NCBI GenBank assembly: GCA_965279315.1
Contig: OZ257145.1
Coordinates: 1,933,536-1,997,535 of the forward strand
Length of the DNA: 64,000 bases
Origin: Alphaproteobacteria bacterium
Lineage (GTDB): Bacteria > Pseudomonadota > Alphaproteobacteria > Micavibrionales > UBA2020
Direction: 5' to 3'
Part shown: piece after piece, positions 1 through 64,000 of the stretch
Position numbering within the stretch: position 1 is the stretch's first letter
How the letters are laid out: every line of letters starts with the position of its first letter
Position numbers and translations under genes: made by a program
Notes under the pieces: generated by a model
What the model was told of the DNA's origin: nothing
Database searches by the model: none
The model's input: only the letters and a program-made list of their open reading frames with translations

Positions 1-396
1 TTTCAGGATAAGGCCGAGACCATATCCGCCCTCGGCCAATGACGATGCGGCATCGAGGCGGGCGAGCGCGGTTTTGCATTTTGCATCGAAATCTGCGAAT
101 GCCGTGCTGTCATCGGCGATGTCGATCAGCGCATTTTTGCCCTGCAGCCGCAGGCGGATTTCAATGTGCTTGGCGCGCGCCGGGGGGTGCTTGGCAAGGT
201 TTGTCAGCACCTCCGACACCGACAGCAGCAGCATACCGGAATATGCGGCATCGACCCCCTGGCCTTGCAGGAAATCCGCGAGGCGCGCGCGCAGCGGCGG
301 AATATCATCGTATGCTACGCCCGCCAGCACTTCCTTGAAGCCCGGGGAAGATGGCGCAGGCGCAGGATGCGGCGGTGTGGGCTGCTGTGCGGACAT
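1..396 (-). CDS. GHKL-type ATPase / anti-sigma-factor-like serine kinase (RsbW/SpoIIAB-like), 3' end cut by the window edge
   Basis: Absent from the ORF track because there is no stop in the window. A minus-strand ATG at 396-394 opens a frame that runs to base 1: MSAQQPTPPHPAP..EVLTNLAKHPPARAKHIEIRLRL..LIDIADDSTAF..AEGGYGLGLILK. These are N-box, G1 and G2-like motifs of HATPase_c. Confidence 0.5.
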   Translation of the reverse strand, partial: MSAQQPTPPHPAPAPSSPGFKEVLAGVAYDDIPPLRARLADFLQGQGVDAAYSGMLLLSVSEVLTNLAKHPPARAKHIEIRLRLQGKNALIDIADDSTAFADFDAKCKTALARLDAASSLAEGGYGLGLILK

Positions 397-452
397 GCGA
401 ATGGCTGTTTCCCCCGTCTGGTGACGGGGCAAGCCTCGCAATTATCGTGCCA

Positions 453-2507
453 TCAGTTTTTGGGGACGAAATCGTAAATCGTGCGGGGGCTTTCGCCGAA
501 ACGCAGGCGGTAGATGTAATAGGATTCCATCACGCGCTGGATGTAATTGCGGGTTTCATAAATGGGAATATGCTCGACCCAGTCCAGCACGTCGATCTGG
601 CCGCGGCGGGGGTCGCCGAACTGCGCGTTCCATTCGCTGACGCGGCCCGGGCCTGCGTTATAGGCCGCAATCGCCATGGGGTAGAACCCTGCGTAATCGT
701 CGACAAGCCCTTGCAGGTACGCCTCGCCCAGCAGCGTGTTATAGCGGGGATCGGTGGTCAGCTTGTCGACGTTGTAAGCTTCGCCTGTCGACCGCGCCAT
801 CATCTTGGCGGTGCCCGGCATCAGCTGCATCAGGCCGCGCGCGCCGACGGGCGACAGCGCCTTGGGGTTGAACATGCTCTCGCGGTGGATGATCGCATGG
901 ACCAGCGATTTTTCAGGCCGCGACAGCGGCAGCGGCGGCAGGGTGGGATAGCCTTCGAAAAACAGGAACTGGCCGAGCTGTTGCTGGCAATCCTTGTTCG
1001 CCTGCACGGCGTAGTAATACCGCTCCGTCTCGCGCGCCAGTTTTGCCACCATGCTGTACTGGTCGCGCGTTTTCGCATCCGCAATCATGCGGGCGAGGAA
1101 AGGGTCGAGGATGTTCTTGAGGCCAAGGCCGTTCAAGACCCGCACTGCGCGCGCCAGCTCGCTCCGCTGGAACAGCGTATCGACGGCGGGCGCAATCGCG
1201 GGTTCCCTGAACGTCGCGGGCGTGGGGCGGCCGTACAGTTTCTCGTAGCTCAGCTGGCCGTAGAAAGTGGACGGGTATTTCGCCGCGATCTTTTCCCATT
1301 CCATCGCGGTCGGCTGGCCGGGGAACGCCTTTTCCGCCGCGCGCGCCGCCCAGTATGCGCCGCGCGAATGGCTGATCGCGGTCGACACTTTTTTATACAT
1401 CGTGTCGAAATGGTAGTACGCCTTGACGGGGTCTTTCAGGTAATTGAGTTTCAGCCAGCCCATCATCCATTCGGCGGTCGCGTATTCGATGCCGTCGGTC
1501 AGCTGGTTTTTCTCGGCGAGTTTATACGCGCCCGCGTAATCGCCCGCCTCGATGCGGCGGCGGGCGAGGATGCCAAGCTCCCCCCACCACATATCGGGGC
1601 GCGTGGTTTTCGCGGGCATCTGCGCCACCAGTTCCATCGCGCCCGCATCCATGTCCTTGCGGCGGCGCCAGCGCAGGCGTTCGAACAGCAGCCCTTCGCC
1701 GTTCTGGTATGCCGCCGGCACGGCGGCCAGCAGCGCATCGGCATTCTTCGACATGCGGCCCAGCGCGATCCGCGCCTGCGCCGCCGCGCGCTGGCTGGGC
1801 GCGACAAAGGCGAGCATGTATTCGGCCTCGGAATAACGCCCCTCCCAGATCAGGTGGTCGAGGCGCTCCGCATGGGCATGGGGCGCAAAGCCGCTTTTGT
1901 ACGCGCCCGCCAATGCCGCCGTCTGGTTCTTGTTCAGGTCCGCCTGCTTCCAGAATTTCGCCAGCGCCACCCGCGCCTCCGGCAATTTTCCGCTATGGAT
2001 CAGCGCGTCGATGTAGCCCTTTTCGCCGTCATAGGTCGTGGGCGGGTTCTGCTGGAACCACGCCACCGTTTCGGCATTGTTGCCCGCACGCGCGAGGTTA
2101 TCCTCGATCTTGCGGCGGAAGATATGCAGCTTTGGCCAGTCGGGATTGTTGCGCACGAATTCCATCAGCTGGTGGGGCGCCACCGGCAAATTCGTTTCCG
2201 TCACGTAAATCCAGGTGATCAGCTTCGCGCCGATCGGGTCGGAATGGTTCTTGATCAGCGCGAAAGTTTTCGGCCAGTCGGCATCCATGCTGGAGGCGAC
2301 GGGCGCTTTTGCGACCGGTTTCTTCACCGCCTGCTTCTTCGCAGGCTTCTTTGGTGCATTTTTGCCGACCGGTTTGGATGTCGTTGTTTTTGTCGCGGTT
2401 TTCTTTTGATTCTGGGCGGTTGCGGCATCGGAAATGCCTGCAAAACCGATCATGCCGGCCAGCACCGCCATCCCCAAAACCCTTGCCATTTTGCCCATAA
2501 ATGACAT
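453..2507 (-). CDS. slt: Soluble lytic murein transglycosylase (Slt70-type)
   Basis: ORF 453..2726 trimmed to Met74, which begins a signal peptide (MSFMGKMARVLGMAVLAGMIGFAGISDAATA). C-terminal SLT motifs are present: AIIHRESMFNPKALSPVGARGLMQLMPGTA and AYNAGPGRV. A long helical repeat region precedes them. Confidence 0.9.
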   Translation of the reverse strand: MSFMGKMARVLGMAVLAGMIGFAGISDAATAQNQKKTATKTTTSKPVGKNAPKKPAKKQAVKKPVAKAPVASSMDADWPKTFALIKNHSDPIGAKLITWIYVTETNLPVAPHQLMEFVRNNPDWPKLHIFRRKIEDNLARAGNNAETVAWFQQNPPTTYDGEKGYIDALIHSGKLPEARVALAKFWKQADLNKNQTAALAGAYKSGFAPHAHAERLDHLIWEGRYSEAEYMLAFVAPSQRAAAQARIALGRMSKNADALLAAVPAAYQNGEGLLFERLRWRRRKDMDAGAMELVAQMPAKTTRPDMWWGELGILARRRIEAGDYAGAYKLAEKNQLTDGIEYATAEWMMGWLKLNYLKDPVKAYYHFDTMYKKVSTAISHSRGAYWAARAAEKAFPGQPTAMEWEKIAAKYPSTFYGQLSYEKLYGRPTPATFREPAIAPAVDTLFQRSELARAVRVLNGLGLKNILDPFLARMIADAKTRDQYSMVAKLARETERYYYAVQANKDCQQQLGQFLFFEGYPTLPPLPLSRPEKSLVHAIIHRESMFNPKALSPVGARGLMQLMPGTAKMMARSTGEAYNVDKLTTDPRYNTLLGEAYLQGLVDDYAGFYPMAIAAYNAGPGRVSEWNAQFGDPRRGQIDVLDWVEHIPIYETRNYIQRVMESYYIYRLRFGESPRTIYDFVPKN

Positions 2508-2555
2508 ATTCTTGCCCGGTATGCCCGCGATTACGGGCGCAACCGGAGAACAACC

Positions 2556-3473
2556 ATGACACGCTTTAAAGGATCCTACGTCGCACTCGTCACCCCCTTC
2601 CGCAAGGGCAAGGTGGATGTCGACGCGTTCCAGAAGCTTGTCGAGTGGCATATCGCCAGCGGGACTCATGGGCTTGTTCCTTGCGGGACAACGGGTGAAA
2701 CGCCGACCCTGTCGGAAAGCGAACACAAATCCCTCATCAAAGCCTGCGTCGAGGCCGCGGACGGGCGTGTGCCGGTCATCGCGGGTACAGGCTCCAATTC
2801 GACCGAAACTGCGGTTGACCTGGCGCGCTTCGCTGACAAAAGCGGTGCTGATGGCATTCTAGTCGTAACGCCGTATTATAACAAGCCTACGCAGGAGGGT
2901 TTGTACCAGCATTACAAGGCCGTCAACGATGCGCAGGGCCTCCCCATCATTCTGTATAACGTGCCGGGCCGCACGGGCGTCGACCTGTCGGTTGAATCCG
3001 TCATCCGCTGCGCGGGCCTGAAGCGCGTCGCGGGCATCAAGGACGCGTCGGTCGATCTCAGCCGCCCGCTGGCCATTCGTGTGGCCTTGGGCGATGAATT
3101 CATCCAGCTGTCGGGCGAAGACGCAACGGTTGCCGCGTACCTTGCGCAGGGCGGCCATGGCTGCATTTCGGTCACCGCCAACGTGGCGCCCCGTATCTGC
3201 GCCGACCTGCACATCAACTGGCAGCAGAAAAACTGGAAAGGTTTTGAAAAGGCGCGCGATGCGCTGCTGCCGCTGCATAAATACCTGTTCGCGGAGACCA
3301 ACCCGTCGCCCGCCAAATACTGCCTCTCGCGCCTTGGCAAATGTTCCGAAGAAACCCGCCTGCCGCTCGTCCCCGTCACCGCGCCCACGCGCGCGAAACT
3401 GGATGAGGCGATGGAATTCGCCGGCATCTTCAAGCTCGGCAAAAAAACGCTGAAAAAGGCGGGGAAGCGCTGA
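2556..3473 (+). CDS. dapA: 4-hydroxy-tetrahydrodipicolinate synthase
   Basis: MTRFKGSYVALVTPF..GLVPCGTTGE..VIAGTGSNST..VVTPYYNKP..ILYNVPGRTG..IAGIKDAS. Typical DapA motifs and length. Confidence 0.95.
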   Translation: MTRFKGSYVALVTPFRKGKVDVDAFQKLVEWHIASGTHGLVPCGTTGETPTLSESEHKSLIKACVEAADGRVPVIAGTGSNSTETAVDLARFADKSGADGILVVTPYYNKPTQEGLYQHYKAVNDAQGLPIILYNVPGRTGVDLSVESVIRCAGLKRVAGIKDASVDLSRPLAIRVALGDEFIQLSGEDATVAAYLAQGGHGCISVTANVAPRICADLHINWQQKNWKGFEKARDALLPLHKYLFAETNPSPAKYCLSRLGKCSEETRLPLVPVTAPTRAKLDEAMEFAGIFKLGKKTLKKAGKR

Positions 3474-3482
3474 TGCGCCGTC

Positions 3483-3980
3483 ATGACGGGAAAAAACAAA
3501 AGCCAGGGCAAGAAAGACCCGAATAACAAGACCGTCGCCATGAACCGCAAGGCGCGGTTCACGTATTTTATCGAGGACACGATGGAGGCCGGCATCATGC
3601 TGACCGGCACCGAAGTGAAATCGCTCCGCACCGGACAGGCGAGCATCGCCGAAAGCTACGCCGCCGTGCAGGGCTCGGAAATCTTCCTCGTCAACGCCCA
3701 TATCCCCGAATACACGAAATCAAACGCCAAGTGGCAGCATGAAGTGCGCCGCGCGCGGAAATTGCTGCTGCACAAAGGCCAGATGAGCAAGCTGATCGGC
3801 GCGGTGCAGCGCAAAGGCACCACGCTGATACCCTTGTCGGTCTATTTCAACGATCGCGGGATTGCGAAAGTCGAACTCGGCATCGCCACCGGCAAAAAAC
3901 AGCACGACAAGCGCCAGACCGAAAAAGACCGCGACTGGCAGCGCGAAAAAGGCCGCGTGATGAGCGACAAGAACGCTTAA
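3483..3980 (+). CDS. smpB: SsrA-binding protein SmpB
   Basis: [71 protein letters not shown]. Canonical SmpB sequence. Confidence 0.95.
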
Positions 3981-4002
3981 TTCATAAACCTCTATCTCTT
4001 CC

Positions 4003-4028
4003 GTAACCCCGGCCTTCGCCGGGCTTAC
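4003..4028. repeat. Single REP-type hairpin (half element), probable smpB terminator
   Basis: GTAACCCCGGCCTTCGCCGGGCTTAC lies about 20 nt after the smpB stop. It has the same stem family as the long REP subfamily ends at 41906 and 44940. Confidence 0.5.
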
Positions 4029-4844
4029 ATGCTGCTCTTATCAAATCGCCTCCATTCGTGTAAATTTGTGTTCATTCGTGGGGAAAATACTACCCCAGCG
4101 CGGGAGCCCTCCATGCCCTTCATCGTCACCGATTTCGACACCAACGACATTATCGATATGGAGGGCGATGTCGATGCGCGGTTTGCGCCGTGTTCGACGT
4201 TCAAGATCCCGCTCGCCCTGATGGGCTTTGATGCCAATATCCTCCATGACGGGCAGGGGCCGCTTTGGCATTACAAGCCGGAATACGATGAGCGCGCGCC
4301 TGTCATGATCGACGCATGGCGCAAGAGTTTCGACCCCGCCGGATGGCTGAAGGAATCCGCGATCTGGTATTCGCAGGTGCTGGCGGAAAAACTGGGCGCA
4401 GAGAAATTCGCGAAATATGTGGCGGCGTTCGACTACGGCAACGGCGATATTTCCGGCGATGCGGGCAAGAACAACGGCCTGACCAACAGCTGGCTTTCCA
4501 GCAGCTTGCAAATCTCGCCGCGCGAACAGATTGGTTTCCTGCGCCGGATGCTGGCGGGCAGGTTGCCGATCTCGGAATTCGCGCTGGGCAAAACCGCGCC
4601 GCTGCTCTTTGCAGGTGAAATCGGCGGCGGGCGTTTGTTCGGCAAGACCGGCACCGGCTTCGCCGACCGCGCCGCCAAAAAACAGCGCGGCTGGTATATC
4701 GGCTGGCTGGAACGCGGCCCGCGCAAGTTCATTTACGCAGGTCTCTTTGATTACGCAGGCCCCGACTTCGCGGGAAAATACGCGCGCGGTATCATGACCG
4801 ATGTGCTGAACCGGCTCTGTAACAGCAGTGATGTGCCGGGGTAA
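4029..4844 (+). CDS. Class D (OXA-type) beta-lactamase-fold / BlaR-sensor-like protein
   Basis: Motifs in the correct order: STFK (active-site Ser-x-x-Lys), SAIWYSQ (SxV-like), FDYGNGD (YGN), WLSSSLQISPREQIGFL, and KTGTG. The start may be 4029 or Met29 at 4113. Confidence 0.75.
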   Translation: MLLLSNRLHSCKFVFIRGENTTPAREPSMPFIVTDFDTNDIIDMEGDVDARFAPCSTFKIPLALMGFDANILHDGQGPLWHYKPEYDERAPVMIDAWRKSFDPAGWLKESAIWYSQVLAEKLGAEKFAKYVAAFDYGNGDISGDAGKNNGLTNSWLSSSLQISPREQIGFLRRMLAGRLPISEFALGKTAPLLFAGEIGGGRLFGKTGTGFADRAAKKQRGWYIGWLERGPRKFIYAGLFDYAGPDFAGKYARGIMTDVLNRLCNSSDVPG

Positions 4845-4856
4845 AGATCAACATAC

Positions 4857-4936
4857 GTCATCCCCGCGAAAGCGGGGATCTCGGGGTGTGACAGGGCGCA
4901 TAAAGCCAATGGGATCCCCGCTTTCGCGGGGATGAC
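4857..4936. repeat. REP/MITE-like double-hairpin palindromic element (80 bp)
   Basis: GTCATCCCCGCGAAAGCGGGGATC, a 32-nt spacer, then GATCCCCGCTTTCGCGGGGATGAC. It lies between convergent gene ends. The spacer core TTATGCGCCCTG is shared, in inverted orientation, with the copy at 14775. Confidence 0.85.
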
Positions 4937-4943
4937 ACCTGCA

Positions 4944-5423
4944 TTAACCTCTGTCAAAAGCTTCTTTCAGCTTCTTCGCATCCAGCTTGACCATCTGCCA
5001 CATCGCCTCGTTCATGGCTTGCCGCTTTTTCTTGTTCTTGCTGGTCTGCCATTTCATGATCTGGTCGGGGAAAACCTGCCAGCGGATGCCGTATTTATCA
5101 ATCACCCAGCCGCATTGCACCGGCTGGCCGCCGCCACTGGAAAGTTTTTTCCAGTATGTGTCGATCTCGCGCTGCGTCTTGCACGGCACGGTCATGGAGA
5201 ATGAATCGTTGAACTCTTTGGGAACGAAGCCATTCAGCAGCATGATTTTCTGCCCGCGCACGGTCAGCTCGATCGTCAGCACAGAGCCTTCTTTGACACC
5301 CATCGGGTTCGGCCCCCAATAGGATGTCGCGCCGATCTTGGTGTCCTTGAAAACGGATTTGTAAAATTTGGCCATCTCCGACGCCTTGTCGTTCGACCAG
5401 ATGCAGATGTAGTTTTTTGCCAT
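4944..5423 (-). CDS. VOC/glyoxalase-superfamily protein (PhnB-like, 3-demethylubiquinone-9 3-methyltransferase-domain family)
   Basis: ORF 4944..5600 trimmed to Met60 (MAKNYICIWSND..). It contains KFYKSVFKD, LTIELTVRGQKIMLLNG, CKTQREIDTYWKKLS and QCGWVIDKYGIRWQV. The upstream part of the ORF runs into a repeat element. Confidence 0.7.
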   Translation of the reverse strand: MAKNYICIWSNDKASEMAKFYKSVFKDTKIGATSYWGPNPMGVKEGSVLTIELTVRGQKIMLLNGFVPKEFNDSFSMTVPCKTQREIDTYWKKLSSGGGQPVQCGWVIDKYGIRWQVFPDQIMKWQTSKNKKKRQAMNEAMWQMVKLDAKKLKEAFDRG

Positions 5424-5506
5424 GCGTGAATTCTCCCTTGGGGTGAAGTGTAGCGCGCGGCTGTAATGCTGTATAGGGGCGACGCGATATTGAAGCGGGC
5501 GTGCTT

Positions 5507-5653
5507 CCCTTCTCCTTTGGGAGAAGGAGGGGCCCGTCGCTCTTTCTTGCGGCGGGAGGATGAGGGTACTCCGTCGGCGTCGGGCTTTCACGTTGACCAA
5601 GTACCCTCACCTCTGTCGCTTCGCGACATCTCCTCTCCCAAAAGGAGAGGAGA
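5507..5653. repeat. Type-2 structured repeat (two inverted half-units)
   Basis: The left half contains hairpin CTTCTCC-TTTG-GGAGAAG followed by GAGGATGAGGGTAC. The right half is GTACCCTCACCTCTGTCGCTTCGCGACA followed by hairpin TCTCCTCTCC-CAAAA-GGAGAGGAGA. The right half is nearly identical (reverse complement) to 11112..11170. Confidence 0.8.
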
Positions 5654-5660
5654 AAAAGTA

Positions 5661-5692
5661 AACGGCCCGCCTCGGGAAGAAGGCGGGCCGTT
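5661..5692 (-). terminator. Rho-independent terminator of recA
   Basis: AACGGCCCGCC / GGCGGGCCGTT form an 11-bp stem. On the minus strand it is followed by TACTTTTTCT, about 60 nt after the recA stop. Confidence 0.7.
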
Positions 5693-5750
5693 CGGGGTAA
5701 GAAGAAAGCAATGGCTACGTCTGTTGTGTGTGAGCGGGGGTTATCAGGGG

Positions 5751-6896
<1,146 letters not shown>

Positions 6897-7059
6897 GTGA
6901 TTTATCCTCTTTTTCGATCGTTGATCAATCTCAAACTCGGTCTTACCCCGGTTCGATCTATAAATCCACTGTACCTATTTCGTTCTCATGGCACAAGAAC
7001 AAAATAGAACAAAAACGATACAAATTTTCTTGACAAACGATTTCAATGGGATAGGTGGG

Positions 7060-8949
7060 CTATTCCGAGAACACGAAGTTGAAACAAGGGCTTATTTCAA
7101 GCGTGTCGCCCGTTTGCACATTGCGCCATTTTCCGGGCGTTTCTTCCGTCAGGTCGCCTTGCCGGATGCCGGGTCCGAACAGGATGAAGTCTTCGAAGGG
7201 ATACGGCCATTGATAATCGATGCGCTGGCGCGTCGCGCGGGAATCCGTATCCGTGATTTTTTCGCGTTGCAGGGCGACATCGCGCTTGTCGCCGTTTCGC
7301 GTTTCGATGCCAAGCATCAGGCGGGTGCCCGCCTCGCCGCGGATCAGCGCAACGACATCGGCAAGCGCGGGCGGCAGCGGTTCGCCGTTGATGGCGACGA
7401 CGCGGTCGCCTGCCGCAATGCCCGCTTTTTCAGCAGGGGAGCCGGGCATCGTGCCAGCCGACACAACGCCGCCGCCGCCGTCCTGGGCAAGGCGCAGGCC
7501 GATGCCGCTGAAAACAGTCGCGGGAGAGGGCAGCAGCCGGAATATATGCTCGTCGCGTTTTGATCCGGGGTCGCGGCAGGTTTTGTACAGCGTCTTGCTG
7601 CCCCAGTTTTTGTTAAGGATAAGGAGCGAGGGGGTGGCGTTCGTATCAAGCCTCTCTGTGCCCTTGCCCGCAAGAATGACCTGCAAGCCGTCGCTGCCGA
7701 TTTTCAGGCTGCCGTTGCCCGTGCAAATGGTATCGACGCTGTTGCTGAAATGTAATCCGCTTTGTCGGTTCACTTCTTCCTGTGCTTCGCAATTATAGTC
7801 TTTTTTCACAACTTGCAGCGGCAAAGATGCCGGATCAAGCGGCAAGCGGCGCAGGGTGCGTTTCAGTGAATTTTCGTTGATTATCCTGACGCCTTGCCCT
7901 GTCAGGAAATCCGGCGGCAGTTTTCGGGCCTGAACCATTGTCGCGACGAGGGTGAGCGCGTCTTTTATCTGCTGGTTTTCCGTGGCGGCTGCCCAGTCGT
8001 TATATATGCGCGCGCTTTCCGCGTAATCGGGCGTGTAGGGTTGTGGCTGTTCTTCGCGCGGCAGCTTCGGCTTCGGCATATCTTTTTCGCGGGCGTCGCG
8101 GGCGGCCACCTGCGCGGCGTAATCATTGTCGCAGGTATCGGATATCCTGACATCGGCTTCGGCAGTGATCGCGACGCGGCGGGTCTTGCCGTCGGCGTCG
8201 GTTGCGGTCCAGATATACGCGCCGGGCGCGGTGTCGAATTTCTTTTTCAGGTCGTCGGATATGGGCGCGTCGTCTTTTTTCCAGGCAAGGCAGCGATCGA
8301 GAAGCACGCTGTCGAGCGCGGGATCGAGGCGTAGCTCCATGAAATCGTCTTCAAGATCGTTCAGCCCCGGCGCCATCACGCGCACGTCGTTGCGGCGGCC
8401 GTCGGCGAGGTTGAAAACCTCCACGCTGACCAGCAGAGATCCATCCAGGTATAAAAGCGGTTTCCAGCCTTTGACGGTATCGCGGCCGCCATTACCGTCG
8501 AAATGAATGCCATGCGCCGACGGTATGCTGCGCGCATTCGCGAAGGTGACAGGTTTTTGGCGGTTCAGCTGCGCGTGCAGCGCGGCCGAGGTTCTTTCCG
8601 CCGCGATGCGGTTGTCATCGACCGCGCGCTTTAGCGTGGATAATTCATTGCGCAGCTGCGCGACGGAATCGCGCAGGTCCTGCGCCTCGGCCGCCTGGGT
8701 CTGTGCCATCCCGGCCGTTTCGCGGGCCAGCGCCCGCGCGGCCTGCGCCGTATCATCGCGCGCCTGTGCGATGTCGCGCTTCAAAAGGTCGCGGTCGGCC
8801 TGCGCGCGGTTTTGGGCGATGTCGATGTTTTCAATCGTGCGCGTGTTCAGCATCACCGACACCGCAAGGCAGGCGATGACGAACCAGCACAGCGCGGACA
8901 AAACGGCGAGGGGATTTTTAAAAAACGGATGCATGTAAAAGTATAACAC
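7060..8949 (-). CDS. Membrane-anchored coiled-coil protein with a C-terminal PDZ domain
   Basis: N-terminal TM helix (LAVLSALCWFVIACLAVSVML), then a coiled-coil stretch (AQADRDLLKRDIAQARDDTAQAARALA..). A PDZ signature follows: GIGLRLAQDGGGGVVSAGTMPGSPAEKAGIAAGDRVVAINGEPL. Confidence 0.7.
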   Translation of the reverse strand: MLYFYMHPFFKNPLAVLSALCWFVIACLAVSVMLNTRTIENIDIAQNRAQADRDLLKRDIAQARDDTAQAARALARETAGMAQTQAAEAQDLRDSVAQLRNELSTLKRAVDDNRIAAERTSAALHAQLNRQKPVTFANARSIPSAHGIHFDGNGGRDTVKGWKPLLYLDGSLLVSVEVFNLADGRRNDVRVMAPGLNDLEDDFMELRLDPALDSVLLDRCLAWKKDDAPISDDLKKKFDTAPGAYIWTATDADGKTRRVAITAEADVRISDTCDNDYAAQVAARDAREKDMPKPKLPREEQPQPYTPDYAESARIYNDWAAATENQQIKDALTLVATMVQARKLPPDFLTGQGVRIINENSLKRTLRRLPLDPASLPLQVVKKDYNCEAQEEVNRQSGLHFSNSVDTICTGNGSLKIGSDGLQVILAGKGTERLDTNATPSLLILNKNWGSKTLYKTCRDPGSKRDEHIFRLLPSPATVFSGIGLRLAQDGGGGVVSAGTMPGSPAEKAGIAAGDRVVAINGEPLPPALADVVALIRGEAGTRLMLGIETRNGDKRDVALQREKITDTDSRATRQRIDYQWPYPFEDFILFGPGIRQGDLTEETPGKWRNVQTGDTLEISPCFNFVFSE

Positions 8950-9000
8950 CCAATCGTTTAGAAACCGGTAAAGCCGGCTTAAACCATGGATATCATGCTT

Positions 9001-9828
9001 TTAATATACGGGCGGCGATGCGGGCGCGGGGCCTGCGTTCTGGCCGAGGGTTTTGAGGATGTCGGTCAAAACGCCGCTTGCGCCGATGCGGAATTTATCG
9101 ACGCTGATCCAGTTTTTGCCCATCATGCTTTCTGTGAGCGCGATGTATTGCGCGCCGTCGCCGACGGTTTTCACGCCGCCGGAAATTTTCACGCCCGCGT
9201 CGAAACCGGTGTCGCGGATCGATTGCAGCATCGTGGCCGCAGCCTCCAGCGATGCGCCGCCGGTTGCGTGTTTGCCCGTCGATGTCTTTAAAAAATCCGC
9301 GCCCGCATCGAGCGCGAGGACGGATGCCGCGTATAAATCTTTATAATCGGTGAAAACGGAACTCTCCAAAATCACTTTCAGTTTTACGCCCGCGCCGCAT
9401 TCGGCGCGGCAAACGCGCAGCAATTCCGCTGCTTTTTCCACGTTTCCGTTTAAAAATGAATCATGGTCGAGCACGATGTCGATTTCGTTCGCGCCGGATT
9501 TGATCGCGGCGCGCGTGTCGGCCGCCGTTTTTTCCGGCGTACCTGCGCCCGACGGAAAGTTGATGACGGTCGCGCGGTTGATGCCTTTTTGCGCGGTCGC
9601 GTTGAAAGTTTGCGTGAGAAACTGCGGATAAACGCACGTCGCCGCAACATGCCCCAATTTTCCCTGGTCCGCTTTTGCGATCAGCGTGTCGATGACGGCG
9701 GGGGTGTCGGTGTCATTCAAACTGGTGAGGTCGAGGCTGTGAAAAGTTGTCAGCGCGGCGGTTTCGGAAGCGGGGGCCGCTTTTGCTTTTTCGACAAGAC
9801 CGGCGAGGGTGCCGGGAAAATTTTTCAT
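9001..9828 (-). CDS. deoC: Deoxyribose-phosphate aldolase
   Basis: ORF trimmed to Met23 (MKNFPG..). It contains ATVINFPSG, EIDIVL, LKVILES, the Schiff-base region FLKTSTGK, and VKISGGVKT. Confidence 0.85.
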   Translation of the reverse strand: MKNFPGTLAGLVEKAKAAPASETAALTTFHSLDLTSLNDTDTPAVIDTLIAKADQGKLGHVAATCVYPQFLTQTFNATAQKGINRATVINFPSGAGTPEKTAADTRAAIKSGANEIDIVLDHDSFLNGNVEKAAELLRVCRAECGAGVKLKVILESSVFTDYKDLYAASVLALDAGADFLKTSTGKHATGGASLEAAATMLQSIRDTGFDAGVKISGGVKTVGDGAQYIALTESMMGKNWISVDKFRIGASGVLTDILKTLGQNAGPAPASPPVY

Positions 9829-10397
9829 CCGCAAAATATCCTTTTTTCTGGTTTGTGCCTTATCCTCGCATGATGCAGGGTTATGGTCAAACAAGATTGA
9901 GATTATATAATAATTACAATGGCTTAAAATATACTCAAACCCTGTTTAAGTGTTTCGCCGGAAATCGGCGGCGCGATTTTTTAACCCGTTGATATATAAC
10001 GATTCTAAAAAGCCAAAATGCAAAATCATGATTCCAAAGCCCTTTGAATAATAACGGTTTTTTCGAATGCGCTATGTGCAAAAACCCCCGTAAAACCCCC
10101 CGTAAAACGGTGTCGGAAGGCCATGTCCGAAAATGGCTGGTTGCACCTATCAAGAGGGTGTTTATTTGACATAAACCACCGACTCGGGTAGTCTTTACTC
10201 CATGCCGAGTGCATCTACCAGGCCGGTTTTACCAGTGGCTCTGTTTCCCCGCCTGTTCTCCGCACGACCTGCAAAACAGCCATGTGTTGCCGCTCTTTAA
10301 AAAGCGGTTGAGGCAGGTCATATCGGAGAAAAATCATGGACACCAATCCATCTATATCACGACGCGCGCAATCCCTCGTCACGGGAGAGCAGGCATC

Positions 10398-11081
10398 ATG
10401 AGAACCGACGTCGAATACACGAATGGCGAAGACGAATACAGCGTCATGATCGTCTGGCACAAATGGCCGGATGAAAAAACGGTCACGGCGCTTGCCGCGA
10501 CATATCAGGGCGAGGATCTGGTGGCGCGGCTTGCCGCGCTTGGCAAGATCAAAACCATCGAGCGCACCCGCGACGGCGGCCGCAGCGACGGCCCGGGCGG
10601 CGAGCCCGCCGTGCAACGCTGGCACGATAACGGCCAGCCGGAGACGGAAGAACACTGGCGCAAGGGCAAGCAGCATGACGCGGCGGACGGCCGCCCCGCC
10701 AAACGCAGCTACACGCAAGACGGCGTGCTGCGCCATCAGTCGCGCTATAACAAGGGCATCCCCGAAGACAGCGCGAGCGGCGATCCCGCCGTGCAGATGT
10801 TCAACGCCGACGGCACGCGCTACCGCATCGACCGTTTCCGCCGCGGCAAGCACAATGACGGCGCAGACGGATCGCCCGCCCAGCAATTTTTCAGCGCCGC
10901 CGGCCAGCTGCAGCGCAGCGAACGCATGGTCGACGGCAAAATGCAGGACACCCCCGACGGCCGCCCCGCGCTCGAGGAATTCAACGCCGCCGGTCTGCGC
11001 ATCCACGCGGAATGCTATACAAATGACGAGCGCACGAAAGTCATCCCCGCATCCCCCACGCCCGGCAGGCAATGCCCATGA
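10398..11081 (+). CDS. Tandem-repeat protein (five exact 30-aa periods, G-x-P-A .. G-K-x-x-D)
   Basis: ORF 10209..11081 trimmed to Met64, with RBS GGGAGAG 8 nt upstream. GEPA/GRPA/GDPA/GSPA/GRPA recur every 30 aa. The frame has high GC3 and a protein-like composition, unlike the two overlapping ORFs (10215..11072 minus, 10471..11289 plus). Confidence 0.65.
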   Translation: MRTDVEYTNGEDEYSVMIVWHKWPDEKTVTALAATYQGEDLVARLAALGKIKTIERTRDGGRSDGPGGEPAVQRWHDNGQPETEEHWRKGKQHDAADGRPAKRSYTQDGVLRHQSRYNKGIPEDSASGDPAVQMFNADGTRYRIDRFRRGKHNDGADGSPAQQFFSAAGQLQRSERMVDGKMQDTPDGRPALEEFNAAGLRIHAECYTNDERTKVIPASPTPGRQCP

Positions 11082-11111
11082 AGCATTTCAAGATTTAAAT
11101 TATCCCGCCTT

Positions 11112-11170
11112 TCTCCTCTCCTTTGGGAGAGGAGATGTCGCGTCAGCGACAGAGGTGAGGGTACTTGGTC
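11112..11170. repeat. Type-2 repeat, single half-unit
   Basis: TCTCCTCTCCTTTGGGAGAGGAGATGTCGCGTCAGCGACAGAGGTGAGGGTACTTGGTC. This is the reverse complement of 5595..5653 with only a few differences. Confidence 0.85.
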
Positions 11171-11346
11171 GGCATACGCGCCATGATATCGCGCATGTGT
11201 CCCCGTATATCCCGCTGTGTCACATGATGCGGCACATCCACCGCGACTACCCTTGTCTTTCGCGCCATGCGGCGCGTATAAATGAATAATGATAGTCACT
11301 CGATATAAGTGTGTGTCACCAGATATTCTTAAGTAATTAGGTAAAA

Positions 11347-12042
11347 ATGAAAAAATTTGGAATTATATTCTCGATTCTGATGGTTGTGTGTATCGTCTAC
11401 ACGTTTTTTATTATGAATGATGGCGAAAAATCAGGTTATCCATCCCAAGGTGGGCACGTTAATGCTCTTTCATATTTTAATACAGTAACCGTAGATGTCT
11501 TTATTGTTGAGCTTTCTCCGCATAGCGCTCCGGATATTAACGGCAGGCCTGAGAAAAGCAATCAAGCGGATAGTCTATCTTTTAAAAATGCGGTTATCGA
11601 AGCTGCGCGAGAAAAGTTCGGCACTGATAATATTTTAATTGGTGGATATGAAGATCCTTATACGTTTTTATCTAATCCGTTCAATCTCGCCATTAAATTA
11701 TACGTTTCTCGTGATTTGAGTGAAGACAGGGTTAATTACCAGCTAAAAATCATCCGCTCGAATTTGTTTTCAATATTTCTGCGTGGACTGGCATCCGAAA
11801 AAGCGATGTCTGAATACAATAGCGTATCCCCAGCTCTTGCGAATGAGATATTGAAAACTGAAAATCCCTTCGTTTATTGGGAAAAAAATGCTTATTTTCG
11901 GACGCAAACATATGATCCCAGGAAAATTGATAATGAAGATTGGCATGAGTTGTCCAAATTAGTTGTCGAAAAAATGGATCCCAAATTTCTAGAAACCCGC
12001 AACCTAGAAAACGCAATTTTGAATAAAGCCGCGCAGAAGTAG
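11347..12042 (+). CDS. Hypothetical membrane-anchored protein (AT-rich island)
   Basis: N-terminal TM helix FGIIFSILMVVCIVYTFFIM. Codon usage is AT-rich, unlike the flanking genes. No family recognised. Confidence 0.6.
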   Translation: MKKFGIIFSILMVVCIVYTFFIMNDGEKSGYPSQGGHVNALSYFNTVTVDVFIVELSPHSAPDINGRPEKSNQADSLSFKNAVIEAAREKFGTDNILIGGYEDPYTFLSNPFNLAIKLYVSRDLSEDRVNYQLKIIRSNLFSIFLRGLASEKAMSEYNSVSPALANEILKTENPFVYWEKNAYFRTQTYDPRKIDNEDWHELSKLVVEKMDPKFLETRNLENAILNKAAQK

Positions 12043-12099
12043 AGGCATTATATCCACAGATTATAATATTTTTTTTTGCTAGCCGGGAGGAGATATTCC

Positions 12100-12834
12100 T
12101 TAAAATGTTTCTTTTTTAAACTCATACATGCCGAGGTTCTCATACCACTTACTACCGCTATGATTGCCTCCGCCAAGATTTTTACCACCTATCGTTTTCA
12201 ACCATGGAAGATATTTTTCAATACCAAAAGTGACAGGCTCGTCGGTTGTCTCAAGAACGACTGATTTTATCGCGACGCCCGCACCGAAAGCTTCTTCAAA
12301 CGATACAACAGGAATTCCGGGATGTTTTTCTTGAAAGCTCTCCATATCTGCTGGAAACCTGACATTTTCAATCGTCACTGGATTGTTTATATCGCGAAAA
12401 CGCGCAAAATATGGGTACTGCCCTGTGGTTAAAGTGGCTTTAGCGTTTTTAAGCTTGCTGTAATGCTTTATTCCTTTGGCGGTTAACGGTTCATCGAACG
12501 GAAAAACATCAAAAACGATAGTTTTGGCATAGTCTCCATGCGTAAGCAGGAAAAGCAAGCCACGCTTTCCGAGGTCTATAACAACGGCCTCGCCTATGAA
12601 ATCTATACTTGGGCTCATTTCGGGCAATAGTTTAATGCCATTCAGCACGCGGACTTCACGCACAGCGGAGCCTGTCTTCAAACCTTCCGGAGTCTCCACC
12701 GTTACGGTCAGTTTGTAACGCCATTTACTGCCTGAGGCCATATCCTGCATATACGACATGCAGCCGGAAAATATGAAGACTCCCAGCACAGCGAGACAAA
12801 TATTTCTGAATTTTTTGAAGTTATCTTCGGTCAT
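12100..12834 (-). CDS. Hypothetical lipoprotein, island paralog A
   Basis: Lipobox ..LGVFIFSGC. It shares blocks with 12902..13666: WRYKLTVTVETPEGLKTGSAVREV vs WHYRMTVSVDTPEGIRTGSVVRKV, GEAVVIDLGKRGLLF vs GEAAIVDLGERGVLF, and VVSFEEAFGAGVAIKSVVLETTDEPVT..YLPWL vs IISFEQAFGSNVKISQITIEITKDPVT..FLPWL. Confidence 0.7.
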   Translation of the reverse strand: MTEDNFKKFRNICLAVLGVFIFSGCMSYMQDMASGSKWRYKLTVTVETPEGLKTGSAVREVRVLNGIKLLPEMSPSIDFIGEAVVIDLGKRGLLFLLTHGDYAKTIVFDVFPFDEPLTAKGIKHYSKLKNAKATLTTGQYPYFARFRDINNPVTIENVRFPADMESFQEKHPGIPVVSFEEAFGAGVAIKSVVLETTDEPVTFGIEKYLPWLKTIGGKNLGGGNHSGSKWYENLGMYEFKKETF

Positions 12835-12901
12835 AGAATTTCTCCCTCGATATCGCCCGGATTTGCCGGATATAACAAATGGGTATCTCCAACGGCCATT
12901 T

Positions 12902-13666
12902 TTAAAAATTCCCGTATGAAAAATCAGTTCCGTCTATATAAAGCCCCGTCGGATCGATGTCAGGTTTCGCAGGATCGCTTCCGAACGGACCCTTCTCTTG
13001 GCTTCTCTTTGCCAGCCAAGGCAAAAAATCGTCTATTTTTCTTGTGACTGGATCTTTGGTAATTTCGATCGTAATTTGTGAAATCTTGACATTGCTTCCG
13101 AATGCTTGTTCGAAAGAAATAATGTCGCCTTTCGGCATCGCTTGTTTCAATACATCTATAGCGGGCTTGTCCGCAACGCGCTGTATGGTTTTCGGGTCAT
13201 CCAGGTTACGGAAGCGTAGAAATTCAGGGTATAAACCCTGCTTTAGCTGAACGCTTCCCTGATCGGGAACAGCATCTATCCTCAGGCCAGAAGACCCTTC
13301 TTTATCAAATGCCCTTACTAATAAATCGGCACATGAATAGCCTCCCGTCGAAGCAAACAAAACACCACGTTCGCCGAGATCGACGATAGCTGCCTCGCCT
13401 GCGCATTCAAGATCGACGCCCGAGCCCCCGCCGCCCGCTGTGTCTCCACCGTAAATCACTTTACGAACAACAGATCCAGTCCTGATCCCTTCGGGCGTAT
13501 CTACACTCACTGTCATACGATAATGCCATATTTTTTTAGAAGCCTCCGAAAAAGGGTCATCTATAAATTGGCTTATGCGGTGAACTGGACGCCACAAAAT
13601 AAAAAGGCATATTATAAACAAAAAGATAAATTTCTTTTTTATTCTCACTTGTCTCTCCATGGCCAT
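12902..13666 (-). CDS. Hypothetical signal-anchored protein, island paralog B
   Basis: N-terminal hydrophobic helix FIFLFIICLFILW. It is a paralog of 12100..12834 (blocks listed under that feature). Confidence 0.7.
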   Translation of the reverse strand: MAMERQVRIKKKFIFLFIICLFILWRPVHRISQFIDDPFSEASKKIWHYRMTVSVDTPEGIRTGSVVRKVIYGGDTAGGGGSGVDLECAGEAAIVDLGERGVLFASTGGYSCADLLVRAFDKEGSSGLRIDAVPDQGSVQLKQGLYPEFLRFRNLDDPKTIQRVADKPAIDVLKQAMPKGDIISFEQAFGSNVKISQITIEITKDPVTRKIDDFLPWLAKRSQEKGPFGSDPAKPDIDPTGLYIDGTDFSYGNF

Positions 13667-13948
13667 GCTTCATTTATTATATCCCGCCTGTATCCAGCTT
13701 GAAAGACGAAGATGCATGCGGCACAGCGCACGATTTGATTTGAATAATTGCGGATATAGGGGGTATGCCACCAGAAATTTCCACCATCCCCCAGCCATCC
13801 ACAGCGGCAGCAACTCTGGCATATAATTTGTCAGTGAATCCGGGTGCGGAAGAGAGAGATTAAGCGCGAAACGTTTTTTGTTGGCATGGAAGTCTTCATG
13901 TGGCATGTTTCAACAACGAAAAAACAAACACATCAGAGGGGAATATCC

Positions 13949-14719
13949 ATGAAATCCACGCTTCGCGCGCTTGCCGTCACTGCCGTTCTTGCAACCCTGA
14001 TGGGCGCTGCGCCTGCGCTGGCCGATTGCGGCGGGCTGCCGGGGCAGGACGCGCTGAAAACCGCGCTGACCGATGCGCGCAAGGCGAATAACGGCGGCCT
14101 CAACCTTGATATGTGGGCGACGGTCGTTGACCGCGCGGGCATCGTTTGCGCGGTTGCGTATTCGGGTGACACCGTCGATGCGCAATGGCCGGGCAGCCGC
14201 GCGATTTCGGCGCAGAAGGCGAACACCGCGAACGCATTCAGCCTCAAGGGCCTCGCGCTCTCGACCGCGAACCTTTATTCGGCGACGCAGCCGGGCGGTT
14301 CGCTGTTCGGTTTGCAGGAAAGCAACCCCGTCAACGTGAAGGCGGCCTATGCCGGTGACACCGCCGATTACGGCACGGCGGCGGATGCGCTGAAGGGCGA
14401 AAAGATCGGCGGCGTGAACGTGTTCGGCGGTGGGCTTGCATTGTATAACGACAAGGGCGAGATTTTGGGCGGCCTCGGCGTGTCGGGCGACACGTCCTGC
14501 GCGGACCACAACATCGCATGGCGCGCGCGCAACGCGCTGAAGCTGGACTTCGTGCCGGCGGGCGTGTCGAAAGACAAGAACGACAACATCATCTATGACG
14601 TGAAATCAGGCCACAGCGCCGGCGGCTTCGGCCACCCCACCTGCGGCGGCAAGGAAGCGGATGTCGCAAAGACACTCCCTGCTTCGTCGAAAGTGGCTGC
14701 ACCTGCGAAAGCGGAGTGA
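13949..14719 (+). CDS. Secreted GlcG/HbpS-like (DUF336, heme-binding/degrading family) protein
   Basis: ORF trimmed to Met36, with RBS AGAGGGGA. Signal peptide MKSTLRALAVTAVLATLMGAAPALA. It contains GIVCAVAYSGD, SRAISAQKANTANAFS, GGLALY and ILGGLGVSGDTSCADHNIAWRA. Confidence 0.6.
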   Translation: MKSTLRALAVTAVLATLMGAAPALADCGGLPGQDALKTALTDARKANNGGLNLDMWATVVDRAGIVCAVAYSGDTVDAQWPGSRAISAQKANTANAFSLKGLALSTANLYSATQPGGSLFGLQESNPVNVKAAYAGDTADYGTAADALKGEKIGGVNVFGGGLALYNDKGEILGGLGVSGDTSCADHNIAWRARNALKLDFVPAGVSKDKNDNIIYDVKSGHSAGGFGHPTCGGKEADVAKTLPASSKVAAPAKAE

Positions 14720-14741
14720 GATTTTCTTTCTCGAAAAAAAA

Positions 14742-14769
14742 GGCTCTCCGCGAGGAGAGCCTTTTTTTT
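14742..14769 (+). terminator. Rho-independent terminator
   Basis: GGCTCTCC-GCGA-GGAGAGCC followed by TTTTTTTT, 23 nt after the stop at 14719. Confidence 0.8.
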
Positions 14770-14774
14770 ATGCC

Positions 14775-14854
14775 GTCGTCCCCGCGAAAGCGGGGATCCC
14801 GGCGGCCTTATGCGCCCTGCCTATCCATGAGATCCCCGCTTTCGCGGGGATGAC
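14775..14854. repeat. REP/MITE-like double-hairpin element (80 bp)
   Basis: GTCGTCCCCGCGAAAGCGGGGATC, a 32-nt spacer, then GATCCCCGCTTTCGCGGGGATGAC. It is inverted relative to the copy at 4857. Confidence 0.85.
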
Positions 14855-14866
14855 GGGTGAGGGGGA

Positions 14867-16087
14867 TTAGCGGCGCGGCGCGGGCGCGGCGGATTTGCGG
14901 CGGGCGAGGGATTCCTCGATTGCGTCGATGGCGGCGTTGAACAGGTCGGCCAGCGTCACGGGCTGCGGGCGGCGGCGCTTCACGCCGTCTTCGCGCGCGG
15001 CCTCCATCTCGTCCAGTTTCTTGCGGGCGAGGCGCAGGGCCTTGCCGTCCAGCGGCTTGTGCTTTTTGTCGGTCTCTTCGCGGATGCGGTCGAGGATCTC
15101 GCCGCGTTTTTTCAGGCCGGTGAATTTCAGCTCCGGCTCGTTCTCCAGCGCGGCGCGGAACAGTATCATCTGGTCATCGCGGTGCGTGACCTTGGTCAGC
15201 GCGATTTCGGCGAAGCTGACGGCCTGGTAATCCTGCAGGAAAACATCGCGCAGCTGGCGCGCGACCGCGGTATCGGGTTTTGCGAACAGTTCGGGCAGCA
15301 TGGCGGCGAATTCCACGATGCGCTGGTCATCCAGCAGCGTGGCGAGTCCGGTATACAGCACCACGCGCTGCTGCAGGTCGCGGGCGATCTTTTTCATCTC
15401 CTCCGCATGGTCGGCGGCGGCGAGCTCCGCGATGCGTTTCGGGTTCTGGTAGCTGTGCATTTCCGATGCGGGCGCGGTTTCGGATGCAAGCGTATTGCCC
15501 ATCCATTCCATCAGGCTGTCGACGTAATAGTGCCGTTCGCTTTGCAGCGCGGTGATGTCGTTCTGCGTATCGTGCCATTCCTGACGCTTGCGCTGGCGGG
15601 CGGCGTGGGGCGTTTCGACCGCTTCGGTCTTCTTTTCCAGCCAGCCGGGTTTCCACCACGGTGTTTTCGGCGCGGGTGCTTCGGGCTCCGGCGCGACGAT
15701 GGGGGCGGGGATCAAGCCGTCGGGCAGCGCGGGCGGCGCAGGCGGCGCGTCGAGGCGCGGCGGGAACAGCGGGTGGATTTTCGCAAGCGGGCTATCCGCG
15801 CCAAATGCCGCCCGCGCGCGCTCACCGAGGCCGCCGGTCGCCAGCACGATGCCCTGCACGTCGCCCAGCGTCGCCGCCATGAAAATCGCGTCACGCTCCA
15901 GCCCATAATCGATCAGGCGGGTGAGCCAGTGATGGGCGATGAAGACGAGGCTTTCCTGCTGCGCCAGCCATTCGCGCTTATGCGCCGCGTTCTCGTCCAG
16001 CGCGGCCATATAACCCGCAAGCGCGTTGCGGATATCGGCAAGCGCGGCGGCGTCTTGGGGCAGGGGTGCAGCGGGGGTGGCAGGCAT
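14867..16087 (-). CDS. Hypothetical protein (406 aa; Pro/Ala-rich linker and charged helical C-terminal half)
   Basis: Long ORF with high GC3 and a balanced composition. The antisense ORF 15059..16108 is Arg/Gly-rich. No family recognised. Confidence 0.65.
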   Translation of the reverse strand: MPATPAAPLPQDAAALADIRNALAGYMAALDENAAHKREWLAQQESLVFIAHHWLTRLIDYGLERDAIFMAATLGDVQGIVLATGGLGERARAAFGADSPLAKIHPLFPPRLDAPPAPPALPDGLIPAPIVAPEPEAPAPKTPWWKPGWLEKKTEAVETPHAARQRKRQEWHDTQNDITALQSERHYYVDSLMEWMGNTLASETAPASEMHSYQNPKRIAELAAADHAEEMKKIARDLQQRVVLYTGLATLLDDQRIVEFAAMLPELFAKPDTAVARQLRDVFLQDYQAVSFAEIALTKVTHRDDQMILFRAALENEPELKFTGLKKRGEILDRIREETDKKHKPLDGKALRLARKKLDEMEAAREDGVKRRRPQPVTLADLFNAAIDAIEESLARRKSAAPAPRR

Positions 16088-16177
16088 GGCGATCCGGTTC
16101 GGGGTTGATACCGGCGCAGATTAGCAGGCGTACACATCGTTATGCAAATTAAATGCGTGACTGGTAAAGACCTGAAT

Positions 16178-16345
16178 TTATTTGGTATTTGCCTGATTGT
16201 TGAGCAGCGGGCCGCTGATAATGCCCAGATCCGCCGCGATCATGGCTTCGTATTCGACAATCTCGTCCTCGGGGATTTGCGTTGGATGGGGGTGCGGGGC
16301 GGCGGCCTGCTTCGGGCGGTCGATCTTGATGTGCATTGTAGGCAT
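16178..16345 (-). CDS. Small hypothetical protein (55 aa)
   Basis: ORF trimmed to the Met that follows a strong RBS (GCGGAGGATTGCC-ATG). The sequence is MPTMHIKIDRPKQ..EDEIVEYEAMIAADLGIISGPLL. It lies 90 nt upstream of the 406-aa gene on the same strand. Confidence 0.35.
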   Translation of the reverse strand: MPTMHIKIDRPKQAAAPHPHPTQIPEDEIVEYEAMIAADLGIISGPLLNNQANTK

Positions 16346-16409
16346 GGCAATCCTCCGCAAGAATACGCCGGTCGCTAAAGCCTACGGCGCTGCGCCGCGA
16401 TAGTTCCCT

Positions 16410-16943
16410 TTAGCGGGTGTCGATGATGGTTGCCTGCTCGCCGGCTTCGGGGGCGGTGAAATGCTTGCGGATATCATGGAAGTTTTTCAGGTTGCGTTCG
16501 GCGGTAGGGCCGCGGCGTTGCGCGATGCGCGCCAGCAGCACGTCGTCCGGCGCGGTCACGTAATGATGCGCGCATTTGACGTTCCATTTTTGCGCCTGTG
16601 CGCGGGCATGGTCGCGCGATGCGCGGCTCCAGAAACCGAAATCGAGGATCACGCTGCGGCCGGTGGCGAGGATTTTTTCGGCATCGCGCCACAGCTGCGT
16701 CACGGCAGCGGCAAAGCACGCCTCCCATTCCTGCGCCAGTTTTTCGGGCGGAAAATTTGCGTCGCAATATTCATCGGCGTTCAGGCGCACAAAGCCCGTT
16801 TCGGCGGCAAGCTTTTTGGAATAGGTCGTTTTGCCCGCGCCCAGAAAACCCTGGATGATATAGAGCGTGGGGCGGCGGCGCAGGCGCGCCACGGCGAAGG
16901 CGAGGAGGAGGGCGATGCCGGTGACGACGAGGTTGGTAAACAT
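16410..16943 (-). CDS. Membrane-anchored P-loop kinase-like protein (AAA_33 / zeta-toxin-like NTPase fold)
   Basis: Trimmed to Met12. N-terminal TM helix FTNLVVTGIALLLAFAV, then Walker A GFLGAGKTT. Its size and layout match small nucleotide/sugar kinases. Confidence 0.6.
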   Translation of the reverse strand: MFTNLVVTGIALLLAFAVARLRRRPTLYIIQGFLGAGKTTYSKKLAAETGFVRLNADEYCDANFPPEKLAQEWEACFAAAVTQLWRDAEKILATGRSVILDFGFWSRASRDHARAQAQKWNVKCAHHYVTAPDDVLLARIAQRRGPTAERNLKNFHDIRKHFTAPEAGEQATIIDTR

Positions 16944-16950
16944 GGGCGGC

Positions 16951-17499
16951 TTAACGCCCGCCGCCGTCGACGGCATCCTTGCGGAAGGCGATGGCCATAG
17001 CGGGGTTGATGAGGTCGGCGCGGCGGTCGGGATGGTCGAATTTCACGTTCTTGCGGCGGCGGTCGGGGCCGGTGTAGTTGTCGGCCAGCACGAAGGCGCG
17101 CGGGTGTTCGACGATATGCTCGATCTTCTGCGACAAGGCGCGCGCGGTGAAGGGCTTCACAAGGTAATCCGACACGCCCGCATCGCGCGCCTTGATGACG
17201 CGGTTCTGGTGGCCCGACCCCGCCATCATCAGGATCGGCACGAAGGGGTTGGGCGACACGCTGTCGCGGCGCAGGCGCTTGGCGAAGGTGAGGCCGCGGT
17301 CGGGGTTCTGCAGCCAGTCGACGATCACAAGGTCGTGGTTGTCGGAGGCGAACTTGCCGAAGGCCTCGTCGACGCCATAGGCGGAATGGATGGATTTTTC
17401 GGGCACCGTGAAAAACGTCAGCACGCCCTTGACGAGGTCGAACAGGGGCGGCGAGGTTTCAACGACCAGGACCTTGACGTCCTTGAAATTATACGTCAT
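16951..17499 (-). CDS. Single-domain response regulator (CheY-like receiver with a C-terminal GPDRRR extension)
   Basis: VKVLVVETSPP..DLVIVDW..VPILMMAGSG..DYLVKPF, then YTGPDRRRKNV. It starts 6 nt after the cckA-like stop. Confidence 0.8.
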   Translation of the reverse strand: MTYNFKDVKVLVVETSPPLFDLVKGVLTFFTVPEKSIHSAYGVDEAFGKFASDNHDLVIVDWLQNPDRGLTFAKRLRRDSVSPNPFVPILMMAGSGHQNRVIKARDAGVSDYLVKPFTARALSQKIEHIVEHPRAFVLADNYTGPDRRRKNVKFDHPDRRADLINPAMAIAFRKDAVDGGGR

Positions 17500-17505
17500 G
17501 CGGGG

Positions 17506-20010
17506 TTATGCCTTGTTCTCGATGACCTCCTTCACCTTGGTCGCGAGCTGCTTGAGGGTGAAGGGCTTGGGCAGGAAATAGACATCGGCGCCGAGATGTT
17601 CCTTGAAACGGTCCTCGGCATAGCCGGAAATAAAGATGATCTTGATCTGCGGATATTTTTCCTTCACGTGCTTGGCCAGCGTCGTGCCGTCCATTTCGGG
17701 CATCATGACGTCGGTGATCAGGATTTCCGGCGTGAATTTTTTCTCCTCGAGGATTTTAAGCGCGGTGACGCCGCCCGGCGCGTCCATCACCTGATAGCCC
17801 TTGTTCGACAGCGCGCGGGCGGAGAAGGTGCGCACCGCGTCTTCATCCTCCACCAGCAAAATCTTGGCCGAACCGGTGAGGTCGCTGATGACGGGTTTTT
17901 CCTCGGCCACCTCCGCCTTTTTCGCGCCGGCGATTTCGGCGAAGCGGGGCAGGTAGATGATGAAGGTCGTGCCCTGCGCCATCACGGACTTGACCGAGAT
18001 ATAACCGCCCGTCTGGTGCACGATGCCGTGGACGGTCGCAAGGCCCAGCCCCGTGCCCGCGCCCACTTCCTTGGTCGAGAAGAACGGCTCGAAAATGCGG
18101 CCCATGATGTCGGGGTTGATGCCGGTGCCGGTATCCTCCACCTCGATCATCGCCCAGTCGCCGGGGGGCAGCGTTTCGTCATTCGCCAGCTTGATGCCCG
18201 TCTTGTTCGTGATGTTCGACGTGCGGATGGAAAGCTTGCCGCCGTTCGCCATCGCGTCGCGCGCGTTGACGACAAGGTTGATGAGCACCTGTTCCATCTG
18301 GCCCTGGTCGGCCTTGATGAGGCTGATATCGGTCGAATGCGTCAGGCGCAGCTCGATGTTGGAGCCGATCAGGCGGCGCAGCAGGTGCGACAGTTCCGAG
18401 AGCACTTCCGCAAGGTCGAGCATGCGCGGCTGCAGCGTCTGCTGGCGCGAGAAGGCCAGCAGCTGGCGCACGAGGTTGGCGGCGCGGTTGGCGTTCTGCT
18501 TGATCTGCATGATATCGGCGAAGCTGGGGTCGCCCGGCTTGTGGCGCAGCAGCAGCAGGTCGCAGAAGCCGATCATGGCGGTCAGGAGGTTGTTGAAGTC
18601 GTGCGCGATGCCGCCCGCCAGCTGCCCCACCGCCTGCATTTTTTGCGACTGCGTGAATTGCTTTTCCAGTTTTTTCTGTTCGGTCAAATCGATGAAGTGC
18701 AAAACGAAATCATCGCCCGCCTTGAACTTGCGGGCATAGATCTGCGTGACGATCTCGATCGAGCCCTTGATCTGGACTTCAAGGAACGGGTCGGAATGTT
18801 CCCCGCGCGCAAGGTGCTTCAGCCAGTCTTCGGCGCGGTGCTGCTGGTCCTTGTGGATGAACTGCAGCAATGATTTCCCGTTCAGCGCGTTCACGGGCAG
18901 GCGCAGCATGGCGGCCAGCGTCGCGTTCGCGTCGCTGATGACGCCGCCTGCGGTCAGCATGCAGATGCCGACGGGCGCTTCCTCGAACAACCGCTCGAAA
19001 CGGTCCTCGGATTCACGCAAGGCCTGCTGCATTTTCTGCTCGGTCGTCATGTCGTACACGACGGAGCGTGAAATGACCTTGCCTTCTTCGTCCTTGGTGA
19101 TCGAATGGGTGATCGCGGCCTTGAACACGCGGCCGCCCGCGCCCTTCATCAGCAATTCGCCATGCTGGTGATACCCGCCGCCGTCGAAACAGTCGTATGG
19201 TTTTCCTGTGGCGGGCGGGTTGACGAGGAAATCATGCAGCTTCGTCTTGCCGATAATCGTGCGCGCATCCGCGCCCAGCAGGCGCAGGAGCGTATCGTTC
19301 GCGAATTGCAGGCGGCCGTCTTCATCGACCGAGAAAAACCCGACGGGCGCGTTGTCGGTGAAATCGCGCAGCTTTTCGCGCTCTTCCCGTATCGCGGATT
19401 CCATCTGGTAGCGGTGCGTGATGTCGTCAAAACGCCAATGCACATAGCCCGGCCAGCCGATGATGAACTGGCAGGTGACCTGATACCAGATTGTTTTCCC
19501 GCGCATGCGCGTCTGGATTTCGGTCGATGCGGAACCGGCGGGCGATGCCTTGTTCTGCAAATCCTCCAGCGTCTTTTCGATTTTTTTCTGGTGTTCGAAC
19601 AGGCGGGTGAACGCGCCGATGGTGGCCTCGCCCAGGCCCTCGACCATTTTGCTGAAGCGCGCATTGGCGTAAATCGTCTTGCCCTGCGCATCGGTGATGG
19701 CGCGCGCCTCGGCGCTTTTCTCCAGCACTTCGGTCAAAATCTTGCGGCTGCGATCGGCGTCGGAAAAGCTGCGGTTGAGCAGCAGCAGCGCAAGGCCGCC
19801 GATCAACCCGTAAAAATAAATCGCCAGCAGCGACAGGCCGATGCCGCCATGCAGGCGAACATAGACGAGGCCGATCGCCAGAAACACATAACCCATCCCC
19901 GCCATGAACAGCATGATCGCCTTCGCATTGCGAACGGCGTTCTGGCTTTCGACCTTCTGTGGCTTCTTCTCGAAAAAAAAGCCGTTATTGGGATTGTTTT
20001 GCGAATTCAC
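17506..20010 (-). CDS. cckA: Hybrid sensor histidine kinase/response regulator, CckA-like
   Basis: Two N-terminal TM helices and PAS-type repeats. H-box QLAGGIAHDFNNLLTAMIGFCDLLL. HATPase motifs NLVVNARDAM, VEDTGTGI and GTGLGLATV. C-terminal receiver KILLVEDEDAVR..ILITDVMMPEMDG..LPKPF. Confidence 0.8.
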   Translation of the reverse strand: MNSQNNPNNGFFFEKKPQKVESQNAVRNAKAIMLFMAGMGYVFLAIGLVYVRLHGGIGLSLLAIYFYGLIGGLALLLLNRSFSDADRSRKILTEVLEKSAEARAITDAQGKTIYANARFSKMVEGLGEATIGAFTRLFEHQKKIEKTLEDLQNKASPAGSASTEIQTRMRGKTIWYQVTCQFIIGWPGYVHWRFDDITHRYQMESAIREEREKLRDFTDNAPVGFFSVDEDGRLQFANDTLLRLLGADARTIIGKTKLHDFLVNPPATGKPYDCFDGGGYHQHGELLMKGAGGRVFKAAITHSITKDEEGKVISRSVVYDMTTEQKMQQALRESEDRFERLFEEAPVGICMLTAGGVISDANATLAAMLRLPVNALNGKSLLQFIHKDQQHRAEDWLKHLARGEHSDPFLEVQIKGSIEIVTQIYARKFKAGDDFVLHFIDLTEQKKLEKQFTQSQKMQAVGQLAGGIAHDFNNLLTAMIGFCDLLLLRHKPGDPSFADIMQIKQNANRAANLVRQLLAFSRQQTLQPRMLDLAEVLSELSHLLRRLIGSNIELRLTHSTDISLIKADQGQMEQVLINLVVNARDAMANGGKLSIRTSNITNKTGIKLANDETLPPGDWAMIEVEDTGTGINPDIMGRIFEPFFSTKEVGAGTGLGLATVHGIVHQTGGYISVKSVMAQGTTFIIYLPRFAEIAGAKKAEVAEEKPVISDLTGSAKILLVEDEDAVRTFSARALSNKGYQVMDAPGGVTALKILEEKKFTPEILITDVMMPEMDGTTLAKHVKEKYPQIKIIFISGYAEDRFKEHLGADVYFLPKPFTLKQLATKVKEVIENKA

Positions 20011-20168
20011 GGGCGGGATGGTTTCCTTTGCCTTATTTTAACCAGTTAAACGTTAAAAATCTAATATCTTCATGCTCTTGCCCGTCATAAGGCGCGGGGT
20101 GACGGGGCTTTACCAAGCCTTAACCCGTCATATGGTAATATTCGAGCAGTGAAACAGGCGGAGGCATC

Positions 20169-20666
20169 ATGGGCACGTTCAATGCGTTCGAGGCAAAGTA
20201 CAAGCTGCGCGATGTGTTTTCGCCCTATGCGCGCATCACGCCTGCGGACACTCTCGCCGGCCCCGCTGGCATAGACGCGTCATCGGCGATGGAAATGCTG
20301 CTGTCGATGAAAACGAAGCTTTATAAAGACGTCCTGAATGGCGGTTATATCGCGCATGGCGACATCGATTTTTCCAAGCGCGACATGGACTGGCTGCCCG
20401 ATATGTCGCAGATCAAGGTCGATGGCACCGTCGATCTGCGCGGCAACAAGCTGGAAAACCTCTACGGCGCGCCGAAAGAATTCGCCAAACTGCATAGCGA
20501 TTTCGGCAGCTTCTCCTCGTGGGCCGAGGTGCCCGGGGCGCTGAAACAGCCTTCCGAAAAGCAATTGGCCGAAGAAAAAGCCGCCGCCGAAGCGAAGGCG
20601 AAATTCGCAGCCGAACGAAAATCCAAAACGCTGGTCGGCAGGTTCCTGTCTAAATTGGGCGCCTGA
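20169..20666 (+). CDS. Hypothetical protein, short paralog of the LRR-like family at 48.9-51.5 kb
   Basis: RBS GGAGG. It shares GDIDFSKRDMDWLPDMS, one repeat unit VDGTVDLRGNKLENLYGAPKE, and the C-module FAKLHSDFGSFSSWAEVP. Confidence 0.7.
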   Translation: MGTFNAFEAKYKLRDVFSPYARITPADTLAGPAGIDASSAMEMLLSMKTKLYKDVLNGGYIAHGDIDFSKRDMDWLPDMSQIKVDGTVDLRGNKLENLYGAPKEFAKLHSDFGSFSSWAEVPGALKQPSEKQLAEEKAAAEAKAKFAAERKSKTLVGRFLSKLGA

Positions 20667-20678
20667 TACCCCGTCGTA

Positions 20679-21326
20679 TCACTGCCGCATATTCAGCAGT
20701 TCCTTGCGTCCCTTGCTTTCGCCGATCTGGCTGTCCCAGACGAGGGTCTTGCCGTCTTGCGACCATAATTCGATTTTGGAGATGTCGGCCATCAGCAGGT
20801 TATACGACTTGCCGCTCATGACCAGCGGCTTGGGGTCGGCGCGCATGGAGATGAGGGTCAGCGTGACCTTGCCGTTAAAGCCGTTTTCGGTTTCGCGCAT
20901 GATGGCGTCGGCCATGTTGGCGGGGGCGCGCAGCCATTGGTATTTCGCCATGCCGCCCGGGATCAGGGCATAGCGTTTTCCCATGTAATTATAGTTGAAG
21001 AAGGTGACGTCGTTGAAATTCTGCACGAGGAATCCCTGGTTCGCGGGGCTGTAGCCCGAGATGCGGATTTTCGACTGCACCACGATCGGTTCCAGCGGCG
21101 TCATCAGGTTAAAGGTGTTGGTCATCTCGCCGACGCGTTTTTCCAGCAGCGCGGGGCGTTCGGCCATGTCGGTTTTCTGGTAGGTGTCCCATTTTTTCGT
21201 CCAGCCCGTGAAGTCGGGCACATCGCCCGCGAGCTTGTGATAGAGCATCGCGATATAAAGCGGCGTGGTGGCGGCGGGCTTGGTCGAGAAGGCAAAGGCG
21301 GGGGCGGCGAGGAGAAGGAAAATCAT
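20679..21326 (-). CDS. Hypothetical secreted protein
   Basis: ORF 20679..21479 trimmed to Met52 (MIFLLLAAPAFAFS signal peptide). The upstream 51 codons are a read-through of the REP element at 21354..21458. Confidence 0.65.
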   Translation of the reverse strand: MIFLLLAAPAFAFSTKPAATTPLYIAMLYHKLAGDVPDFTGWTKKWDTYQKTDMAERPALLEKRVGEMTNTFNLMTPLEPIVVQSKIRISGYSPANQGFLVQNFNDVTFFNYNYMGKRYALIPGGMAKYQWLRAPANMADAIMRETENGFNGKVTLTLISMRADPKPLVMSGKSYNLLMADISKIELWSQDGKTLVWDSQIGESKGRKELLNMRQ

Positions 21327-21353
21327 GAGCGATGTTAAAAAATAACAGATTGC

Positions 21354-21458
21354 GTCATCCCCACCTTGTGCGGGGATCCGGAAGCGCGTCCGCGCGTCAT
21401 GTGACTCATGAAGGCAGGCTTGCGCCTGCGCCAGACCCCCGCACAAGGCGGGGGTGAC
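21354..21458. repeat. REP/MITE-like double-hairpin element (105-bp variant)
   Basis: GTCATCCCCACCTTGTGCGGGGATC, a 55-nt spacer, then GACCCCCGCACAAGGCGGGGGTGAC. It lies between the flhB stop and the downstream gene. Confidence 0.8.
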
Positions 21459-21475
21459 GATGGTTGGGTTATTCA

Positions 21476-22549
21476 TCATAATTTTTTACCCTTGAGTTTG
21501 AAGACGTAGGAAATGACTTCGGCGACGGCCTTGAAATGTTCGTTCGGGATCGTCTGCTCGATATCCATTGAATCATACAGCGCGCGCGCGAGCGCGGGGT
21601 TCTCGACCAGCGGCACCTTGTTTTCGGCCGCGACGTCGCGGATGCGCTGCGCCACCACATCGACGCCCTTGGCGACCATCTGCGGCGCGGCCATTTCGGC
21701 GGCGTTGTATTTCAGCGCGACGGCGTAATGGGTCGGGTTGGTGATGACGACATCGGCCTCGGGAACGGCCTGCATCATGCGCTGGCGCGCCTTTTGTTCG
21801 CGTAAGGCCCGCAGGCGTCCCTTGATCTGCGGGTCGCCTTCGGTCTGCTTGTATTCGTCCTTCAGTTCCTGCTTGCTCATGCGCATCTTCATCATGAAAT
21901 CGTGGCGCTGGTACATGTAATCGGCAATCGCGAGGACGAACAGCACGATCAGCGCCGCGCCCATCATCTTCAGGAACATGGTTTCAAGGTCGAACATCGC
22001 GGGCCCGAAATCCTGCCCCACGAAATGCTCGATGCCGTCGGCATAGGGCCACAGCGCAAGATAAATGGCGGCCGACACCACGCCCAGCTTGAACAGGCCT
22101 TTCAGGAATTCCGCGATCGATTTGGCGGAAAACAGGCGCTGGAACCCGTTCATGATCGAGATTTTTTTCAGGTCCGGCTTCATGGTTTCGGCGGTGAAGA
22201 TCGGGCCGGTCTGGATATAGCCCGACAGCACGCCCGCCACCATCAGCACGGCGAAGGGCAGCAGCAGGTCGCCCATGACCGCCCAGAACAGGTCTTTTGC
22301 CACCGCCATCAGCCCTTTGCCGTCGGTCGGGTACTGGTGCGCGTTGGCGATGAAACTTTTCAGCGTCGTCTGCAGGTCGATCATGATGCGGGGGCCCGCC
22401 ATCAGCACCAGCAGCGTGATGACGAACAGCATGATCCAGTTGGTGACTTCGCGGCTATAGACGACCTGGCCGCGTTTTCGCGCTTCCTCCAGCCGCTTGG
22501 CTGTCGGTTCCTCTGTCTTCTGGCTGTCTTCTGTTTCGTTGTCCGACAT
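21476..22549 (-). CDS. flhB: Flagellar export apparatus switch protein FlhB
   Basis: SQKTEEPTAKRLEEARKRGQV, four TM segments, the autocleavage-region motif VITNPTHYAVAL, and PLVENPALARALY. Confidence 0.95.
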   Translation of the reverse strand: MSDNETEDSQKTEEPTAKRLEEARKRGQVVYSREVTNWIMLFVITLLVLMAGPRIMIDLQTTLKSFIANAHQYPTDGKGLMAVAKDLFWAVMGDLLLPFAVLMVAGVLSGYIQTGPIFTAETMKPDLKKISIMNGFQRLFSAKSIAEFLKGLFKLGVVSAAIYLALWPYADGIEHFVGQDFGPAMFDLETMFLKMMGAALIVLFVLAIADYMYQRHDFMMKMRMSKQELKDEYKQTEGDPQIKGRLRALREQKARQRMMQAVPEADVVITNPTHYAVALKYNAAEMAAPQMVAKGVDVVAQRIRDVAAENKVPLVENPALARALYDSMDIEQTIPNEHFKAVAEVISYVFKLKGKKL

Positions 22550-22557
22550 GCTTTCCC

Positions 22558-23331
22558 CTATGGATTGAGCGCGTCGTTGACGAGGGATTCAAAACCCTTC
22601 ATCCAGAACATCATGCTGGCCGAAAACACCATCGTCAGCATCACGAGGCCCATCAGGATCTGCACGGGCAGGGCGAGGAAGAAAATCTGGATCTGCGGCA
22701 TCAGGCGGCCCAGCAGGCCGAAGCCGAACTGCACGATCGTGCCGATGATCAGGAACGGCGTCGCCAGCTGGATGCCGATGCGGAAGGCCGCGCTGACGGT
22801 CTGCGTCATCACCTCCAAAATCGGCTGCATGTCGGGCGTCTTGGCAAGCGCGGGGAACAGCGTGTAACTGTCGATGACCGATGCCAGCATGTAATGGTGC
22901 ATGTTCGACACGAACAGCAGCGTGACGCCGGTGATGGAATACAGCGCGCCCACGACCGAGCCCTGCGTCGCCGTCATGGGGTTGAACACCAGCGCGTTGG
23001 CAAAGCCGGTCTGGATCGAGATCACGCCCCCTGCGGTATCGAGCGCGGTGATCATGATGCGCATCACCATGCCGATGAAGACGCCGATAAACGCCTCCGA
23101 CAGCAGCAGCGTGATCATCGCGGGCGCGGCGGAGGGCAGGGGCGGCAGCACGGGGGCGAGGAAAGGGGTGAGGACAAGCGCGAAGGCCAGCGCGAAATGC
23201 AGCCGCACCTGCGGCGACACGAAACTGTCGCCGATGCCGGGCATGATCATCAGCGCCATGCCCGTGCGCATGAACACAAGCATGAAGGCGGCAAGATGCG
23301 TGACGATGATGTCGTTTAACAGGGACTGCAT
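22558..23331 (-). CDS. fliR: Flagellar export apparatus protein FliR
   Basis: A 257-aa polytopic membrane protein directly upstream of flhB. It contains FMLVFMRTGMALMIMPGIG and GFGLLGRLMPQIQIFFLALPVQI. Confidence 0.9.
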   Translation of the reverse strand: MQSLLNDIIVTHLAAFMLVFMRTGMALMIMPGIGDSFVSPQVRLHFALAFALVLTPFLAPVLPPLPSAAPAMITLLLSEAFIGVFIGMVMRIMITALDTAGGVISIQTGFANALVFNPMTATQGSVVGALYSITGVTLLFVSNMHHYMLASVIDSYTLFPALAKTPDMQPILEVMTQTVSAAFRIGIQLATPFLIIGTIVQFGFGLLGRLMPQIQIFFLALPVQILMGLVMLTMVFSASMMFWMKGFESLVNDALNP

Positions 23332-23353
23332 TCTTTAAGTATAGCGCAGAAAT

Positions 23354-23369
23354 GGCAGCAAAACAGCCA
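23354..23369 (-). promoter_or_regulatory. Possible sigma54 (-24/-12) promoter for fliR-flhB
   Basis: The minus strand reads TGGCTG-TTTTG-CTGCC (GG and GC correctly spaced), 22 nt upstream of the fliR ATG. The implied leader is very short, so this is weak. Confidence 0.25.
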
Positions 23370-23387
23370 TCAGCAGCCTGTTTGCGT

Positions 23388-24269
23388 TCAGAATTTCGGG
23401 GCGGACGGGCGCGGCGGGGCGGATTTCCCTATTGTACGGGCGTTCCATTCCGCTTCGGTCAGGACCGTCACGCCAAGATCTTTCGCCTTTTGCAGTTTCG
23501 AACCCGCATCCGCGCCCGCCACAAGGATATCGGTGTTTTTGGAGACCGAACCGACGACTTCCGCGCCGAGGCTGGCGGCGGCGGCTTCGGCCTGTTTGCG
23601 GGTCATGGTGGACAGCGTGCCGGTAAAGACGATTTTCTTGCCGGACAGGTCGAGCGGTGCGGCAGAGACGGCAGCGGCGGGGGCTTCTTCCTCGATTTCG
23701 TCCTCATCCTCGTCGATTTCTTCGCCGCGCGCTTCAGCCAGTTCGGCTTTCAGCTCGGCGAGTGTGGCGGAAGGGTTGAGCAGGACGCCGTTTTCGTCGA
23801 ATTTGAAAACTTTTTTATACGGGCCGTTTTCGTTCAGCGGTTCGTATTCGTTTTCGAATTCGGCGGCAAGGTCGGCGGTCGCTTCATCGGCGTAGAAGGC
23901 GACATTCGCGCTGCCGTCGCCGCCATTCGTCAGCAAATACCAGAGCGTGCCGGAATATGCGCCGTTTTGCGCGGGCACGGACGCTTTGTTGAACGCCGTG
24001 GTCATGCTGTCGTCTTCGTCTTCCACATCTTCGCCGCGACGCTCCGCCAGTTCGCGGCGGATGCCCGCAGCGTCGTTGTCGGGATTCATCAGCGTGCCGT
24101 TCGCATCGAAGGACAGGTCTTGGGAATGCGGATTGTCGCCAAACGCCTCGCCGCCTTCGTCCTCGATATCGGATGCCAGCTGCGCGCTTTCCGCGTCGCC
24201 AAAAAACCGCGCGCTGGCCGAGCCGTCGCCGCCGTTGGTGACGATATAATGGATGCGGGTGGAGGGCAT
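23388..24269 (-). CDS. Acidic tandem-duplication protein with a C-terminal BRCT domain
   Basis: Trimmed to Met25, with RBS AAAGGAA. Two internal copies are present: [23 protein letters not shown].. and [23 protein letters not shown]... The BRCT-like end is [66 protein letters not shown]. Confidence 0.7.
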
Positions 24270-24421
24270 GGCAGTTCCTTTTGCGGGGTAAATTGTTATG
24301 AAATCAGGGGGCAACCTAACGCGCACGGGAGGGGGAGTCAATAAAGAATATGGGAATTAATGCTTGTCCGCCACCGCCGCCTGTCCTACAATGATTTTCT
24401 GCAACAAAAGGCGGTTCAGTC

Positions 24422-25732
24422 ATGCGGCAGGGCGGTGAAATTCCCCATACGGCAGTTCAGGAACCCACGGGCGGCTATCCCCGCATCGTGATCGTGGGGG
24501 CGGGATTCGGCGGGCTTGCCGCCGTGCAATCGCTCGCGGGGCTGGCGGCGGAGGTGACCGTCATCGACCGCCATAATTACCATCTTTTCCAGCCGCTGCT
24601 GTACCAGGTGGCAACCGCCGCGCTGTCGCCCGCCGATATCGCCTGGCCGATCCGCCATATCCTGCGCCGCCAGAAAAACACGGCCGTGCTGCTGGACGAA
24701 GTTGCCGCCATCGACAGGCAGGCGGGCGCGGTGCTGACCAAAAGCGGGCGCAACATACCGTGGGATTACCTGATCATCGCAACAGGCGCGCATCACAGTT
24801 ATTTTGGCCGCGACGACTGGGAGAAAAACGCCCCCGGCATCAAGACGATTGCCGATGCGACCGGCCTGCGCCAGAAAATCCTCCTCGCATTCGAGCGTGC
24901 GGAGGCCGAAAGCGCGGAGCGGGAACGCGCCGCGCTGCTCACCTTTGTCATTGTCGGCGGCGGGCAGACGGGCGTGGAGATGGCGGGCGCAATCGCCGAG
25001 CTGGCGCGCCATTCGATCGCCGATGATTTCCGCATCATCGCGCCCGCATCGGCGCGCATCATCCTGGTCGAAGCGGGCCCGCGCATCCTGCACACGCTGG
25101 AGGAAAAGCTTTCCGCCAATGCGATGGCGACGCTGGAAAAAATGGGCGTCGAGGTCAGGGCGGGCAGCCGCGTCGAGGAAGTGGATGAAGGTGGTGTGAC
25201 AGTGAACGGCCAGCGCATCGCCGCGAAAACCGTCGTCTGGGCGGCGGGGGCGAAGGCGTCGCCGGCGGCGGAATGGCTTGGTGCGCCCGCCGATAAAACA
25301 GGGCGCGTCATCGTGGACAGCAACCTCAACGTCGCGGGCGATGCGCGTGTATTCGTGATCGGTGATACGGCGGCGTTCACGCCCGATGGCGCGACGCGAC
25401 CGCTGCCCGGCGTGGCGGCGGTGGCGAAACAGATGGGCGTGTTTACGGCGAAGCGCATCCGCGCGATCGTGGAACAGCGCAAGCCGCCCGAAAATTTCAA
25501 ATACCACGATGTCGGCACGGTCGCCGCCATCGGCCGCAACAACGCGATTGTCGTGCTGCCGGGATTAAGGGCGACCGGCTTCATCGGCTGGCTGTTGTGG
25601 AGCGTATCCCACATCTTCTTCCTGATCGGCCTGCGCAACCGCGCATCCGTCATGCTGAACTGGGCGTGGAATTATGTCACATGGCAACGCGGGGCGCGGC
25701 TGATCACATCGGACAAGCCGGATGAAAAATAA
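24422..25732 (+). CDS. ndh: Type II NADH dehydrogenase (NDH-2)
   Basis: PRIVIVGAGFGGL (first Rossmann fold), FVIVGGGQTGVEMAGA (second), VFVIGDTA, and C-terminal amphipathic/TM helices. Confidence 0.9.
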   Translation: MRQGGEIPHTAVQEPTGGYPRIVIVGAGFGGLAAVQSLAGLAAEVTVIDRHNYHLFQPLLYQVATAALSPADIAWPIRHILRRQKNTAVLLDEVAAIDRQAGAVLTKSGRNIPWDYLIIATGAHHSYFGRDDWEKNAPGIKTIADATGLRQKILLAFERAEAESAERERAALLTFVIVGGGQTGVEMAGAIAELARHSIADDFRIIAPASARIILVEAGPRILHTLEEKLSANAMATLEKMGVEVRAGSRVEEVDEGGVTVNGQRIAAKTVVWAAGAKASPAAEWLGAPADKTGRVIVDSNLNVAGDARVFVIGDTAAFTPDGATRPLPGVAAVAKQMGVFTAKRIRAIVEQRKPPENFKYHDVGTVAAIGRNNAIVVLPGLRATGFIGWLLWSVSHIFFLIGLRNRASVMLNWAWNYVTWQRGARLITSDKPDEK

Positions 25733-25999
25733 TCAGTTCATCCCGATAATCTTGTCGGCAATCCGGTCGGTGAAGTTCTGCATCGCGGTTGCGTAGACGG
25801 GGAACAGCAGGTAGATGGCGAGGTAGATCGACATCATTTTGGGCACGAAGGCGAGGGTCATTTCCTGAATCTGTGTCAGCGCCTGGATGAGGGCGATGAT
25901 GACGCCGACGACGAGGCCGATCAGCATGACGGGGGCCGAGATCTGGATGGTCAGGATGATCGCTTCGCGGGCGAAATCGACGACTTCTGCTTCATCCAT
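25733..25999 (-). CDS. fliQ: Flagellar export apparatus protein FliQ
   Basis: An 88-aa protein with two TM helices. It contains ILTIQISAPVMLIGLVVGVIIALIQALTQIQEMTLAFVPK. Confidence 0.92.
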   Translation of the reverse strand: MDEAEVVDFAREAIILTIQISAPVMLIGLVVGVIIALIQALTQIQEMTLAFVPKMMSIYLAIYLLFPVYATAMQNFTDRIADKIIGMN

Positions 26000-26052
26000 A
26001 ATATATGTCCTTTACAGAGGCAAACCGCTTTCGCGGTTTGGAGTAACTGCTG

Positions 26053-26099
26053 GATCCCGGATCGGGCGTTCGCCTTGCGGCTCACTGGTCCGGGATGAC
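26053..26099. repeat. REP-type hairpin inside the fliE-fliQ intergenic region
   Basis: GATCCCGGATC..(loop)..GGTCCGGGATGAC. The arms ATCCCGGA / TCCGGGAT are complementary, and the GATGAC terminus matches the other elements. Confidence 0.55.
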
Positions 26100-26108
26100 G
26101 CCTGCGCG

Positions 26109-26408
26109 TCAAATCGAAGTGCGCATTACCGTCTCATAAGCTTGCACCACGCGGTCGCGAACCGCAAGCACGGTATTCAGCGCCATTTCCGCATTGTTGA
26201 TTGCGGCCAGCACATCGGTCATGTCGGCCTTGCCGACGAGGCCCTGCGCGGAGACTTTTTCCGACGTGTGCTGCGCGTCGATCGCGCTTTGCGCGGCGGT
26301 TTTCAGGACATCGCCGAAGGAAGGCCCGCCGGTTTCGGCCGGTTTCGCATCCGTCATCGATTTCAAGGTGTTCATGTATGCTTTTGAAGCATCGGTTACG
26401 TTTGCCAT
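26109..26408 (-). CDS. fliE: Flagellar hook-basal body complex protein FliE
   Basis: FGDVLKTAAQSAIDAQHTSEKV..MTDVLAAINNAEMALNTVLAVRDRVVQAYETVMRTSI. Confidence 0.9.
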   Translation of the reverse strand: MANVTDASKAYMNTLKSMTDAKPAETGGPSFGDVLKTAAQSAIDAQHTSEKVSAQGLVGKADMTDVLAAINNAEMALNTVLAVRDRVVQAYETVMRTSI

Positions 26409-26435
26409 GATGTCTGTCCCTTTTTAAACTCTAAC

Positions 26436-26849
26436 TTAAGCCATACGCAGCAAGTCGATGGTTTTCATCAACATTGAACGCGACATTTCGATCACGCCGA
26501 GGTTCGCCTCGTATGAACGCTGCGCCTCGCGCATATCCATCATTTCCAGCAGCGGGTTGACGTTGGGCGTCTTCACATAGCCGCGGTCGTCGGCGGCGGG
26601 GTGGCTGGGGTCGTATTTGGTCAGGAAGTCGGTGGTGTCATAGGTGACTTTGTCGACTTCGACTTCCTTCATGTTATCGGCGCGGTTCATTTCGTTCTTG
26701 AACGTCACGATCTGGCGGCGGTACGGGTCTTCGCCCTTGGTCTTGCCGGTGGTGTCGGCGTTCGCAAGGTTTTCCGAGATCACTTTCATGCGCGAGCCCT
26801 GGGCCTTCATGCCCTTTGCCGCGAGTGTCATTGCATTGACGAGATCCAT
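26436..26849 (-). CDS. flgC: Flagellar basal-body rod protein FlgC
   Basis: MDLVNAMTLAAKGMKAQGSRMKVISENLANADTT..VKTPNVNPLLEMMDMREAQRSYEANLGVIE. Confidence 0.95.
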   Translation of the reverse strand: MDLVNAMTLAAKGMKAQGSRMKVISENLANADTTGKTKGEDPYRRQIVTFKNEMNRADNMKEVEVDKVTYDTTDFLTKYDPSHPAADDRGYVKTPNVNPLLEMMDMREAQRSYEANLGVIEMSRSMLMKTIDLLRMA

Positions 26850-26867
26850 GATATTACTCCCCTAACC

Positions 26868-27308
26868 TTATTTCAGAGCCATTTTCAGCATGGCGATGTT
26901 TTTCTGGTACAAATTGCTGACGAATGCATGGTCGGTATAGTTCTCGTTCATGCGCAGCAGCTGGTCTTCCAGGATGACCGCGTTGCCGGCGGGGGCAACT
27001 TCGTACACATCCTTTTGCTTCATGCTCGGCACTTTTTGCCCGCCGGCTGCCATGCTGTCGGCGCCGAAATGGGTGGGGTTGGTGGCGATCATGCTCATCG
27101 CGCCGCCGTCCGTGCCCGCCACAGTCATCGAAAGCGGGCTGGCAGAGCCGCCCAGTATCTGCTTGAAATCAAGCGGTTTAATGTCCATCGGGCGATAGCC
27201 CGCAGAGTCCGCATTGGCGATGTTCTGCGCGATGATCTTCTGGCGTTCTTCGTGCCAGTCCATCTTCTTCAGCATCGCGGACATCAATGTCAAATCTTGC
27301 ATCGTCAT
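26868..27308 (-). CDS. flgB: Flagellar basal-body rod protein FlgB
   Basis: Trimmed to the Met preceded by RBS GAGAAGGGGA. It contains ERQKIIAQNIANADSAGYRP and a C-terminal LYQKNIAMLKMAL. Confidence 0.9.
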   Translation of the reverse strand: MTMQDLTLMSAMLKKMDWHEERQKIIAQNIANADSAGYRPMDIKPLDFKQILGGSASPLSMTVAGTDGGAMSMIATNPTHFGADSMAAGGQKVPSMKQKDVYEVAPAGNAVILEDQLLRMNENYTDHAFVSNLYQKNIAMLKMALK

Positions 27309-27336
27309 GAGATTTCCCCTTCTCACCTATTACATA

Positions 27337-27352
27337 TGCAACGCGCGTGCCA
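27337..27352 (-). promoter_or_regulatory. sigma54 (RpoN) promoter for flgB-flgC-fliE-fliQ
   Basis: The minus strand reads TGGCAC-GCGCG-TTGCA, an exact match to the TGGCAC-N5-TTGCW consensus. It ends 28 nt upstream of the flgB ATG. Confidence 0.65.
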
Positions 27353-27419
27353 CGTAACAAGTGTCTCCCCTATTGAAAACTCTAACATAGTCGCGGAATC
27401 CTGAGTCAGGAATTTGGGG

Positions 27420-27435
27420 TTAAGGATTTGTTAAC
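27420..27435. promoter_or_regulatory. CtrA-type box TTAA-N7-TTAAC upstream of flgB
   Basis: TTAAGGATTTGTTAAC lies about 110 nt upstream of the flgB start, between the lipoprotein-gene terminator and the sigma54 promoter. Confidence 0.35.
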
Positions 27436-27450
27436 AAAGATAGGGAAAAG

Positions 27451-27485
27451 GAAAGCCCACCTCCACAGAATGGAGATGGGCTTTC
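27451..27485 (-). terminator. Rho-independent terminator of the lipoprotein gene
   Basis: GAAAGCCCACCTCCA / TGGAGATGGGCTTTC form a 15-nt stem with one mismatch. The minus strand then continues CTTTTCC. Confidence 0.7.
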
Positions 27486-27511
27486 AGCAGTCTTTTGTAA
27501 GCTGTTGAAGC

Positions 27512-28015
27512 TTAGTTATTTTGCGTGCGCTTCTCGCGTGCTTTTTTGGCTTCAATCGCGTCGGCGATTTCTTTTTCGTATTTGGCGTAATCCGCTTCCC
27601 ATGCGCGCTTGGCGGCGGGGGAGGAGAACTGCTTGGGCTTCATCCAGAGAACGATTTTGTCGGGATATTTCTGTGCCGCGCCGGATGCCGCATCCACGAA
27701 GATGCCGATGCCGCCGCCAAGAATGATGTTGCCCAAGGTCGCGCCCGACATATCTTCGGATGCCGAAACGACGCCCGAGTTATGGCCTTTCTTGGTGCAG
27801 ACAACGTTCATCGGGCCGTTGCCCTTGAGGACCGACACGCTGCCTGGCGTGCTGGGCAGGTACCAAGACCCGTTTTTGCTGTCGTTCAATTTGCACGATG
27901 CGCCTTCCGCGCCCGGCGTGTCGATGAAGATCGTTTGCTGCGTGCCACTGACGATGGTGGCGCAGGCGGTGAGAGTGACGGTAGCCGCGATAGCGAGTAA
28001 AGATTTGAATTTCAT
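27512..28015 (-). CDS. Hypothetical lipoprotein (flagellar-cluster neighbour)
   Basis: ORF 27512..28435 trimmed to Met141 (MKFKSLLAIAATVTLTAC lipobox). The upstream 140 codons are antisense to the flhB-C-like gene. Confidence 0.7.
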   Translation of the reverse strand: MKFKSLLAIAATVTLTACATIVSGTQQTIFIDTPGAEGASCKLNDSKNGSWYLPSTPGSVSVLKGNGPMNVVCTKKGHNSGVVSASEDMSGATLGNIILGGGIGIFVDAASGAAQKYPDKIVLWMKPKQFSSPAAKRAWEADYAKYEKEIADAIEAKKAREKRTQNN

Positions 28016-28129
28016 AATTGCCCTATGAAGTTGGATTTTAAAAAAAGTAGTCGCGGCGACAGTATCACTACCGCAAGTTGTCTGTATATGGCGCTCACAC
28101 CATTGGAAAACTTTTGGTAGAGTGACCGT

Positions 28130-28474
28130 ATGGTCGACATCCACGACACCGACGACGAACAGAAGAAGCCCGACGCGCTGGAGAGCCGCCGTCTTGCCGC
28201 CGTTGCGCTTAAGAAATATGGAATTGACGATGCGGCGCTGCCCAAGGTCGTCGCGGCGGGTTACGGGAAACTGGCGGAGCAGATTGTCGATCTGGCCTTC
28301 AAAAACGGGGTCAAGGTGCGGGAGGACAAGGAGATGGCGCAGATCCTCGCCGCCATCGAGCTGGATTCCGAGATTCCGTCGGAAGCGCTGGTGGCAATTG
28401 CCGAAATCCTCGCTTATGTTTACAAAGCTAATCAAATCTACAACCGCGACACCGACACGAAAGAACTGCCGTGA
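28130..28474 (+). CDS. FlhB C-terminal-domain-like protein (EscU/YscU/HrcU family, YlqH-like)
   Basis: AVALKKYGIDDAALPKVVAAGYGKLAEQIVDLAFKNGVKVREDKEMAQILAAIELDSEIPSEALVAIAEILAYVY. This matches the stand-alone FlhB-C domain pattern. Confidence 0.8.
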   Translation: MVDIHDTDDEQKKPDALESRRLAAVALKKYGIDDAALPKVVAAGYGKLAEQIVDLAFKNGVKVREDKEMAQILAAIELDSEIPSEALVAIAEILAYVYKANQIYNRDTDTKELP

Positions 28475-28725
28475 CCAAAGACGAACTGGCGAAACGCCTG
28501 AAATCCATCACCGATTACGTGCGCGACTGCGAACGCCGCGTGACACAGGGCGAAATCATGGATTTGCAGGGGCTCGACAATAACGTGGCCGAAGTCTGCG
28601 ACCTGATCGCGAGCATGCCGCCGAAAGAGGGGCAGGAGCTGGAGAGCCAGATGACGATATTGATCGGCAGCCTCGAGACGCTCGCCGATGCGATGCGCAA
28701 GCAGGATGAAGGGAAAGACGACTGA
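28471..28725 (+). CDS. Hypothetical 84-aa protein in the flagellar operon
   Basis: A GTG start overlaps the upstream stop (GTGA), and its own stop overlaps the fliO start (TGATG). It is acidic and helical. No family recognised. Confidence 0.55.
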   Translation: MTKDELAKRLKSITDYVRDCERRVTQGEIMDLQGLDNNVAEVCDLIASMPPKEGQELESQMTILIGSLETLADAMRKQDEGKDD

Positions 28726-29036
28726 TGGAATCCGAACGCCTGATGGGGGCGATGGCCGCCTTCGCCTTTGTGGTCTGCCTGATGTACGCGCTGGCATGGC
28801 TGGTGAAACGCCTCGGCCTTACCGGCGCGCCGATGCTGGCAATGGGCGCAAAACGCCGGTTGAAGATTGTCGAGCAACTGTCAATCGACCCGCGCCATAA
28901 ACTGGTGATCGTGCGCCGCGACAATAAAGAGCATTTGATCGTGATGGGCCCCGGCGGCGACACCGTCGTGGAAAGCAACATCCCCGTCGTGGACAACGTG
29001 ATCGAGCTGGAGGAGAAGGAAGTGAAGAATGGTTGA
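28725..29036 (+). CDS. fliO: Flagellar biosynthesis protein FliO
   Basis: A single TM helix AMAAFAFVVCLMYALAWLV, then KIVEQLSIDPRHKLVIVRRDNKEHLIVMGPGG. It lies immediately upstream of fliP. Confidence 0.8.
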   Translation: MESERLMGAMAAFAFVVCLMYALAWLVKRLGLTGAPMLAMGAKRRLKIVEQLSIDPRHKLVIVRRDNKEHLIVMGPGGDTVVESNIPVVDNVIELEEKEVKNG

Positions 29037-29928
29037 GGCGTTGCATTTCCCCACTCCCCTCGTCATTCCCGCGAATGCGGGAATCCAACAGACTACGGAT
29101 CGAGCCGAGGTGGGGGTGGATTCCCGCATTCGCGGGAATGACGCAAGTCGTGTTGTACGGTTTTTGAAGAAATTTATTCCGCTCACCGCCTGCCTGCTGG
29201 TCGCCGCCATCCTCTTCATTCCCTCCCACACCTGGGCGCAGAGCATTTCGCTGAACCTTGGCGGTGCGGGCACGGATGACGGCGCTTCCGGCGGTTCGGT
29301 CGCGGGCCGCGTGGTGCAGATGGTTGTGCTGCTGACCGTGCTGTCGCTCGCGCCGTCGATCCTGATGATGATGACGTCGTTCACGCGCATTGTGGTTGTA
29401 TTGTCGTTCCTGCGCACGGCGCTCGGCACGCAGCAGACGCCGCCGAACACGGTGCTGATCTCGCTCGCGATGTTCCTGACGCTGTTCATCATGATGCCCA
29501 CGATCAACGCATCATACGAGCAGGGCCTGCGCCCGATGATGAACGACGAAGTGACGGAAATCGAGGGGCTGCAAAAGGCCGTCGTGCCGTTCAAGCAGTT
29601 CATGCTGAAACACACGCGCGAAAAGGACCTGACGCTGTTCATCGGCCTTGCGAAAATCGCCGAGCCCAAGGAGGCGATGGACACGCCGCTGCAGGTCGTC
29701 ATCCCGTCCTTCATGATTTCGGAACTGCGCCGCGCGTTTGAAATCGGGTTCCTCATCTTCCTGCCGTTCCTTGTGATCGACATGGTGACCGCGTCCATCC
29801 TGATGTCGATGGGTATGATGATGCTGCCGCCGGTCATGATCGCGCTGCCGTTCAAGATTATCTTCTTCGTGCTGGTCGATGGCTGGTACCTGATATCGGG
29901 ATCGCTGGTGCAGAGTTACGGGACCTAG
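29029..29928 (+). CDS. fliP: Flagellar export apparatus protein FliP (the 5' end contains an in-frame REP element; an alternative start is TTG at 29164)
   Basis: Signal-like KKFIPLTACLLVAAILFIPSHTWA, then MVVLLTVLSLAPSILMMMTSFTRIVVVLSFLRTALGTQQTPPN..PFLVIDMVTASILMSMGMMMLPP. Confidence 0.9.
   Translation: MVEALHFPTPLVIPANAGIQQTTDRAEVGVDSRIRGNDASRVVRFLKKFIPLTACLLVAAILFIPSHTWAQSISLNLGGAGTDDGASGGSVAGRVVQMVVLLTVLSLAPSILMMMTSFTRIVVVLSFLRTALGTQQTPPNTVLISLAMFLTLFIMMPTINASYEQGLRPMMNDEVTEIEGLQKAVVPFKQFMLKHTREKDLTLFIGLAKIAEPKEAMDTPLQVVIPSFMISELRRAFEIGFLIFLPFLVIDMVTASILMSMGMMMLPPVMIALPFKIIFFVLVDGWYLISGSLVQSYGT
29062..29142. repeat. REP/MITE-like double-hairpin element (81 bp) at the fliO/fliP junction
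   Basis: GTCATTCCCGCGAATGCGGGAATC, a 33-nt spacer, then GATTCCCGCATTCGCGGGAATGAC. Confidence 0.85.
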
Positions 29929-29992
29929 CGGAACAATTAGCGGGCTTGCGCGTTAGCCTCGGGATCACTGAACCCGCCATCAAGGAAATCCC

Positions 29993-30349
29993 ATGCAAAA
30001 ATCGAAAATCCTCGTTGCGGCCATCGCGCTGACGCTGCTGGGCAGCACGGCCGTGCTTGCCGACAACAATAACGACCATAAAATCAAATGGAACCACGGC
30101 AAGGAAGCCTCTTCCGCCGCCCATGAACGCAACGCCGAACGCAAGGCCGAAAAGCGTCATTCGCGCTGGGTGAAGGGCCACAGCTTCCCCCGCGAATACC
30201 GCAACAGCAAATATTATGTGACCGACTGGCACCAGTACAAACTGCGCAAGCCGCCGAAGGGCTACCGCTGGTACCGCGCCGATGACGATTACGTGCTGGT
30301 CCGCCGCAAGGACAACGTGATCTCCGAGATCATCAACGCGCTGCAGTAA
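29993..30349 (+). CDS. RcnB-family periplasmic protein
   Basis: Signal peptide MQKSKILVAAIALTLLGSTAVLA. The C-terminal signature is YKLRKPPKGYRWYRADDDYVLVRRKDNVISEIINAL. Confidence 0.7.
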   Translation: MQKSKILVAAIALTLLGSTAVLADNNNDHKIKWNHGKEASSAAHERNAERKAEKRHSRWVKGHSFPREYRNSKYYVTDWHQYKLRKPPKGYRWYRADDDYVLVRRKDNVISEIINALQ

Positions 30350-30401
30350 CATACTGTGAATAACAAGCGGCGGCTCCGCGATTTCGGGGCCGCCGTTTTC
30401 T

Positions 30402-30548
30402 ATTCCGGGCGGAATCGTCAACGACTATGGCCGTTATCACCTGCGCCGCCCGCCGGCCGGGTATAACTGGTACCGCGCCGACAATGACTACGTGCTTGTC
30501 CGCCGCGACAACAACATTATCGAGGATATCATCGACGCGCTGGACTGA
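30402..30548 (+). pseudogene. C-terminal remnant of a second RcnB-family gene
   Basis: A start-less frame reads ..IPGGIVNDYGRYHLRRPPAGYNWYRADNDYVLVRRDNNIIEDIIDALD*. It begins inside the terminator of the intact copy and has its own similar terminator hairpin downstream (CCGGCGGTCC..GGGCCGCCGG TTCTATTTT). Confidence 0.7.
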
Positions 30549-30629
30549 TGGCAGCGCACAATAGCAAACCGGCGGTCCTGCTCCTTTCAGGGCCGCCGGT
30601 TCTATTTTCGGCTACTTTGACGTTAGGGT

Positions 30630-31847
30630 TTAAGTTGCATTCAACAGTTCGTCCTGCACGGCCAGCATCCTTGCCCGCCTGCGCCGCCTGAAACACCAGA
30701 CGGCAAGGCAGAGGCCCGCGACACCCAGCCAGGCGGCCAGCGAGACCAGCACCGCCTGCACGCCCCACAGGTCCGACACGCGGCCCATGACCATGCTGAC
30801 GGGGATGAACAGCAACGACACCAGCAGACTTTGCGTCGACAGTATCGTGGCCCTCCGGTCCGATCCCACATGGCGGTTGATCGCCTCGCTCACGCGCGGT
30901 GCGGTCATGCCGTAGATGCATGTGCCGCCCATCATGAGCAGTGCAACCCCGTGCCAGCCCACCGCCACGCTGGCGCCCAGACAGGCGACAACCGCAGCAA
31001 TCCAGGCGAGGCACAGCGCCTTGTAGGTGCCGACTTTGCCGTCCAGGCGATGGCCCATCTGGCTGGAAAAACCGCCGAGCATGAAGCCGACCGCCATCAG
31101 CAGGCCGAAGGCTTCTTCACGCAGGCCCATCGCCATGAAGTAAGGCTGCTGGGTCCACATGATCAGCTTCGTCGAGCAGAACATCACGCCCGCGAAGATG
31201 AGCAGCAGGCCGACCTCGGGATGCACGAGCGCATATTTCGTGGTCTCGATAATGTCGGCGACCGGATGCTTGTCCGGCCTTTTCCGGTGACGCTCCGGCT
31301 CGTCCATGCGGCAGGCGATCACGACGGCGACCAGCTGCATGCACAGGCTCATCACGACCGGCAGCGCATGGTTGACGTTGTACATCAACCCGCCCAGGAT
31401 GCTGGCGAACGCGACCGAGTAAAGGCCGAAGCCGCCGCGCTGGCCCTCGCGCTTCCTGTATTCGCCCTCGCGGCCGTCGGCCATCAGGGTTTCGTACAGG
31501 ATCGCGCTGTTGGTGCCGTTCAGCAGGCAGATGCCGATACCGATCACCGACTGCGCCAGCGCCGCCATGAACAGGCTGTGCGACACCAGCAGCATCGCAT
31601 AGCCGATCATTTCCAGGAGCGTGCCGAGCGCCAGCACGATCTTGCGCCGCCACTGGTCGGATATCCATCCGCACGGCACGTCCAGCAAAACGACCGTCGC
31701 GGCAAAGCAGGCTTCGCCGAGCAGGAAGTCCTTGAACGTCAGCCCGATCTCGTCCCTGTAAAAGGGCATGATGACGGGAATGACAAAGGCCATGTTCACG
31801 CATACCGCGTGAAAATTCAGGTGCCTTATGTTGCGGTCGACACGCAT
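30630..31847 (-). CDS. MFS transporter
   Basis: A 405-aa protein with about 12 hydrophobic segments and a typical MFS loop (GWISDQWRRK). Confidence 0.8.
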   Translation of the reverse strand: MRVDRNIRHLNFHAVCVNMAFVIPVIMPFYRDEIGLTFKDFLLGEACFAATVVLLDVPCGWISDQWRRKIVLALGTLLEMIGYAMLLVSHSLFMAALAQSVIGIGICLLNGTNSAILYETLMADGREGEYRKREGQRGGFGLYSVAFASILGGLMYNVNHALPVVMSLCMQLVAVVIACRMDEPERHRKRPDKHPVADIIETTKYALVHPEVGLLLIFAGVMFCSTKLIMWTQQPYFMAMGLREEAFGLLMAVGFMLGGFSSQMGHRLDGKVGTYKALCLAWIAAVVACLGASVAVGWHGVALLMMGGTCIYGMTAPRVSEAINRHVGSDRRATILSTQSLLVSLLFIPVSMVMGRVSDLWGVQAVLVSLAAWLGVAGLCLAVWCFRRRRRARMLAVQDELLNAT

Positions 31848-32258
31848 GATGTTCTTCCTTTCGTTGGCGTGCGAAAGACGGAAAGAACATCCGGATTCAT
31901 TCGGGGGAGTTCTGTCAGCCTTTCCGTTTTACGGGCGGCTGACAGCGATGATTTACATCAGTCTGGCAACCGTAGCGTTGTGGTACCGGCGGTTTTCTTG
32001 AAAAGAGGCGGGGCATAGGTTTCCTGTTCACCGTTACGCGGTGCGGAAACTTTCCAGCCCGAGACTTGCCCGGAAATGATATTTTTCATGCAATGACGCA
32101 TGGATTTCCTCTTTTTAAAAACTACATCTTCATCTCAACACGGATCGGGATTCGCGTCATTGAAATTTTGTTGCGCCGCAGCAAGTTTTTTAATTGACAT
32201 ATAGTACCGCTTTCGTCATACTCGCGCGCGTAACCCGATCAAAAAATGGAGTTCAACC

Positions 32259-32408
32259 ATGCGTTCCGTCACCACCGCCGTCCTGTTCAGCCTTCTCCTG
32301 TCGTCCTGCGCAAGCGGTGGCGGCCCGTCGCGTACCGATGGTTATGGCGCGCTTGCCGCAGCCGTGATTTTGGGCGCGGGCGTCGCGGTCTTCGCGCATA
32401 GCCGCTGA
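32259..32408 (+). CDS. Small lipoprotein (49 aa), below the ORF-track size cutoff
   Basis: RBS GGAG lies 7 nt upstream. The protein is MRSVTTAVLFSLLLSSCASGGGPSRTDGYGALAAAVILGAGVAVFAHSR, with lipobox LSSC. A TTGACA-17-CATACT promoter-like pair lies about 35-65 nt upstream, and a strong terminator follows. Confidence 0.55.
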   Translation: MRSVTTAVLFSLLLSSCASGGGPSRTDGYGALAAAVILGAGVAVFAHSR

Positions 32409-32437
32409 TTGTTTTGAGCGACCGAACAACGAAAAAA

Positions 32438-32465
32438 CCGGCGACCCTGTGGTCGCCGGTTTTTT
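32438..32465 (+). terminator. Rho-independent terminator
   Basis: CCGGCGACC-CTGT-GGTCGCCGG followed by TTTTTT. Confidence 0.85.
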
Positions 32466-32548
32466 CGTGGCCTAATCGGCTCTAAGCGCAGTCAGTTTCC
32501 TAAGCATTGGGATTTGTGACACGGCGGCCCCATGGGTATAATGCAATC

Positions 32549-32983
32549 ATGGCCGACGATAGAAACATTACAATTGCGAAGCAGGCATTTTCCGAGATAC
32601 GGACTAGGTTTTCTCACTTGCGAGTGATTGAAGACACAAATGTAAATGTTGATCTTTCTATAACATTTCCAATTCAGCCCGGTTTAAAACATCAGGTGAA
32701 TTTAAATTTACAGAGTGATGAGCTCCACTTCTCTGTGTTCAATTTTTTATTGGAGTGGTTTCCGTGCACAGCCCCTGATGTGGTCCAAGATTACATCGCG
32801 GCAGTCTCCGGCTTTTTATCTGGAGAATATAGAATTTTGGAAGTCTATGTAGGAGATAAATGCTTAAAGGCAAAACTGCAATCACCTGAGAAATCAGGTT
32901 GGAAGACAATAGGAACTTGGAGCACAGGTTGGCGCATACTACTATTTACAAAAAAGGTTTATACTATCGTTCGTAATGTTTAA
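32549..32983 (+). CDS. Hypothetical protein (AT-rich orphan)
   Basis: ORF 32507..32983 with a likely start at Met15. Its AT-rich codon usage contrasts with its neighbours. No family recognised. Confidence 0.5.
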   Translation: MADDRNITIAKQAFSEIRTRFSHLRVIEDTNVNVDLSITFPIQPGLKHQVNLNLQSDELHFSVFNFLLEWFPCTAPDVVQDYIAAVSGFLSGEYRILEVYVGDKCLKAKLQSPEKSGWKTIGTWSTGWRILLFTKKVYTIVRNV

Positions 32984-33003
32984 CGTCGTATGTCCAATTT
33001 TCG

Positions 33004-34620
33004 TTACAGGTTGATCTTGCGGTTCGGCTTTTTGTTGAACACGGGCGCGTCCTGCGGCTTGTCGTCATTCGCGACATCCGCCGCCGCATCGGGCGAGGGC
33101 GCAATCGCGGCCTTCAGGTCGTCAACCGCTTCGCCCATCGCTTTTTTCTGCGCTTCGGCGGCGATACGTTCTGCCGCCAGCCGTTCTTTTTCCTGCTGAC
33201 GTTCATAGGCGGTCTGGCGCTCTTTCGCTTCGCGTTCTTCGCGGGCGACCGGGTCTTCGAACCATTCGCGGCGTTTGCGCGCCAGCAGCTTGTCCGCGCC
33301 CACGCCAAGGCCGCCACCCGCCGCCATGCCCAGCATGGTGATCAGGATCACGTTCAGCCATTTGAAGGTATGCACATCGAAACCGTTTTCGTAGTTCTGG
33401 TCGTACATCGACCGCGCGGTCTTCATGATGTCGGAGCGCAGTTCGTTCGCGTTGCCCGGTTTTTCATGCAGCACGACATCGACGTAATTGCGGATCATGC
33501 GCTCCAGCTCCGGCGCTTTCGCGGCGGAAAAATGGATGCCGTCGGTCACGCCATGCGCCGCCTCGATGGTGCGCGCGGTGCGGGTTTCGGCAGTTTCGGC
33601 CAGCTGGTATTCGGCGGGGCCGCTATCCGACCTGGAATAGGTGCGGTAATGTTCGTTATGCGCCGTGCGCAGGGCCTGTTGCAGCGCGCCCGACAGGCTC
33701 GTCAGCGCCTGATATTCCCCCGCCGCCTGCGGCGCGTATTTCAGGTAGTTAGAGCCGCTCGCCCAGGTATTGGCGAATTTCAGGTATTCATCCGCGGTCG
33801 GCACATGTTCCTTCAATTCGCGCGCCATGCTCTGGCGGATCGCTTCCTGGTTTTCGCCATGCGTCATCTTGGCGATGTAGAGGCGTTCCTGCACGGAGAG
33901 GTCGGGGTTGCGCTCCATGAAATTCTGCAGCAGGCGCGCGGCCTGTTGGGCCTGCGCCTGATTGAAGGTGTAGCTGTGCCAGCTGTAGTCGTACACTTCT
34001 TCGGTATGGTGCGTTGTCGTGCATTTGCCGTTGCTGCAGCTTTCGGTCGTGTAATGGCGCGTATGCGTCACGTCGCGGCGGTGATAGCTCCATGAATCAT
34101 CAAACGCCGACTTGATGGCGGGCAGGGCGCGGTTGGCGTCTTCCAGCTTGGCGACCGATTCAAGCGCGGCGCGGGAATCCTGCGGCATCGCTTCGGTGTA
34201 TTCGCTGATCAGCGCGTGTTTTTTCAAAGACGCGTCGATGCGCGTCTGCAGTTCATGCGCGAAAACGGCATGGCTCTTGTTGATGTGCAGGGCGATGTTG
34301 TTGCTCTCGAACACTTTCATCGTGATGTCGTTGTTCGCGGCATAGAACCTTGTGAGGGCGGGCACGGGCTGCGATGCCTTGTTAAAATCCGCGCTGATCT
34401 GCTCGATCTCGGAAAAGGCCAACGGAATTTCGCCGGCCTTGGATGCGTAATGCCTTGTCGACAAACCGCCCGCCAGCACAAGGCCCAGCGTCACGCCGAT
34501 CCAGATTTCGGCCGAAGTGTTGAACAGTTTATGGCGCGACCATTTAAACGCGCGCTTGTACCACGGGTCGGTCGAGGGCTGCAGCAGGCTGTTGTCGTTG
34601 CGCGATTTGAAAATGGACAT
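33004..34620 (-). CDS. Hypothetical membrane protein with a C-terminal charged coiled-coil tail
   Basis: TM helix near the N-terminus (IWIGVTLGLVLAGGL) and a second near residue 430 (WLNVILITMLGMAAGGGLGVGA). The tail is REEREAKERQTAYERQQEKERLAAERIAAEAQKKA. Confidence 0.7.
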   Translation of the reverse strand: MSIFKSRNDNSLLQPSTDPWYKRAFKWSRHKLFNTSAEIWIGVTLGLVLAGGLSTRHYASKAGEIPLAFSEIEQISADFNKASQPVPALTRFYAANNDITMKVFESNNIALHINKSHAVFAHELQTRIDASLKKHALISEYTEAMPQDSRAALESVAKLEDANRALPAIKSAFDDSWSYHRRDVTHTRHYTTESCSNGKCTTTHHTEEVYDYSWHSYTFNQAQAQQAARLLQNFMERNPDLSVQERLYIAKMTHGENQEAIRQSMARELKEHVPTADEYLKFANTWASGSNYLKYAPQAAGEYQALTSLSGALQQALRTAHNEHYRTYSRSDSGPAEYQLAETAETRTARTIEAAHGVTDGIHFSAAKAPELERMIRNYVDVVLHEKPGNANELRSDIMKTARSMYDQNYENGFDVHTFKWLNVILITMLGMAAGGGLGVGADKLLARKRREWFEDPVAREEREAKERQTAYERQQEKERLAAERIAAEAQKKAMGEAVDDLKAAIAPSPDAAADVANDDKPQDAPVFNKKPNRKINL

Positions 34621-34753
34621 GATGACCCTCGGGCGAAATGGCTTTTTTTGATTTCGAAGAATGTATCAAAACCGGCATCTTTATGCAATTTGATTTTCAT
34701 AATTGAATTACGCTAAAAATATCCTTTAATAACAATGGATTATTTTAAATAAA

Positions 34754-34782
34754 TTGACGTTTTATTCCATAATCAATATAAC
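34754..34782 (+). promoter_or_regulatory. sigma70-type promoter for the ankyrin gene
   Basis: TTGACG, a 17-nt spacer, then TATAAC, inside an AT-rich divergent intergenic region. A small hairpin CCCGCA-GAGG-TGCGGG lies between it and the RBS. Confidence 0.5.
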
Positions 34783-34815
34783 GACACATCCCCGCAGAGG
34801 TGCGGGACAGCAGGA

Positions 34816-36369
34816 GTGAAAAAATTGCCCGATGAAAAAAACGTCGAATTCTCATCATTGACCAAAGAGCGCAGCGAAAAACTTTTCGTGTCGCAGAAGC
34901 TCAAACTTTTCATCCTGACCGGCCAGCCCGATGCCGACGGCACACATTCCAGCCTTGCCATCAAGCCTTTCCATCAGTTGAGCAAAGACGAACGCGCTGC
35001 GCTGACTGCGAAGGCGGAGCCGCACGGGCCCGCTTCAAAAATTTCCATCATCAAACAGGGTGACGGCCTTTCCTTCACCGACGAGATGACGGGCAAGACG
35101 ACCGTCACGCCGCTGCGCCACCTTGACACCGATGTGCGCGAAAAACTCTCCGACCCGTTCAAGCGCCTCTCGTCTTATGACGCGGCGAAAATCGCCCTGC
35201 GCCGCAAATTCGCGGCGGGGGTGCTGGGCGTTGCGGGGCTGGGCGGCGGGTTGGGTGCGGCATACAACGCGGGCGTTTTCGAACCGCTGTCCGATATGAC
35301 GACGCGCGTGTTTGCGCCGGAAGCCAAGCCCGCGGACGCGCCGACAGTCGCGCCCCTCGTCGAATTGACGGGCGCGCGTGAAAAAAATGCGCTGAAATTC
35401 GATGAAAATCCCGCGATGGTTGAATATCTCGGCCAGCAGATGGATTCTTTCCCGCAGCGCGAGAAGCAATTCCTTTACACCGTCATGGTGGGGGAGGCGC
35501 AGAAGGCGGCCGACCTGCTGGTCAGCAAAGACGGCGCGGAAATCCTCAAGCAGGCCGGCAGCCTTGCCATGATTATCGCGACACGGAACGGCGACCTCGA
35601 CATGATCCGCGTGTTGCATGGTGCGGGGCAATCGACGAACCAGACCTATCACCCCACGACCTATGCGGCCGAAGATGTATGGGTGCCGCTGGTCGATGCG
35701 ATCGAGCGCGGCTTGCCGAAAACGACGGAGCTGCTGCTGAAGCTCGGCGCAGATCCGGAACAGCGCGACAACCCGCGCCGCCCGACACCCTATATGCTGG
35801 CCGCCTATTCACCGCTGATCGATACGGATGTTGCGGTCGAAGTGATGGACAAGCTCCAGAAAGGCGGCGCGAAACTGGAGGCGCTCAGCCCCTATGGTGC
35901 CGACGCGCTGATGCACACGATTACGGCTTCGGACGGCGATGCACGCAAATTTGAAAAGGCCTTGTCCGTTCTGCCCGATGCGAAGGCCGCGGTGAACAAG
36001 CCCTATCGCGTTTACAGGACCGCCGTGGGCTGGGTCGGCGGCTGGACGCTGCTGATGGAGGAAATCGAACGCCAGAGCTATCGCGGCAATGCCGATAATG
36101 CGATCGTGAAATCCATGTTCGCGCATGGCGCGAATGTGAACGCGAAAAACGAAGCAGGCTGGACCGCGCTGCATATGGCGGCGGAACTCGACCAGCTGGA
36201 CACGGTCAGGATGCTGGTCAAGGCCGGCGCAAATATCCACGCCCGCGATAACAACGGCCAGACCGCGCTTGATGTCGCGAAGAAATCCGATCTCGAACCC
36301 GTGCGCGTCCGCAATTACCTGCAGGGGCTGATGCAGGTGAAGCCGAAGGTGCTCGCGCCTGCGGGCTGA
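34816..36369 (+). CDS. Ankyrin-repeat protein (517 aa)
   Basis: Canonical ANK units near the C-terminus: GWTALHMAAELDQLDTVRMLVKAGANIHARDNNGQTALDVA. Further units include ATRNGDLDMIRVLHGAG and AIERGLPKTTELLLKLGADP. The start may be GTG 34816 or TTG 34825 (AGGAG 8 nt upstream of the latter). Confidence 0.8.
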   Translation: MKKLPDEKNVEFSSLTKERSEKLFVSQKLKLFILTGQPDADGTHSSLAIKPFHQLSKDERAALTAKAEPHGPASKISIIKQGDGLSFTDEMTGKTTVTPLRHLDTDVREKLSDPFKRLSSYDAAKIALRRKFAAGVLGVAGLGGGLGAAYNAGVFEPLSDMTTRVFAPEAKPADAPTVAPLVELTGAREKNALKFDENPAMVEYLGQQMDSFPQREKQFLYTVMVGEAQKAADLLVSKDGAEILKQAGSLAMIIATRNGDLDMIRVLHGAGQSTNQTYHPTTYAAEDVWVPLVDAIERGLPKTTELLLKLGADPEQRDNPRRPTPYMLAAYSPLIDTDVAVEVMDKLQKGGAKLEALSPYGADALMHTITASDGDARKFEKALSVLPDAKAAVNKPYRVYRTAVGWVGGWTLLMEEIERQSYRGNADNAIVKSMFAHGANVNAKNEAGWTALHMAAELDQLDTVRMLVKAGANIHARDNNGQTALDVAKKSDLEPVRVRNYLQGLMQVKPKVLAPAG

Positions 36370-36374
36370 GCAGA

Positions 36375-36872
36375 TTACAATTTCCAGTCCGGCCTGACCC
36401 AATGGCAGGTATAGCCGTTCGGGTTTTTTTGCAGGTAGTCCTGATGGTAATCCTCGCCGTCCCAGAATTTGGTGAAGGGTTCCAGCGTGGTGGCGACCTT
36501 GCCTGGCCATTTGCCGCTGTTGTTGACGGCGATGATCACATCCATCGCGGTTTTTTTCTGCTCGTCATCCATGTAGAAAATCGCCGAGCGGTATTGCGTG
36601 CCGCGGTCGTTGCCCTGGCGGTCTTTCGTCGTCGGGTCGTGGATCTTGAAAAAATATTCCAGCAGCGCGCGATAGGTTGTTTTCGCGGAATCGAAGGTCA
36701 GCTCGATCGCTTCCGCATGGCCGCTCTTGCTGTCATGCGTGTCGTCATATTTCGGGTTGTCCAGATGCCCGCCGGTATAGCCGACGCGCGATGAAATAAC
36801 GCCCGGTTGCGTGCGCAGCAGTTCCTGCATCCCCCAGAAACACCCGCCCGCGATGACCATTTTGTTGCTCAT
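36375..36872 (-). CDS. msrA: Peptide-methionine (S)-S-oxide reductase
   Basis: Active-site motif GGCFWG, plus [16 protein letters not shown] and [18 protein letters not shown]. Confidence 0.95.
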
Positions 36873-36910
36873 GTTCTGATACTCCTTGCCGTGTTATTCG
36901 TGCGGCAACG

Positions 36911-37675
36911 TCAAAAGGTTACATCATCCCGCGTCACGCGCGCGATGGTCAGCACATAAACTTGGGCGGCGCCGGATTTTTTCAAGATGCGGGCGCATTC
37001 GTTGAGGGTTGCGCCGCTGGTGAAGACGTCATCGACCAGCAGGATGTTCTTGCCGCGCAAAGCAGCCGCCTGTTTTTCGTCGACGGCGAACGCGCCGCGC
37101 ACATTGGCGTGGCGTTCCTTGCGGCTCAGGCCTTTTTGCTTCACCGTGTAGCGGGGGCGGGTGAGGGCATCGGGGGCGAAAATGCGGTCGGTGCGTTTCG
37201 CCAGCATCTCGCCCAGAACCGCCGACTGGTTGAAACGGCGCTGCCACAACCGGCGGGAATGCAGCGGCACGGGGATGATGATATCGGTATCGGCGATCAT
37301 TTCCGCACCTGCGCGCGCCAGCCACGGCACGAAGGTCTGCACGGTATGCATCCGGTCGCCATATTTGAACCCCATGACAAGTTTCCGGCTGGCGTCGTTA
37401 TAGACGACAGCCGACCGCGCGCGGGTGAATGCCGGTTCTTCGTCGATGCAACCGGCGCAGAGGCTGCCCATCGGGCTGTCGAAGCCGAACGGCACGCCGC
37501 AGGTTTCGCAGAACGGATTTTCGATGAAGGACAGTTCCGACCAGAAAGCGGGGGAAACCATGCCCGGCGCATCCACAACCGCGCCCGATCCTGCGCAGCG
37601 GGGCGGCAGGATGATATTTAGCGTGGTATTCCAAAGGCTTGCTATGGAACGGGTCTTGGCGGTGCGGCTGTGCAT
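36911..37675 (-). CDS. comF: ComF-family phosphoribosyltransferase-domain protein
   Basis: N-terminal Cys-rich region (PPRCAGSG..FCETCGVPF..CAGC) and the PRTase motif ILLVDDVFTSGATLNECA. Confidence 0.85.
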   Translation of the reverse strand: MHSRTAKTRSIASLWNTTLNIILPPRCAGSGAVVDAPGMVSPAFWSELSFIENPFCETCGVPFGFDSPMGSLCAGCIDEEPAFTRARSAVVYNDASRKLVMGFKYGDRMHTVQTFVPWLARAGAEMIADTDIIIPVPLHSRRLWQRRFNQSAVLGEMLAKRTDRIFAPDALTRPRYTVKQKGLSRKERHANVRGAFAVDEKQAAALRGKNILLVDDVFTSGATLNECARILKKSGAAQVYVLTIARVTRDDVTF

Positions 37676-37853
37676 GGGCTTGAAATTTGCCGTAAAAACG
37701 CCAATTTATCAAGGTCTAACCCATTTTCCCTAAAGTTCTTGTTATTACAAGGGTGTTATCATAATATGTCACAGTTTTATCAGTCAGGGAGACGTAAGGG
37801 TGCGTTTCTCTGTATAATGGAGAGATTGAGTTCAGACTCCCAAGGGCGCGTGA

Positions 37854-40607
37854 GTGTCAAAGGTCGATAGGACAGAAATAGCCGAACAGGTGGCAGCCAG
37901 CATCCGGAATTTCTCGGAACTGGCGAAGGACGAAGCCACGCGCGCGCGCGCCGTCATCGAAATGCCCGAATTTATCCAGCAAAAGGCCGCGCTGATTTCC
38001 GCGCACTTCCTGCTGCCCGCCGGCGCCCGCGTGGTCGATATGGGCTGTGAACGGGGGGCGGTCACTTACGTGCTCGCGCTGCTCAACCCCCGCGTTGAAA
38101 TCATCGGCATCGACATGGATGCCAAGGCCATCGATTTTGCGCGCAAGACCTACCGCCTGCCCAACCTGTCGTTCCGCGCGGCGGATATTTCCATTCCCGA
38201 AATGGAAGACGAAACAATCGACGGCATCATCAATTCCAACATGCTGCACCATGTCTATTCGGCGAACAGCTATAACCCCGATGAAGTGACAGCGCTGCTG
38301 GAACGCCAGATCCAGAAGCTGAAAACCGGCGGCACGATGCTGATCCGCGATTACATGATGCCGCCCGAGGGCGAGTATGTGATGCTGGAACTGCCCAACG
38401 TGCCGAGCCAGGGCAACACGCCGATGGAGCTGTCGGATGCCGACCTGCTTGTCCACTTCTCGCAAAACGCGCGGCCCATGGCGTCGGGCTGCGAAGGGTT
38501 CTTTATCGAGGAACTGATGCCGCGCCGCGACGGCACGCGCCTGTTCCGCCTGCCGCATAAATGGGCGCTGGAATTCGTGCACCGCAAGAATTACCGCAAG
38601 GACTGGACGAGCGAGCTTTCCGAAGAATACACGTTCTTCACGCATGGCGATTACCGCCGCGAATTCGCGCGCCTCGGCATGCGCATGGTGTTCTCCGCCC
38701 CGCACTGGAACCAGTGGGTGGTGAAGAACTGCTTCAAGGGCCGTTTCCAGCTGTATGACGAAGATTACACGCCCATGAACGCGCCGCCCACGAACTACTT
38801 CATCGTGGCGCAAAAGGTGGCGGACAAGCAGTCTCTGGTGATCGAGGAACGCCGCCCGTCGCAAAAACCCGTCGGCGATCTGCAGATCATGATCGTGCGC
38901 GACAAAAAATCGGGCGCGCTGCATGAACTGGTCAAGCGCCCCGGCGAATATTGCGACATCGTGCCGTTCCGCATCACGCCGGATAACCGCCTTGTGATCT
39001 ATGTGCGCTCCGGCTATCCGCGCCCCATCGTCAACGCGGTGTCGCGCGGCTCCCACAACCTTGACGGCAAAAAATGGTCGGGCCACCTGATCGAGCCGAT
39101 CACGATGGACACGGTCAACATGACCGACGACGTCGAAGAAAACCGCAAGATGATTTTCGGGTATGTCGACAACTACGCCAGCCTGCGCCCGAAATCGGAA
39201 GAAAGCTGGTATGTGGGCGACACCTATTTCCCCAGCCCCGACCGTATCGACGAGGCGATCGAGCCTGTGTTTGTCGAGGTTGAAAACGCGCAGCGCACCA
39301 GCTGGCCGATCAAGGAAGACAAGGAAGTCAACTTCACCGAGATCGGCACGATCATGGAGCTGGATGCGGCCGATATTATCCTGGCATCGCAGGTCGGCCT
39401 GCTGCCCGAACCGCGCCTTGAACTGCATGTGTTCGAATTGATGTCGCGCTACAACATCCCGTTCCCGAAATGGATCGGCGAAGTGATGCCGAAAATGCCG
39501 GGGCAGCCGACAAAATCCAAAGACCCCGAAGACATGCTGGCCGAATGCGAGCCGTGCGATTTCGAGGAAGAGCAACGCGCCCCCGTCATCCTGAAACCCG
39601 TGAAATCGGTGTTCGTGGAGGAGGGCAAGGTCGGCAAGGCCGCGCGCGGGCTGTCGGCGCAGGATATCGAATTCATCATGACCGAAGACGGCATCGAAAA
39701 TATCGCCGTCGTCATTCCCGTCAGCCGCGACTGGGACAACAACCTGCTCGTCTCGCTCGACCCGAAAATCCTGCCCGTGCCGAACCGCCTGGGCGGCGAC
39801 GGCGCGATGCTGAACGCGCCCAGTTTCATGCTGCCGAAAAACGTGCGCTCGATTGACGATGCGAAAGCCTTCATCGCCGAAAAATTCCACGTGCCGGTCG
39901 AACAGGTCGGCAAGCTGGGCGAAAGCTATTTCACGCATACCGGCGTCACGCCGCAGCGCGTCTATCCCTTTATCGTGTCATCGCCGCCCGATGTCGGATC
40001 CGGCCCGAAACGCAGCTATACGCCGCTGAAACGCCTGTGGCGTTTGCTGGGCTTTGCGCGGTTTGCAGGGGGCTTGCTGAAAATGCTGGCGCGCACGCAT
40101 ATGTCGATGGATGCGAACAGCGACATGAGCCTGAGCCGCAGCCCCGTCAACCTCAAGAGCACGGGTTTCTCCCTGTCCACAGAAAAGGTCGCGGTGGAGG
40201 CGAAAAACGTCGGCTATTCCGCAGCGCCCTCGCGCGTCCTCGGCCAGCGCGGCGCGGCAGGCGGCGGTGGGGGCGGCGGCGCGGCTGCAAAACCTGCCGA
40301 TACCTATACGCCCTTCCAGCCGCCCAAGGGCATTGATCCCGCGCTGCTGGCGCAAAGCCAGGCTGCGCAGGCGCTCATCGAAAGCATCGCGGCGCCGCGC
40401 ATCGGCAAGCGGCTTGTCGACAGCTATGCGCAGGCCAAGAAACTGCTGAAGGGCGGCGACGAAGCCATCCACATGCACGAAACCCCCACGGTCGCGCAGA
40501 TCGACAAGGATATCGTCGCCGTCGCCGACCAGCTCAAAAAAATCCGCAACGACAAAATCCCCACGCTGGAACTCCGCACGCCGGACAACAAGGGCGGGAA
40601 GATTTAA
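37854..40607 (+). CDS. Large fusion protein: N-terminal class I SAM-dependent methyltransferase plus about 700 aa unassigned
   Basis: GTG start after an AT-rich upstream region. Motif I is ARVVDMGCERGAVT, post-I is IIGIDMD, and later DGIINSNMLHHV. High GC3 runs throughout. The antisense ORF 37857..39938 is Arg/His-rich. Confidence 0.75.
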   Translation: MSKVDRTEIAEQVAASIRNFSELAKDEATRARAVIEMPEFIQQKAALISAHFLLPAGARVVDMGCERGAVTYVLALLNPRVEIIGIDMDAKAIDFARKTYRLPNLSFRAADISIPEMEDETIDGIINSNMLHHVYSANSYNPDEVTALLERQIQKLKTGGTMLIRDYMMPPEGEYVMLELPNVPSQGNTPMELSDADLLVHFSQNARPMASGCEGFFIEELMPRRDGTRLFRLPHKWALEFVHRKNYRKDWTSELSEEYTFFTHGDYRREFARLGMRMVFSAPHWNQWVVKNCFKGRFQLYDEDYTPMNAPPTNYFIVAQKVADKQSLVIEERRPSQKPVGDLQIMIVRDKKSGALHELVKRPGEYCDIVPFRITPDNRLVIYVRSGYPRPIVNAVSRGSHNLDGKKWSGHLIEPITMDTVNMTDDVEENRKMIFGYVDNYASLRPKSEESWYVGDTYFPSPDRIDEAIEPVFVEVENAQRTSWPIKEDKEVNFTEIGTIMELDAADIILASQVGLLPEPRLELHVFELMSRYNIPFPKWIGEVMPKMPGQPTKSKDPEDMLAECEPCDFEEEQRAPVILKPVKSVFVEEGKVGKAARGLSAQDIEFIMTEDGIENIAVVIPVSRDWDNNLLVSLDPKILPVPNRLGGDGAMLNAPSFMLPKNVRSIDDAKAFIAEKFHVPVEQVGKLGESYFTHTGVTPQRVYPFIVSSPPDVGSGPKRSYTPLKRLWRLLGFARFAGGLLKMLARTHMSMDANSDMSLSRSPVNLKSTGFSLSTEKVAVEAKNVGYSAAPSRVLGQRGAAGGGGGGGAAAKPADTYTPFQPPKGIDPALLAQSQAAQALIESIAAPRIGKRLVDSYAQAKKLLKGGDEAIHMHETPTVAQIDKDIVAVADQLKKIRNDKIPTLELRTPDNKGGKI

Positions 40608-40615
40608 CTTGAATT

Positions 40616-40984
40616 GTCATTCCGGCGAACGCCGGAATCCACGGACTTCACCGGTTCCCCATGAGCAGCCAGTATTTTGTTTATATCCTTGCCAGCAAAA
40701 AGCACGGTACGCTTTATATCGGCGTCACAAGCAATCTGGTGAAAAGAGTGCATGAACACAAGAACAGGCTTGCGGAAGGTTTCACGAAGAAATACAACGT
40801 TTCTCAGTTAGTGCATTTTGAATGCTGTGATGATGTAAACGCTGCCATACAACGCGAAAAGCAGCTGAAAGAATGGCGGCGCGACTGGAAAATTGATCTG
40901 ATCGAGAAAGAAAATCCGGACTGGGCTGATTTGTACGCAACGATAACGGCGTAGTCCGTGGACCCCGGCTTTCGCCGGGGTGAC
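40616..40984. mobile_element. REP-type element carrying a GIY-YIG nuclease ORF (candidate autonomous copy of the hairpin-repeat family)
   Basis: The 31-nt ends are GTCATTCCGGCGAACGCCGGAATCCACGGAC (left) and GTCCGTGGACCCCGGCTTTCGCCGGGGTGAC (right). They are inverted repeats matching at 26/31 positions, and the differences are compensatory. Confidence 0.55.
40661..40954 (+). CDS. GIY-YIG nuclease family protein (UPF0213/YhbQ-like, 97 aa)
   Basis: YFVYILASKKHGTLYIGVTSNLVKRVHEHK..YNVSQLVHFE..AIQREKQLKEWRRDWK. The GIY and YIG elements and the conserved Arg/Glu are present. Confidence 0.9.
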   Translation: MSSQYFVYILASKKHGTLYIGVTSNLVKRVHEHKNRLAEGFTKKYNVSQLVHFECCDDVNAAIQREKQLKEWRRDWKIDLIEKENPDWADLYATITA

Positions 40985-40993
40985 AGGAATGTG

Positions 40994-41896
40994 ATGAGCG
41001 ATAATACTATTCAAGTCTTCGACCGCACCCTTCTCCGCCGCCGCCGCGACCGCGCGGCTGCGGGCATTTCTTCGTTCGATTTCCTGTATCAGGATGTCGC
41101 GCTGCGGCTCTCCGACAGGCTTGACCTGATCAAGAAAGAATTCGCAACCGTCCTCGACCTCGGCGGGCATGGGGTGATGGCGGAGCATCTGCGCGTGCGG
41201 GCGGGGACGCAGTTTGTGGCGACGTCGGATGTGTCATCCGGCATGGCCGCGCGGGCGGCGCATGGCGTGGCGGCGGATGAGGAATTTTTGCCGTTCAAAC
41301 CCGGCAGCCTCGATGCCGTGGTCAGCAACCTTGCGCTGCATTGGGTGAACGACCTGCCGGGCGCGCTGGTGCAGATCCGCCGTGCGCTAAAGGCAGACGG
41401 GCTGTTCCTAGCGGCCGTGCCGGGCGGCGAAACCTTGCGCGAATTGCGTCAATCACTTCTGGAGGCGGAAATCGCCGTTTCGGGCGGCGCATCCCCCCGC
41501 GTATCGCCCTTTATCGACGCGCGCGACATGGGCGCGCTGTTGCAGCGCGGCGGCTTCGCGCTGCCGGTTGTGGACAGCGACATCATCACCGTCGATTATT
41601 CCAGCCCGCTGAAGCTGATGCAGGACCTGCGCGGCATGGGCGCGACGAACGCGGTTTATAACCGCCTGCTGAAACCGACGCGCCGCGCCGTGATACTGGA
41701 AGCGGCAATAATCTATGCGGAAAAATTCGGCGATGCGCAGGGGCGCGTGCCTGCCACCTTCCAGATCATCTACGCCATCGGCTGGTCGCCCCATACCAGC
41801 CAGCAAAAACCCATCCAGCCCGGCAGCGCGAAAATGAAGCTGGCCGATGCGCTGGGCACCGAAGAAATTTCGACGGGCGAAAAAGCGCGGCCTTAA
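40994..41896 (+). CDS. Class I SAM-dependent methyltransferase (NDUFAF5/BioC-like, conserved in alphaproteobacteria)
   Basis: ORF 40958..41896 trimmed to Met13, because the first 12 codons are REP read-through. It contains FDRTLLRRRRDRAA, VLDLGGHG, DAVVSNLALHWVNDLPGAL, and LKADGLFLAAVPGGETLRELR. Confidence 0.85.
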   Translation: MSDNTIQVFDRTLLRRRRDRAAAGISSFDFLYQDVALRLSDRLDLIKKEFATVLDLGGHGVMAEHLRVRAGTQFVATSDVSSGMAARAAHGVAADEEFLPFKPGSLDAVVSNLALHWVNDLPGALVQIRRALKADGLFLAAVPGGETLRELRQSLLEAEIAVSGGASPRVSPFIDARDMGALLQRGGFALPVVDSDIITVDYSSPLKLMQDLRGMGATNAVYNRLLKPTRRAVILEAAIIYAEKFGDAQGRVPATFQIIYAIGWSPHTSQQKPIQPGSAKMKLADALGTEEISTGEKARP

Positions 41897-41905
41897 TTCT
41901 CAGGC

Positions 41906-42024
41906 GTAACCACGGCGAAGGCCGGGGTCCAAGCAGCCGCTCTTATTATTGGCGGCTGCGGCTTATGAGGTGTCACCGCCAATATTCTGGGGAGTGCTTA
42001 GACCCCGGCTTTCGCCGGGGTTAC
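41906..42024. repeat. Long-subfamily REP element (119 bp)
   Basis: GTAACCACGGCGAAGGCCGGGGTC, then an interior CAAGCAGCCGCTCTTATTATTGGCGGCTGCGGCTTATGAGGTGTCACCGCCAAT.., then GACCCCGGCTTTCGCCGGGGTTAC. The interior is collinear with the copy at 44940. Confidence 0.85.
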
Positions 42025-42029
42025 GGGCG

Positions 42030-42788
42030 TTATTTGGTCGCGGTCAGGAAATAATTCACATCCATATCCGTCGCGCTCAATGAAAACGCGCGGTCGAGCG
42101 GGTTGAAGACCAGGCCGCGCACATCGGTCACTTCCAGCCCGTGTTCCTCGATATGCTTCGCCAGTTCCGACGGCTTCAGGAATTTTTTCCAGTCATGGGT
42201 GCCGGCGGGAACCCAGCGCAGGATATATTCGGCGGCGATGATGCCGAGCGCGTAGGATTTCGGCGTGCGGTTGAGGGTGGACATGATCAGCATGCCGCCG
42301 GGGCGCAGGATGGCGCAGAGGGCGCGCATGAATTCCTCCACATCCGCCACATGCTCCACAATTTCAAGCGCGGTCACGACATCATATTGCGCGCCCTTGG
42401 CGGCCAATGCCTCGACGCTCGTGGCGAGGTAGTTGATTTTCAGCCCGTGGGCTTCTGCATGGGCTTTGGCCACCTTGATGTTTTCCTTGCCCGCATCCAC
42501 GCCCGTCACATCCGCGCCCATGCGGCACAGCGGTTCGGTCACGATGCCGCCGCCGCAGCCGATATCGGCGATCTTAAGGGCTTGTAAACTTTTGACAGTG
42601 TCGGGCAGGTCGAAATGTTCCGACAGCATCCGGCGGATATATTCCATGCGCACAGGGTTGAGGCGGTGGAGGGGGCGCATCGGGCCCGATTCATCCCACC
42701 ATTTATCGCCCAGAGAATCGAACTGCGCGATCTCGGCGGCATCGATGGTGGATTTTGCGGCGGGTTTTTTCAGATTTTTTTTGGTCAT
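42030..42788 (-). CDS. ubiG: Ubiquinone biosynthesis O-methyltransferase
   Basis: EIAQFDSLGDKWWDESGPMRPLHRLNPVRMEYI..IADIGCGGGIVTEPL..YDVVTALEIVEHV..GGMLIMSTLNRT. Confidence 0.92.
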   Translation of the reverse strand: MTKKNLKKPAAKSTIDAAEIAQFDSLGDKWWDESGPMRPLHRLNPVRMEYIRRMLSEHFDLPDTVKSLQALKIADIGCGGGIVTEPLCRMGADVTGVDAGKENIKVAKAHAEAHGLKINYLATSVEALAAKGAQYDVVTALEIVEHVADVEEFMRALCAILRPGGMLIMSTLNRTPKSYALGIIAAEYILRWVPAGTHDWKKFLKPSELAKHIEEHGLEVTDVRGLVFNPLDRAFSLSATDMDVNYFLTATK

Positions 42789-42956
42789 TACATTGCATTT
42801 TATATAATTTTTCAGGCTGATAAAACACGATATTCGCCGACATAAAATAACCGGTTAATGAGGTGTGAATATACCCCTTAGTTTCCTTAACTAAGTTTTC
42901 ATAAGCCCAACGTATCTTCGACTTGGGAACAAGAAAAAAACAAAAAGGGGCACGCC

Positions 42957-43409
42957 ATGATTACAAACTTTCAAAGCATCATCACCATCGCAACCGCACC
43001 GGCAACCGGCATGGTGGCCGCAGGCGCAATGGCGGTGGCGGCTGCGGTGGCGGTCGGGTTCCTGTTCATCTTTAACGAGGCTTCCTATCAAAAACGCGCC
43101 CAGCGCATGGCCTTCACGCAATACGCGCCCAGGACGCAAGCGGCGTCGGCTTTCCATACCGCCCTTGTGAACGACAACGGCGTGAAGGTCGAGATCAAAG
43201 CGGGCGAGCCTGTGTTTGCGGGCGAAATGCTGGCGGTGGTGCGCGACCTTGCCGCCCGCGTCATGACCGGCATGGCCGACATCGCCGAGCTGCTGTCGAT
43301 GCTGGATACCCTGCAGCGCATGGGGATTGATGTGCAGGGCCTGTTCTCCTTCCTGGGCCCCGTCGCGGCGGTGGAAATGACCGAAGAAGCCCGCCTGCAG
43401 CAGGCTTAA
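42957..43409 (+). CDS. Hypothetical membrane-anchored protein (150 aa)
   Basis: RBS AAAAGGGG. N-terminal hydrophobic region ATAPATGMVAAGAMAVAAAVAVGFLFIF. High GC3. The antisense ORF 42891..43961 is Arg/His/Gly-rich. Confidence 0.6.
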   Translation: MITNFQSIITIATAPATGMVAAGAMAVAAAVAVGFLFIFNEASYQKRAQRMAFTQYAPRTQAASAFHTALVNDNGVKVEIKAGEPVFAGEMLAVVRDLAARVMTGMADIAELLSMLDTLQRMGIDVQGLFSFLGPVAAVEMTEEARLQQA

Positions 43410-43478
43410 CCGTTTGCGGTTTAGGGGCGGGCATGGCATCCTTGTCGGCAAGCCAGTCACCCTGATACGCCGCCGGTT

Positions 43479-51787: not shown

Positions 51788-52435
51788 TTATTTGCGCAGG
51801 TTCAGGCCGGGGCGTTTTTTGCGGTCGTCGCGCAGCTGGCCTTGCGTATTTGCGGCCTTCGCCTGACGCTGCTTTTCATGCGTGCCGGCGTATTTGTTGA
51901 ACATCGCCGTCACGCGCGCCTTTTCGTCCGCTGTTTTGCGGCCATCGGTTGCGATATCGAGCGAGGTTTTTCCTTGCGCGTCGGGTGCGGTGAAATCGGC
52001 GCCAGCCTCCAGCATTTGCAGCATGATGCCGGGCGCATTTGACGACAGCCAGCCGCGCGCCGCCACATGCAGCGGCGTCTGGCCTGCGTTGTTTTTGATG
52101 TCGAGGCGCGGCTTGGCGGCCAGCAGGATTTTCGCGACCTTGTCGTCGCCCCCGATGGTGCTGGCCGCGATGCGGTGCAGCGGCGTGTTGCCGTCGCGGT
52201 CGCCGATATTGATGTCTGCGCCTGCGGCCAGCAGCGCCTCGATGCAATCCTTGCGCTCCTGCCAGGTGCCGCCGATCAGGCGGCCGAGGGGCGATGCGTT
52301 TTTGTCGCCGGATAATGTGTTGGGGTTCGCGCCAAGGCGCAAGGCCTCCTGCAGCCCCTCCAGCGAATAATTGCCGATTGCGGCAATCAGCCGCTGGTCG
52401 AGCGCGGCTTGTTCGGCGGCGGTGCGGCCTGCCAT
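51788..52435 (-). CDS. Ankyrin-repeat protein (215 aa)
   Basis: GADINIGDRDGNTPLHRIAA.., LDIKNNAGQTPLHVAARG.., and GADFTAPDAQGKTSLDIA. These are canonical ANK units. Confidence 0.85.
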   Translation of the reverse strand: MAGRTAAEQAALDQRLIAAIGNYSLEGLQEALRLGANPNTLSGDKNASPLGRLIGGTWQERKDCIEALLAAGADINIGDRDGNTPLHRIAASTIGGDDKVAKILLAAKPRLDIKNNAGQTPLHVAARGWLSSNAPGIMLQMLEAGADFTAPDAQGKTSLDIATDGRKTADEKARVTAMFNKYAGTHEKQRQAKAANTQGQLRDDRKKRPGLNLRK

Positions 52436-52437
52436 GA

Positions 52438-52953
52438 TTAACGCTTCGGCGCGTTTTTCAGGTAGGAGGAGGGGCCGGGTTCGACGGGCGGGAAAAGCTG
52501 CTTCAGGCTTTTCTTGTCGATGGCGATATAGTTTTCATCGCGGGTGAGGGGTTTCACTTCCGATCCGATGATGGCGATATACGCGATCAGCGATGCCTCG
52601 AGGTTCACTTCGCCCAGCTGCTCTTTTTCCTCGTCGGGCAGCGCCTTGAACGCTTTCGCGGTCATGACTTTGTCGACGACGTAATGCGTGGGGCTGACGT
52701 TTTCTGCGCCGGCGAACAGCGTGCGCGTATCGGGCTTTTCGCCCTTCTTCATCTTGCGGTCGAAGAATTTGAAATGGTGGGTGTCTTCGGGCAGCGTCAG
52801 TTTCGATACATCGCGGTCCTGCACCTCGGCGTAATGCGCGCCGCTTTCGGTGAAGAAGCGCACATAGGTGTGCATGTCATCGCTGCCGGCGACGGCGTCT
52901 TTGGCGGCCTTGGCGGCACCGAAAAGTTTCTTGAGGGGGTTCTTGAATTCCAT
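52438..52953 (-). CDS. Hypothetical protein (171 aa)
   Basis: ORF 52438..53019 trimmed to Met23, with RBS CAGGAG. Its stop lies 2 nt from the ankyrin gene start. No family recognised. Confidence 0.6.
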   Translation of the reverse strand: MEFKNPLKKLFGAAKAAKDAVAGSDDMHTYVRFFTESGAHYAEVQDRDVSKLTLPEDTHHFKFFDRKMKKGEKPDTRTLFAGAENVSPTHYVVDKVMTAKAFKALPDEEKEQLGEVNLEASLIAYIAIIGSEVKPLTRDENYIAIDKKSLKQLFPPVEPGPSSYLKNAPKR

Positions 52954-53079
52954 TTCAAAAGCTCCTGAGTAAAAATTGCATGCTGAGGAGGGTATAAGCC
53001 GACCTTTATGGAATGTCAACCGGCCATATTTTAGGACAGCTGCACGGAATAAACGGCCATTTGGCGGGCAGTGCGGGTT

Positions 53080-53727
53080 CTATTCCTGCGCCACGGGGGC
53101 GGTTTTCATGCCGATCACGAAACTGTCGATCAGGTAATTGGCCATGCTTTCAAACGCGCTTTCGCCATCGAGCTTGGGCATCTTGCCGGTTTCTTCAAGG
53201 AAGCACAGGCCGTGGGTGGAGGCCCAGAGGATGCGCGCCGCCATCTTCATCTTGCGCTGCTGCTTGCCCGAGAAAGTAGGGGCGAGCAGGATTTCGAGGG
53301 AGGTGAACAACCGGTCGATTTTTTCCTGATACCACGGCTCCACCTTGCGCGTTTCCGGCAGGTCGTGGCTGAACAGCATCAGCCAGTAGGGGCGCATATC
53401 CTGCGCGAAACTGCGGTACAGCTGCGCCATTTTCTTCATGTTCTGCACGGGCGTTTTTTTCGCGTCGTGGCAGGCGGGGGAGGACAGCACGCCATGCAGC
53501 AAATCAAGCGTGCGCGCATTCACCTGCAAATACAGCGCATCCATCGACGGGAAGACGTTATAGATCGTGCCGGGGGCGTAACCGATAGCATCGGCCAGCC
53601 GCCGCGCGGTCAGCCCCTGCGGGCCTTCCTTGCCGACCAGCCGCCACGACATCTCCAGAATCAGGTTTTTGAGTTCCTCGCGGGTATGGTCCTTGCGGCG
53701 CGCCATGGCTTTGATCCTTTGCCCCAT
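53080..53727 (-). CDS. TetR/AcrR-family transcriptional regulator
   Basis: HTH region EGPQGLTARRLADAIGYAPGTIYNVFPSMDAL, followed by a helical ligand domain. An alternative start is Met8 at 53706. Confidence 0.88.
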   Translation of the reverse strand: MGQRIKAMARRKDHTREELKNLILEMSWRLVGKEGPQGLTARRLADAIGYAPGTIYNVFPSMDALYLQVNARTLDLLHGVLSSPACHDAKKTPVQNMKKMAQLYRSFAQDMRPYWLMLFSHDLPETRKVEPWYQEKIDRLFTSLEILLAPTFSGKQQRKMKMAARILWASTHGLCFLEETGKMPKLDGESAFESMANYLIDSFVIGMKTAPVAQE

Positions 53728-53748
53728 AATAGCCTGATATTAAACGAT

Positions 53749-53812
53749 GTTCAATATTTATATTGAACGGTGTTCAGGACTATGGGATGATGAATAATGA
53801 ACGGTGTTCATT
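53749..53812. promoter_or_regulatory. Three GTTCA/TGAAC-core palindromes (candidate TetR operators) in the divergent intergenic region
   Basis: GTTCAATAT-TT-ATATTGAAC (53749-53768), TGAAC-GGT-GTTCA (53764-53776), and AATGAAC-GGT-GTTCATT (53796-53812). Confidence 0.55.
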
Positions 53813-53829
53813 ATACAGGGAGATACACG

Positions 53830-54051
53830 ATGAAACGCGGCACATTACTCACAGTACCCGTACTGGTCGGTAGCGGGGCTGCATTGATCGCGAGCCTACC
53901 GGCATCGCTGCCCATGGCGGTCGGTTTTGCGGGCGTGGCGGGGTGGGAGGGATTTGCCAAGCTGCGCGAATTCTGGGCGGATTTGCACCTGCTGCATTTC
54001 CGCGGGTCGTTCGGTTACTACAACTACGGCTATTCGCGTCACAAGAAATAG
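53830..54051 (+). CDS. Small membrane protein (73 aa)
   Basis: ORF 53797..54051 trimmed to Met12, with RBS AGGGAG. The earlier ATG lies inside the operator palindrome. TM helices are LLTVPVLVGSGAALIASL and LPMAVGFAGVAGW. Confidence 0.5.
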   Translation: MKRGTLLTVPVLVGSGAALIASLPASLPMAVGFAGVAGWEGFAKLREFWADLHLLHFRGSFGYYNYGYSRHKK

Positions 54052-54063
54052 GGGAGGCGGTGG

Positions 54064-54381
54064 ATGGCTGACGATGGCCTGCGGACGACCGAATTCACCG
54101 AAGCCGGATCAAATGCGGAATACCGGCTGCTCAGCGACACGCAAATCCTGCTGGCGACGCCGCGCGGCAAGGGATGGCTGAACCAGTATTTCGATTTTTC
54201 CTCGCGCAGGCCGACGATACGGTTTGAAGTGGATACGGGCTCTGCGCGCATCGACCTCGGCACCGTACAGATGGCGGCGGTGGATGGCGAGCGCACGAAA
54301 CATCTGACGAATGCGTGGCGCGCGCTGTGTGCGCTGTGCGTCGTCTATAATCCGGTCAGATCGTCCCCGTTTCCGGGTTGA
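54064..54381 (+). CDS. Hypothetical protein (105 aa)
   Basis: RBS GGGGAGG lies 6 nt upstream. The 3' end overlaps the convergent rlmJ 3' end by 26 nt. No family recognised. Confidence 0.5.
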   Translation: MADDGLRTTEFTEAGSNAEYRLLSDTQILLATPRGKGWLNQYFDFSSRRPTIRFEVDTGSARIDLGTVQMAAVDGERTKHLTNAWRALCALCVVYNPVRSSPFPG

Positions 54382-55210
54382 TCGGCTGGTTGTCGAGCCA
54401 ATAGACATCGCCATGCGCTTTTTGCGGCATGCCGTCGGCGATGTGGTTGGTCAGGTCTTCCAGCACATTGATCGGCCAGGGCGGGTTGACGATGGCGATG
54501 CCGGAGCCGAACATGCGGTAGCCTTCGGTCGGCGCTTTATCGAGGCGCACTTCGCTCACCAGCACATCCTTCACGCCGGATTTGCGCAGATGGGTCAGCA
54601 GCTGCACATGGCCTTGCGCCTCCAGCAGCGGATACCAGATCAGGAAAACGCCCTGCGGCCATTTTTTCCAAGCCAGATTTACTTGCTTCGCGGTCTGCAC
54701 ATATTCGGTCTTGATTTCGTATGACGGGTCGATGATGACAAGCCCCTTGCGAAGCGCAGGGGGCGAGAAATCGACGATGGATTGAAACCCGTCTTTTTGC
54801 TGCAAATCGACATTCGCTGCGCCGGACATGGTTTTCTGCAGTTCCTCGAATTCGCCGGGGTGGCGTTCGATACAGGTCAGCTTGTCGGTTGCGCGCAGGA
54901 TCTTGCGCGCGATCATGGATGATCCGGGCCAGGTAACAAGCGCGCCATCGGGGTTAAAGCCGCTGACGATTTCCTTCAGGCCGGCGGGCAGCCCGTCATT
55001 CTCCCAGAAATGCTGTGCGCCGCTGATGTATTCGGATGTTTTCTGCGCTTCTTCGGAGTTGAGGTCATAGGTGCCGCGCCCCGCATGGGTGTCCAGCACG
55101 GCGAGTTTCGGGTTCTTCGCCTTCAGCGATTTCAAAAGCTCGACCAGAATGGCGTGCTTGTGTACATCGGCGAAGTTTCCGGCGTGGTAAATGTGCTGGT
55201 AGCTGAGCAT
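54356..55210 (-). CDS. rlmJ: 23S rRNA (adenine2030-N6)-methyltransferase
   Basis: MLSYQHIYHAGNFADVHKHAILV..LDTHAGRGTYDL..IIDPSYE..IWYP. Confidence 0.9.
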   Translation of the reverse strand: MLSYQHIYHAGNFADVHKHAILVELLKSLKAKNPKLAVLDTHAGRGTYDLNSEEAQKTSEYISGAQHFWENDGLPAGLKEIVSGFNPDGALVTWPGSSMIARKILRATDKLTCIERHPGEFEELQKTMSGAANVDLQQKDGFQSIVDFSPPALRKGLVIIDPSYEIKTEYVQTAKQVNLAWKKWPQGVFLIWYPLLEAQGHVQLLTHLRKSGVKDVLVSEVRLDKAPTEGYRMFGSGIAIVNPPWPINVLEDLTNHIADGMPQKAHGDVYWLDNQPINPETGTI

Positions 55211-55242
55211 TTTTTTTAAGTCCTGCGGTTGGAAAAGAAAAA

Positions 55243-55264
55243 GCCCTTAGACGCTGCTAAGGGC
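55243..55264 (-). terminator. Rho-independent terminator of the cold-shock gene
   Basis: GCCCTTAG / CTAAGGGC form the stem. The minus strand then continues TTTTTCTTTT. Confidence 0.8.
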
Positions 55265-55293
55265 CTTTCTTTGGAAATCTTACCAGAAAAACC

Positions 55294-55500
55294 TTACGCG
55301 GTCTTCAGGTTCACGGCGGTCATGCGGCCCTGGCGGTCGGGCGCCAGTTCGAAATCGACTTTCTGGCCTTCCGCCAGTTCGCGCAGGCCGGATTTTTCAA
55401 CTGCGGAGATATGCACGAACACATCCGTTCCGCCGCCATCGGGCACGATAAAGCCGAAGCCTTTTTTGTTGTTGAACCATTTCACGGAACCACTGGGCAT
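55294..55500 (-). CDS. cspA: Cold-shock protein (CspA family)
   Basis: [34 protein letters not shown]. The RNP1 and RNP2 motifs are present. Confidence 0.95.
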
Positions 55501-55692
55501 TAAGTCTCTCCTTGGGCAAGTTTGGCATGACCGGACGGGCGTTTTTGATGCGCACGACCATGACTAGAATTAGACGATTTCGATTTTTGCCGCAACAAAA
55601 TATGGCCTGCCGGAAAAGCCGCGGAATGCCGCGATTTTTCCGGTGCTGCGGTGCGAAAAGATTCAGGGTTATGTTATCTGGAATCCGATTCT

Positions 55693-56070
55693 TTAAAAGA
55701 ACAGGCAGAGCAGCCAGACGACGCCGACATTGCAGCAGGCGACGAAGACCGCCGCGCTGCCCGCATCCTTGGCCTGTTTCGCGTAGGCGTTCCATTCGGT
55801 GCCGTGACGGTTCACGACGGCTTCGATCGCGGAATTGATGATCTCGATCACCAGCACAATCAACAGGCTGCCGATCATCATCGCCTTTGCGATGCCCCCC
55901 GGCCCGTAATACAGCGCGACAGGGGCGAGGATGAGGGAGGCGAGCAGTTCCTGACGGAATGCGGCTTCGGATTTGAATGTCGCCTTCAGCCCGTCGAAAG
56001 TATATCCGAAGGCGCGCAGGATGCGGGTCAGGCCGGTCGCCTTGTCGGGCACTTTGCCGGGTTCGGTCAT
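55693..56070 (-). CDS. dgkA: Diacylglycerol kinase
   Basis: RILRAFGYTFDGLKATFKSEAAFRQELL..VLVIEIINSAIEAVVNR..AKDAGSAAVF. Confidence 0.9.
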   Translation of the reverse strand: MTEPGKVPDKATGLTRILRAFGYTFDGLKATFKSEAAFRQELLASLILAPVALYYGPGGIAKAMMIGSLLIVLVIEIINSAIEAVVNRHGTEWNAYAKQAKDAGSAAVFVACCNVGVVWLLCLFF

Positions 56071-57845
56071 GTGACATCCTTTTGCTGATACGACTTGTAA
56101 ATATCGCGGATCGGGCCGTCGGTCGTCAAGGCGACGGATGACGGCAGGTCGGAGGTGATGCGGCCTTTATCAAGGTAAATGATGCGGTCGAATTCCGGCA
56201 GCAAATGCAGGCGGTGCAGCGTCGCGACGACGCTCTTGCCCTTGAAATGGCTGAACAGGTTTTTGAAAATCTTTTCCTCGGTCGGCAAATCGACGCTGCT
56301 GGTGGGTTCGTCCAGCAGGATGATGTCGGATTGCTCCGCCGCGAACAAGCCGCGGGCCAGCGCAAGGCGCTGTTTCTGCCCCACCGAAAGGTTGACGCCT
56401 TTTTCGCGGATATCGGTGTCGAGGCCTTTGGGCAGCTGTTCCAGCACGGGCAGGAATTCGGCCAGGTCGAGCGCGCGCAAGACGTCGCTGTCCGGCACAT
56501 CGAGGCCGAAGCTGACATTGAAACGGATGGTGTTTTCAAAAATTTCGGGGTCCTGCGGGATCAGCGTGGTGAGTTGCGACAGCGCATCGAAACCCGCCTT
56601 CTGCCCGTCCACCGTCACATCGGCATGCTGCGGGTTGTGAAGCGCGCGCAAGAGCGACAGGAGCGTCGATTTGCCGCCGCCCGACCCGCCGATCAGCGCG
56701 ATTTTTTCGCCATGGCCGAGCTTCAGGTTGATATCGGCCAGCGTCGCGGTTTCGCGGTTCATTTTCGTGGCATAGGTGAATTTCAGGTTGCGGATGTCGA
56801 GGTCTTTCCATGTCGGCGGCAGGGCGGCGGGCGCGTCGGCCGCCAGCTTGGTATGGTCATCCACGATATGCTGCGTGGCGCGCAGGTCGGTCAGCGCGTT
56901 CAGCCATGTGCCGTGCATCCAGATGAAATCGAACATCTGGCCGCCGACTTTTTCCTGATACATGTAGATGGTGACAAGCGCGCCCGCCGCGATCGCATGG
57001 CCCGCCTGCAGCTGGAACCAGATATAGCCCAGCAGGATGATTGTCATGGTCGCAATCGAAAACATCGTGCCGAAGAAAAAACGCCATTCATTCAGGTACG
57101 CCTCGCGCATGAACGGCGGCAGGGTGTGCTGCAGTTTCGAATTCAGCGTCGATTTGGAAAAGGCCTGCAGGCGCAGGATGACGATGCTGACCATATTTCC
57201 GACAAAATCATAGAAGGTCGCATTGGCGGCGTGGCCGGCCTCGTTCATTTCATGGATCGCCTGCGTCATGCGGCGGTTGAGCATCACGATCAGCGACAGG
57301 CTGATCGCCGTGCCGGTGAAGCTGATCAGGCCGATCCAGGGGTTGAAACTGGTCAGCATGATGAGCGAGCCGGTGAGCGACACCACGCGCTGGAAGCTGA
57401 TGAACGAATTCTCGGTAAAGCCGCGCAGGGCGCTTGCCGCTGTGCGGATGCGGTTGATGGTGCTGCCGGAATGGTGGTCCTGGTGCCAGCTGAGCGGCAT
57501 TTCGGTGAGGCGCGAAAACATCGCGGTCGTGTACTGGATAAAGACCAGCTGCGCGCAGCGGCGCTCGATCACGCGGCCGGGGCCATGGAACACCCACATC
57601 ATGAAATGGCAGGCGATGATGAAGCACAGGAAACGCAGGCAGTCGTTGAACAGGTTCGGCCCCGCCGCCTGCAGCGTGTTGATCAGCTGCCCGAACAGCC
57701 ATGGAATGGCCAAATCAAAGCACATCGCGAACAGGAACAGCAGGTGGTAAAACGCGATATGGCTGCGCACGCCCTGCGCATATTTCCACACCTCCATCCA
57801 GAGGCGGGCATAGGAAAGCTGGGCAAGCGGGTTTTTAAAGGACAT
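56067..57845 (-). CDS. ABC exporter, fused permease/ATPase (MsbA/type I exporter-like)
   Basis: Six-TM N-terminal half. Walker A GGSGGGKST, signature LSVGQKQRLALAR, and Walker B ILLDEPTSSVD. A 4-nt overlap joins it to the dgkA start. Confidence 0.9.
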   Translation of the reverse strand: MSFKNPLAQLSYARLWMEVWKYAQGVRSHIAFYHLLFLFAMCFDLAIPWLFGQLINTLQAAGPNLFNDCLRFLCFIIACHFMMWVFHGPGRVIERRCAQLVFIQYTTAMFSRLTEMPLSWHQDHHSGSTINRIRTAASALRGFTENSFISFQRVVSLTGSLIMLTSFNPWIGLISFTGTAISLSLIVMLNRRMTQAIHEMNEAGHAANATFYDFVGNMVSIVILRLQAFSKSTLNSKLQHTLPPFMREAYLNEWRFFFGTMFSIATMTIILLGYIWFQLQAGHAIAAGALVTIYMYQEKVGGQMFDFIWMHGTWLNALTDLRATQHIVDDHTKLAADAPAALPPTWKDLDIRNLKFTYATKMNRETATLADINLKLGHGEKIALIGGSGGGKSTLLSLLRALHNPQHADVTVDGQKAGFDALSQLTTLIPQDPEIFENTIRFNVSFGLDVPDSDVLRALDLAEFLPVLEQLPKGLDTDIREKGVNLSVGQKQRLALARGLFAAEQSDIILLDEPTSSVDLPTEEKIFKNLFSHFKGKSVVATLHRLHLLPEFDRIIYLDKGRITSDLPSSVALTTDGPIRDIYKSYQQKDVT

Positions 57846-58019
57846 AGGGCGATTCTAAAGGGCTGTTCCTGCCGAATATAGTCGCCGTTTCGTTCTTTGT
57901 CATTACATGAGTAGGCAAAAAGGCCGCATCCGCCCCTTTTTCGCACGGCCGATTTGATTGTATTGCACCGGTTGGGAGGAGTAATATACGGCCATAAACT
58001 CTGCAAAGTGAGTCTTCCC

Positions 58020-59423
58020 ATGGAACTTGATCCTGTTTTGCTGGCCCGTATCCAGTTTGCCTTTACGATAAGTTTTCACATCGTCTTCCCCGCATTTACC
58101 ATCGGCCTGGCAAGCTTTTTGGCGGTGATCGAGTTTCTCTGGCTTAAAACCGGAAAGCAGCAATACCGCGACATCTATAAATTCTGGGTCAAGATATTTG
58201 CCGTCGCTTTCGGCATGGGTGTCGTTTCCGGCGTCGTCATGTCGTATCAGTTGGGGACAAACTGGTCTGTGTTTTCGGACCGCATCGCGAACGTCATCGG
58301 CCCGCTGCTGGGCTTTGAAGTGTTAACCGCATTTTTCCTCGAGGCGTCGTTTCTGGGCATCATGCTGTTCGGCTGGGGGCGCGTCAGCAAGCGGATGCAT
58401 TTTGCCGCGACCTGCATCGTGGCGGGCGGCACGCTGTTATCGGCCTTCTGGATTTTATCCGCGAACAGCTGGATGCAAACGCCACAGGGCTTCGTGGTGG
58501 CGGCAGACGGCAGGTTGATGCCCACCAACTGGCTGGAGGTCATCTTCAATCCCTCGTTCCCCTATCGTTTCGCGCATATGGTCACGGCGGCTTACCTGAC
58601 GACGGCCTTTGTCGTGGGCGGCGTCGGCGCATTTTACCTGTGGAGCAAGCGTCACCTGCCGCAGGCAAAAATCATGCTGGGTATGGCGGTCATGATGGCT
58701 GCGCTGGTGGCGCCCGTTCAGCTGTTCATCGGCCACCTGCACGGCGAAAACACGATGGAGCATCAGCCGGCCAAGGTCGCCGCGATGGAAGGAAACTGGG
58801 AACACACGGCAAATGCCCCGCTTTACCTGTTCGGCGTGCCAAACCAGGAAAAGGAAACGACCGAATACGGCATCACCATTCCGGGCGGCGCAAGCTGGAT
58901 ATTGACCGGAGATGCAAACGGAAAAATCCCGCACCTGAAGGCGTTCAAGCCGCAGGACCGCCCGCCCGTGATCTGGGTTTTCTGGTCGTTTCGCGTCATG
59001 GTTGGTCTTGGCATCATGATGATCCTGATCGGCGCTGTCAGCGCCATACAGTATTTCCGCGGAAAACTTTTTTCCAGCAAGTGGCTTCATGGCTGGTGGA
59101 TGCTGATGATGCCATCCGGTTTCGTGGCGTTGCTGGCGGGCTGGTTTGTGACGGAAACCGGGCGCCAGCCCTATACGGCCTACGGGGTTATCAGAACGAT
59201 TGAATCTGTATCGCCTGCGATTTTGGGGCCGCAGGTGGCGTGGTCGCTGCTGTCCTTTGTTGTGATGTACACCCTCGTTTTTGGCGCCGGCAGCTATTAC
59301 ATCCTGCAGTTGATCGGCAAGGGCATACCGGCAGGGAACGAAGAAGAACAGTTTTACAGGCACAGCATCGAGGTCACGCCCGTGGCGTCGATGTCCGGCG
59401 AGAAAGGAAAGAAAAATGTTTGA
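58020..59423 (+). CDS. cydA: Cytochrome bd-type ubiquinol oxidase subunit I (short Q-loop, CioA-like)
   Basis: Trimmed to Met23 (MELDPVLLARIQFAFTISFHIVFPAFTIGLA). It contains GWGRVS, the AKVAAMEGNWE region, and GWFVTETGRQPY. Confidence 0.92.
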   Translation: MELDPVLLARIQFAFTISFHIVFPAFTIGLASFLAVIEFLWLKTGKQQYRDIYKFWVKIFAVAFGMGVVSGVVMSYQLGTNWSVFSDRIANVIGPLLGFEVLTAFFLEASFLGIMLFGWGRVSKRMHFAATCIVAGGTLLSAFWILSANSWMQTPQGFVVAADGRLMPTNWLEVIFNPSFPYRFAHMVTAAYLTTAFVVGGVGAFYLWSKRHLPQAKIMLGMAVMMAALVAPVQLFIGHLHGENTMEHQPAKVAAMEGNWEHTANAPLYLFGVPNQEKETTEYGITIPGGASWILTGDANGKIPHLKAFKPQDRPPVIWVFWSFRVMVGLGIMMILIGAVSAIQYFRGKLFSSKWLHGWWMLMMPSGFVALLAGWFVTETGRQPYTAYGVIRTIESVSPAILGPQVAWSLLSFVVMYTLVFGAGSYYILQLIGKGIPAGNEEEQFYRHSIEVTPVASMSGEKGKKNV

Positions 59424-60438
59424 TTTTTCTTCGTCGATTGATCTTCCGCTGATCTGGGGTTTATTGATCGCAGTGGCGGTATTTCTGTATGTTCTGCTCG
59501 ACGGGTTTGACCTCGGTATCGGCATTCTGTTTCCTTTTGCGCCGTCCGACAAATGCCGCGACCGCATGATGAATTCTATCGCCCCGTTCTGGGACGGCAA
59601 CGAAACATGGCTGGTGCTGGGCGGCGGCGGATTGTTTGCGGCCTTCCCGCTGGCCTATGCGGTGCTGATGCCCGCTTTCTATATTCCCATCATCGTGATG
59701 CTGCTGGGGCTTATCATGCGCGGCGTCGCGTTTGAATTCAGGTTCAAGGCGGCGGGCAAGTCGCGGCGGCTGTGGGATTACGCGTTCCATTTCGGTTCGC
59801 TGGCGGCGGCGTTTTCCCAAGGGCTTGTGCTTGGCGCGTTCGTGCAGGGAGTCGAGGTTGACGGGCGTAATTTTTCTGGCGGGCCGTTTGACTGGGCGAC
59901 GGGTTTCAGCGTCATGACCGGCATCGCTGTCGTTTTCGGCTATGCTTTGCTGGGCGCGACATGGCTTGTCATGAAGGTGGAGGATGTGACGCAGTCCTGG
60001 GCGCGGCGCGTTGCCTCTTATGTGCTGGGCTTTGTCGGCATTTTTATGGCGCTGGTCAGCCTGTCGATGCCTTTCCTGAACGATGCAATCCGCCTTTTCT
60101 GGTTTAGCACGCCGAATATCTTTTTCCTGCTGCCGATACCCGTTATCACGGGCGGCCTGTTCGTGCTGGCATGGCGCGACCTTGCGCGGAAGAAAGCGGA
60201 ATACCGCCCGTTTTTTGCCAGCGTCGGCATATTCATGATGGGTTATGCTGGCCTTGCGATCAGCATTTTTCCGTGGATTATCCCCTTTAAATATAGCATC
60301 TGGCAGGCGGCGGCGTCCGGCCCGGGTTTGTCTTTGATGCTGGTGGGCGTGGTGCCTTTGCTGCCGCTGATATTGGGCTATACCGGTTACAGCTATTACA
60401 TTTTCAGGGGCAAGGCGAGCCATGAACACGCATATTAA
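59416..60438 (+). CDS. cydB: Cytochrome bd-type ubiquinol oxidase subunit II
   Basis: LYVLLDGFDLGIGILFP..APFWDGNETWLVLGGG... It overlaps the cydA stop by 8 nt. Confidence 0.92.
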   Translation: MFDFSSSIDLPLIWGLLIAVAVFLYVLLDGFDLGIGILFPFAPSDKCRDRMMNSIAPFWDGNETWLVLGGGGLFAAFPLAYAVLMPAFYIPIIVMLLGLIMRGVAFEFRFKAAGKSRRLWDYAFHFGSLAAAFSQGLVLGAFVQGVEVDGRNFSGGPFDWATGFSVMTGIAVVFGYALLGATWLVMKVEDVTQSWARRVASYVLGFVGIFMALVSLSMPFLNDAIRLFWFSTPNIFFLLPIPVITGGLFVLAWRDLARKKAEYRPFFASVGIFMMGYAGLAISIFPWIIPFKYSIWQAAASGPGLSLMLVGVVPLLPLILGYTGYSYYIFRGKASHEHAY

Positions 60439-60574
60439 AAAAATCGGCGACTGGCTCGGCCGTCATCCGCATATGCGCGAATGGTGCTGGTTTGTGGCGC
60501 TGTGGCTGGGCGGGCTTTTAACAGCGCTGTCCATGGCCTATCCCCTCAAATGGATCATCCGCGAGTTCATGTAG
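60422..60574 (+). CDS. Small membrane protein after cydB (DUF2474-like, 50 aa), below the ORF-track cutoff
   Basis: The ATG overlaps the cydB 3' end. The protein is MNTHIKKIGDWLGRHPHMREWCWFVALWLGGLLTALSMAYPLKWIIREFM. Both position and size match the small subunit-like ORFs of cio-type operons. Confidence 0.5.
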   Translation: MNTHIKKIGDWLGRHPHMREWCWFVALWLGGLLTALSMAYPLKWIIREFM

Positions 60575-60591
60575 CGCGCAGCGCAAAGAAA

Positions 60592-60613
60592 AACCCCGGC
60601 TTTCGCCGGGGTT
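60592..60613. terminator. Bidirectional terminator hairpin (REP-type stem)
   Basis: AACCCCGGC-TTTC-GCCGGGGTT lies between the convergent cyd operon and the dsbA-like gene. Confidence 0.65.
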
Positions 60614-60636
60614 CTGGTGGTATCCGGATCAGCCGG

Positions 60637-61302
60637 TCAATGCTTGTGGGTGTCTTCGCCCGCGGCCTTGGACGCTTCTTCGGCCTTTTTCATCGCATCG
60701 GCGAAATCGGGGTATTCCATCATGCGCTCGTCGCCTTTTTTGAAGATAAAGGTCGGGGTCGCGTCGATGGCGTAGGTCTTCTGCGCGTCCTGCATGGATG
60801 CCATCATGGCTTTTTTCAGGTCTTCATCGGCGATGCAGGCCTTGATGTATTCGGGGTCCATGCCGGCAAGGGCGCCGATTTTCTGCACGGCTTCATCGGG
60901 CGCGGCGGCGCGTGCCCAGCGTTCCTGTTCGGCGAAGATCATCGAGATCAGGGGGAAGAACTTGTCCTCAGGGGCGCAGCGCGCCATGGCGGCGGCCTTC
61001 ACCGCATAACCGTCCAGCGGGAAATCGCGGAACACCAGTTTCGCCTTGCCGGTCTCGATCAGTTCTTTCTTGATCGTGGGCAGGCCGAATTTGTGGAACG
61101 CCGCGCAATGCGAACAGGTCAGCGACGCATATTCGTAAATGGTGACGGGCGCATTGGGGTCGCCCAGCACGCGGTCGGTCGTTGCGGCGACGAGGTCGAT
61201 TTTCGAGGCGGCGGCGGCTTTCGGTTCAGCCGCTGTGTCTTCCGCCATCGCGGGCAGCGACAGCACAAGCATCAGGGCAACAAGTGCGGATTTCATCATC
61301 AT
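60637..61302 (-). CDS. DsbA-family thiol:disulfide oxidoreductase
   Basis: Signal peptide MMMKSALVALMLVLSLPAMA. CxxC motif SLTCSHCAAF in a thioredoxin fold. Confidence 0.85.
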   Translation of the reverse strand: MMMKSALVALMLVLSLPAMAEDTAAEPKAAAASKIDLVAATTDRVLGDPNAPVTIYEYASLTCSHCAAFHKFGLPTIKKELIETGKAKLVFRDFPLDGYAVKAAAMARCAPEDKFFPLISMIFAEQERWARAAAPDEAVQKIGALAGMDPEYIKACIADEDLKKAMMASMQDAQKTYAIDATPTFIFKKGDERMMEYPDFADAMKKAEEASKAAGEDTHKH

Positions 61303-61559
61303 GGCAAATTACCTTTTTCAGGGGGTTCGGGGACAGGACAAGTGGAGATACCAAACAGCGCGTAGGCGCCGCAACTGCCCATTGCGGCATTCACCAGCAG
61401 CGCACCGGCAAGGATGGGCCATAGCGCGCCCTGAAACCCGCCTGCCGCCCAATATCCCAGCATACCCAACGCGATCACCACACGCAGGACGCGGTCCCAG
61501 GTGGCGAGGTTGCGGGGAACAAGCGGGGGCTTGGTCGGGGTGGTCGGTTTCAGGTCCAT
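61299..61559 (-). CDS. DUF2892-family (YgaP C-terminal-like) small membrane protein
   Basis: NLATWDRVLRVVIALGMLGYW..ILAGALLVNAAMGSCGAYALFGIS. A 4-nt overlap joins it to the dsbA-like start. Confidence 0.6.
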   Translation of the reverse strand: MDLKPTTPTKPPLVPRNLATWDRVLRVVIALGMLGYWAAGGFQGALWPILAGALLVNAAMGSCGAYALFGISTCPVPEPPEKGNLP

Positions 61560-61666
61560 GGCCTTCCTTCGGTACCGACTATAATATAGTTACAGGCTTA
61601 TGCGTGACAAGTTACGCCGAAAATGCCATGTTATGCGAAAACAAACGGCGATTCACAAAGAAAATC

Positions 61667-63556
61667 ATGGCATCCACCCTTATCCTCAGCGTTCAGGAAG
61701 GCAGTATTTCCTTCGGCGAGAAAGTCATTTTTGACGAATTCTCGTTCAATATCCATTCCGGCGACAAAATTTCGCTGGTGGGCAAGAACGGGTCGGGCAA
61801 ATCGACGCTCATGAACCTTATCACCGGCGACCGCGACCTCGACACCGGCAAGCGCTGGGTGCTGCAGGGAACCACCATCGGTTACATGCAGCAGGACGTG
61901 CAGCCCATCGCCGGCCAGACCGTTTACGATTTCGTGTTCGAACAGTTGATGAAGGACGGGGTCGAGGAAGAAAACCGTTACAAGGTCGATATGGTCATCC
62001 AGCCACTCGACCTGCGCCCCGATGACCGCATGGATATGCTCTCGGGCGGCCAGTTGCGGCGCGCCGCGCTCGCCCGTGCCCTGGTCGAAGAACCCGACAT
62101 CCTGCTGCTCGACGAGCCGACCAACCATCTGGACCTGGAAATCATCGAATGGCTGGAGCAGTTTTTGCAGCGGTATGCCGGCGCGCTGCTCTGCGTCAGT
62201 CACGATAAGGCCTTCCTCGCCAATATCTCGAACAAGATTTTCTGGCTGGACCGCGCCAAGATGCGCGTTGCGCCCAAGGGCTTCGCGCATTTCGACGAAT
62301 GGTCGACCATGCTGCTGGAACAGGAAGAACGCGAGCTGCAGAACCGCCAGAAGCTGCTGGATATCGAGGTCGAATGGGGCAGCCGCGGCGTGAAGGCGCG
62401 CCAGAAACGCAACCAGCGCCGCCTCGGCATGATGCTGGAGGAACGCGCGAAACTGAAGCGCGACAAAAGCGCCTACCGCCAGATGATGCGGCGGCTTGAA
62501 GTCGGCGAGATGGAGATTGATTCGGTCGGATCGAAACTCGTCGCCGAATTCGTGAAAACCGACAAGAAATTCACCGATGACAAGGGCCGCGAAAAAGTCG
62601 TCCTCAACAAATTCTCCATGCGCTTCCAGAAGGGCGACCGCATCGGCATCCTCGGCAAGAACGGGTCGGGCAAGACGACGTTCCTGCGCATGCTGATCGG
62701 CGAAATGAAGCCCGATATGGGCAAGGTGAAACTGGCGCGCGGGATGGAATTTTCGTACTTCGACCAGAAACGCCGCGACCTGAAACCCGAAGACACCGTG
62801 AAGCACGTTCTCTGCCCGCAGGGCGGCGAATACCTGAAAGTCATGGACAAGACGCGCCATGTGATCGGTTACCTGCGCGATTTCCTGTTCGATGCGTCGA
62901 TGGTGGAACAGCGCGTCAGCACATTGTCGGGCGGGCAGAAAAACCGCCTGCTGCTGGCGAAGGTGCTGGCCAGCCCCAAGGGCCTGCTGATCCTCGACGA
63001 GCCGACCAACGACCTTGATATGGATACGCTCGACATGCTCGAAGAAATCCTCGCCGCCTATACCGGCACGCTGATCGTCGTGTCGCATGACCGCGACTTC
63101 CTCGACCAGACGGTGAGCAAGATATTGGCTTTCGAAGGCGATGGCCGCGTGCACGGCTATATCGGCGGCTATACCGATTATATCGAGGCGCGCAAACGCC
63201 GCCGCGACGACGAAGACGACGAGGACGATTTCCTGTCCTTCCGCGAGGCGAAGAAACCGAAATCACAGCAGAACAACACGCCCGCCGCCGAACAGGCGAA
63301 CGATGCGCCGAAGGTCTATAAAAAGCTGACGTATAAGTTGCAATACGAACTCGACAACCTGCCCGCCAGGATCGATGCCCTGCAAAAGGAAATCGAAAGC
63401 CTTGAACGCATCCTTGATGATGCGGAACTCTATGCCCGCGACCGCGGCGCTTTCGACACGACATCGAAGCGTTTGGCACAGGCGCGCGGCGATCTTGAAT
63501 CGGCGGAACTGCGCTGGCTGGAGCTGGAAGAAATGAAAGTCTCCACCGCGAATTGA
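61667..63556 (+). CDS. ABC-F family ATPase (Uup-like)
   Basis: ORF 61139..63556 trimmed to the in-frame ATG at 61667 (MASTLILSVQEGSISFG). There are two ABC cassettes: GKNGSGKST / LSGGQLRRAALAR / LLLDEPTNHLD, and GKNGSGKTT / LSGGQKNRLLLAK / LILDEPTNDLD. A C-terminal coiled coil follows. Confidence 0.9.
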   Translation: MASTLILSVQEGSISFGEKVIFDEFSFNIHSGDKISLVGKNGSGKSTLMNLITGDRDLDTGKRWVLQGTTIGYMQQDVQPIAGQTVYDFVFEQLMKDGVEEENRYKVDMVIQPLDLRPDDRMDMLSGGQLRRAALARALVEEPDILLLDEPTNHLDLEIIEWLEQFLQRYAGALLCVSHDKAFLANISNKIFWLDRAKMRVAPKGFAHFDEWSTMLLEQEERELQNRQKLLDIEVEWGSRGVKARQKRNQRRLGMMLEERAKLKRDKSAYRQMMRRLEVGEMEIDSVGSKLVAEFVKTDKKFTDDKGREKVVLNKFSMRFQKGDRIGILGKNGSGKTTFLRMLIGEMKPDMGKVKLARGMEFSYFDQKRRDLKPEDTVKHVLCPQGGEYLKVMDKTRHVIGYLRDFLFDASMVEQRVSTLSGGQKNRLLLAKVLASPKGLLILDEPTNDLDMDTLDMLEEILAAYTGTLIVVSHDRDFLDQTVSKILAFEGDGRVHGYIGGYTDYIEARKRRRDDEDDEDDFLSFREAKKPKSQQNNTPAAEQANDAPKVYKKLTYKLQYELDNLPARIDALQKEIESLERILDDAELYARDRGAFDTTSKRLAQARGDLESAELRWLELEEMKVSTAN

Positions 63557-63709
63557 TTTGCAGTTTCGATTATTGGAACAGCGCATTTTTCGATTGGCGC
63601 ATTCTGTTGAATCTGTCATGAATCGATAGTCACGGCAGCAGAATGTGATTCTGGAGAACCCTCACGTTTCACGCCGGTTGTGCAATCATTTTGAAGCGGG
63701 ATTAATCAC

Positions 63710-64000
63710 ATGGCAAAAGTCACCCAACCGACCGTTACGCTGAAAAACATCGCGGCTGAAATGGCCGAAACGCAAGACCTGACGAAAAAACAGATGAACG
63801 CGATCATGGAAGACCTCGTCTCGCACCTGGTGAAGAACCTGAAAAAAGGCAACCGTGTCCGCCTGGCCGGCCTTGGCATCCTGCAGGTGCGCAAGCGCGC
63901 CGCACGCATGGGCCGCAACCCCGCGACCGGCGAAACCATCAAGATCCCCGCGAAAAAGAAAATCGCCTTCCGCGCGGCGAAGGAATTGAAGGAAGCTGTG
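63710..64000 (+). CDS. HU/IHF-family DNA-binding protein (3' end cut by the window edge)
   Basis: Absent from the ORF track because there is no stop in the window. ATG at 63710. The sequence is MAKVTQPTVTLKNIAAEMAETQDLTKKQMNAIMEDLVSHLVKNLKKGNRVRLAGLGILQVRKRAARMGRNPATGETIKIPAKKKIAFRAAKELKEAV. Confidence 0.85.
   Translation, partial: MAKVTQPTVTLKNIAAEMAETQDLTKKQMNAIMEDLVSHLVKNLKKGNRVRLAGLGILQVRKRAARMGRNPATGETIKIPAKKKIAFRAAKELKEAV

Follow-up and report, generated by a model that had tools for sequence, protein, structure and literature searches.

An AT-rich stretch in the window, by which we mean the whole 64-kb piece of alphaproteobacterial DNA analysed here, is with a probability of roughly 0.55 the variable filling of a hotspot, made up of two modules that are independent of one another; both correspond to the partner side of a toxin-partner pair and are orphan immunity-like in character. 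Its three genes, orf1, parA and parB, are most likely antidote genes, left over or stockpiled without a matching toxin. The first module would be parB-parA, probably a single operon with a 67-nt spacer, whose two deeply diverged products are predicted to face the periplasm as a lipoprotein or anchored in the inner membrane. [quoted passage not shown] The second module would be orf1, which in its only close relatives holds the same position before a giant serralysin-like RTX protein. We propose that the partners would bind and block an enzyme head that arrives at the periplasmic face of its producer cell's membranes, comparable to the action of Tli on T6SS lipases and of Inh/AprI on serralysins. 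With the toxin genes missing at the locus, the three genes would serve as orphan immunity against producers of lipase-RTX or protease-RTX proteins in the community; these RTX enzymes would then be antibacterial, and the three genes would be orphans beyond the 64 kb as well, although another part of the genome may encode a cognate lipase-RTX protein. The features are as follows.

10142..13898, no strand: segment that varies relative to L171 (blastn end points), a hotspot between deoC and an hbpS-like gene
10209..11081, plus strand: gene for a protein with 30-residue (90-nt) repeats, a GC-rich ORF with periodic repeats
11104..11170, plus strand: REP-like double hairpin, read from the sequence (the 'type-2 repeat' of an earlier first-pass annotation)
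11206..11329, plus strand: promoter-like leader segment 'P', holding the left motif copies and conserved in L171 and L011
11206-11218 (TATATCCCGCTGT) and 11227-11236 (ATGCGGCACA), plus strand: left motif copies, inside 'P'
11347..12042, plus strand: orf1, 231 aa, N-terminal membrane anchor
12080..12099, plus strand: junction, containing GGGAGGAG; homology to an orf1-RTX operon ends at 12089
12100..12834, minus strand: parA, 244-aa predicted lipoprotein with lipobox FSGC and, in the model, a beta-rich periplasmic domain
12902..13666, minus strand: parB, 254 aa, signal-anchored, parA family
13678..13725, plus strand: right motif copies TATATCCCGCCTGT (13678-13691) and ATGCGGCACA (13716-13725), in the parB upstream region
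13949..14719, plus strand: gene for a GlcG/HbpS-like haem-binding protein (hbpS-like; PF03928 in homologues)

Composition and boundaries of the AT-rich stretch

Between about 11.25 and 13.9 kb the GC content is down to 0.35-0.47, against a window mean of 0.582 (sd 0.048), and the 64 kb contain no second long AT-rich stretch. GC3 is 0.36 in orf1, 0.45 in parA and 0.42 in parB, compared with 0.66-0.83 in neighbouring genes. Both measures confirm the drop in base composition that the first-pass annotation had placed at about 11.29-13.9 kb. The same annotation listed the three genes, for which open reading frames are present at the coordinates it gave; strands are added here, and with orf1 on the plus strand and parA and parB on the minus strand, orf1 converges on parA.

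The composition is of a foreign type, and L171, the closest relative with both flanks, lacks the genes at the corresponding site. We based this empty-site comparison on L171 and L011, both found through homologue searches. In blastn, the 83-89% DNA identity between L171 and the window stops at 10141 and restarts at 13899, and between deoC and hbpS L171 carries unrelated genes for products of 122, 362 and 526 aa. The variable segment also takes in the repeat-protein gene at 10209..11081, which lies outside the AT-rich part, is missing from L171 and has a product with a faint MORN_2 match (E=0.077 only). The hbpS-like gene is the conserved right flank outside the island, with a 94%-identical copy in L171/L172. 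A metagenome scan with the right-flank protein returned relatives of at most 74% identity, none of them syntenic. The L173 contig (90% FliR cluster) ends short of the island.

The earlier suggestion of horizontal acquisition holds in part. Foreign composition and absence from L171 speak for it; in L001, a more distant relative (RecA 84% identical at the amino acid level), however, family genes that are AT-rich as well, with a lipase gene still attached, lie between a histidine-kinase gene and recA in the same orientation. Because L001 holds family genes at this place, the parA/parB family may be an old tenant of the neighbourhood rather than a recent arrival.

The more specific proposal, that site-specific recombination recently brought in all three genes as one cassette and left the TATATCCCGC...ATGCGGCACA repeats as att-like scars, is in our judgement very improbable. 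The short motifs are indeed found where they had been reported, on both flanks and in the same order, and they are rare: TATATCCCGC occurs in the 64-kb window at 11206 and 13678 only (0.02 expected), and ATGCGGCACA at 11227, 13716 and 42520 (0.27 expected). Two collinear 10-mers common to both intergenic regions arose in 0.07% of Markov-shuffled pairs (P about 7e-4), for motifs picked post hoc. The strongly atypical composition and the lack of the genes at the L171 site also favour a cassette. However, the breakpoints with L171 (10141/13899) do not coincide with the repeats (11206-13725). Moreover, the left repeat sits in the conserved segment 'P' of about 120 nt, which heads other cargo elsewhere: positions 11211-11329 are 80% identical to L171 4443-4562 (inverted), before a different 122-aa gene, and 75% identical to L011 132-244, before a frameshifted orf1. 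The right motif region, 13678-13725, has no counterpart in L171, and the minus strand at 13677-13682, upstream of parB, reads TATAAT. A further point against one cassette is that orf1 (about 11219-12089) and parA-parB are distributed separately, with a junction at 12089, and the L001 arrangement suggests long residence of the family between the kinase gene and recA. ORF, tRNA and phage-family searches of the window found no integrase, transposase, tRNA or phage family, in agreement with the first-pass statement that no mobility gene is present; an integrase-type island would have these, with direct repeats exactly at its boundaries.

Two further sequence candidates were rejected. A direct repeat of 120 nt with the flank motifs at its ends is not supported, since a gapped alignment of the flanks is no better than controls (score 29, against 21.6 +/- 3.4 for shuffled sequence, reached by 34/1000 shuffles, and 28 for the reverse complement) and not significant. 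CACCAGATATTC-like words at 11317, 12087 and 13769 were considered as cassette-junction marks; such words are frequent at three mismatches (58 matches in the window), so this use of them is unsupported. The repeat half-unit noted at the left edge is real and corresponds to the hairpin at 11104-11170, whose 3' word is repeated on the minus strand at 5602-5613. L171 has a similar REP-like element, oppositely oriented, upstream of hbpS. The hairpin has only a sub-threshold Rfam match, and none of the Rfam families, tRNAs, phage families or PADLOC defence-system models fits the stretch.

parA, parB and a lipase-linked family of exported proteins

parA and parB had been called clear paralogs, and their alignment, which spans 180 aa at 34% identity (E=3e-37), takes in the sequence blocks quoted at the time. 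Their nearest homologues elsewhere are 50-53% (parA) and 43-46% (parB) identical; each is closer to proteins of other organisms than to its sister, and the pair is therefore not a recent duplication. The nearest relatives of parB are Micavibrio-type copies, one of which (L046) precedes a lipase-RTX gene of at least 3,329 aa, read to the end of the fetched locus. parB matches the family HMM at E=1e-60 and keeps 11/11 invariant family residues, and parA likewise keeps all invariant residues. The export signals reported earlier can be read from the sequence: parA has the lipobox FSGC, and parB and orf1 each have a hydrophobic anchor at the N-terminus.

parA has no Pfam, NCBIfam, PADLOC or PHROG match and no PDB sequence match. 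Its AF2 model (pLDDT 93.2) is beta-rich. The best Foldseek matches in the PDB were LolA-like proteins (E 0.03, TM <0.2), with nothing at E<=0.001, and the comparison with known immunity proteins that had been recommended gave no solved match for this model.

Both proteins belong to a family of at least 571 exported proteins, none of which is named or has a Pfam domain. We examined gene linkage in 116 family ORFs from 91 sequences. A same-strand lipase-like (class-3) ORF lies directly downstream of 51 of the 116; the gap ranges from -52 to +30 nt, mostly -3 to +7, and stop and start codons typically overlap. RTX proteins of 1,256-3,329 aa, with 4-40 GGxGxD motifs each, account for 14 of the 51 lipase partners. 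Among the long heads, Pfam Lipase_3 was matched in 17/19 and Mbeg1-like in 12/19, while the GHSxG nucleophile elbow is present in 19/19 and an invariant TGHSxGGGLAG marks the head. After 32 family genes there are truncated N-terminal heads of 63-252 aa, and the family genes beside them stay full length (median 240 aa). In five arrays (L019, L036, L071, L081 and the RTX-less L044), the last unit is the longest, an apparently complete lipase gene. Units within one array are diverged, with family genes 41-79% and heads 45-87% identical.

No lipase is adjacent to the other 65/116 family genes. Five other toxin-less tandem pairs occur, plus an apparently split gene in L026, and lone or tandem copies are found on Rhizobium, Mesorhizobium and Sphingomonas plasmids, where RefSeq labels the inspected copies 'hypothetical protein'. 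Genomes carry several family copies each. A hydrophobic N-terminal segment is predicted in all 88 family N-termini analysed (14-15/15 residues in the 40 printed), and 15/88 have a lipobox. Family genes average 5.7 GC points under their host locus and are lower in 78/94.

Three loci lie on conjugative elements, with conjugation genes in L002, L047 and L083. In two cultured sphingomonads, Sphingopyxis sp. LK2115 and Sphingobium fluviale CHR27, the pair is carried on a conjugative element, where genes for T4CP, NikA/MobC and relaxase precede the family gene and lipase-RTX gene and LuxR-type and ArdC genes lie beyond; in the MAG L002, T4CP and relaxase genes are upstream of the family gene-lipase pair. 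In L036 the array comes directly after a T1SS operon (TolC-like, HlyB with C39, HlyD), and type II/IV secretion ATPase genes flank L048. No VgrG, PAAR or T6SS gene was found by Pfam in the checked flanks (four loci and selected large ORFs in seven more); the flank survey covered part of 79 loci and otherwise gave T1SS, conjugation, secretion-ATPase or housekeeping genes.

The guess of the first-pass annotation, an orphan immunity array, finds real support in the gene arrangement: homologues are linked to a lipase-like head, orphan singletons and tandem pairs are common, parA and parB are intact and diverged, and the 64-kb window holds no lipase-like or RTX ORF. Its functional half, that the proteins would bind and neutralise an enzyme, we infer from this linkage. 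That parA and parB are instead fast-evolving envelope proteins with a housekeeping role, meeting lipase genes through shared residence in variable regions, strikes us as distinctly improbable. Many copies lack a lipase neighbour, no functional annotation was found for the family, and the faint likeness to the LolA-like lipoprotein-carrier fold would suit such a role. Yet same-strand coupling of 51/116 genes to one domain family goes far beyond co-residence, and several copies per genome, AT bias and carriage on ICEs or plasmids are traits of accessory conflict genes. A match to a housekeeping lipoprotein family, which had been named as counting against the immunity guess, did not appear: parA and parB are without Pfam or NCBIfam match and the LolA-like resemblance is faint only.

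We also weighed whether the family proteins are RTX accessory factors, that is, FrpD-like helpers in docking, folding or activation, present here as leftovers or serving a distant RTX protein; this we judge unlikely. Known cases are FrpD-FrpC (Neisseria meningitidis) and Smlt3025-Smlt3024 (Stenotrophomonas maltophilia), where the gene right after the lipoprotein gene encodes the N-terminal domain of a large RTX protein or something resembling it, the same order as in the RTX loci of the family. The lipoprotein binds this N-terminal domain, with a Kd of about 0.2 nM for FrpD and the FrpC N-terminus, and FrpD has been suggested to act in immunity (PMC6759196, PMC5233953). Translational coupling suits a stoichiometric partner, and Tli of E. 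cloacae both neutralises and activates a lipase (PMC11470151). That the two genes are neighbours is equally compatible with an accessory and with an immunity function. Against a helper stand the intact family genes beside truncated, dead heads (32) or no lipase (65), also on plasmids of non-producers, and the diverged tandem arrays, which suggest many specificities. Furthermore, the family has no sequence similarity to FrpD or Smlt3025, neither of which is among the top Foldseek matches of parA; its loci encode a lipase head rather than an FrpC/Smlt3024-type head domain, and the window itself is without an RTX gene, the arrangement occurring in relatives only. A periplasmic helper would have no obvious access to a T1SS substrate. 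Nor is there a Pfam match to the lipase foldase Lif, an all-helical periplasmic chaperone, in contrast to the beta-rich parA model.

orf1 and its missing RTX gene

Homologues of orf1 are few: three among 5.8 billion clusters and four among 1.84 billion representatives. In L009 and L010, an 88%-identical copy is followed, at most 50 nt downstream, by the gene for an RTX protein of >2,271-2,575 aa (>2,575 aa in L009), whose N-terminal domain matches serralysins (E about 2e-12); the linkage is known from these two near-identical contigs. Blastn homology to their orf1-RTX operon, and to L011, ends at 12089, a sharp junction seen in three independent comparisons. GGGAGGAG at this place corresponds to the ribosome-binding-site position of the absent RTX gene: the L009 junction reads aagccgagagaATG(RTX), and in L011 gagagaATG is kept, with unrelated sequence after it. 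By its linkage, orf1 would be an orphan inhibitor or immunity-like partner.

A relationship of orf1 to the parA family was rejected, as profile comparison gave a probability of 9% and the two are thus unrelated. A structure model of orf1, built from three sequences, was unusable (pLDDT 41). The closest parallel is offered by Inh, AprI and SmaPI, which are likewise exported proteins encoded beside a T1SS serralysin-type RTX metalloprotease and which protect the periplasm. Serralysin-inhibitor complexes (1JIW, 1SMP) are among the matches of the L009/L010 RTX N-terminal domain. orf1 differs from these inhibitors in being a membrane-anchored protein of 231 aa without a Pfam match to the Inh family, and its partner in L009 exceeds 2,575 aa whereas the matched serralysin chains have about 460-480 aa. 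In the window no RTX gene lies beside orf1, the junction at 12089 showing that it is missing.

Relation to known toxin-partner systems

Among solved structures, the head profile is best matched by Tle, a T6SS lipase effector of E. cloacae (7UBZ_B, E=1.9e-4; proposed 'Tle6', PDB 7UBZ/9CYS). There, as here, the head is a GxSxG alpha/beta-hydrolase lipase and the partner, encoded next to it, is an exported lipoprotein or anchored protein of the periplasm, which for our family is a prediction. Tle-Tli systems are known for tandem and orphan copies of their immunity genes. E. cloacae Tle is neutralised by Tli, a periplasmic lipoprotein and all-helical ankyrin protein (PMC11470151). In contrast, the family is beta-rich and dissimilar to ankyrin-repeat Tli or any Pfam/PDB entry; its gene lies upstream of the lipase gene, and no T6SS genes were found in the checked flanks. 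The window has no effector, and a lipase domain beside the immunity gene occurs only in homologous loci (51/116).

Orphan immunity clusters are known from the acquired interbacterial defence islands of Bacteroidales and from orphan immunity genes in Vibrio, Salmonella and CDI/Rhs systems. In general terms these likewise comprise diverged immunity-type genes without toxin, of foreign composition, at a strain-variable locus. Here, however, the toxins would be RTX enzymes, T1SS- or ICE-borne, instead of T6SS/CDI effectors, no recombinase is present, and the orientation runs the other way: it is N-terminal heads that are displaced, and the immunity gene comes first.

It is a real, if tentative, possibility that parA and parB have strayed from a polymorphic toxin system not yet described, in which RTX proteins secreted by a T1SS would have swappable lipase heads and upstream immunity proteins of a new fold. 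Upstream of the active gene, old head and immunity units would accumulate, in mirror image to the orphan modules of CDI/Rhs systems. Such pairs would ride on conjugative elements and in predator genomes (Micavibrio, Bdellovibrio-like), non-producers such as this alphaproteobacterium would gather orphan immunities, and parA/parB together with orf1, the latter with its serralysin-RTX partner, would amount to an 'anti-RTX' defence island. The current view is that T1SS substrates bypass the periplasm, which leaves no obvious need for self-protection. RTX proteins of Micavibrio have been proposed to serve predation or adhesion (PMC3189940).

If the immunity reading is true, the family would be a new one of immunity proteins, counting at least 571 members and lacking both a Pfam domain and a solved relative, and type-I-secreted RTX lipases would be polymorphic weapons in conflicts among bacteria or of predator with prey. 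To our knowledge, type I secretion has rarely been considered in bacterial warfare, and our literature search found no paper on the parA/parB family or on RTX-lipase immunity. More systems of this kind could then be found by a simple genomic signature, in which a lipase head comes after a family gene and truncated heads precede the full-length gene, and the anonymous AT-rich island described here would be a probable defence stockpile in a recombination hotspot. LK2115 and CHR27 are cultured and carry the pair on a conjugative element, which makes the idea directly testable.

Composition and genes of the AT-rich island

The first-pass annotation had described an AT-rich island carrying three genes, two of them paralogous, between short direct repeats and without any mobility gene. 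Plots of GC and GC3 both confirmed the drop in composition: in 300-nt windows, GC falls from about 0.6 to 0.35-0.47 at about 11.25-13.9 kb, the sole long trough in a 64-kb window whose mean GC is 0.582 (sd 0.048, 600-nt windows). GC3 is 0.36 in orf1, 0.45 in parA and 0.42 in parB, and 0.66-0.83 in ten other genes of the window, immediate neighbours included. A second AT-rich trough, a short one, lies at 32400-33200 (GC 0.43-0.46 in two overlapping 600-nt windows). ORF calling returned the three island genes at the claimed positions:

11347-12042, + strand: orf1, predicted envelope protein
12100-12834, - strand: parA, predicted envelope protein
12902-13666, - strand: parB, predicted envelope protein and paralog of parA

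The paralogy of ParA and ParB also held (34% identity over 180 aa, E=3e-37). The direct repeats flanking the island, which had been read as att-like, lie where described (left, 11206-11236; right, 13678-13725), and a motif count showed both to be scarce in the 64 kb. Two collinear 10-mers are common to both intergenic regions, as is the case in 0.07% of shuffled pairs, and a longer flank-to-flank alignment was no better than controls. Scanning of the island and window turned up neither tRNAs nor integrase or transposase genes, and no phage or Rfam family or PADLOC model matched, in agreement with the reported absence of mobility genes. A third exact copy of ATGCGGCACA is present at 42520-42529, distant from the island.

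A predicted exported protein family often encoded beside lipase-like genes

Neither ParA nor ParB matched Pfam or NCBIfam. Among 5.8 billion protein clusters, at least 571 relatives were recovered, the top non-self match being 49-53% identical; among the family matches listed, none was named and none had a Pfam domain, and the named sources were chiefly alphaproteobacterial MAGs, Rhodospirillales and Micavibrio among them. Scanning species-representative genomes yielded 79 family loci, the majority from Micavibrio and other alphaproteobacterial MAGs, part from Bdellovibrionales or Pseudobdellovibrionaceae MAGs, and four from cultured strains (Sphingopyxis sp. LK2115, Sphingobium fluviale, Roseospira goensis and R. 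navarrensis); several genomes hold three or four loci apiece. In all 88 family N-termini analysed, a hydrophobic segment immediately precedes the conserved domain, and a lipobox is present in 15; the proteins are therefore expected on the periplasmic side. In a confident AlphaFold model of ParA (pLDDT 93.2, pTM 0.83), a beta-rich domain comes after an N-terminal helix. Foldseek against the PDB found no solved relative of this model, LolA-like proteins being the best hits (E 0.03, TM <0.2), and the family profile had no match among PDB sequences. A housekeeping role for the family is less likely than the immunity-type role argued below.

Family genes average 5.7 GC points under their host locus in 94 comparisons, and low GC is therefore a trait of the family. 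Since ParA and ParB each have foreign homologues closer to them than they are to one another, the pair probably represents two specificities that were assembled rather than a fresh duplication.

In the first contigs inspected, the family gene ran into the beginning of a gene labelled 'Phospholipase-like'. We called ORFs in 91 sequences and built HMMs for the family and for the lipase-like N-terminal domain of the partner (the head) for counting. Next to 51 of the 116 family ORFs, a lipase-like ORF follows on the same strand at a gap of -52 to +30 nt, mostly -3 to +7; the other 65 have no lipase neighbour. Nineteen of the 51 partners reach at least 280 aa and the other 32, at 63-252 aa, are N-terminal fragments; RTX partners number 14 (1,256-3,329 aa, 4-40 GGxGxD motifs). 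The head is a predicted lipase-type domain: Pfam assigned Lipase_3 to 17 and Mbeg1-like to 12 of the 19 long heads, and the nucleophile elbow TGHSxGGGLAG is invariant. Among solved structures, the head is closest to 7UBZ_B (E=1.9e-4), the lipase effector (Tle) of the Enterobacter cloacae T6SS. A lipoprotein, Tli, neutralises this Tle in the periplasm (PMC11470151); Tli is made of ankyrin repeats, whereas ParA has a predicted beta-rich domain.

At least two tandem family genes occur in 21 sequences; those of L026 look like one gene that has been split. Where an array has a complete-looking long lipase gene (with RTX in L019, L036, L071 and L081; RTX-less, 529 aa, in L044), this gene is always its last unit, and the preceding units have truncated heads or none. 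Within arrays, family proteins are 41-79% and heads 45-87% identical. The length of the family gene is kept both beside dead heads (median 240 aa) and when it stands alone (median 243 aa). Tandem pairs without a toxin, as in the window, occur in L037, L056, L062, L070 and the Mesorhizobium plasmid pMLb, and lone copies, all annotated 'hypothetical protein', on Rhizobium and Sphingomonas plasmids. From their gene order, the arrays appear to be the polymorphic toxin-immunity pattern reversed, with the variable toxin domain N-terminal and the partner gene upstream; an N-terminal position would fit RTX proteins whose secretion signal is C-terminal.

The cleanest instance of the proposed system is a Bdellovibrionales MAG (L036, 4600-16209), in which genes for a TolC-like protein, an HlyB-type ABC protein with a C39 domain and HlyD lie immediately upstream of an array ordered family gene, lipase fragment, family gene, full lipase-RTX. 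In Sphingopyxis sp. LK2115 (L047) and Sphingobium fluviale CHR27 (L083), T4CP, NikA/MobC and relaxase genes precede the family gene and lipase-RTX pair, and LuxR-type and ArdC genes follow it, which points to a conserved cargo position on a conjugative element in cultured strains. T4CP and relaxase genes also lie upstream of the pair in a Rhodospirillales MAG (L002). Taken together, the neighbouring genes suggest secretion and mobility, in line with Micavibrio, where three RTX genes are located on ICEs (PMC3189940).

orf1 and the case for orphan immunity

Relatives of Orf1 are few: the cluster database has three, and a search of 1.84 billion representatives yielded four. In two loci (L009 and L010), an 88%-identical orf1 copy lies at most 50 nt upstream of the gene for an RTX protein longer than 2,271-2,575 aa. 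At its N-terminus, this protein has a domain that resembles serralysins, with an HExxH motif and matches to protease C and alkaline protease at E ~2e-12. At the DNA level the window is homologous to this region only at 11339-12089, and the homology breaks off where the RTX gene has its ribosome-binding site. Because orf1 adjoins the enzyme gene in these loci and the homology stops at that site, orf1 appears to be an upstream partner for another kind of RTX enzyme, here again without the enzyme, and forms a module separate from parA-parB. In L011, a close relative, a frameshifted orf1 is accompanied by a retained 'gagagaATG', where the lost RTX gene began. Inh and AprI, periplasmic inhibitors of serralysins, provide an analogy for Orf1, which has no Pfam match and stands outside their family. 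A 1,217-aa protein (P0269) contains eight repeated stretches resembling Orf1 residues 101-166, so the core of Orf1 may be a repeatable domain.

We favour a reading of parA, parB and orf1 as putative orphan immunity-like genes, at slightly better than even odds (about 0.55). This reading draws on the linkage, the export signals, the intact partners beside decayed toxins, the diverged arrays, the mobility and the likeness of the head to a lipase with proven antibacterial action. Overall, the description first given holds and its interpretation gains partial support: the orphan immunity array guessed at earlier is strengthened by the lipase linkage and the toxin-less tandem pairs. The main rival is that family proteins are accessory or docking factors of the FrpD-FrpC type (PMC5233953, PMC6759196), which accounts for the gene adjacency but leaves the persistence of intact orphans unexplained. 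Taken alone, the island makes a modest case, an orphan immunity-type cluster inside a hotspot; it nevertheless reveals a protein family not yet characterised and, probably, an RTX-lipase toxin system of unusual architecture.

Turnover of the deoC-hbpS slot

The closest relative with both island flanks (L171) carries recA, a PDZ-protein gene, deoC and hbpS on a single contig; its HbpS-like protein is 94% and its flank DNA 83-89% identical to the window. Homology stops at 10141 and restarts at 13899, so the comparison intended to reveal an empty site placed the breaks away from the flank motifs. The L171 slot (3729-7748) encodes proteins of 122 aa (no obvious signal sequence), 362 aa (multi-pass membrane) and 526 aa (faint HEAT-repeat match), none related to window genes. 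The segment between the breakpoints includes one more window gene:

10209-11081, + strand: GC-rich repeat-protein gene, 30-residue (90-nt) repeats, faint MORN_2 match

Since this gene is missing from the same site in L171, it belongs to the variable segment despite its native-like composition, and that segment exceeds the island first described.

Window 11211-11329 is present in L171, inverted and at 80% identity, ahead of the 122-aa gene. In L011 (1-1040; 90.6% identical to L171), an orf1 pseudogene fills the same slot. This pseudogene and the 122-aa gene of L171 are thus alternative inserts that share a conserved leader on one side and the 3' flank 'atatctggggacactatacttaattagc' on the other. 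As the leader heads different cargo in these loci, the left 'att' motif sits in a conserved leader that resembles a promoter; segment 11206-11329 and a TATAAT at 13677-13682 on the - strand are candidate promoters. A single att-flanked cassette acquired horizontally, as previously proposed, fits the foreign-type GC and the absence of the genes from the L171 site, but neither the breakpoints nor a left motif lying in a conserved leader, and is the less likely explanation.

A more distant locus (L001; RecA 84%, histidine kinase 68% and FlhB 61% identical to the window proteins) has two family genes between the kinase gene and recA, oriented as in the window; a 307-aa lipase accompanies the one, a 141-aa fragment the other. 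Their GC is 0.47 versus 0.585 in the surroundings. Given this placement, and low GC being a family trait, the family may have long resided in this neighbourhood while its content turned over.

A REP-like double hairpin has at least two copies in the window (11104-11170, and about 5560-5613 on the - strand), and a related copy lies in opposite orientation immediately upstream of hbpS in L171 (7640-7700); this element may be involved in rearrangements of the hotspot. The related words CACCAGATATTC, GAGGAGATATTC and CACCAGAAATTT occur at the three module junctions (11317-11328, 12087-12098 and 13769-13780), and L171 repeats GATATCTGGGG past its cassette; they may represent a recombination signal, but at three mismatches words of this kind are frequent in the window. 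A second palindromic repeat family, with 26-nt arms that are 96% complementary, is found at 4857-4936 and 14773-14856, the latter copy downstream of the hbpS-like gene and conserved at L171 8631-8711.

Follow-up and report, generated by a model that had tools for sequence, protein, structure and literature searches.

The window, the whole 64,000 nt stretch of DNA analysed here, carries on its forward strand a long open reading frame (ORF) between a divergent ComF-family gene and a second methyltransferase gene. The features of the locus are listed below in window coordinates.

36911..37675, minus strand: ComF-family gene, divergent neighbour, with a double zinc ribbon and a phosphoribosyltransferase domain (Pfam DZR_2 and Pribosyltran)
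37813..37818, plus strand: TATAAT, −10-like, in the AT-rich divergent intergenic region, 35 nt 5′ of the GTG, invariant
37854..40607, plus strand: methyltransferase, predicted tandem Nudix-fold module and tail, the entire ORF of 917 aa plus stop, with a GTG start
37854..38816, plus strand: class I SAM-dependent methyltransferase, aa 1–321 (Pfam, NF005379, AF2, Foldseek)
38844..39449, plus strand: predicted Nudix-fold domain 1, the better conserved half, aa 331–532 (AF2, Foldseek, conservation counts)
39450..39560, plus strand: variable acidic linker between the predicted Nudix-fold domains, aa 533–569 (homologue alignment, AF2)
39561..40106, plus strand: predicted Nudix-fold domain 2, the degenerate half, aa 570–751 (AF2, hhalign)
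40107..40604, plus strand: lineage-specific low-complexity/helical tail, aa 752–917 (homologue comparison, AF2)
40661..40954, plus strand: GIY-YIG nuclease-family ORF of 97 aa (Pfam PF01541, 6e-16)
40958..41896, plus strand: BioC-like class I methyltransferase, downstream neighbour (TIGR02072 BioC, 8.5e-35, below cut-off)

A conserved gene at a conserved locus

The GTG start codon was unchanged across about 6–7 relatives aligned with the window, and is preceded by an intergenic stretch of 178 nt (37676–37853) with a GC fraction of 0.416 versus 0.605 in the gene, in line with the first-pass annotation, which had placed the start behind an AT-rich region of about 170 nt. The TATAAT hexamer in this region was invariant when the window was aligned with 6 relatives; a generic promoter scan gave no call at this site, and its putative −10 function is thus proposed from conservation only. 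The single high-GC3 frame described earlier was borne out by a GC3 of 0.80, and with dN/dS values of 0.04–0.24 versus 7 orthologues in all three parts of the protein, including the tail, the 917-aa ORF is a real gene under strong purifying selection. No frameshifts were seen in the close relatives inspected, which argues against a decaying gene. An overlapping 693-aa antisense ORF (37857..39938, minus strand) was rejected as a by-product of the high GC content, since it is the plus frame that shows the high GC3, has homologues and is under purifying selection.

The earlier description of the protein as an orphan was refuted by the homologue search, which returned 256 homologues, among them over 100 clusters of full-length proteins at 38–96% identity, and by 101 genome loci carrying the gene in Micavibrio-like Alphaproteobacteria, while the C-terminal module alone was found in 387 clusters (50% level), some of them outside the Alphaproteobacteria. 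The protein is conserved and vertically inherited in Micavibrio-like bacteria. A sceptical reading, with the ORF as an orphan, a gene in decay or merely an artefactual long frame in GC-rich DNA, could draw on the antisense ORF, which shows that long spurious frames occur here, and on the lack of a Pfam model for aa 322–917, but it is already refuted by these homologue, cluster and locus counts, by the dN/dS range in every part and the GC3 of the plus frame, by the conservation of the start codon and −10 box, and by a confident fold prediction. Current databases label the protein either 'class I SAM-dependent methyltransferase' or 'hypothetical protein'.

The ComF-family neighbour matched TIGR00201 (comF) at 4e-29, below the model cut-off. 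A synteny survey of 78 related loci, by tblastn with the window's own neighbours as queries, placed comF upstream of the big gene in 65/78 loci and the second methyltransferase directly downstream in 69/78, and this order persisted down to 31% identity. In two relatives (L004 and L005) the BioC-like methyltransferase gene follows the big gene after a gap of 2–22 nt, and it is a probable operon partner of the big gene. The conserved order of comF and second methyltransferase could simply be inherited. The GIY-YIG ORF alone varied: apart from the window, L042 was the one locus among the 78 surveyed to have it here, and it was missing from L038 despite a 98% identical big gene; it is a variable insertion outside the conserved unit. 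As had been noted, comF and the second methyltransferase are separated by the big gene and the GIY-YIG ORF, but the big gene is no recent intruder at this site. In Micavibrio-type genomes the neighbouring genes encode methyltransferases from other pathways (BioC-like, UbiG) and not nucleotide-sugar enzymes.

Domain architecture of the 917-aa protein

By profile, motifs and predicted fold, the N-terminal part is an intact class I SAM methyltransferase, with a Rossmann core at aa ~40–170 followed by a lid/extension at aa ~170–321. The best Pfam match was PF13847 (52.4 bits, cut-off 27, 6e-14), with PF13649 (40.2 bits, cut-off 27) and PF08241 (39.2 bits, cut-off 21.2) covering the same aa 57–168, and the sequences VVDMGCERG, IIGIDMD and INSNMLHH, on which a methyltransferase head had been proposed, lie within the PF13847 match. 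Across 37 homologues, the SAM-motif residues in VDMGCERG (G64, G68), IGID (D87), AADI (D111) and INSN (N127, S128) showed either no change or a conservation of at least 90%. The AF2 model has a pLDDT of ~85–92 over aa 40–320, and Foldseek matched it to more than 1000 methyltransferase chains (E 7e-10 and below), including 3MGG at E 7e-10. These matches comprise small-molecule and sugar types, such as the sugar O-methyltransferases RebM and AtmM, and in its predicted structure the domain resembles methyltransferases of the small-molecule type. Among the PADLOC defence models, mad2 was the sole match and covered only the methyltransferase domain (aa 43–169), with no match to the module.

The segments at aa ~340–520 and ~570–700, in which degenerate Nudix-like folds had been seen by eye, correspond to two domains predicted by AF2 at aa ~331–532 and ~570–751 (pLDDT 93.9, pTM 0.92 for the module), the second finishing with C-terminal helices (Y.PLKRLW...LLKMLARTHM). 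In a Foldseek search of the PDB, EvaA (4J7G/4J7H) was the top match of the module model, aligned across 458 columns (E 3.4e-10, TM 0.55/0.53), followed by NudK/YffH, NudF and NUDT5 (E ~4e-6, target TM ~0.65). The matches include ADP-ribose pyrophosphatases and a GDP-mannose hydrolase; the best 50 of the 130 with E<1e-3 are all Nudix-fold proteins, and among the matches listed the best single-domain ones all belong to the ADP-ribose/NDP-sugar branch of Nudix. A viral structure library likewise returned Nudix hydrolases and ADP-ribose pyrophosphatases. The Nudix homology clan is defined by its fold (PMC5389931), and the module is, by structure prediction, a pair of Nudix-fold domains. Profile comparison of half 1 with half 2 (hhalign probability 86.6, E 4.5e-6, 166 columns in register) shows that the two halves are homologous, the product of an ancient internal duplication.

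At the sequence level, aa 322–917 had no Pfam match at E≤1, and 10 module sequences had none at E≤10, with the clan profiles (PF00293 and relatives) included. NCBIfam and PDB sequence/profile searches also gave no match to the module, which shows no significant sequence similarity to any Nudix or EvaA family in Pfam, NCBIfam or PDB; nor did the profile searches assign the C-terminal part to a known unrelated domain. Of the roughly 700 aa earlier assigned to this part, some 420 aa form the predicted Nudix module, and the rest consists of linker and lineage-specific tail. The linker varies in length and sequence among homologues and has low pLDDT in the full-length model.

The Nudix box (GX5EX7REUXEEXGU), already reported as absent from both segments, is missing from both halves throughout the family: in 73 sequences, no position of the box helices carried an acidic residue in more than 36% (half 1) or 58% (half 2). 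With the box, the metal ligands are gone from both halves, and the module is thus unlikely to be a conventional pyrophosphohydrolase. A conserved set of charged residues was found in half 1 only (R390, D404, E414, E467, R521 and E523; E414 in 66/73 and E467 in 57/73 sequences), along with a conserved S461-P462; in distant family members the half-1 loop reads PSPGGIxE. In half 2 the equivalent of E414 is lost and that of E467 is Q701 in all close relatives. This set is retained in half 1 while its counterparts are lost from half 2, which suggests that one pocket is functional and the other a structural remnant.

The tail contains a LSTEK...PSRVLGQRG motif, a Gly/Ala tract and predicted amphipathic helices. 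The Gly/Ala tract followed by a helical tail was described correctly, but the tract, which reads GAAGGGGGGGAAAKP, has seven G rather than six, and lies at aa ~800–814 (aa 800–812 correspond to nt 40251–40289), ~100 aa before the C-terminus rather than at the end. The tail is confined to the closer subfamily, as distant members stop at ~700–800 aa; its pLDDT is low, yet its dN/dS is 0.05–0.24.

Fusions, genomic context and proposed function

Across the family, the module is almost always joined to one type of SAM methyltransferase. In one relative, a NUDT9-type Nudix domain (ADP-ribose pyrophosphatase) is fused upstream of methyltransferase and module, and others have Zeta-toxin-type or APH-type kinases as fusion partners. 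Two divergent members (L087 and L091, 28% identical to each other) are located 3–5 kb from NrtR regulators, one of these loci adjoining prs-nadV-nadE and the other an ADP-ribosylglycohydrolase. At the L087 locus, where the module is split and an adjoining separate methyltransferase gene also matches NF005379, the only two NrtR-type palindromes (TTGAGTA-N5-TACTCAA) lie in a shared divergent promoter region, and match the GT-N7-AC core of NrtR sites (PMC2330246). This NAD/ADP-ribose context amounts to 2 of about 7 non-Micavibrio loci plus the one fusion, and the gene contexts of the other distant relatives are heterogeneous. In the window and the 78 Micavibrio-type loci, no NAD/ADP-ribose genes surround the gene except for a SIR2 gene ~5.5 kb away. 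The fusion and context evidence fits the ADP-ribose-type substrate suggested earlier.

The Nudix pair without hydrolase motif most likely binds a ligand of the ADP-ribose or sugar-nucleotide type. We tentatively favour, at somewhat short of an even chance, a model in which a 'nucleoside-diphosphate-X'-binding and possibly catalytic pocket in half 1 is coupled to methylation by the fused methyltransferase. The module comprises two anciently duplicated domains of predicted Nudix fold in an EvaA-like arrangement, so that one chain reproduces a dimer of the ADP-ribose-pyrophosphatase type. Its half-1 pocket would bind a ligand of the ADP-ribose/NDP-sugar class and may add metal-independent acid/base chemistry, as EvaA does, and the methyltransferase would then methylate this ligand or its product. 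If so, the protein would be a two-step small-molecule-modifying enzyme. A more detailed version is distinctly unlikely: the module would be a new, metal-independent enzyme with a single live pocket in half 1, where E414/E467 form the acid/base pair and R390/R521 anchor the diphosphate, and with the fused methyltransferase it would convert ADP-ribose or a related NAD-derived nucleotide into a new methylated metabolite or signal, made constitutively in the predatory Micavibrio-like bacteria and controlled by NrtR in some other bacteria.

Alternatively, the module may be a non-catalytic sensor, as in NrtR, DBC1 and TRPM2, with an ADP-ribose/NAD metabolite switching the methyltransferase allosterically and a protein, RNA, lipid or quinone as methylation substrate. 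The absence of the Nudix box from both halves is shared with non-enzymatic clan members (PMC5389931) and with NrtR (PMC2330246), NrtR is encoded near the module in two loci, and the BioC-like and UbiG neighbours in Micavibrio-type genomes would suit such a role. We nonetheless consider a sensor rather unlikely, given that the near-universal glutamate pair and arginines of half 1 resemble a catalytic or substrate-anchoring set, and that the NUDT9-type hydrolase and the Zeta-type and APH-type kinases fused to relatives are small-molecule enzymes that would act on the same kind of ligand, a pattern expected more of fused pathway enzymes than of fused sensors.

The structural ranking could also be read literally, as a true EvaA-type NDP-hexose 2,3-dehydratase fused to a sugar methyltransferase (C-, N- or O-type) with dTDP-4-keto-6-deoxyhexose as substrate, but such a bifunctional deoxysugar enzyme appears improbable. 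The Pfam 2,3-dehydratase family (Hexose_dehydrat, PF03559) was not among the matches of the protein or of the 10 module sequences, even at permissive thresholds. In the neighbourhoods with Pfam calls, no RmlA/B-type, aminotransferase or glycosyltransferase genes of a dTDP-sugar pathway were found beside the gene (the 78-locus tblastn panel covered only the window's own neighbours), and the family is a core-like conserved gene of small predatory bacteria rather than a secondary-metabolite cluster gene. In its favour, EvaA is the best and, among the matches listed, only full-length structural match, the asymmetry of active and remnant halves is common to both, RebM and AtmM are among the methyltransferase matches, and the E414–E467 spacing of 53 residues may correspond to the 51 of EvaA E139/E190, as compared by residue numbering (PMC8987622). 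The top rank of EvaA may instead reflect its being the sole solved single-chain double-Nudix protein. More improbable again is a role in RNA modification, with the module recognising a 5′ end of nucleotide-diphosphate type (NAD, ADP-ribose or NpnN cap) and the fused enzyme methylating that RNA or its cap. Nudix domains are standard RNA 5′-end and cap-binding modules (RppH, NudC, Dcp2), a class I methyltransferase is joined to the module, and the tail is basic and partly disordered; against this, the structural neighbours are ADP-sugar/NDP-sugar Nudix enzymes and not of the RppH, NudC or MutT types, no RNA-binding domain was detected with Pfam or NCBIfam, most of the family lacks the tail, and the methyltransferase resembles small-molecule enzymes.

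The analysis defines a predicted tandem Nudix-fold unit of ~420 aa without Nudix box, for which no Pfam or NCBIfam model exists, and which would join the EvaA dehydratases as a second lineage of single-chain double-Nudix proteins and be a further case of reuse of the Nudix fold without hydrolase motif. The gene is fixed at one locus throughout an order-level group of predatory bacteria, which together with the links to ADP-ribose/NAD genes in other phyla makes it a testable candidate for methylation of nucleotide sugars or ADP-ribose. The result corrects the database label and supplies domain boundaries and candidate active-site residues for experimental work.

Comparison with known systems

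The closest structural counterpart is EvaA, the dTDP-4-keto-6-deoxyglucose 2,3-dehydratase of Amycolatopsis orientalis, in which pocket A (E139/E190) is active and pocket B is a remnant (PMC8987622). Both proteins have two tandem Nudix-fold domains per chain in a similar mutual arrangement, derived by internal duplication, with one conserved and one degenerate half in the module as in pockets A and B of EvaA (PMC8987622), and conventional Nudix hydrolase chemistry is not expected in either. They differ in sequence, the structural alignment showing only 11–12% identity and similarity being undetectable at the sequence level, and EvaA has neither the methyltransferase domain nor the tail; in the neighbourhoods inspected, the gene described here lies outside deoxysugar or antibiotic gene clusters. 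The methyltransferase resembles that of NF005379 (PRK06922), as aa 56–321 (core and C-terminal lid) align to model positions 418–676 of 677, but scores 33 bits against a family cut-off of 602, and NF005379 proteins carry some 400 other residues ahead of a C-terminal methyltransferase, whereas in the present protein the methyltransferase comes first and the Nudix module after it.

Each half of the module has the same predicted fold as NudF (1G0S/1G9Q), NudK/YffH (3O52) and human NUDT5, including the N-terminal beta-sheet extension, and the two halves would mimic the obligate dimer formed by these enzymes, with a single chain in place of a homodimer and the Nudix box absent from both halves. The half-1 loop S-P-x-x-x-x-E (S461, P462, E467) is in register with SPGGTSE of NudF, where E162 of the E. 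coli enzyme is presumably the catalytic base, in an alignment that did not reach significance (hhalign E only 0.01–0.02). With NrtR, DBC1 and the TRPM2 NUDT9H domain, the module shares a retained fold, a degenerate Nudix box and a link to ADP-ribose/NAD biology (PMC2330246, PMC5389931). It differs from these in being tandemly duplicated and fused to an enzyme, without a winged-helix DNA-binding domain or channel; Pfam gave no match to WHD_NrtR or WHD_AraR in the protein, and NrtR was seen only as a separate neighbouring gene (L087, L091). In contrast to these systems, the conserved Glu/Arg set of the module suggests more than effector binding.

The fusion gene and its conservation

The reading frame lies where the first-pass annotation had placed it:

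37854..40607, + strand, fusion gene of methyltransferase and Nudix-fold module, 917 aa, GTG start

The high GC3 remarked for this frame was computed as 0.80, and the AT-rich region noted in front of it corresponds to the 178 nt up to the divergent comF gene, with a GC content of 0.416 vs 0.605 in the gene. The methyltransferase motifs quoted earlier were found in the ORF, as was a Gly/Ala tract about 100 residues ahead of the C-terminus, but this tract reads GAAGGGGGGGAAAKP, with seven rather than six glycines. Alignment of the window with six relatives showed the GTG start, the opening codons (V/M-S-K-V-D) and a TATAAT sequence at 37813-37818, 35 nt 5′ of the GTG, to be invariant. The leader between TATAAT and GTG (37825-37853, + strand) contains GGAGAG...CTCCC, a potential small hairpin that is largely kept in close relatives. 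A 693 aa antisense ORF overlapping the gene was rejected as a true gene and put down to the GC-rich coding DNA as a by-product, since the GC3 signal, all homologues and purifying selection are in the + frame.

The gene had been described as an orphan, which proved wrong: a search of a 5.8-billion-protein collection gave 256 homologues, with >100 clusters of full-length homologues (38–96% identity), and scanning GTDB genomes, one for each species, revealed relatives at 101 loci, with module identities from 99% to 31%. The named homologues carried the labels Micavibrio sp., Alphaproteobacteria or Bdellovibrionales metagenome-assembled genomes (MAGs), the last probably being a mislabelling, with 'class I SAM-dependent methyltransferase' as their sole annotation. 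Three loci (L006, L008 and L019) from MAGs labelled 'Bdellovibrionales bacterium' or 'Patescibacteria group bacterium' were 78–99% identical to the window with the same synteny, and these MAGs probably represent Micavibrio-like Alphaproteobacteria, either mislabelled or in contaminated bins. The dN/dS ratio (Nei-Gojobori, against seven orthologues) was 0.04–0.24, a range that holds when methyltransferase, module and low-complexity tail are each taken alone. This rules out the decay in close relatives that had been named as grounds for rejecting the gene, and profile searches did not assign the C-terminal part to unrelated known domains, the other ground named. The view of the gene as an artefact is refuted.

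The Micavibrio-type locus

In Micavibrio-type genomes the fusion gene occupies a fixed locus, with a divergent ComF-family gene (zinc ribbon and phosphoribosyltransferase domain) upstream in 65/78 loci, and a gene for a second, BioC-like methyltransferase directly downstream in 69/78; most of the exceptions are loci with too little flanking sequence. This order was kept over the whole range of 99–31% module identity, and the gene is therefore a long-standing resident of its locus. Its wide conservation, purifying selection and fixed location are established. The gap to the second methyltransferase gene can be as short as 2–22 nt, and the two genes are probably co-transcribed. Further features of the region in the window are:

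40661-40954, + strand, GIY-YIG nuclease-family ORF, 97 aa, between the fusion gene and the second methyltransferase gene
46097-46786, + strand, homologue of the SIR2 family (NAD-dependent deacylase), ~5.5 kb downstream of the fusion gene
43479-44333 and 44336-44929, both + strand, adjacent conserved gene pair without Pfam match (284 and 197 aa)
33004-34620, - strand, 538 aa protein without any Pfam match
34816-36369, + strand, 517 aa protein with C-terminal ankyrin repeats

The GIY-YIG ORF is the sole sporadic insertion at this locus. It is present as a single copy in the window, at the same site in the relative locus L042 (81% identity) and elsewhere in L051 (59% identity), and is absent from L038 despite a 98% identical fusion gene, a distribution like that of a small gene that is mobile or inserted sporadically. 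A defence system composed of methyltransferase, Nudix, GIY-YIG and phosphoribosyltransferase components was considered and rejected, as the PADLOC matches were only to generic domains and the GIY-YIG ORF is sporadic; a role in defence is not supported. In the ComF-family neighbour (36911-37675, - strand), the phosphoribosyltransferase domain gave PADLOC matches to the toxin models PsyrT (2.7e-15) and ShosT (3.3e-12), which probably reflect generic phosphoribosyltransferase similarity.

The order of the 43479-44333/44336-44929 gene pair is kept downstream of ubiG in many relatives (37–97% identity). The 33004-34620 and 34816-36369 genes diverge around an AT-rich region (34500-34999, GC content 0.448), and ankyrin-repeat genes were found again near the locus in the relative L005. 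Genes for NAD salvage, NrtR and ADP-ribosylglycohydrolase were sought near the fusion gene in the window and in the 78 Micavibrio-type loci, and only the SIR2 gene was found, which is syntenic in the close relatives L001, L007, L011, L016, L031, L036 and L042. It may bear on a link with ADP-ribose, but is too distant to serve as evidence.

An intact methyltransferase and a duplicated Nudix-fold module

Several Pfam class I methyltransferase models match residues ~40–170 of the protein above their cut-offs, and a match to NCBIfam NF005379 reaches residue 321, so that the domain includes a lid of ~150 residues, which was modelled with confidence by AF2 (pLDDT 80–92). The glycine-rich motif I, D87, D111 and N127-S128 are invariant or nearly so among homologues, and the methyltransferase is intact. 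Its structural neighbours in Foldseek are small-molecule methyltransferases (3MGG, phosphoethanolamine N-methyltransferases and CmoA), and include the sugar O-methyltransferases RebM and AtmM.

Residues 322–917 had no match in Pfam, NCBIfam or PDB sequences using phmmer and a family profile, and the Nudix relationship is thus at the level of the fold only. No profile of the module was found in Pfam or NCBIfam, nor did the literature searched contain a description of it or of its constant fusion to a methyltransferase. An exhaustive HMMER search of 1.84 billion representatives with a profile of residues 322–800 detected 387 proteins at E≤1e-3, of which 158 reached E≤1e-30, with the matches defining a conserved unit of ~400 residues (aa ~336–750 of the window protein). 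The module is mostly located at positions ~320–730 of proteins of ~700–800 aa, with the same kind of methyltransferase at the N-terminus. Most of the apparent standalone modules proved to be pieces of the protein from short contigs, or parts of fusion genes that are split or frameshifted.

An earlier full-length model based on a shallower alignment was mediocre over the module region, and in Foldseek matched methyltransferases only; the Nudix matches required a module-only AF2 model, built on a 73-sequence alignment including distant members (residues 330–760, mean pLDDT 93.9, pTM 0.92). This model gave 130 PDB matches with E<1e-3, of which the top four were chains of the dTDP-sugar 2,3-dehydratase EvaA (4J7G/4J7H), itself composed of two Nudix-fold domains, matched over the full length (458 columns, E 3.4e-10, TM 0.55/0.53). 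The others among the 50 matches listed were single-domain Nudix enzymes, nearly all of the ADP-sugar/NDP-sugar branch, such as the E. coli GDP-mannose hydrolase YffH, ADP-ribose pyrophosphatases and human NUDT5 (E ~4e-6, target TM ~0.65). Nudix hydrolases and ADP-ribose pyrophosphatases were also matched in an independent library of viral models. Together, the model and these matches bear out the two Nudix-like segments that had been recognised by eye with low confidence, at 340–520 and 570–700, near the modelled domains at 331–532 (half 1) and 570–751 (half 2).

The two halves aligned in register over 166 columns (hhalign probability 86.6%, E 4.5e-6), a significance reached only with the 73-sequence alignment holding distant members, as a shallow 37-sequence alignment gave a non-significant E of 0.07. 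The absence of a Nudix box from both segments, also noted before, applies across the 73 sequences, with acidic residues in at most 36% (half 1) and 58% (half 2) at any box-helix position, and this excludes a conventional Mg-dependent pyrophosphohydrolase throughout the family. Conserved charged residues are almost wholly confined to half 1: R390 (65/73), D404 (62/73), E414 (66/73), E467 (57/73), R521 (63/73) and E523 (69/73). The half 2 counterpart of E414 is T, V, N or A, and that of E467 is a glutamate in 39 sequences and a glutamine in 27, with Q in 15/15 members of the subfamily of the window protein.

E467 is located within an S-P-x-x-x-x-E loop (PSPGGIxE in distant members), which pairs in register with SPGGTSE of the E. 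coli ADP-ribose pyrophosphatase NudF, a loop whose glutamate is the catalytic base. This alignment of half 1, with either NudF alone or a 4-sequence profile of ADP-ribose-type Nudix proteins, gave hhalign E-values of 0.01–0.02, which is not significant and not enough to claim sequence homology; half 2 matched neither. The three-part anatomy, the intact methyltransferase and the duplicated module lacking a Nudix box, with one well-conserved half, are all established.

Distant relatives and possible function

Outside the Micavibrio group the gene contexts of the module vary. In one relative protein, P0203, methyltransferase and module are preceded by a true NUDIX domain recognised by Pfam, which bears a faint N-terminal signature of the NUDT9 type, other relatives are fused to a Zeta-toxin-type or APH-type kinase, and one has a Ser/Thr kinase gene immediately 5′ of the fusion gene. 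At locus L087, methyltransferase and module are separate adjacent genes, divergent from prs-nadV-nadE-...-nrtR. The 184 nt divergent promoter region common to the prs-nadV-nadE-...-nrtR genes and these two genes contains (at 6621-6805) the near-identical palindromes TTGAGTATTTAGTACTCAA and TTGAGTATTTTTTACTCAA (TTGAGTA-N5-TACTCAA, with an NrtR-type GT-N7-AC core), and these two 21 bp palindromes are the sole such candidate sites in the 9.5 kb locus. GT-N7-AC is the core of the NrtR site, and prs-nadV operons and nrtR-draG loci are typical members of NrtR regulons (PMC2330246).

The modules of L091 and L087 share only 28% identity, and L091 likewise has an NrtR gene, the product of which is homologous to that of L087 (40% identity). 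A frameshift in the methyltransferase part (4966-5064 and 5064-5813, together with the intergenic region before it) caused a 502 aa 'module-only' protein to be called; NrtR is ~2.8 kb upstream of the called ORF and ~2 kb from the start of the frameshifted full gene, and an ADP-ribosylglycohydrolase is encoded two genes downstream of the module ORF. No GT-N7-AC palindrome was found upstream of the L091 fusion gene, where the intergenic region instead has a different nested palindrome, TTAGATGC...ATGCATATATGCAT...GCATCTAA. Neighbours of 300 and 133 aa at L087 and L091 are similar in size but not homologous, leaving NrtR as the only recurring gene. Several distant cases (P0203, the kinase fusions, L087 and L091) point the same way.

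We tentatively favour a model in which the half 1 pocket would bind a nucleoside-diphosphate-X ligand of the ADP-ribose/NDP-sugar class and may subject it to acid/base chemistry that is independent of metal, with the fused methyltransferase then acting on the same molecule. A module serving purely as a regulatory sensor, similar to NrtR/DBC1, appears unlikely, and we consider a true deoxysugar dehydratase-methyltransferase of the EvaA type more doubtful still: EvaA chains are the top structural matches, but no dehydratase family was among the Pfam matches and deoxysugar genes were absent from the neighbourhoods examined, which weakens this reading. Recognition of RNA 5′ ends by the module seems very improbable. 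Under the favoured ligand-binding and methylation model, the protein is a good candidate for a new nucleotide-linked methylation chemistry.

The fold of the module belongs to a known clan, and its tandem arrangement has one solved precedent in EvaA. Pocket A of EvaA needs E139 and E190, while pocket B, left over from the duplication, is dispensable (PMC8987622), an asymmetry similar to that between the well-conserved half 1 and half 2 of the module. The spacing between the glutamates, compared by residue number only, is 51 residues in EvaA vs 53 between E414 and E467 of the module, which is a suggestive hint that these glutamates may be equivalent.

Follow-up and report, generated by a model that had tools for sequence, protein, structure and literature searches.

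The locus lies in an uncultured alphaproteobacterium, within a 64-kb stretch of DNA (the window, by which we mean the whole stretch analyzed), and consists of a small nuclease gene set between two hairpins. A system of this kind, the Ssn nuclease family with its Ssn-related motifs (SRM/NTS), was described by Chenal et al. 2025 (Nat Commun 16:2388, PMC11893778). The features of what we refer to as the ssn unit are the following:

40616..40646, plus strand: left SRM/NTS-type hairpin, read from the sequence, matched to the published degenerate SRM pattern and folded as DNA
40661..40954, plus strand: ssn gene, predicted from Pfam and SsnA homology to encode a 97-aa single-domain GIY-YIG nuclease of the Ssn family
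40954..40984, minus strand: right SRM/NTS-type hairpin, read from the sequence and matched to the published SRM pattern

The left end of the unit (40616-40646) is GTCATTCCGGCGAACGCCGGAATCCACGGAC and the right end (40954-40984), read on the minus strand, is GTCACCCCGGCGAAAGCCGGGGTCCACGGAC. In the left hairpin, a GTC head precedes an 8-bp stem (ATTCCGGC/GCCGGAAT) with the loop GAAC, followed by C-CACGGAC, and the heads of both hairpins point outward. Once the right end is reverse-complemented, 26 of its 31 positions agree with the left end; of the five that differ, four are paired changes (TT/AA versus CC/GG), so that a perfect 8-bp stem is kept at each end. DNA folding yielded -9 and -12.2 kcal/mol for these hairpins (z = -2.7 and -3.8), and an inverted-repeat finder placed the pair at rank 1 in the window. 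The published pattern HGTCWYN(0-2)YYVSBRHN(0-5)WNVSBRGN(0-2)RNCYNB was matched at 40615-40642 (+) and 40958-40985 (-), against an average background of 0.34 matches per window in Markov-chain random windows. A 14-nt spacer (40647-40660) separates the left hairpin from the ssn ATG, and the TAG stop (40952-40954) has its G in common with the right repeat. The hairpins, their paired differences, the spacer, the reading frame, and the shared stop base all hold as originally predicted. Scanning for promoters and terminators revealed no convincing one within the unit, and the gene is therefore probably co-transcribed with the host operon. The unit occurs only once in the window, in which no Rfam family was detected at gathering thresholds.

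The window hairpin, GTCATTCC-N-GCGAA-N-GC-N-GGAATCC, closely resembles the NTS consensus CGTCATTCCCGCGMAVGCGGGAATCYRG and, as in the published system, it stands on both sides of the gene and recurs in many more copies scattered in intergenic DNA. Differences concern the host, the stem, which carries a compensated C:G to G:C change, the right end, where TT/AA is replaced by CC/GG, and the orientation of the flanks, strictly head-out here, whereas the nearest hairpins face inward in N. gonorrhoeae.

Family assignment of the encoded nuclease

The window protein matches the Pfam GIY-YIG family (PF01541) with E = 6e-16 over residues 4-78 and has no second domain, its Pfam matches being only GIY-YIG and the related T5orf172; both this single-domain make-up and its length are like those of published Ssn proteins (~94-100 aa). 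Comparison with the 94-aa N. gonorrhoeae SsnA orthologue, which served as stand-in for the characterized N. meningitidis protein, evidenced 54% identity (E = 5e-26, tblastn), a value that, with this gonococcal reference, lies beyond the published criterion of E < 1e-10, and a Neisseria sp. homologue reached 59% identity (E = 1e-43, BLASTP). Residues Y8, Y19, and E66 align with gonococcal Y6, Y17, and E64 and are invariant across an alignment of 20 diverse homologues; in the N. meningitidis protein, Y6, Y17, and E64 are the residues mutated by Chenal et al. 2025 and required for cleavage (PMC11893778). An AlphaFold2 model (pLDDT 88.9) predicts one compact GIY-YIG fold, for which Foldseek retrieved BH0048 (PDB 1zg2; E = 1e-3, TM 0.57, 23% identity) as the nearest solved structure and the Slx1 nuclease domain (E = 1e-2, TM 0.55) as the second, with 23-29% identity for these structural matches. 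We know of no repeat association for UPF0213 proteins or the Slx1 nuclease domain. The label UPF0213-type in the original prediction was imprecise, as the published Ssn family is cd10448 (GIY-YIG_unchar_3) (PMC11893778), BH0048 is simply the nearest solved fold, and phmmer uncovered no match to the window protein among PDB sequences at E <= 0.01.

NCBIfam and PADLOC returned sub-threshold generic GIY-YIG matches, with no named family and no defense-system assignment, and an exact-sequence look-up retrieved no existing record of the protein itself. A search of 50,697 phage records retrieved no homologue; plasmid matches fell mostly on large replicons. Homing endonucleases of the GIY-YIG type (I-TevI, Seg proteins) share the catalytic core, and a break near the gene that promotes its copying, as in homing, is one conceivable selfish model. 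Such enzymes are ~250 aa long, carry a separate DNA-binding domain, cleave dsDNA, and are located in introns or phage genomes. Membership in this group was rejected because the window protein has 97 aa, no extra domain, a TIGR01453 score of 21 bits against a cut-off of 56, and no phage homologues, its gene being chromosomal and intergenic.

Judged from SsnA homology, the conserved residues, and the SRM-pattern flanks, the locus is thus assigned a member of the Ssn family. As a whole, it very probably belongs to the Ssn/SRM system, that is, a GIY-YIG gene bracketed by hairpins that its enzyme recognizes. The gene/repeat association is therefore not new and the locus is a new example of the published system, in which ssn, not a transposase, was found to accompany these repeats across RefSeq and is present in 81% of genomes with >200 SRMs, and the analogy to IS200/IS605 and REP/BIME has already been drawn (PMC11893778); the original prediction's view that no established model links GIY-YIG enzymes to REP-like repeats is outdated. 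We found no paper on Ssn mobility or structure later than Chenal et al. 2025.

Gene-less hairpin pairs and their turnover

Beyond the ssn flanks, the 64 kb contain 12 further hairpins, arranged as six pairs, and a solo one:

4005..4028, minus strand: solo SRM-like hairpin, located in the intergenic spacer between smpB and the class D beta-lactamase gene
4857..4936, unstranded: ORF-less head-out SRM pair, 80 bp, flanked by the ends of convergent genes
14775..14854, unstranded: ORF-less head-out SRM pair, 80 bp, of the 4857-4936 subfamily, reversed orientation
21354..21458, unstranded: ORF-less head-out SRM pair, 105 bp, both ends with the variant loop CCTTGTG
29062..29142, unstranded: ORF-less head-out SRM pair, 81 bp, 27-nt perfectly complementary arms
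41906..42024, unstranded: ORF-less head-out pair, 119 bp, GTAA heads
44940..45058, unstranded: ORF-less head-out pair, 119 bp, second GTAA-head copy

The pairs at 4857, 14775, 21354, and 29062, already proposed to share the termini of the ssn unit, do so, and those at 41906 and 44940 and the solo hairpin are additions to that set. A 24-nt hairpin pattern with <=3 mismatches was matched 12 times in the window and never in 100 dinucleotide-preserving shuffles. All seven pairs, the ssn unit included, are head-out, with the GTCA head outside at both ends, and all elements are intergenic, wedged 2-12 nt from gene ends. Their interiors and arms are partly related: 22 of 32 internal positions of the 14775 element are identical to the reverse complement of the 4857 element, 58 of 71 internal positions are shared between the 44940 and 41906 elements, and the right arm of the latter differs from the ssn right hairpin at 1 of 24 nt. 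Since the three bases upstream of the palindrome weigh most for cleavage (PMC11893778), the GTAA-head pairs beside ssn may be poor Ssn substrates.

The element at 29062-29142 carries exactly ATTCCCGCGAATGCGGGAAT, which recalls the neisserial dRS3/NIME repeats, as the dRS3 core ATTCCC-N8-GGGAAT is the NTS stem-loop. In contrast to the SRMs, dRS3 was reported as a repeat of 20 bp that serves as a phage integration target, with no nuclease linked to it; recognition of the longer, oriented motif together with its nuclease dates only from 2025.

Inspection of the flanks for direct repeats revealed no target-site duplication at any of the seven window elements, which led us to reject a classical IS/MITE (DDE transposase, TIR/TSD); for the most part, the adjoining bases lengthen the inverted repeat by 1 nt.

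In comparisons with relatives 84-96% identical in the neighboring DNA, all three testable gene-less pairs proved to be absent from those relatives. The 4857-4936 pair is absent at the orthologous site of two relatives (L169 and L167), and that at 41906-42024 is absent in two others (L082 and L084), where two convergent genes abut. At the site of the 44940-45058 pair, L082 carries an unrelated 50-nt hairpin instead. The smpB / class D beta-lactamase spacer, with its solo hairpin in the window, holds two different SRM pairs in L167 and L169, so that one intergenic spacer has three different SRM occupants in three related genomes. Because MAFFT misaligned filled and empty sites, the junctions were read directly; in no case do a filled and an empty site have clean flanks in common, which makes the insertion chemistry unreadable from these comparisons, and neither target-site duplications nor clean footprints were observed. 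Together, these data indicate that the ORF-less pairs share the end architecture of the ssn unit, turn over quickly between related genomes, and behave like non-autonomous units that are present or absent between close relatives.

Bracketing across phyla and history of the ssn unit

Hairpins are visible on inspection beside the gene in most of 80 homologous loci, which span CPR, Planctomycetota, Cyanobacteria, Bacteroidota, Pseudomonadota, and others. By a strict count, outward-facing hairpins are nearest the gene on both sides in 49 of these loci and in none of 265 shifted controls, and at least one head-out hairpin is nearest the gene in 75/80 loci versus 22/265 controls; these figures come from a strict detector, a permissive one having scored 37% of control positions positive. 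The gene/hairpin association is thus real and general. Protein identity between distant phyla is about 65-70%, which suggests horizontal transfer of ssn. Discrete ssn units also occur in multiple copies within single MAGs, sharing 517 bp at 98.6% (L024/L026), 515 bp at 91% (L031/L044), or 365 bp at 81% (L029/L041); the first two duplicated units end at extra outer inverted repeats, not at SRMs.

At the window locus itself, the ssn element is syntenic in five related contigs (L081-L085). The left hairpin stem is invariant among them and the right hairpin is 100% identical over the bases covered in each, three of the five contigs ending at 40983-40985. The gene is under purifying selection (dN/dS = 0.07-0.15), its dS of 0.59-0.74 is similar to the 0.48 of the neighboring gene, and its flanking hairpins are conserved more strictly than its synonymous sites. 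Its composition looks foreign, with a GC3 of 54% versus 76-80% in the neighbors. An empty site was identified in a single, fairly distant relative (L087), where the junction TAATG forms a 1-nt stop/start overlap of two methyltransferase-like genes. When metagenomes were scanned with the downstream methyltransferase, none of 80 loci had ssn nearby, the upstream gene being kept in L087 only, which indicates that ssn travels with the hairpins and not with these neighbors. Collectively, the unit is here an old insertion, now fixed and vertically inherited, which has stayed in place since the lineages of the window, L081, and L082 diverged (dS about 0.6).

Mechanism and competing explanations

Ssn binds its hairpin only as ssDNA and cuts a few nucleotides upstream, and ssDNA-specific, orientation-specific cleavage next to the hairpin has been demonstrated for four homologues (PMC11893778). 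By extrapolation from these proteins, the window enzyme would bind the folded hairpin only in ssDNA and hydrolyze the strand on the 5' side of the GTCA head, at a distance of a few nucleotides; with the heads outward, cuts are predicted just outside each end of the unit, one per strand. Ssn would nick hairpins that become accessible on ssDNA, either at replication forks or on DNA entering by transformation or conjugation, and such nicking would limit recombination of SRM-bearing DNA. It may also start break-repair/copy events that create and delete hairpin-bounded units. Ssn-driven mobility is plausible and unproven.

There is a real, if less than even, chance that Ssn is a domesticated host nuclease for which SRMs are host control sites; as has been put forward for Neisseria, it would restrict incoming or exposed ssDNA at SRM-marked loci and thereby tune recombination, repeat turnover being a by-product of recombination among repeats and not of Ssn-driven transposition. 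This fits the transformation phenotypes of N. meningitidis Ssn (PMC11893778), although a transformation-modulating role as in Neisseria may not apply to an uncultured alphaproteobacterium. Long vertical retention, purifying selection on the gene, the invariant hairpin stems, the placement of all elements between genes and close to their ends, and the probable co-transcription of a gene devoid of its own promoter and terminator point the same way. However, domestication leaves unexplained both the head-out bracketing of the gene across phyla and its apparent horizontal transfer.

In the REP/RAYT-like model of the original prediction, hairpin-ssn-hairpin would be a currently active autonomous selfish element, with Ssn nicking at hairpin ends and repair or copy synthesis spreading the unit and, in trans, the gene-less pairs, a reading that we regard as possible but somewhat doubtful and that is not mutually exclusive with domestication. 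The TIR-like head-out architecture (7/7 window elements and 49/80 homologous loci), the discrete units duplicated within single MAGs, the protein similarity between distant phyla, the low GC3 of ssn relative to the host, the empty site in L087, and the pairs polymorphic among relatives, with three SRM occupants in one spacer, are all consistent with it. On the other hand, the ssn unit has remained static since the window/L081/L082 split and has a single window copy, neither target-site duplications nor clean footprints were found, homologues are missing from the 50,697 phage records and plasmid matches are mostly on large replicons, and the L024/L026 and L031/L044 units are bounded by outer inverted repeats instead of SRMs. 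Moreover, Ssn cleaves the hairpin in one strand orientation only, and any single strand of an element would therefore carry only one cleavable end.

The chemistry bears on the same question. GIY-YIG enzymes hydrolyze DNA, whereas HUH/Y1 enzymes form a covalent 5'-phosphotyrosine intermediate and rejoin strands; to our knowledge, no covalent or strand-transfer step exists for GIY-YIG enzymes. With REP/RAYT and IS200/IS605, the ssn system shares a small enzyme gene flanked by palindromic repeats that are recognized (a prediction in the window), gene-less inverted doublets dispersed in intergenic DNA, recognition of ssDNA hairpins (shown for Ssn homologues), and the absence of target-site duplications. 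The likeness is architectural only: the enzymes are unrelated in fold and chemistry, and the window protein is a GIY-YIG enzyme and not a Y1 HUH (IS200/IS605-type) transposase. Furthermore, IS200/IS605 elements lack inverted repeats at their ends, and cleavage of both ends takes place on one strand, whereas the window ends are predicted to be cleavable on opposite strands. The candidate autonomous element with MITE-like derivatives of the original prediction stands as regards the gene-less pairs, which come and go between relatives; autonomy is not supported, either here or by PMC11893778, for the ssn unit, which at this locus is fixed and vertically inherited, lacks target-site duplications, and encodes an enzyme type with no known strand transfer. 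It is rather unlikely, yet conceivable, that hairpin-ssn-hairpin is the autonomous member of an undemonstrated class of prokaryotic mobile elements, with a hydrolytic GIY-YIG ssDNA nickase as sole protein, nick-initiated copying or repair at hairpins extruded on ssDNA that leaves no target-site duplication, and the gene-less pairs as non-autonomous derivatives. The polymorphic pairs, the three-occupant spacer, the duplicated units, and the cross-phylum similarity are consistent with such a class and do not demonstrate it.

We consider it improbable that another enzyme encoded elsewhere, for example, an IS200/IS605-type or RAYT Y1 transposase, mobilizes the pairs while Ssn merely recognizes the same hairpins. 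RAYTs are established to move REP/REPIN doublets of the same geometry, as also cited in the Ssn work (PMC11893778), the polymorphic GTAA-head pairs differ from the heads that flank ssn, and outer TIRs bound the duplicated L024/L026 and L031/L044 units; against this, it is ssn that accompanies the repeats across RefSeq, not a transposase (PMC11893778). Finally, chance juxtaposition, that is, a pre-existing REP pair split by insertion of an unrelated gene, which was the alternative in the original prediction, is scarcely credible and was rejected, for even though the window does contain gene-less pairs with these ends, most of the 80 loci from unrelated phyla show the bracketing and no shifted control does, the flanking hairpins are conserved more strictly than ssn synonymous sites, and ssn is absent near all 80 homologues of the downstream methyltransferase.

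An association that entered the literature only in 2025 was here rediscovered independently from raw sequence, which confirms the visibility and generality of the signal. For the field, the matter at stake is the possible mobility of the SRM-ssn-SRM arrangement and the way in which its repeats multiply. The locus and its relatives offer a usable natural system for it: a fixed, selected nuclease gene with invariant, predicted cognate hairpins, beside it gene-less pairs that appeared and disappeared among genomes with 84-96% identity in neighboring DNA, and one intergenic spacer with a different occupant in each of three related genomes. The natural hairpin variants, with compensated stem changes and GTAA versus GTCA heads, could further serve to examine the specificity of Ssn with a view to ssDNA tools.

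A nuclease gene between inverted hairpins

The ssn unit of the window comprises one GIY-YIG gene and two flanking hairpins, arranged as follows.

40616-40646, plus strand: left hairpin, GTCATTCCGGCGAACGCCGGAATCCACGGAC
40661-40954, plus strand: ssn ORF, 97 aa (Pfam GIY-YIG match, E = 6e-16)
40954-40984, minus strand: right hairpin, reverse complement GTCACCCCGGCGAAAGCCGGGGTCCACGGAC

The reverse-complemented right end is identical to the left one at 26 of 31 positions, and four of the five mismatches are TT/AA versus CC/GG changes that compensate each other, so that both ends retain a perfect 8-bp stem. A 14-nt spacer separates the left end from the ssn ATG, whereas the G of the TAG stop codon belongs also to the right repeat. 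Re-reading of the window sequence, its coordinates and the Pfam match confirmed all these traits of the original prediction. This inverted pair ranked first among the inverted repeats of the window, and both hairpins outperformed shuffled sequence in single-stranded DNA folding. The window harbors no other ssn copy, and a promoter/terminator scan of the unit revealed none evident.

Both flanks of the gene fit the published pattern of Ssn-related motifs (SRMs), at 40615-40642 (plus strand) and 40958-40985 (minus strand), with random windows yielding 0.34 hits on average. The encoded protein shares 54% identity (E = 5e-26) with the 94-aa N. gonorrhoeae orthologue (MQPAVYIL...) and 59% with a Neisseria sp. 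homologue. Residues Y6, Y17 and E64 of the former, counterparts of those mutated by Chenal et al. (2025, PMC11893778), align with Y8, Y19 and E66 of the window Ssn, which are invariant across 20 diverse homologues. AlphaFold2 confidently predicted a single domain (pLDDT 88.9) whose closest solved folds are UPF0213 BH0048, Slx1 and the UvrC N-terminal domain, while a sequence search of solved structures returned no match. Judged from sequence, the window locus adds a member to the Ssn/SRM system.

Hairpin pairs in the window and across phyla

A 24-nt hairpin pattern, allowing up to 3 mismatches, occurs at 12 sites in the window and at none in 100 shuffles. Under a strict definition (GTC/GTA head, 8-bp stem with at most 1 mismatch, loop of 3-45 nt, then C), we scored 14 hairpins forming seven pairs, that is, the ssn unit and six ORF-less elements; a solo hairpin lies outside them.

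4857-4936: ORF-less pair
14775-14854: ORF-less pair
21354-21458: ORF-less pair
29062-29142: ORF-less pair
41906-42024: ORF-less pair, GTAA heads
44940-45058: ORF-less pair, GTAA heads
4005-4028: solo hairpin

The first four had been predicted and were recovered, all head-out (heads on the outside at both ends), and the GTAA pairs are additional. All seven pairs are in fact head-out. Every element is intergenic, 2-12 nt off gene ends, with four between convergent genes, and none has target-site duplications. The two hairpins of any one pair agree in stem and loop variant, a match that copying of the pair as a whole would produce. The internal sequences of the two GTAA pairs match at 58 of 71 nt, and the 4857 and 14775 elements represent one subfamily in opposite orientations. 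The structural scan, and it alone, uncovered a possible extra solo SRM-like hairpin with a long loop at 26053-26099 on the minus strand (GTCATCCCGGA...TCCGGGATC). A perfect 18-bp palindrome at 32429-32468 (ACGAAAAAACCGGCGACC / GGTCGCCGGTTTTTTCGT), flanked by runs of A and T, does not belong to the SRM family and resembles an intrinsic terminator working in both directions.

Close relatives of the window Ssn number in the thousands (E ≤ 0.001 for 7,999 of the 8,000 candidates scored), and identities stay at ~65-75% even in the Nitrospirae, Patescibacteria (CPR), Omnitrophota and Campylobacterota. We sampled 80 ssn-homologue loci from GTDB species representatives of many phyla, with 265 shifted positions in the same loci as controls. 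Most loci display a GTCATTCCCGCGAAAGCGGGAATCCA-like hairpin right before the ATG and its reverse complement right past the stop.

Table. Nearest hairpins (strict definition) at ssn loci and at shifted controls
Head-out, both sides: 49/80 loci; 0/265 controls
Two-sided, other orientations: 15/80 loci; 1/265 controls
One side only: 11/80 loci; 21/265 controls
None: 5/80 loci; 243/265 controls

The gene/hairpin association is thus general. In N. gonorrhoeae (NZ_CP119140.1, 280-800 of the fetched locus), the NTS copies (the Neisseria version of the SRM) closest to ssnA point inward, toward the gene, in contrast to the head-out arrangement of the window and most other phyla. PLSDB lists this 2.17-Mb replicon as 'plasmid', although it is evidently a chromosome.

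The REP/RAYT-like interpretation in the original prediction finds partial support but is not novel. Chenal et al. (2025, PMC11893778) described the 28-nt NTS (CGTCATTCCCGCGMAVGCGGGAATCYRG), in which the old dRS3 repeat is embedded, within the broader SRM class, with at least one SRM near 71% of ssnA homologues, SRMs on both sides of 42%, and ssn present in 81% of genomes with >200 SRMs. Their SsnA, a 94-aa GIY-YIG protein (cd10448), binds the hairpin as single-stranded DNA only and in one orientation, cuts a few nt upstream, and reduces transformation of N. meningitidis with NTS-bearing DNA. Their Discussion notes that NTS-ssnA-NTS resembles an insertion sequence, points to IS200/IS605 and REP/BIME as analogues and proposes domestication. 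The central idea thus rediscovers published work and is no new model.

A fixed gene among changing pairs

The ssn proteins most similar to that of the window (89% and 81% identity) occupy the same position in five related contigs, between genes for a ~917-aa methyltransferase-like protein and a 300-aa methyltransferase. Both hairpin stems are invariant in the alignment, and the right hairpin is 100% identical across the bases covered by each contig, whereas the coding sequence differs at ~13-15% of positions. Its dS of 0.59-0.74 and dN/dS of 0.07-0.15 (downstream gene, dS 0.48) indicate vertical inheritance of the unit under purifying selection since these lineages split. The gene is still compositionally foreign (GC 45%, GC3 54%, versus 60-63% and 76-80% in its neighbors). 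Near homologues of the downstream gene, ssn was found in none of 80 metagenomic loci; only one of these (L087, 65% identity) keeps the upstream gene, and its junction is a TAATG stop/start overlap devoid of any element. This one fairly distant relative is consistent with a single old insertion of the unit into an operon junction. Three of the related contigs, independent short-read assemblies (L081, L083 and L085, ending at 6325, 4129 and 2763), break off within 1-2 nt of the right SRM's outer edge. Such breaks would follow if the hairpin were present in many copies and thereby interrupted assembly; ssn loci in metagenomes may be systematically fragmented.

Three ORF-less pairs could be checked in relatives of window 34-47 kb (L081-L084, 87-90% nucleotide identity) or 0-10 kb (L167 and L169, 84-96%).

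41906-42024: missing from L082 and L084, where two convergent genes abut
44940-45058: an unrelated 50-nt hairpin takes its place in L082
4857-4936: missing from L169 (10-nt spacer) and L167
3983-4111 (smpB/class D beta-lactamase spacer): solo GTAAC hairpin in the window; L167 (4897-4975) and L169 (4700-4800) each with an SRM pair of its own, differing in stem

All three testable pairs are polymorphic, while the ssn unit is fixed. The spacer, with stems ATCCTGAGCG in L167 and ATCCCAGC and ATGCCAGC in L169, resembles an insertion or replacement hot spot. Clean flanks common to filled and empty sites were not found in the compared relatives, which renders the insertion chemistry unreadable.

The class D (OXA-type) beta-lactamase homologue at 4112-4844 has metagenome proteins as nearest relatives (84-91% identity). 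A ~200-nt segment (5455-5652) missing from L167 and L169 carries another hairpin set (CTTCTCCTTTGGGAGAAGGAG and CTCCTCTCCCAAAAGGAGAGGAG), which probably marks it as a small repeat element of a second, unrelated kind. A 629-aa minus-strand gene (7060-8949; region 7055-9000) that sits between recA and deoC homologues is lacking from L169, where these homologues lie ~17 nt apart, and reads as a lineage-specific insertion or loss. The 34704-36378 segment is not collinear with L081 (1.67 kb in the window versus ~1.08 kb, with a Sel1-repeat gene, in L081).

Elsewhere, in three MAGs, the ssn unit is present twice, at loci unrelated to each other, and homology between the two copies has sharp limits.

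Table. Duplicated ssn units
L024:2868-3384 / L026:2868-3384: 517 bp, 98.6%
L031:2902-3416 / L044:2902-3389: 515 bp, 91%
L029 / L041: 365 bp, 81%; left boundary at the outer end of the hairpin

In the deltaproteobacterial MAGs of the first two rows, the unit reaches ~60-100 bp past the SRMs and is closed by further, perfect terminal inverted repeats (GCATTACCAGTTTGTTAAAG...CTTTAACAAACTGGTAATGC and CATAAGCGCTAACTTAA...TTAAGTTAGCGCTTATG); there, a second palindromic element may carry the SRM-ssn-SRM unit, have received it as an insert, or move together with it. Comparable AAGCGCTAAC motifs occur on the flanks of ssn at two further loci (L020 and L047).

Mechanism and meaning

Ssn homologues bind the folded single-stranded hairpin and hydrolyze a few nt 5' of the head, ~3 nt as implied by assay fragment sizes (PMC11893778). 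With head-out geometry, the predicted cut sites would lie just beyond the two ends, each on a different strand, and a single strand of the element would therefore have only one cleavable end, unlike IS200/IS605, whose ends are both cleaved on one strand and then reconnected via a covalent intermediate. Such rejoining chemistry is not known for GIY-YIG enzymes; any propagation would therefore proceed via host repair or replication, conceivably as homing-like gene conversion from one hairpin-bounded site to another or as copying primed by a nick. An alternative, non-exclusive reading, and the published one (PMC11893778), is that Ssn is a domesticated single-stranded DNA restriction activity tuning how SRM-marked DNA recombines, and that the repeats turn over as a side effect. 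The residual interest is the question of mobility, for which this clade, pairing a fixed nuclease gene with adjoining, rapidly turning-over pairs, offers a test system.
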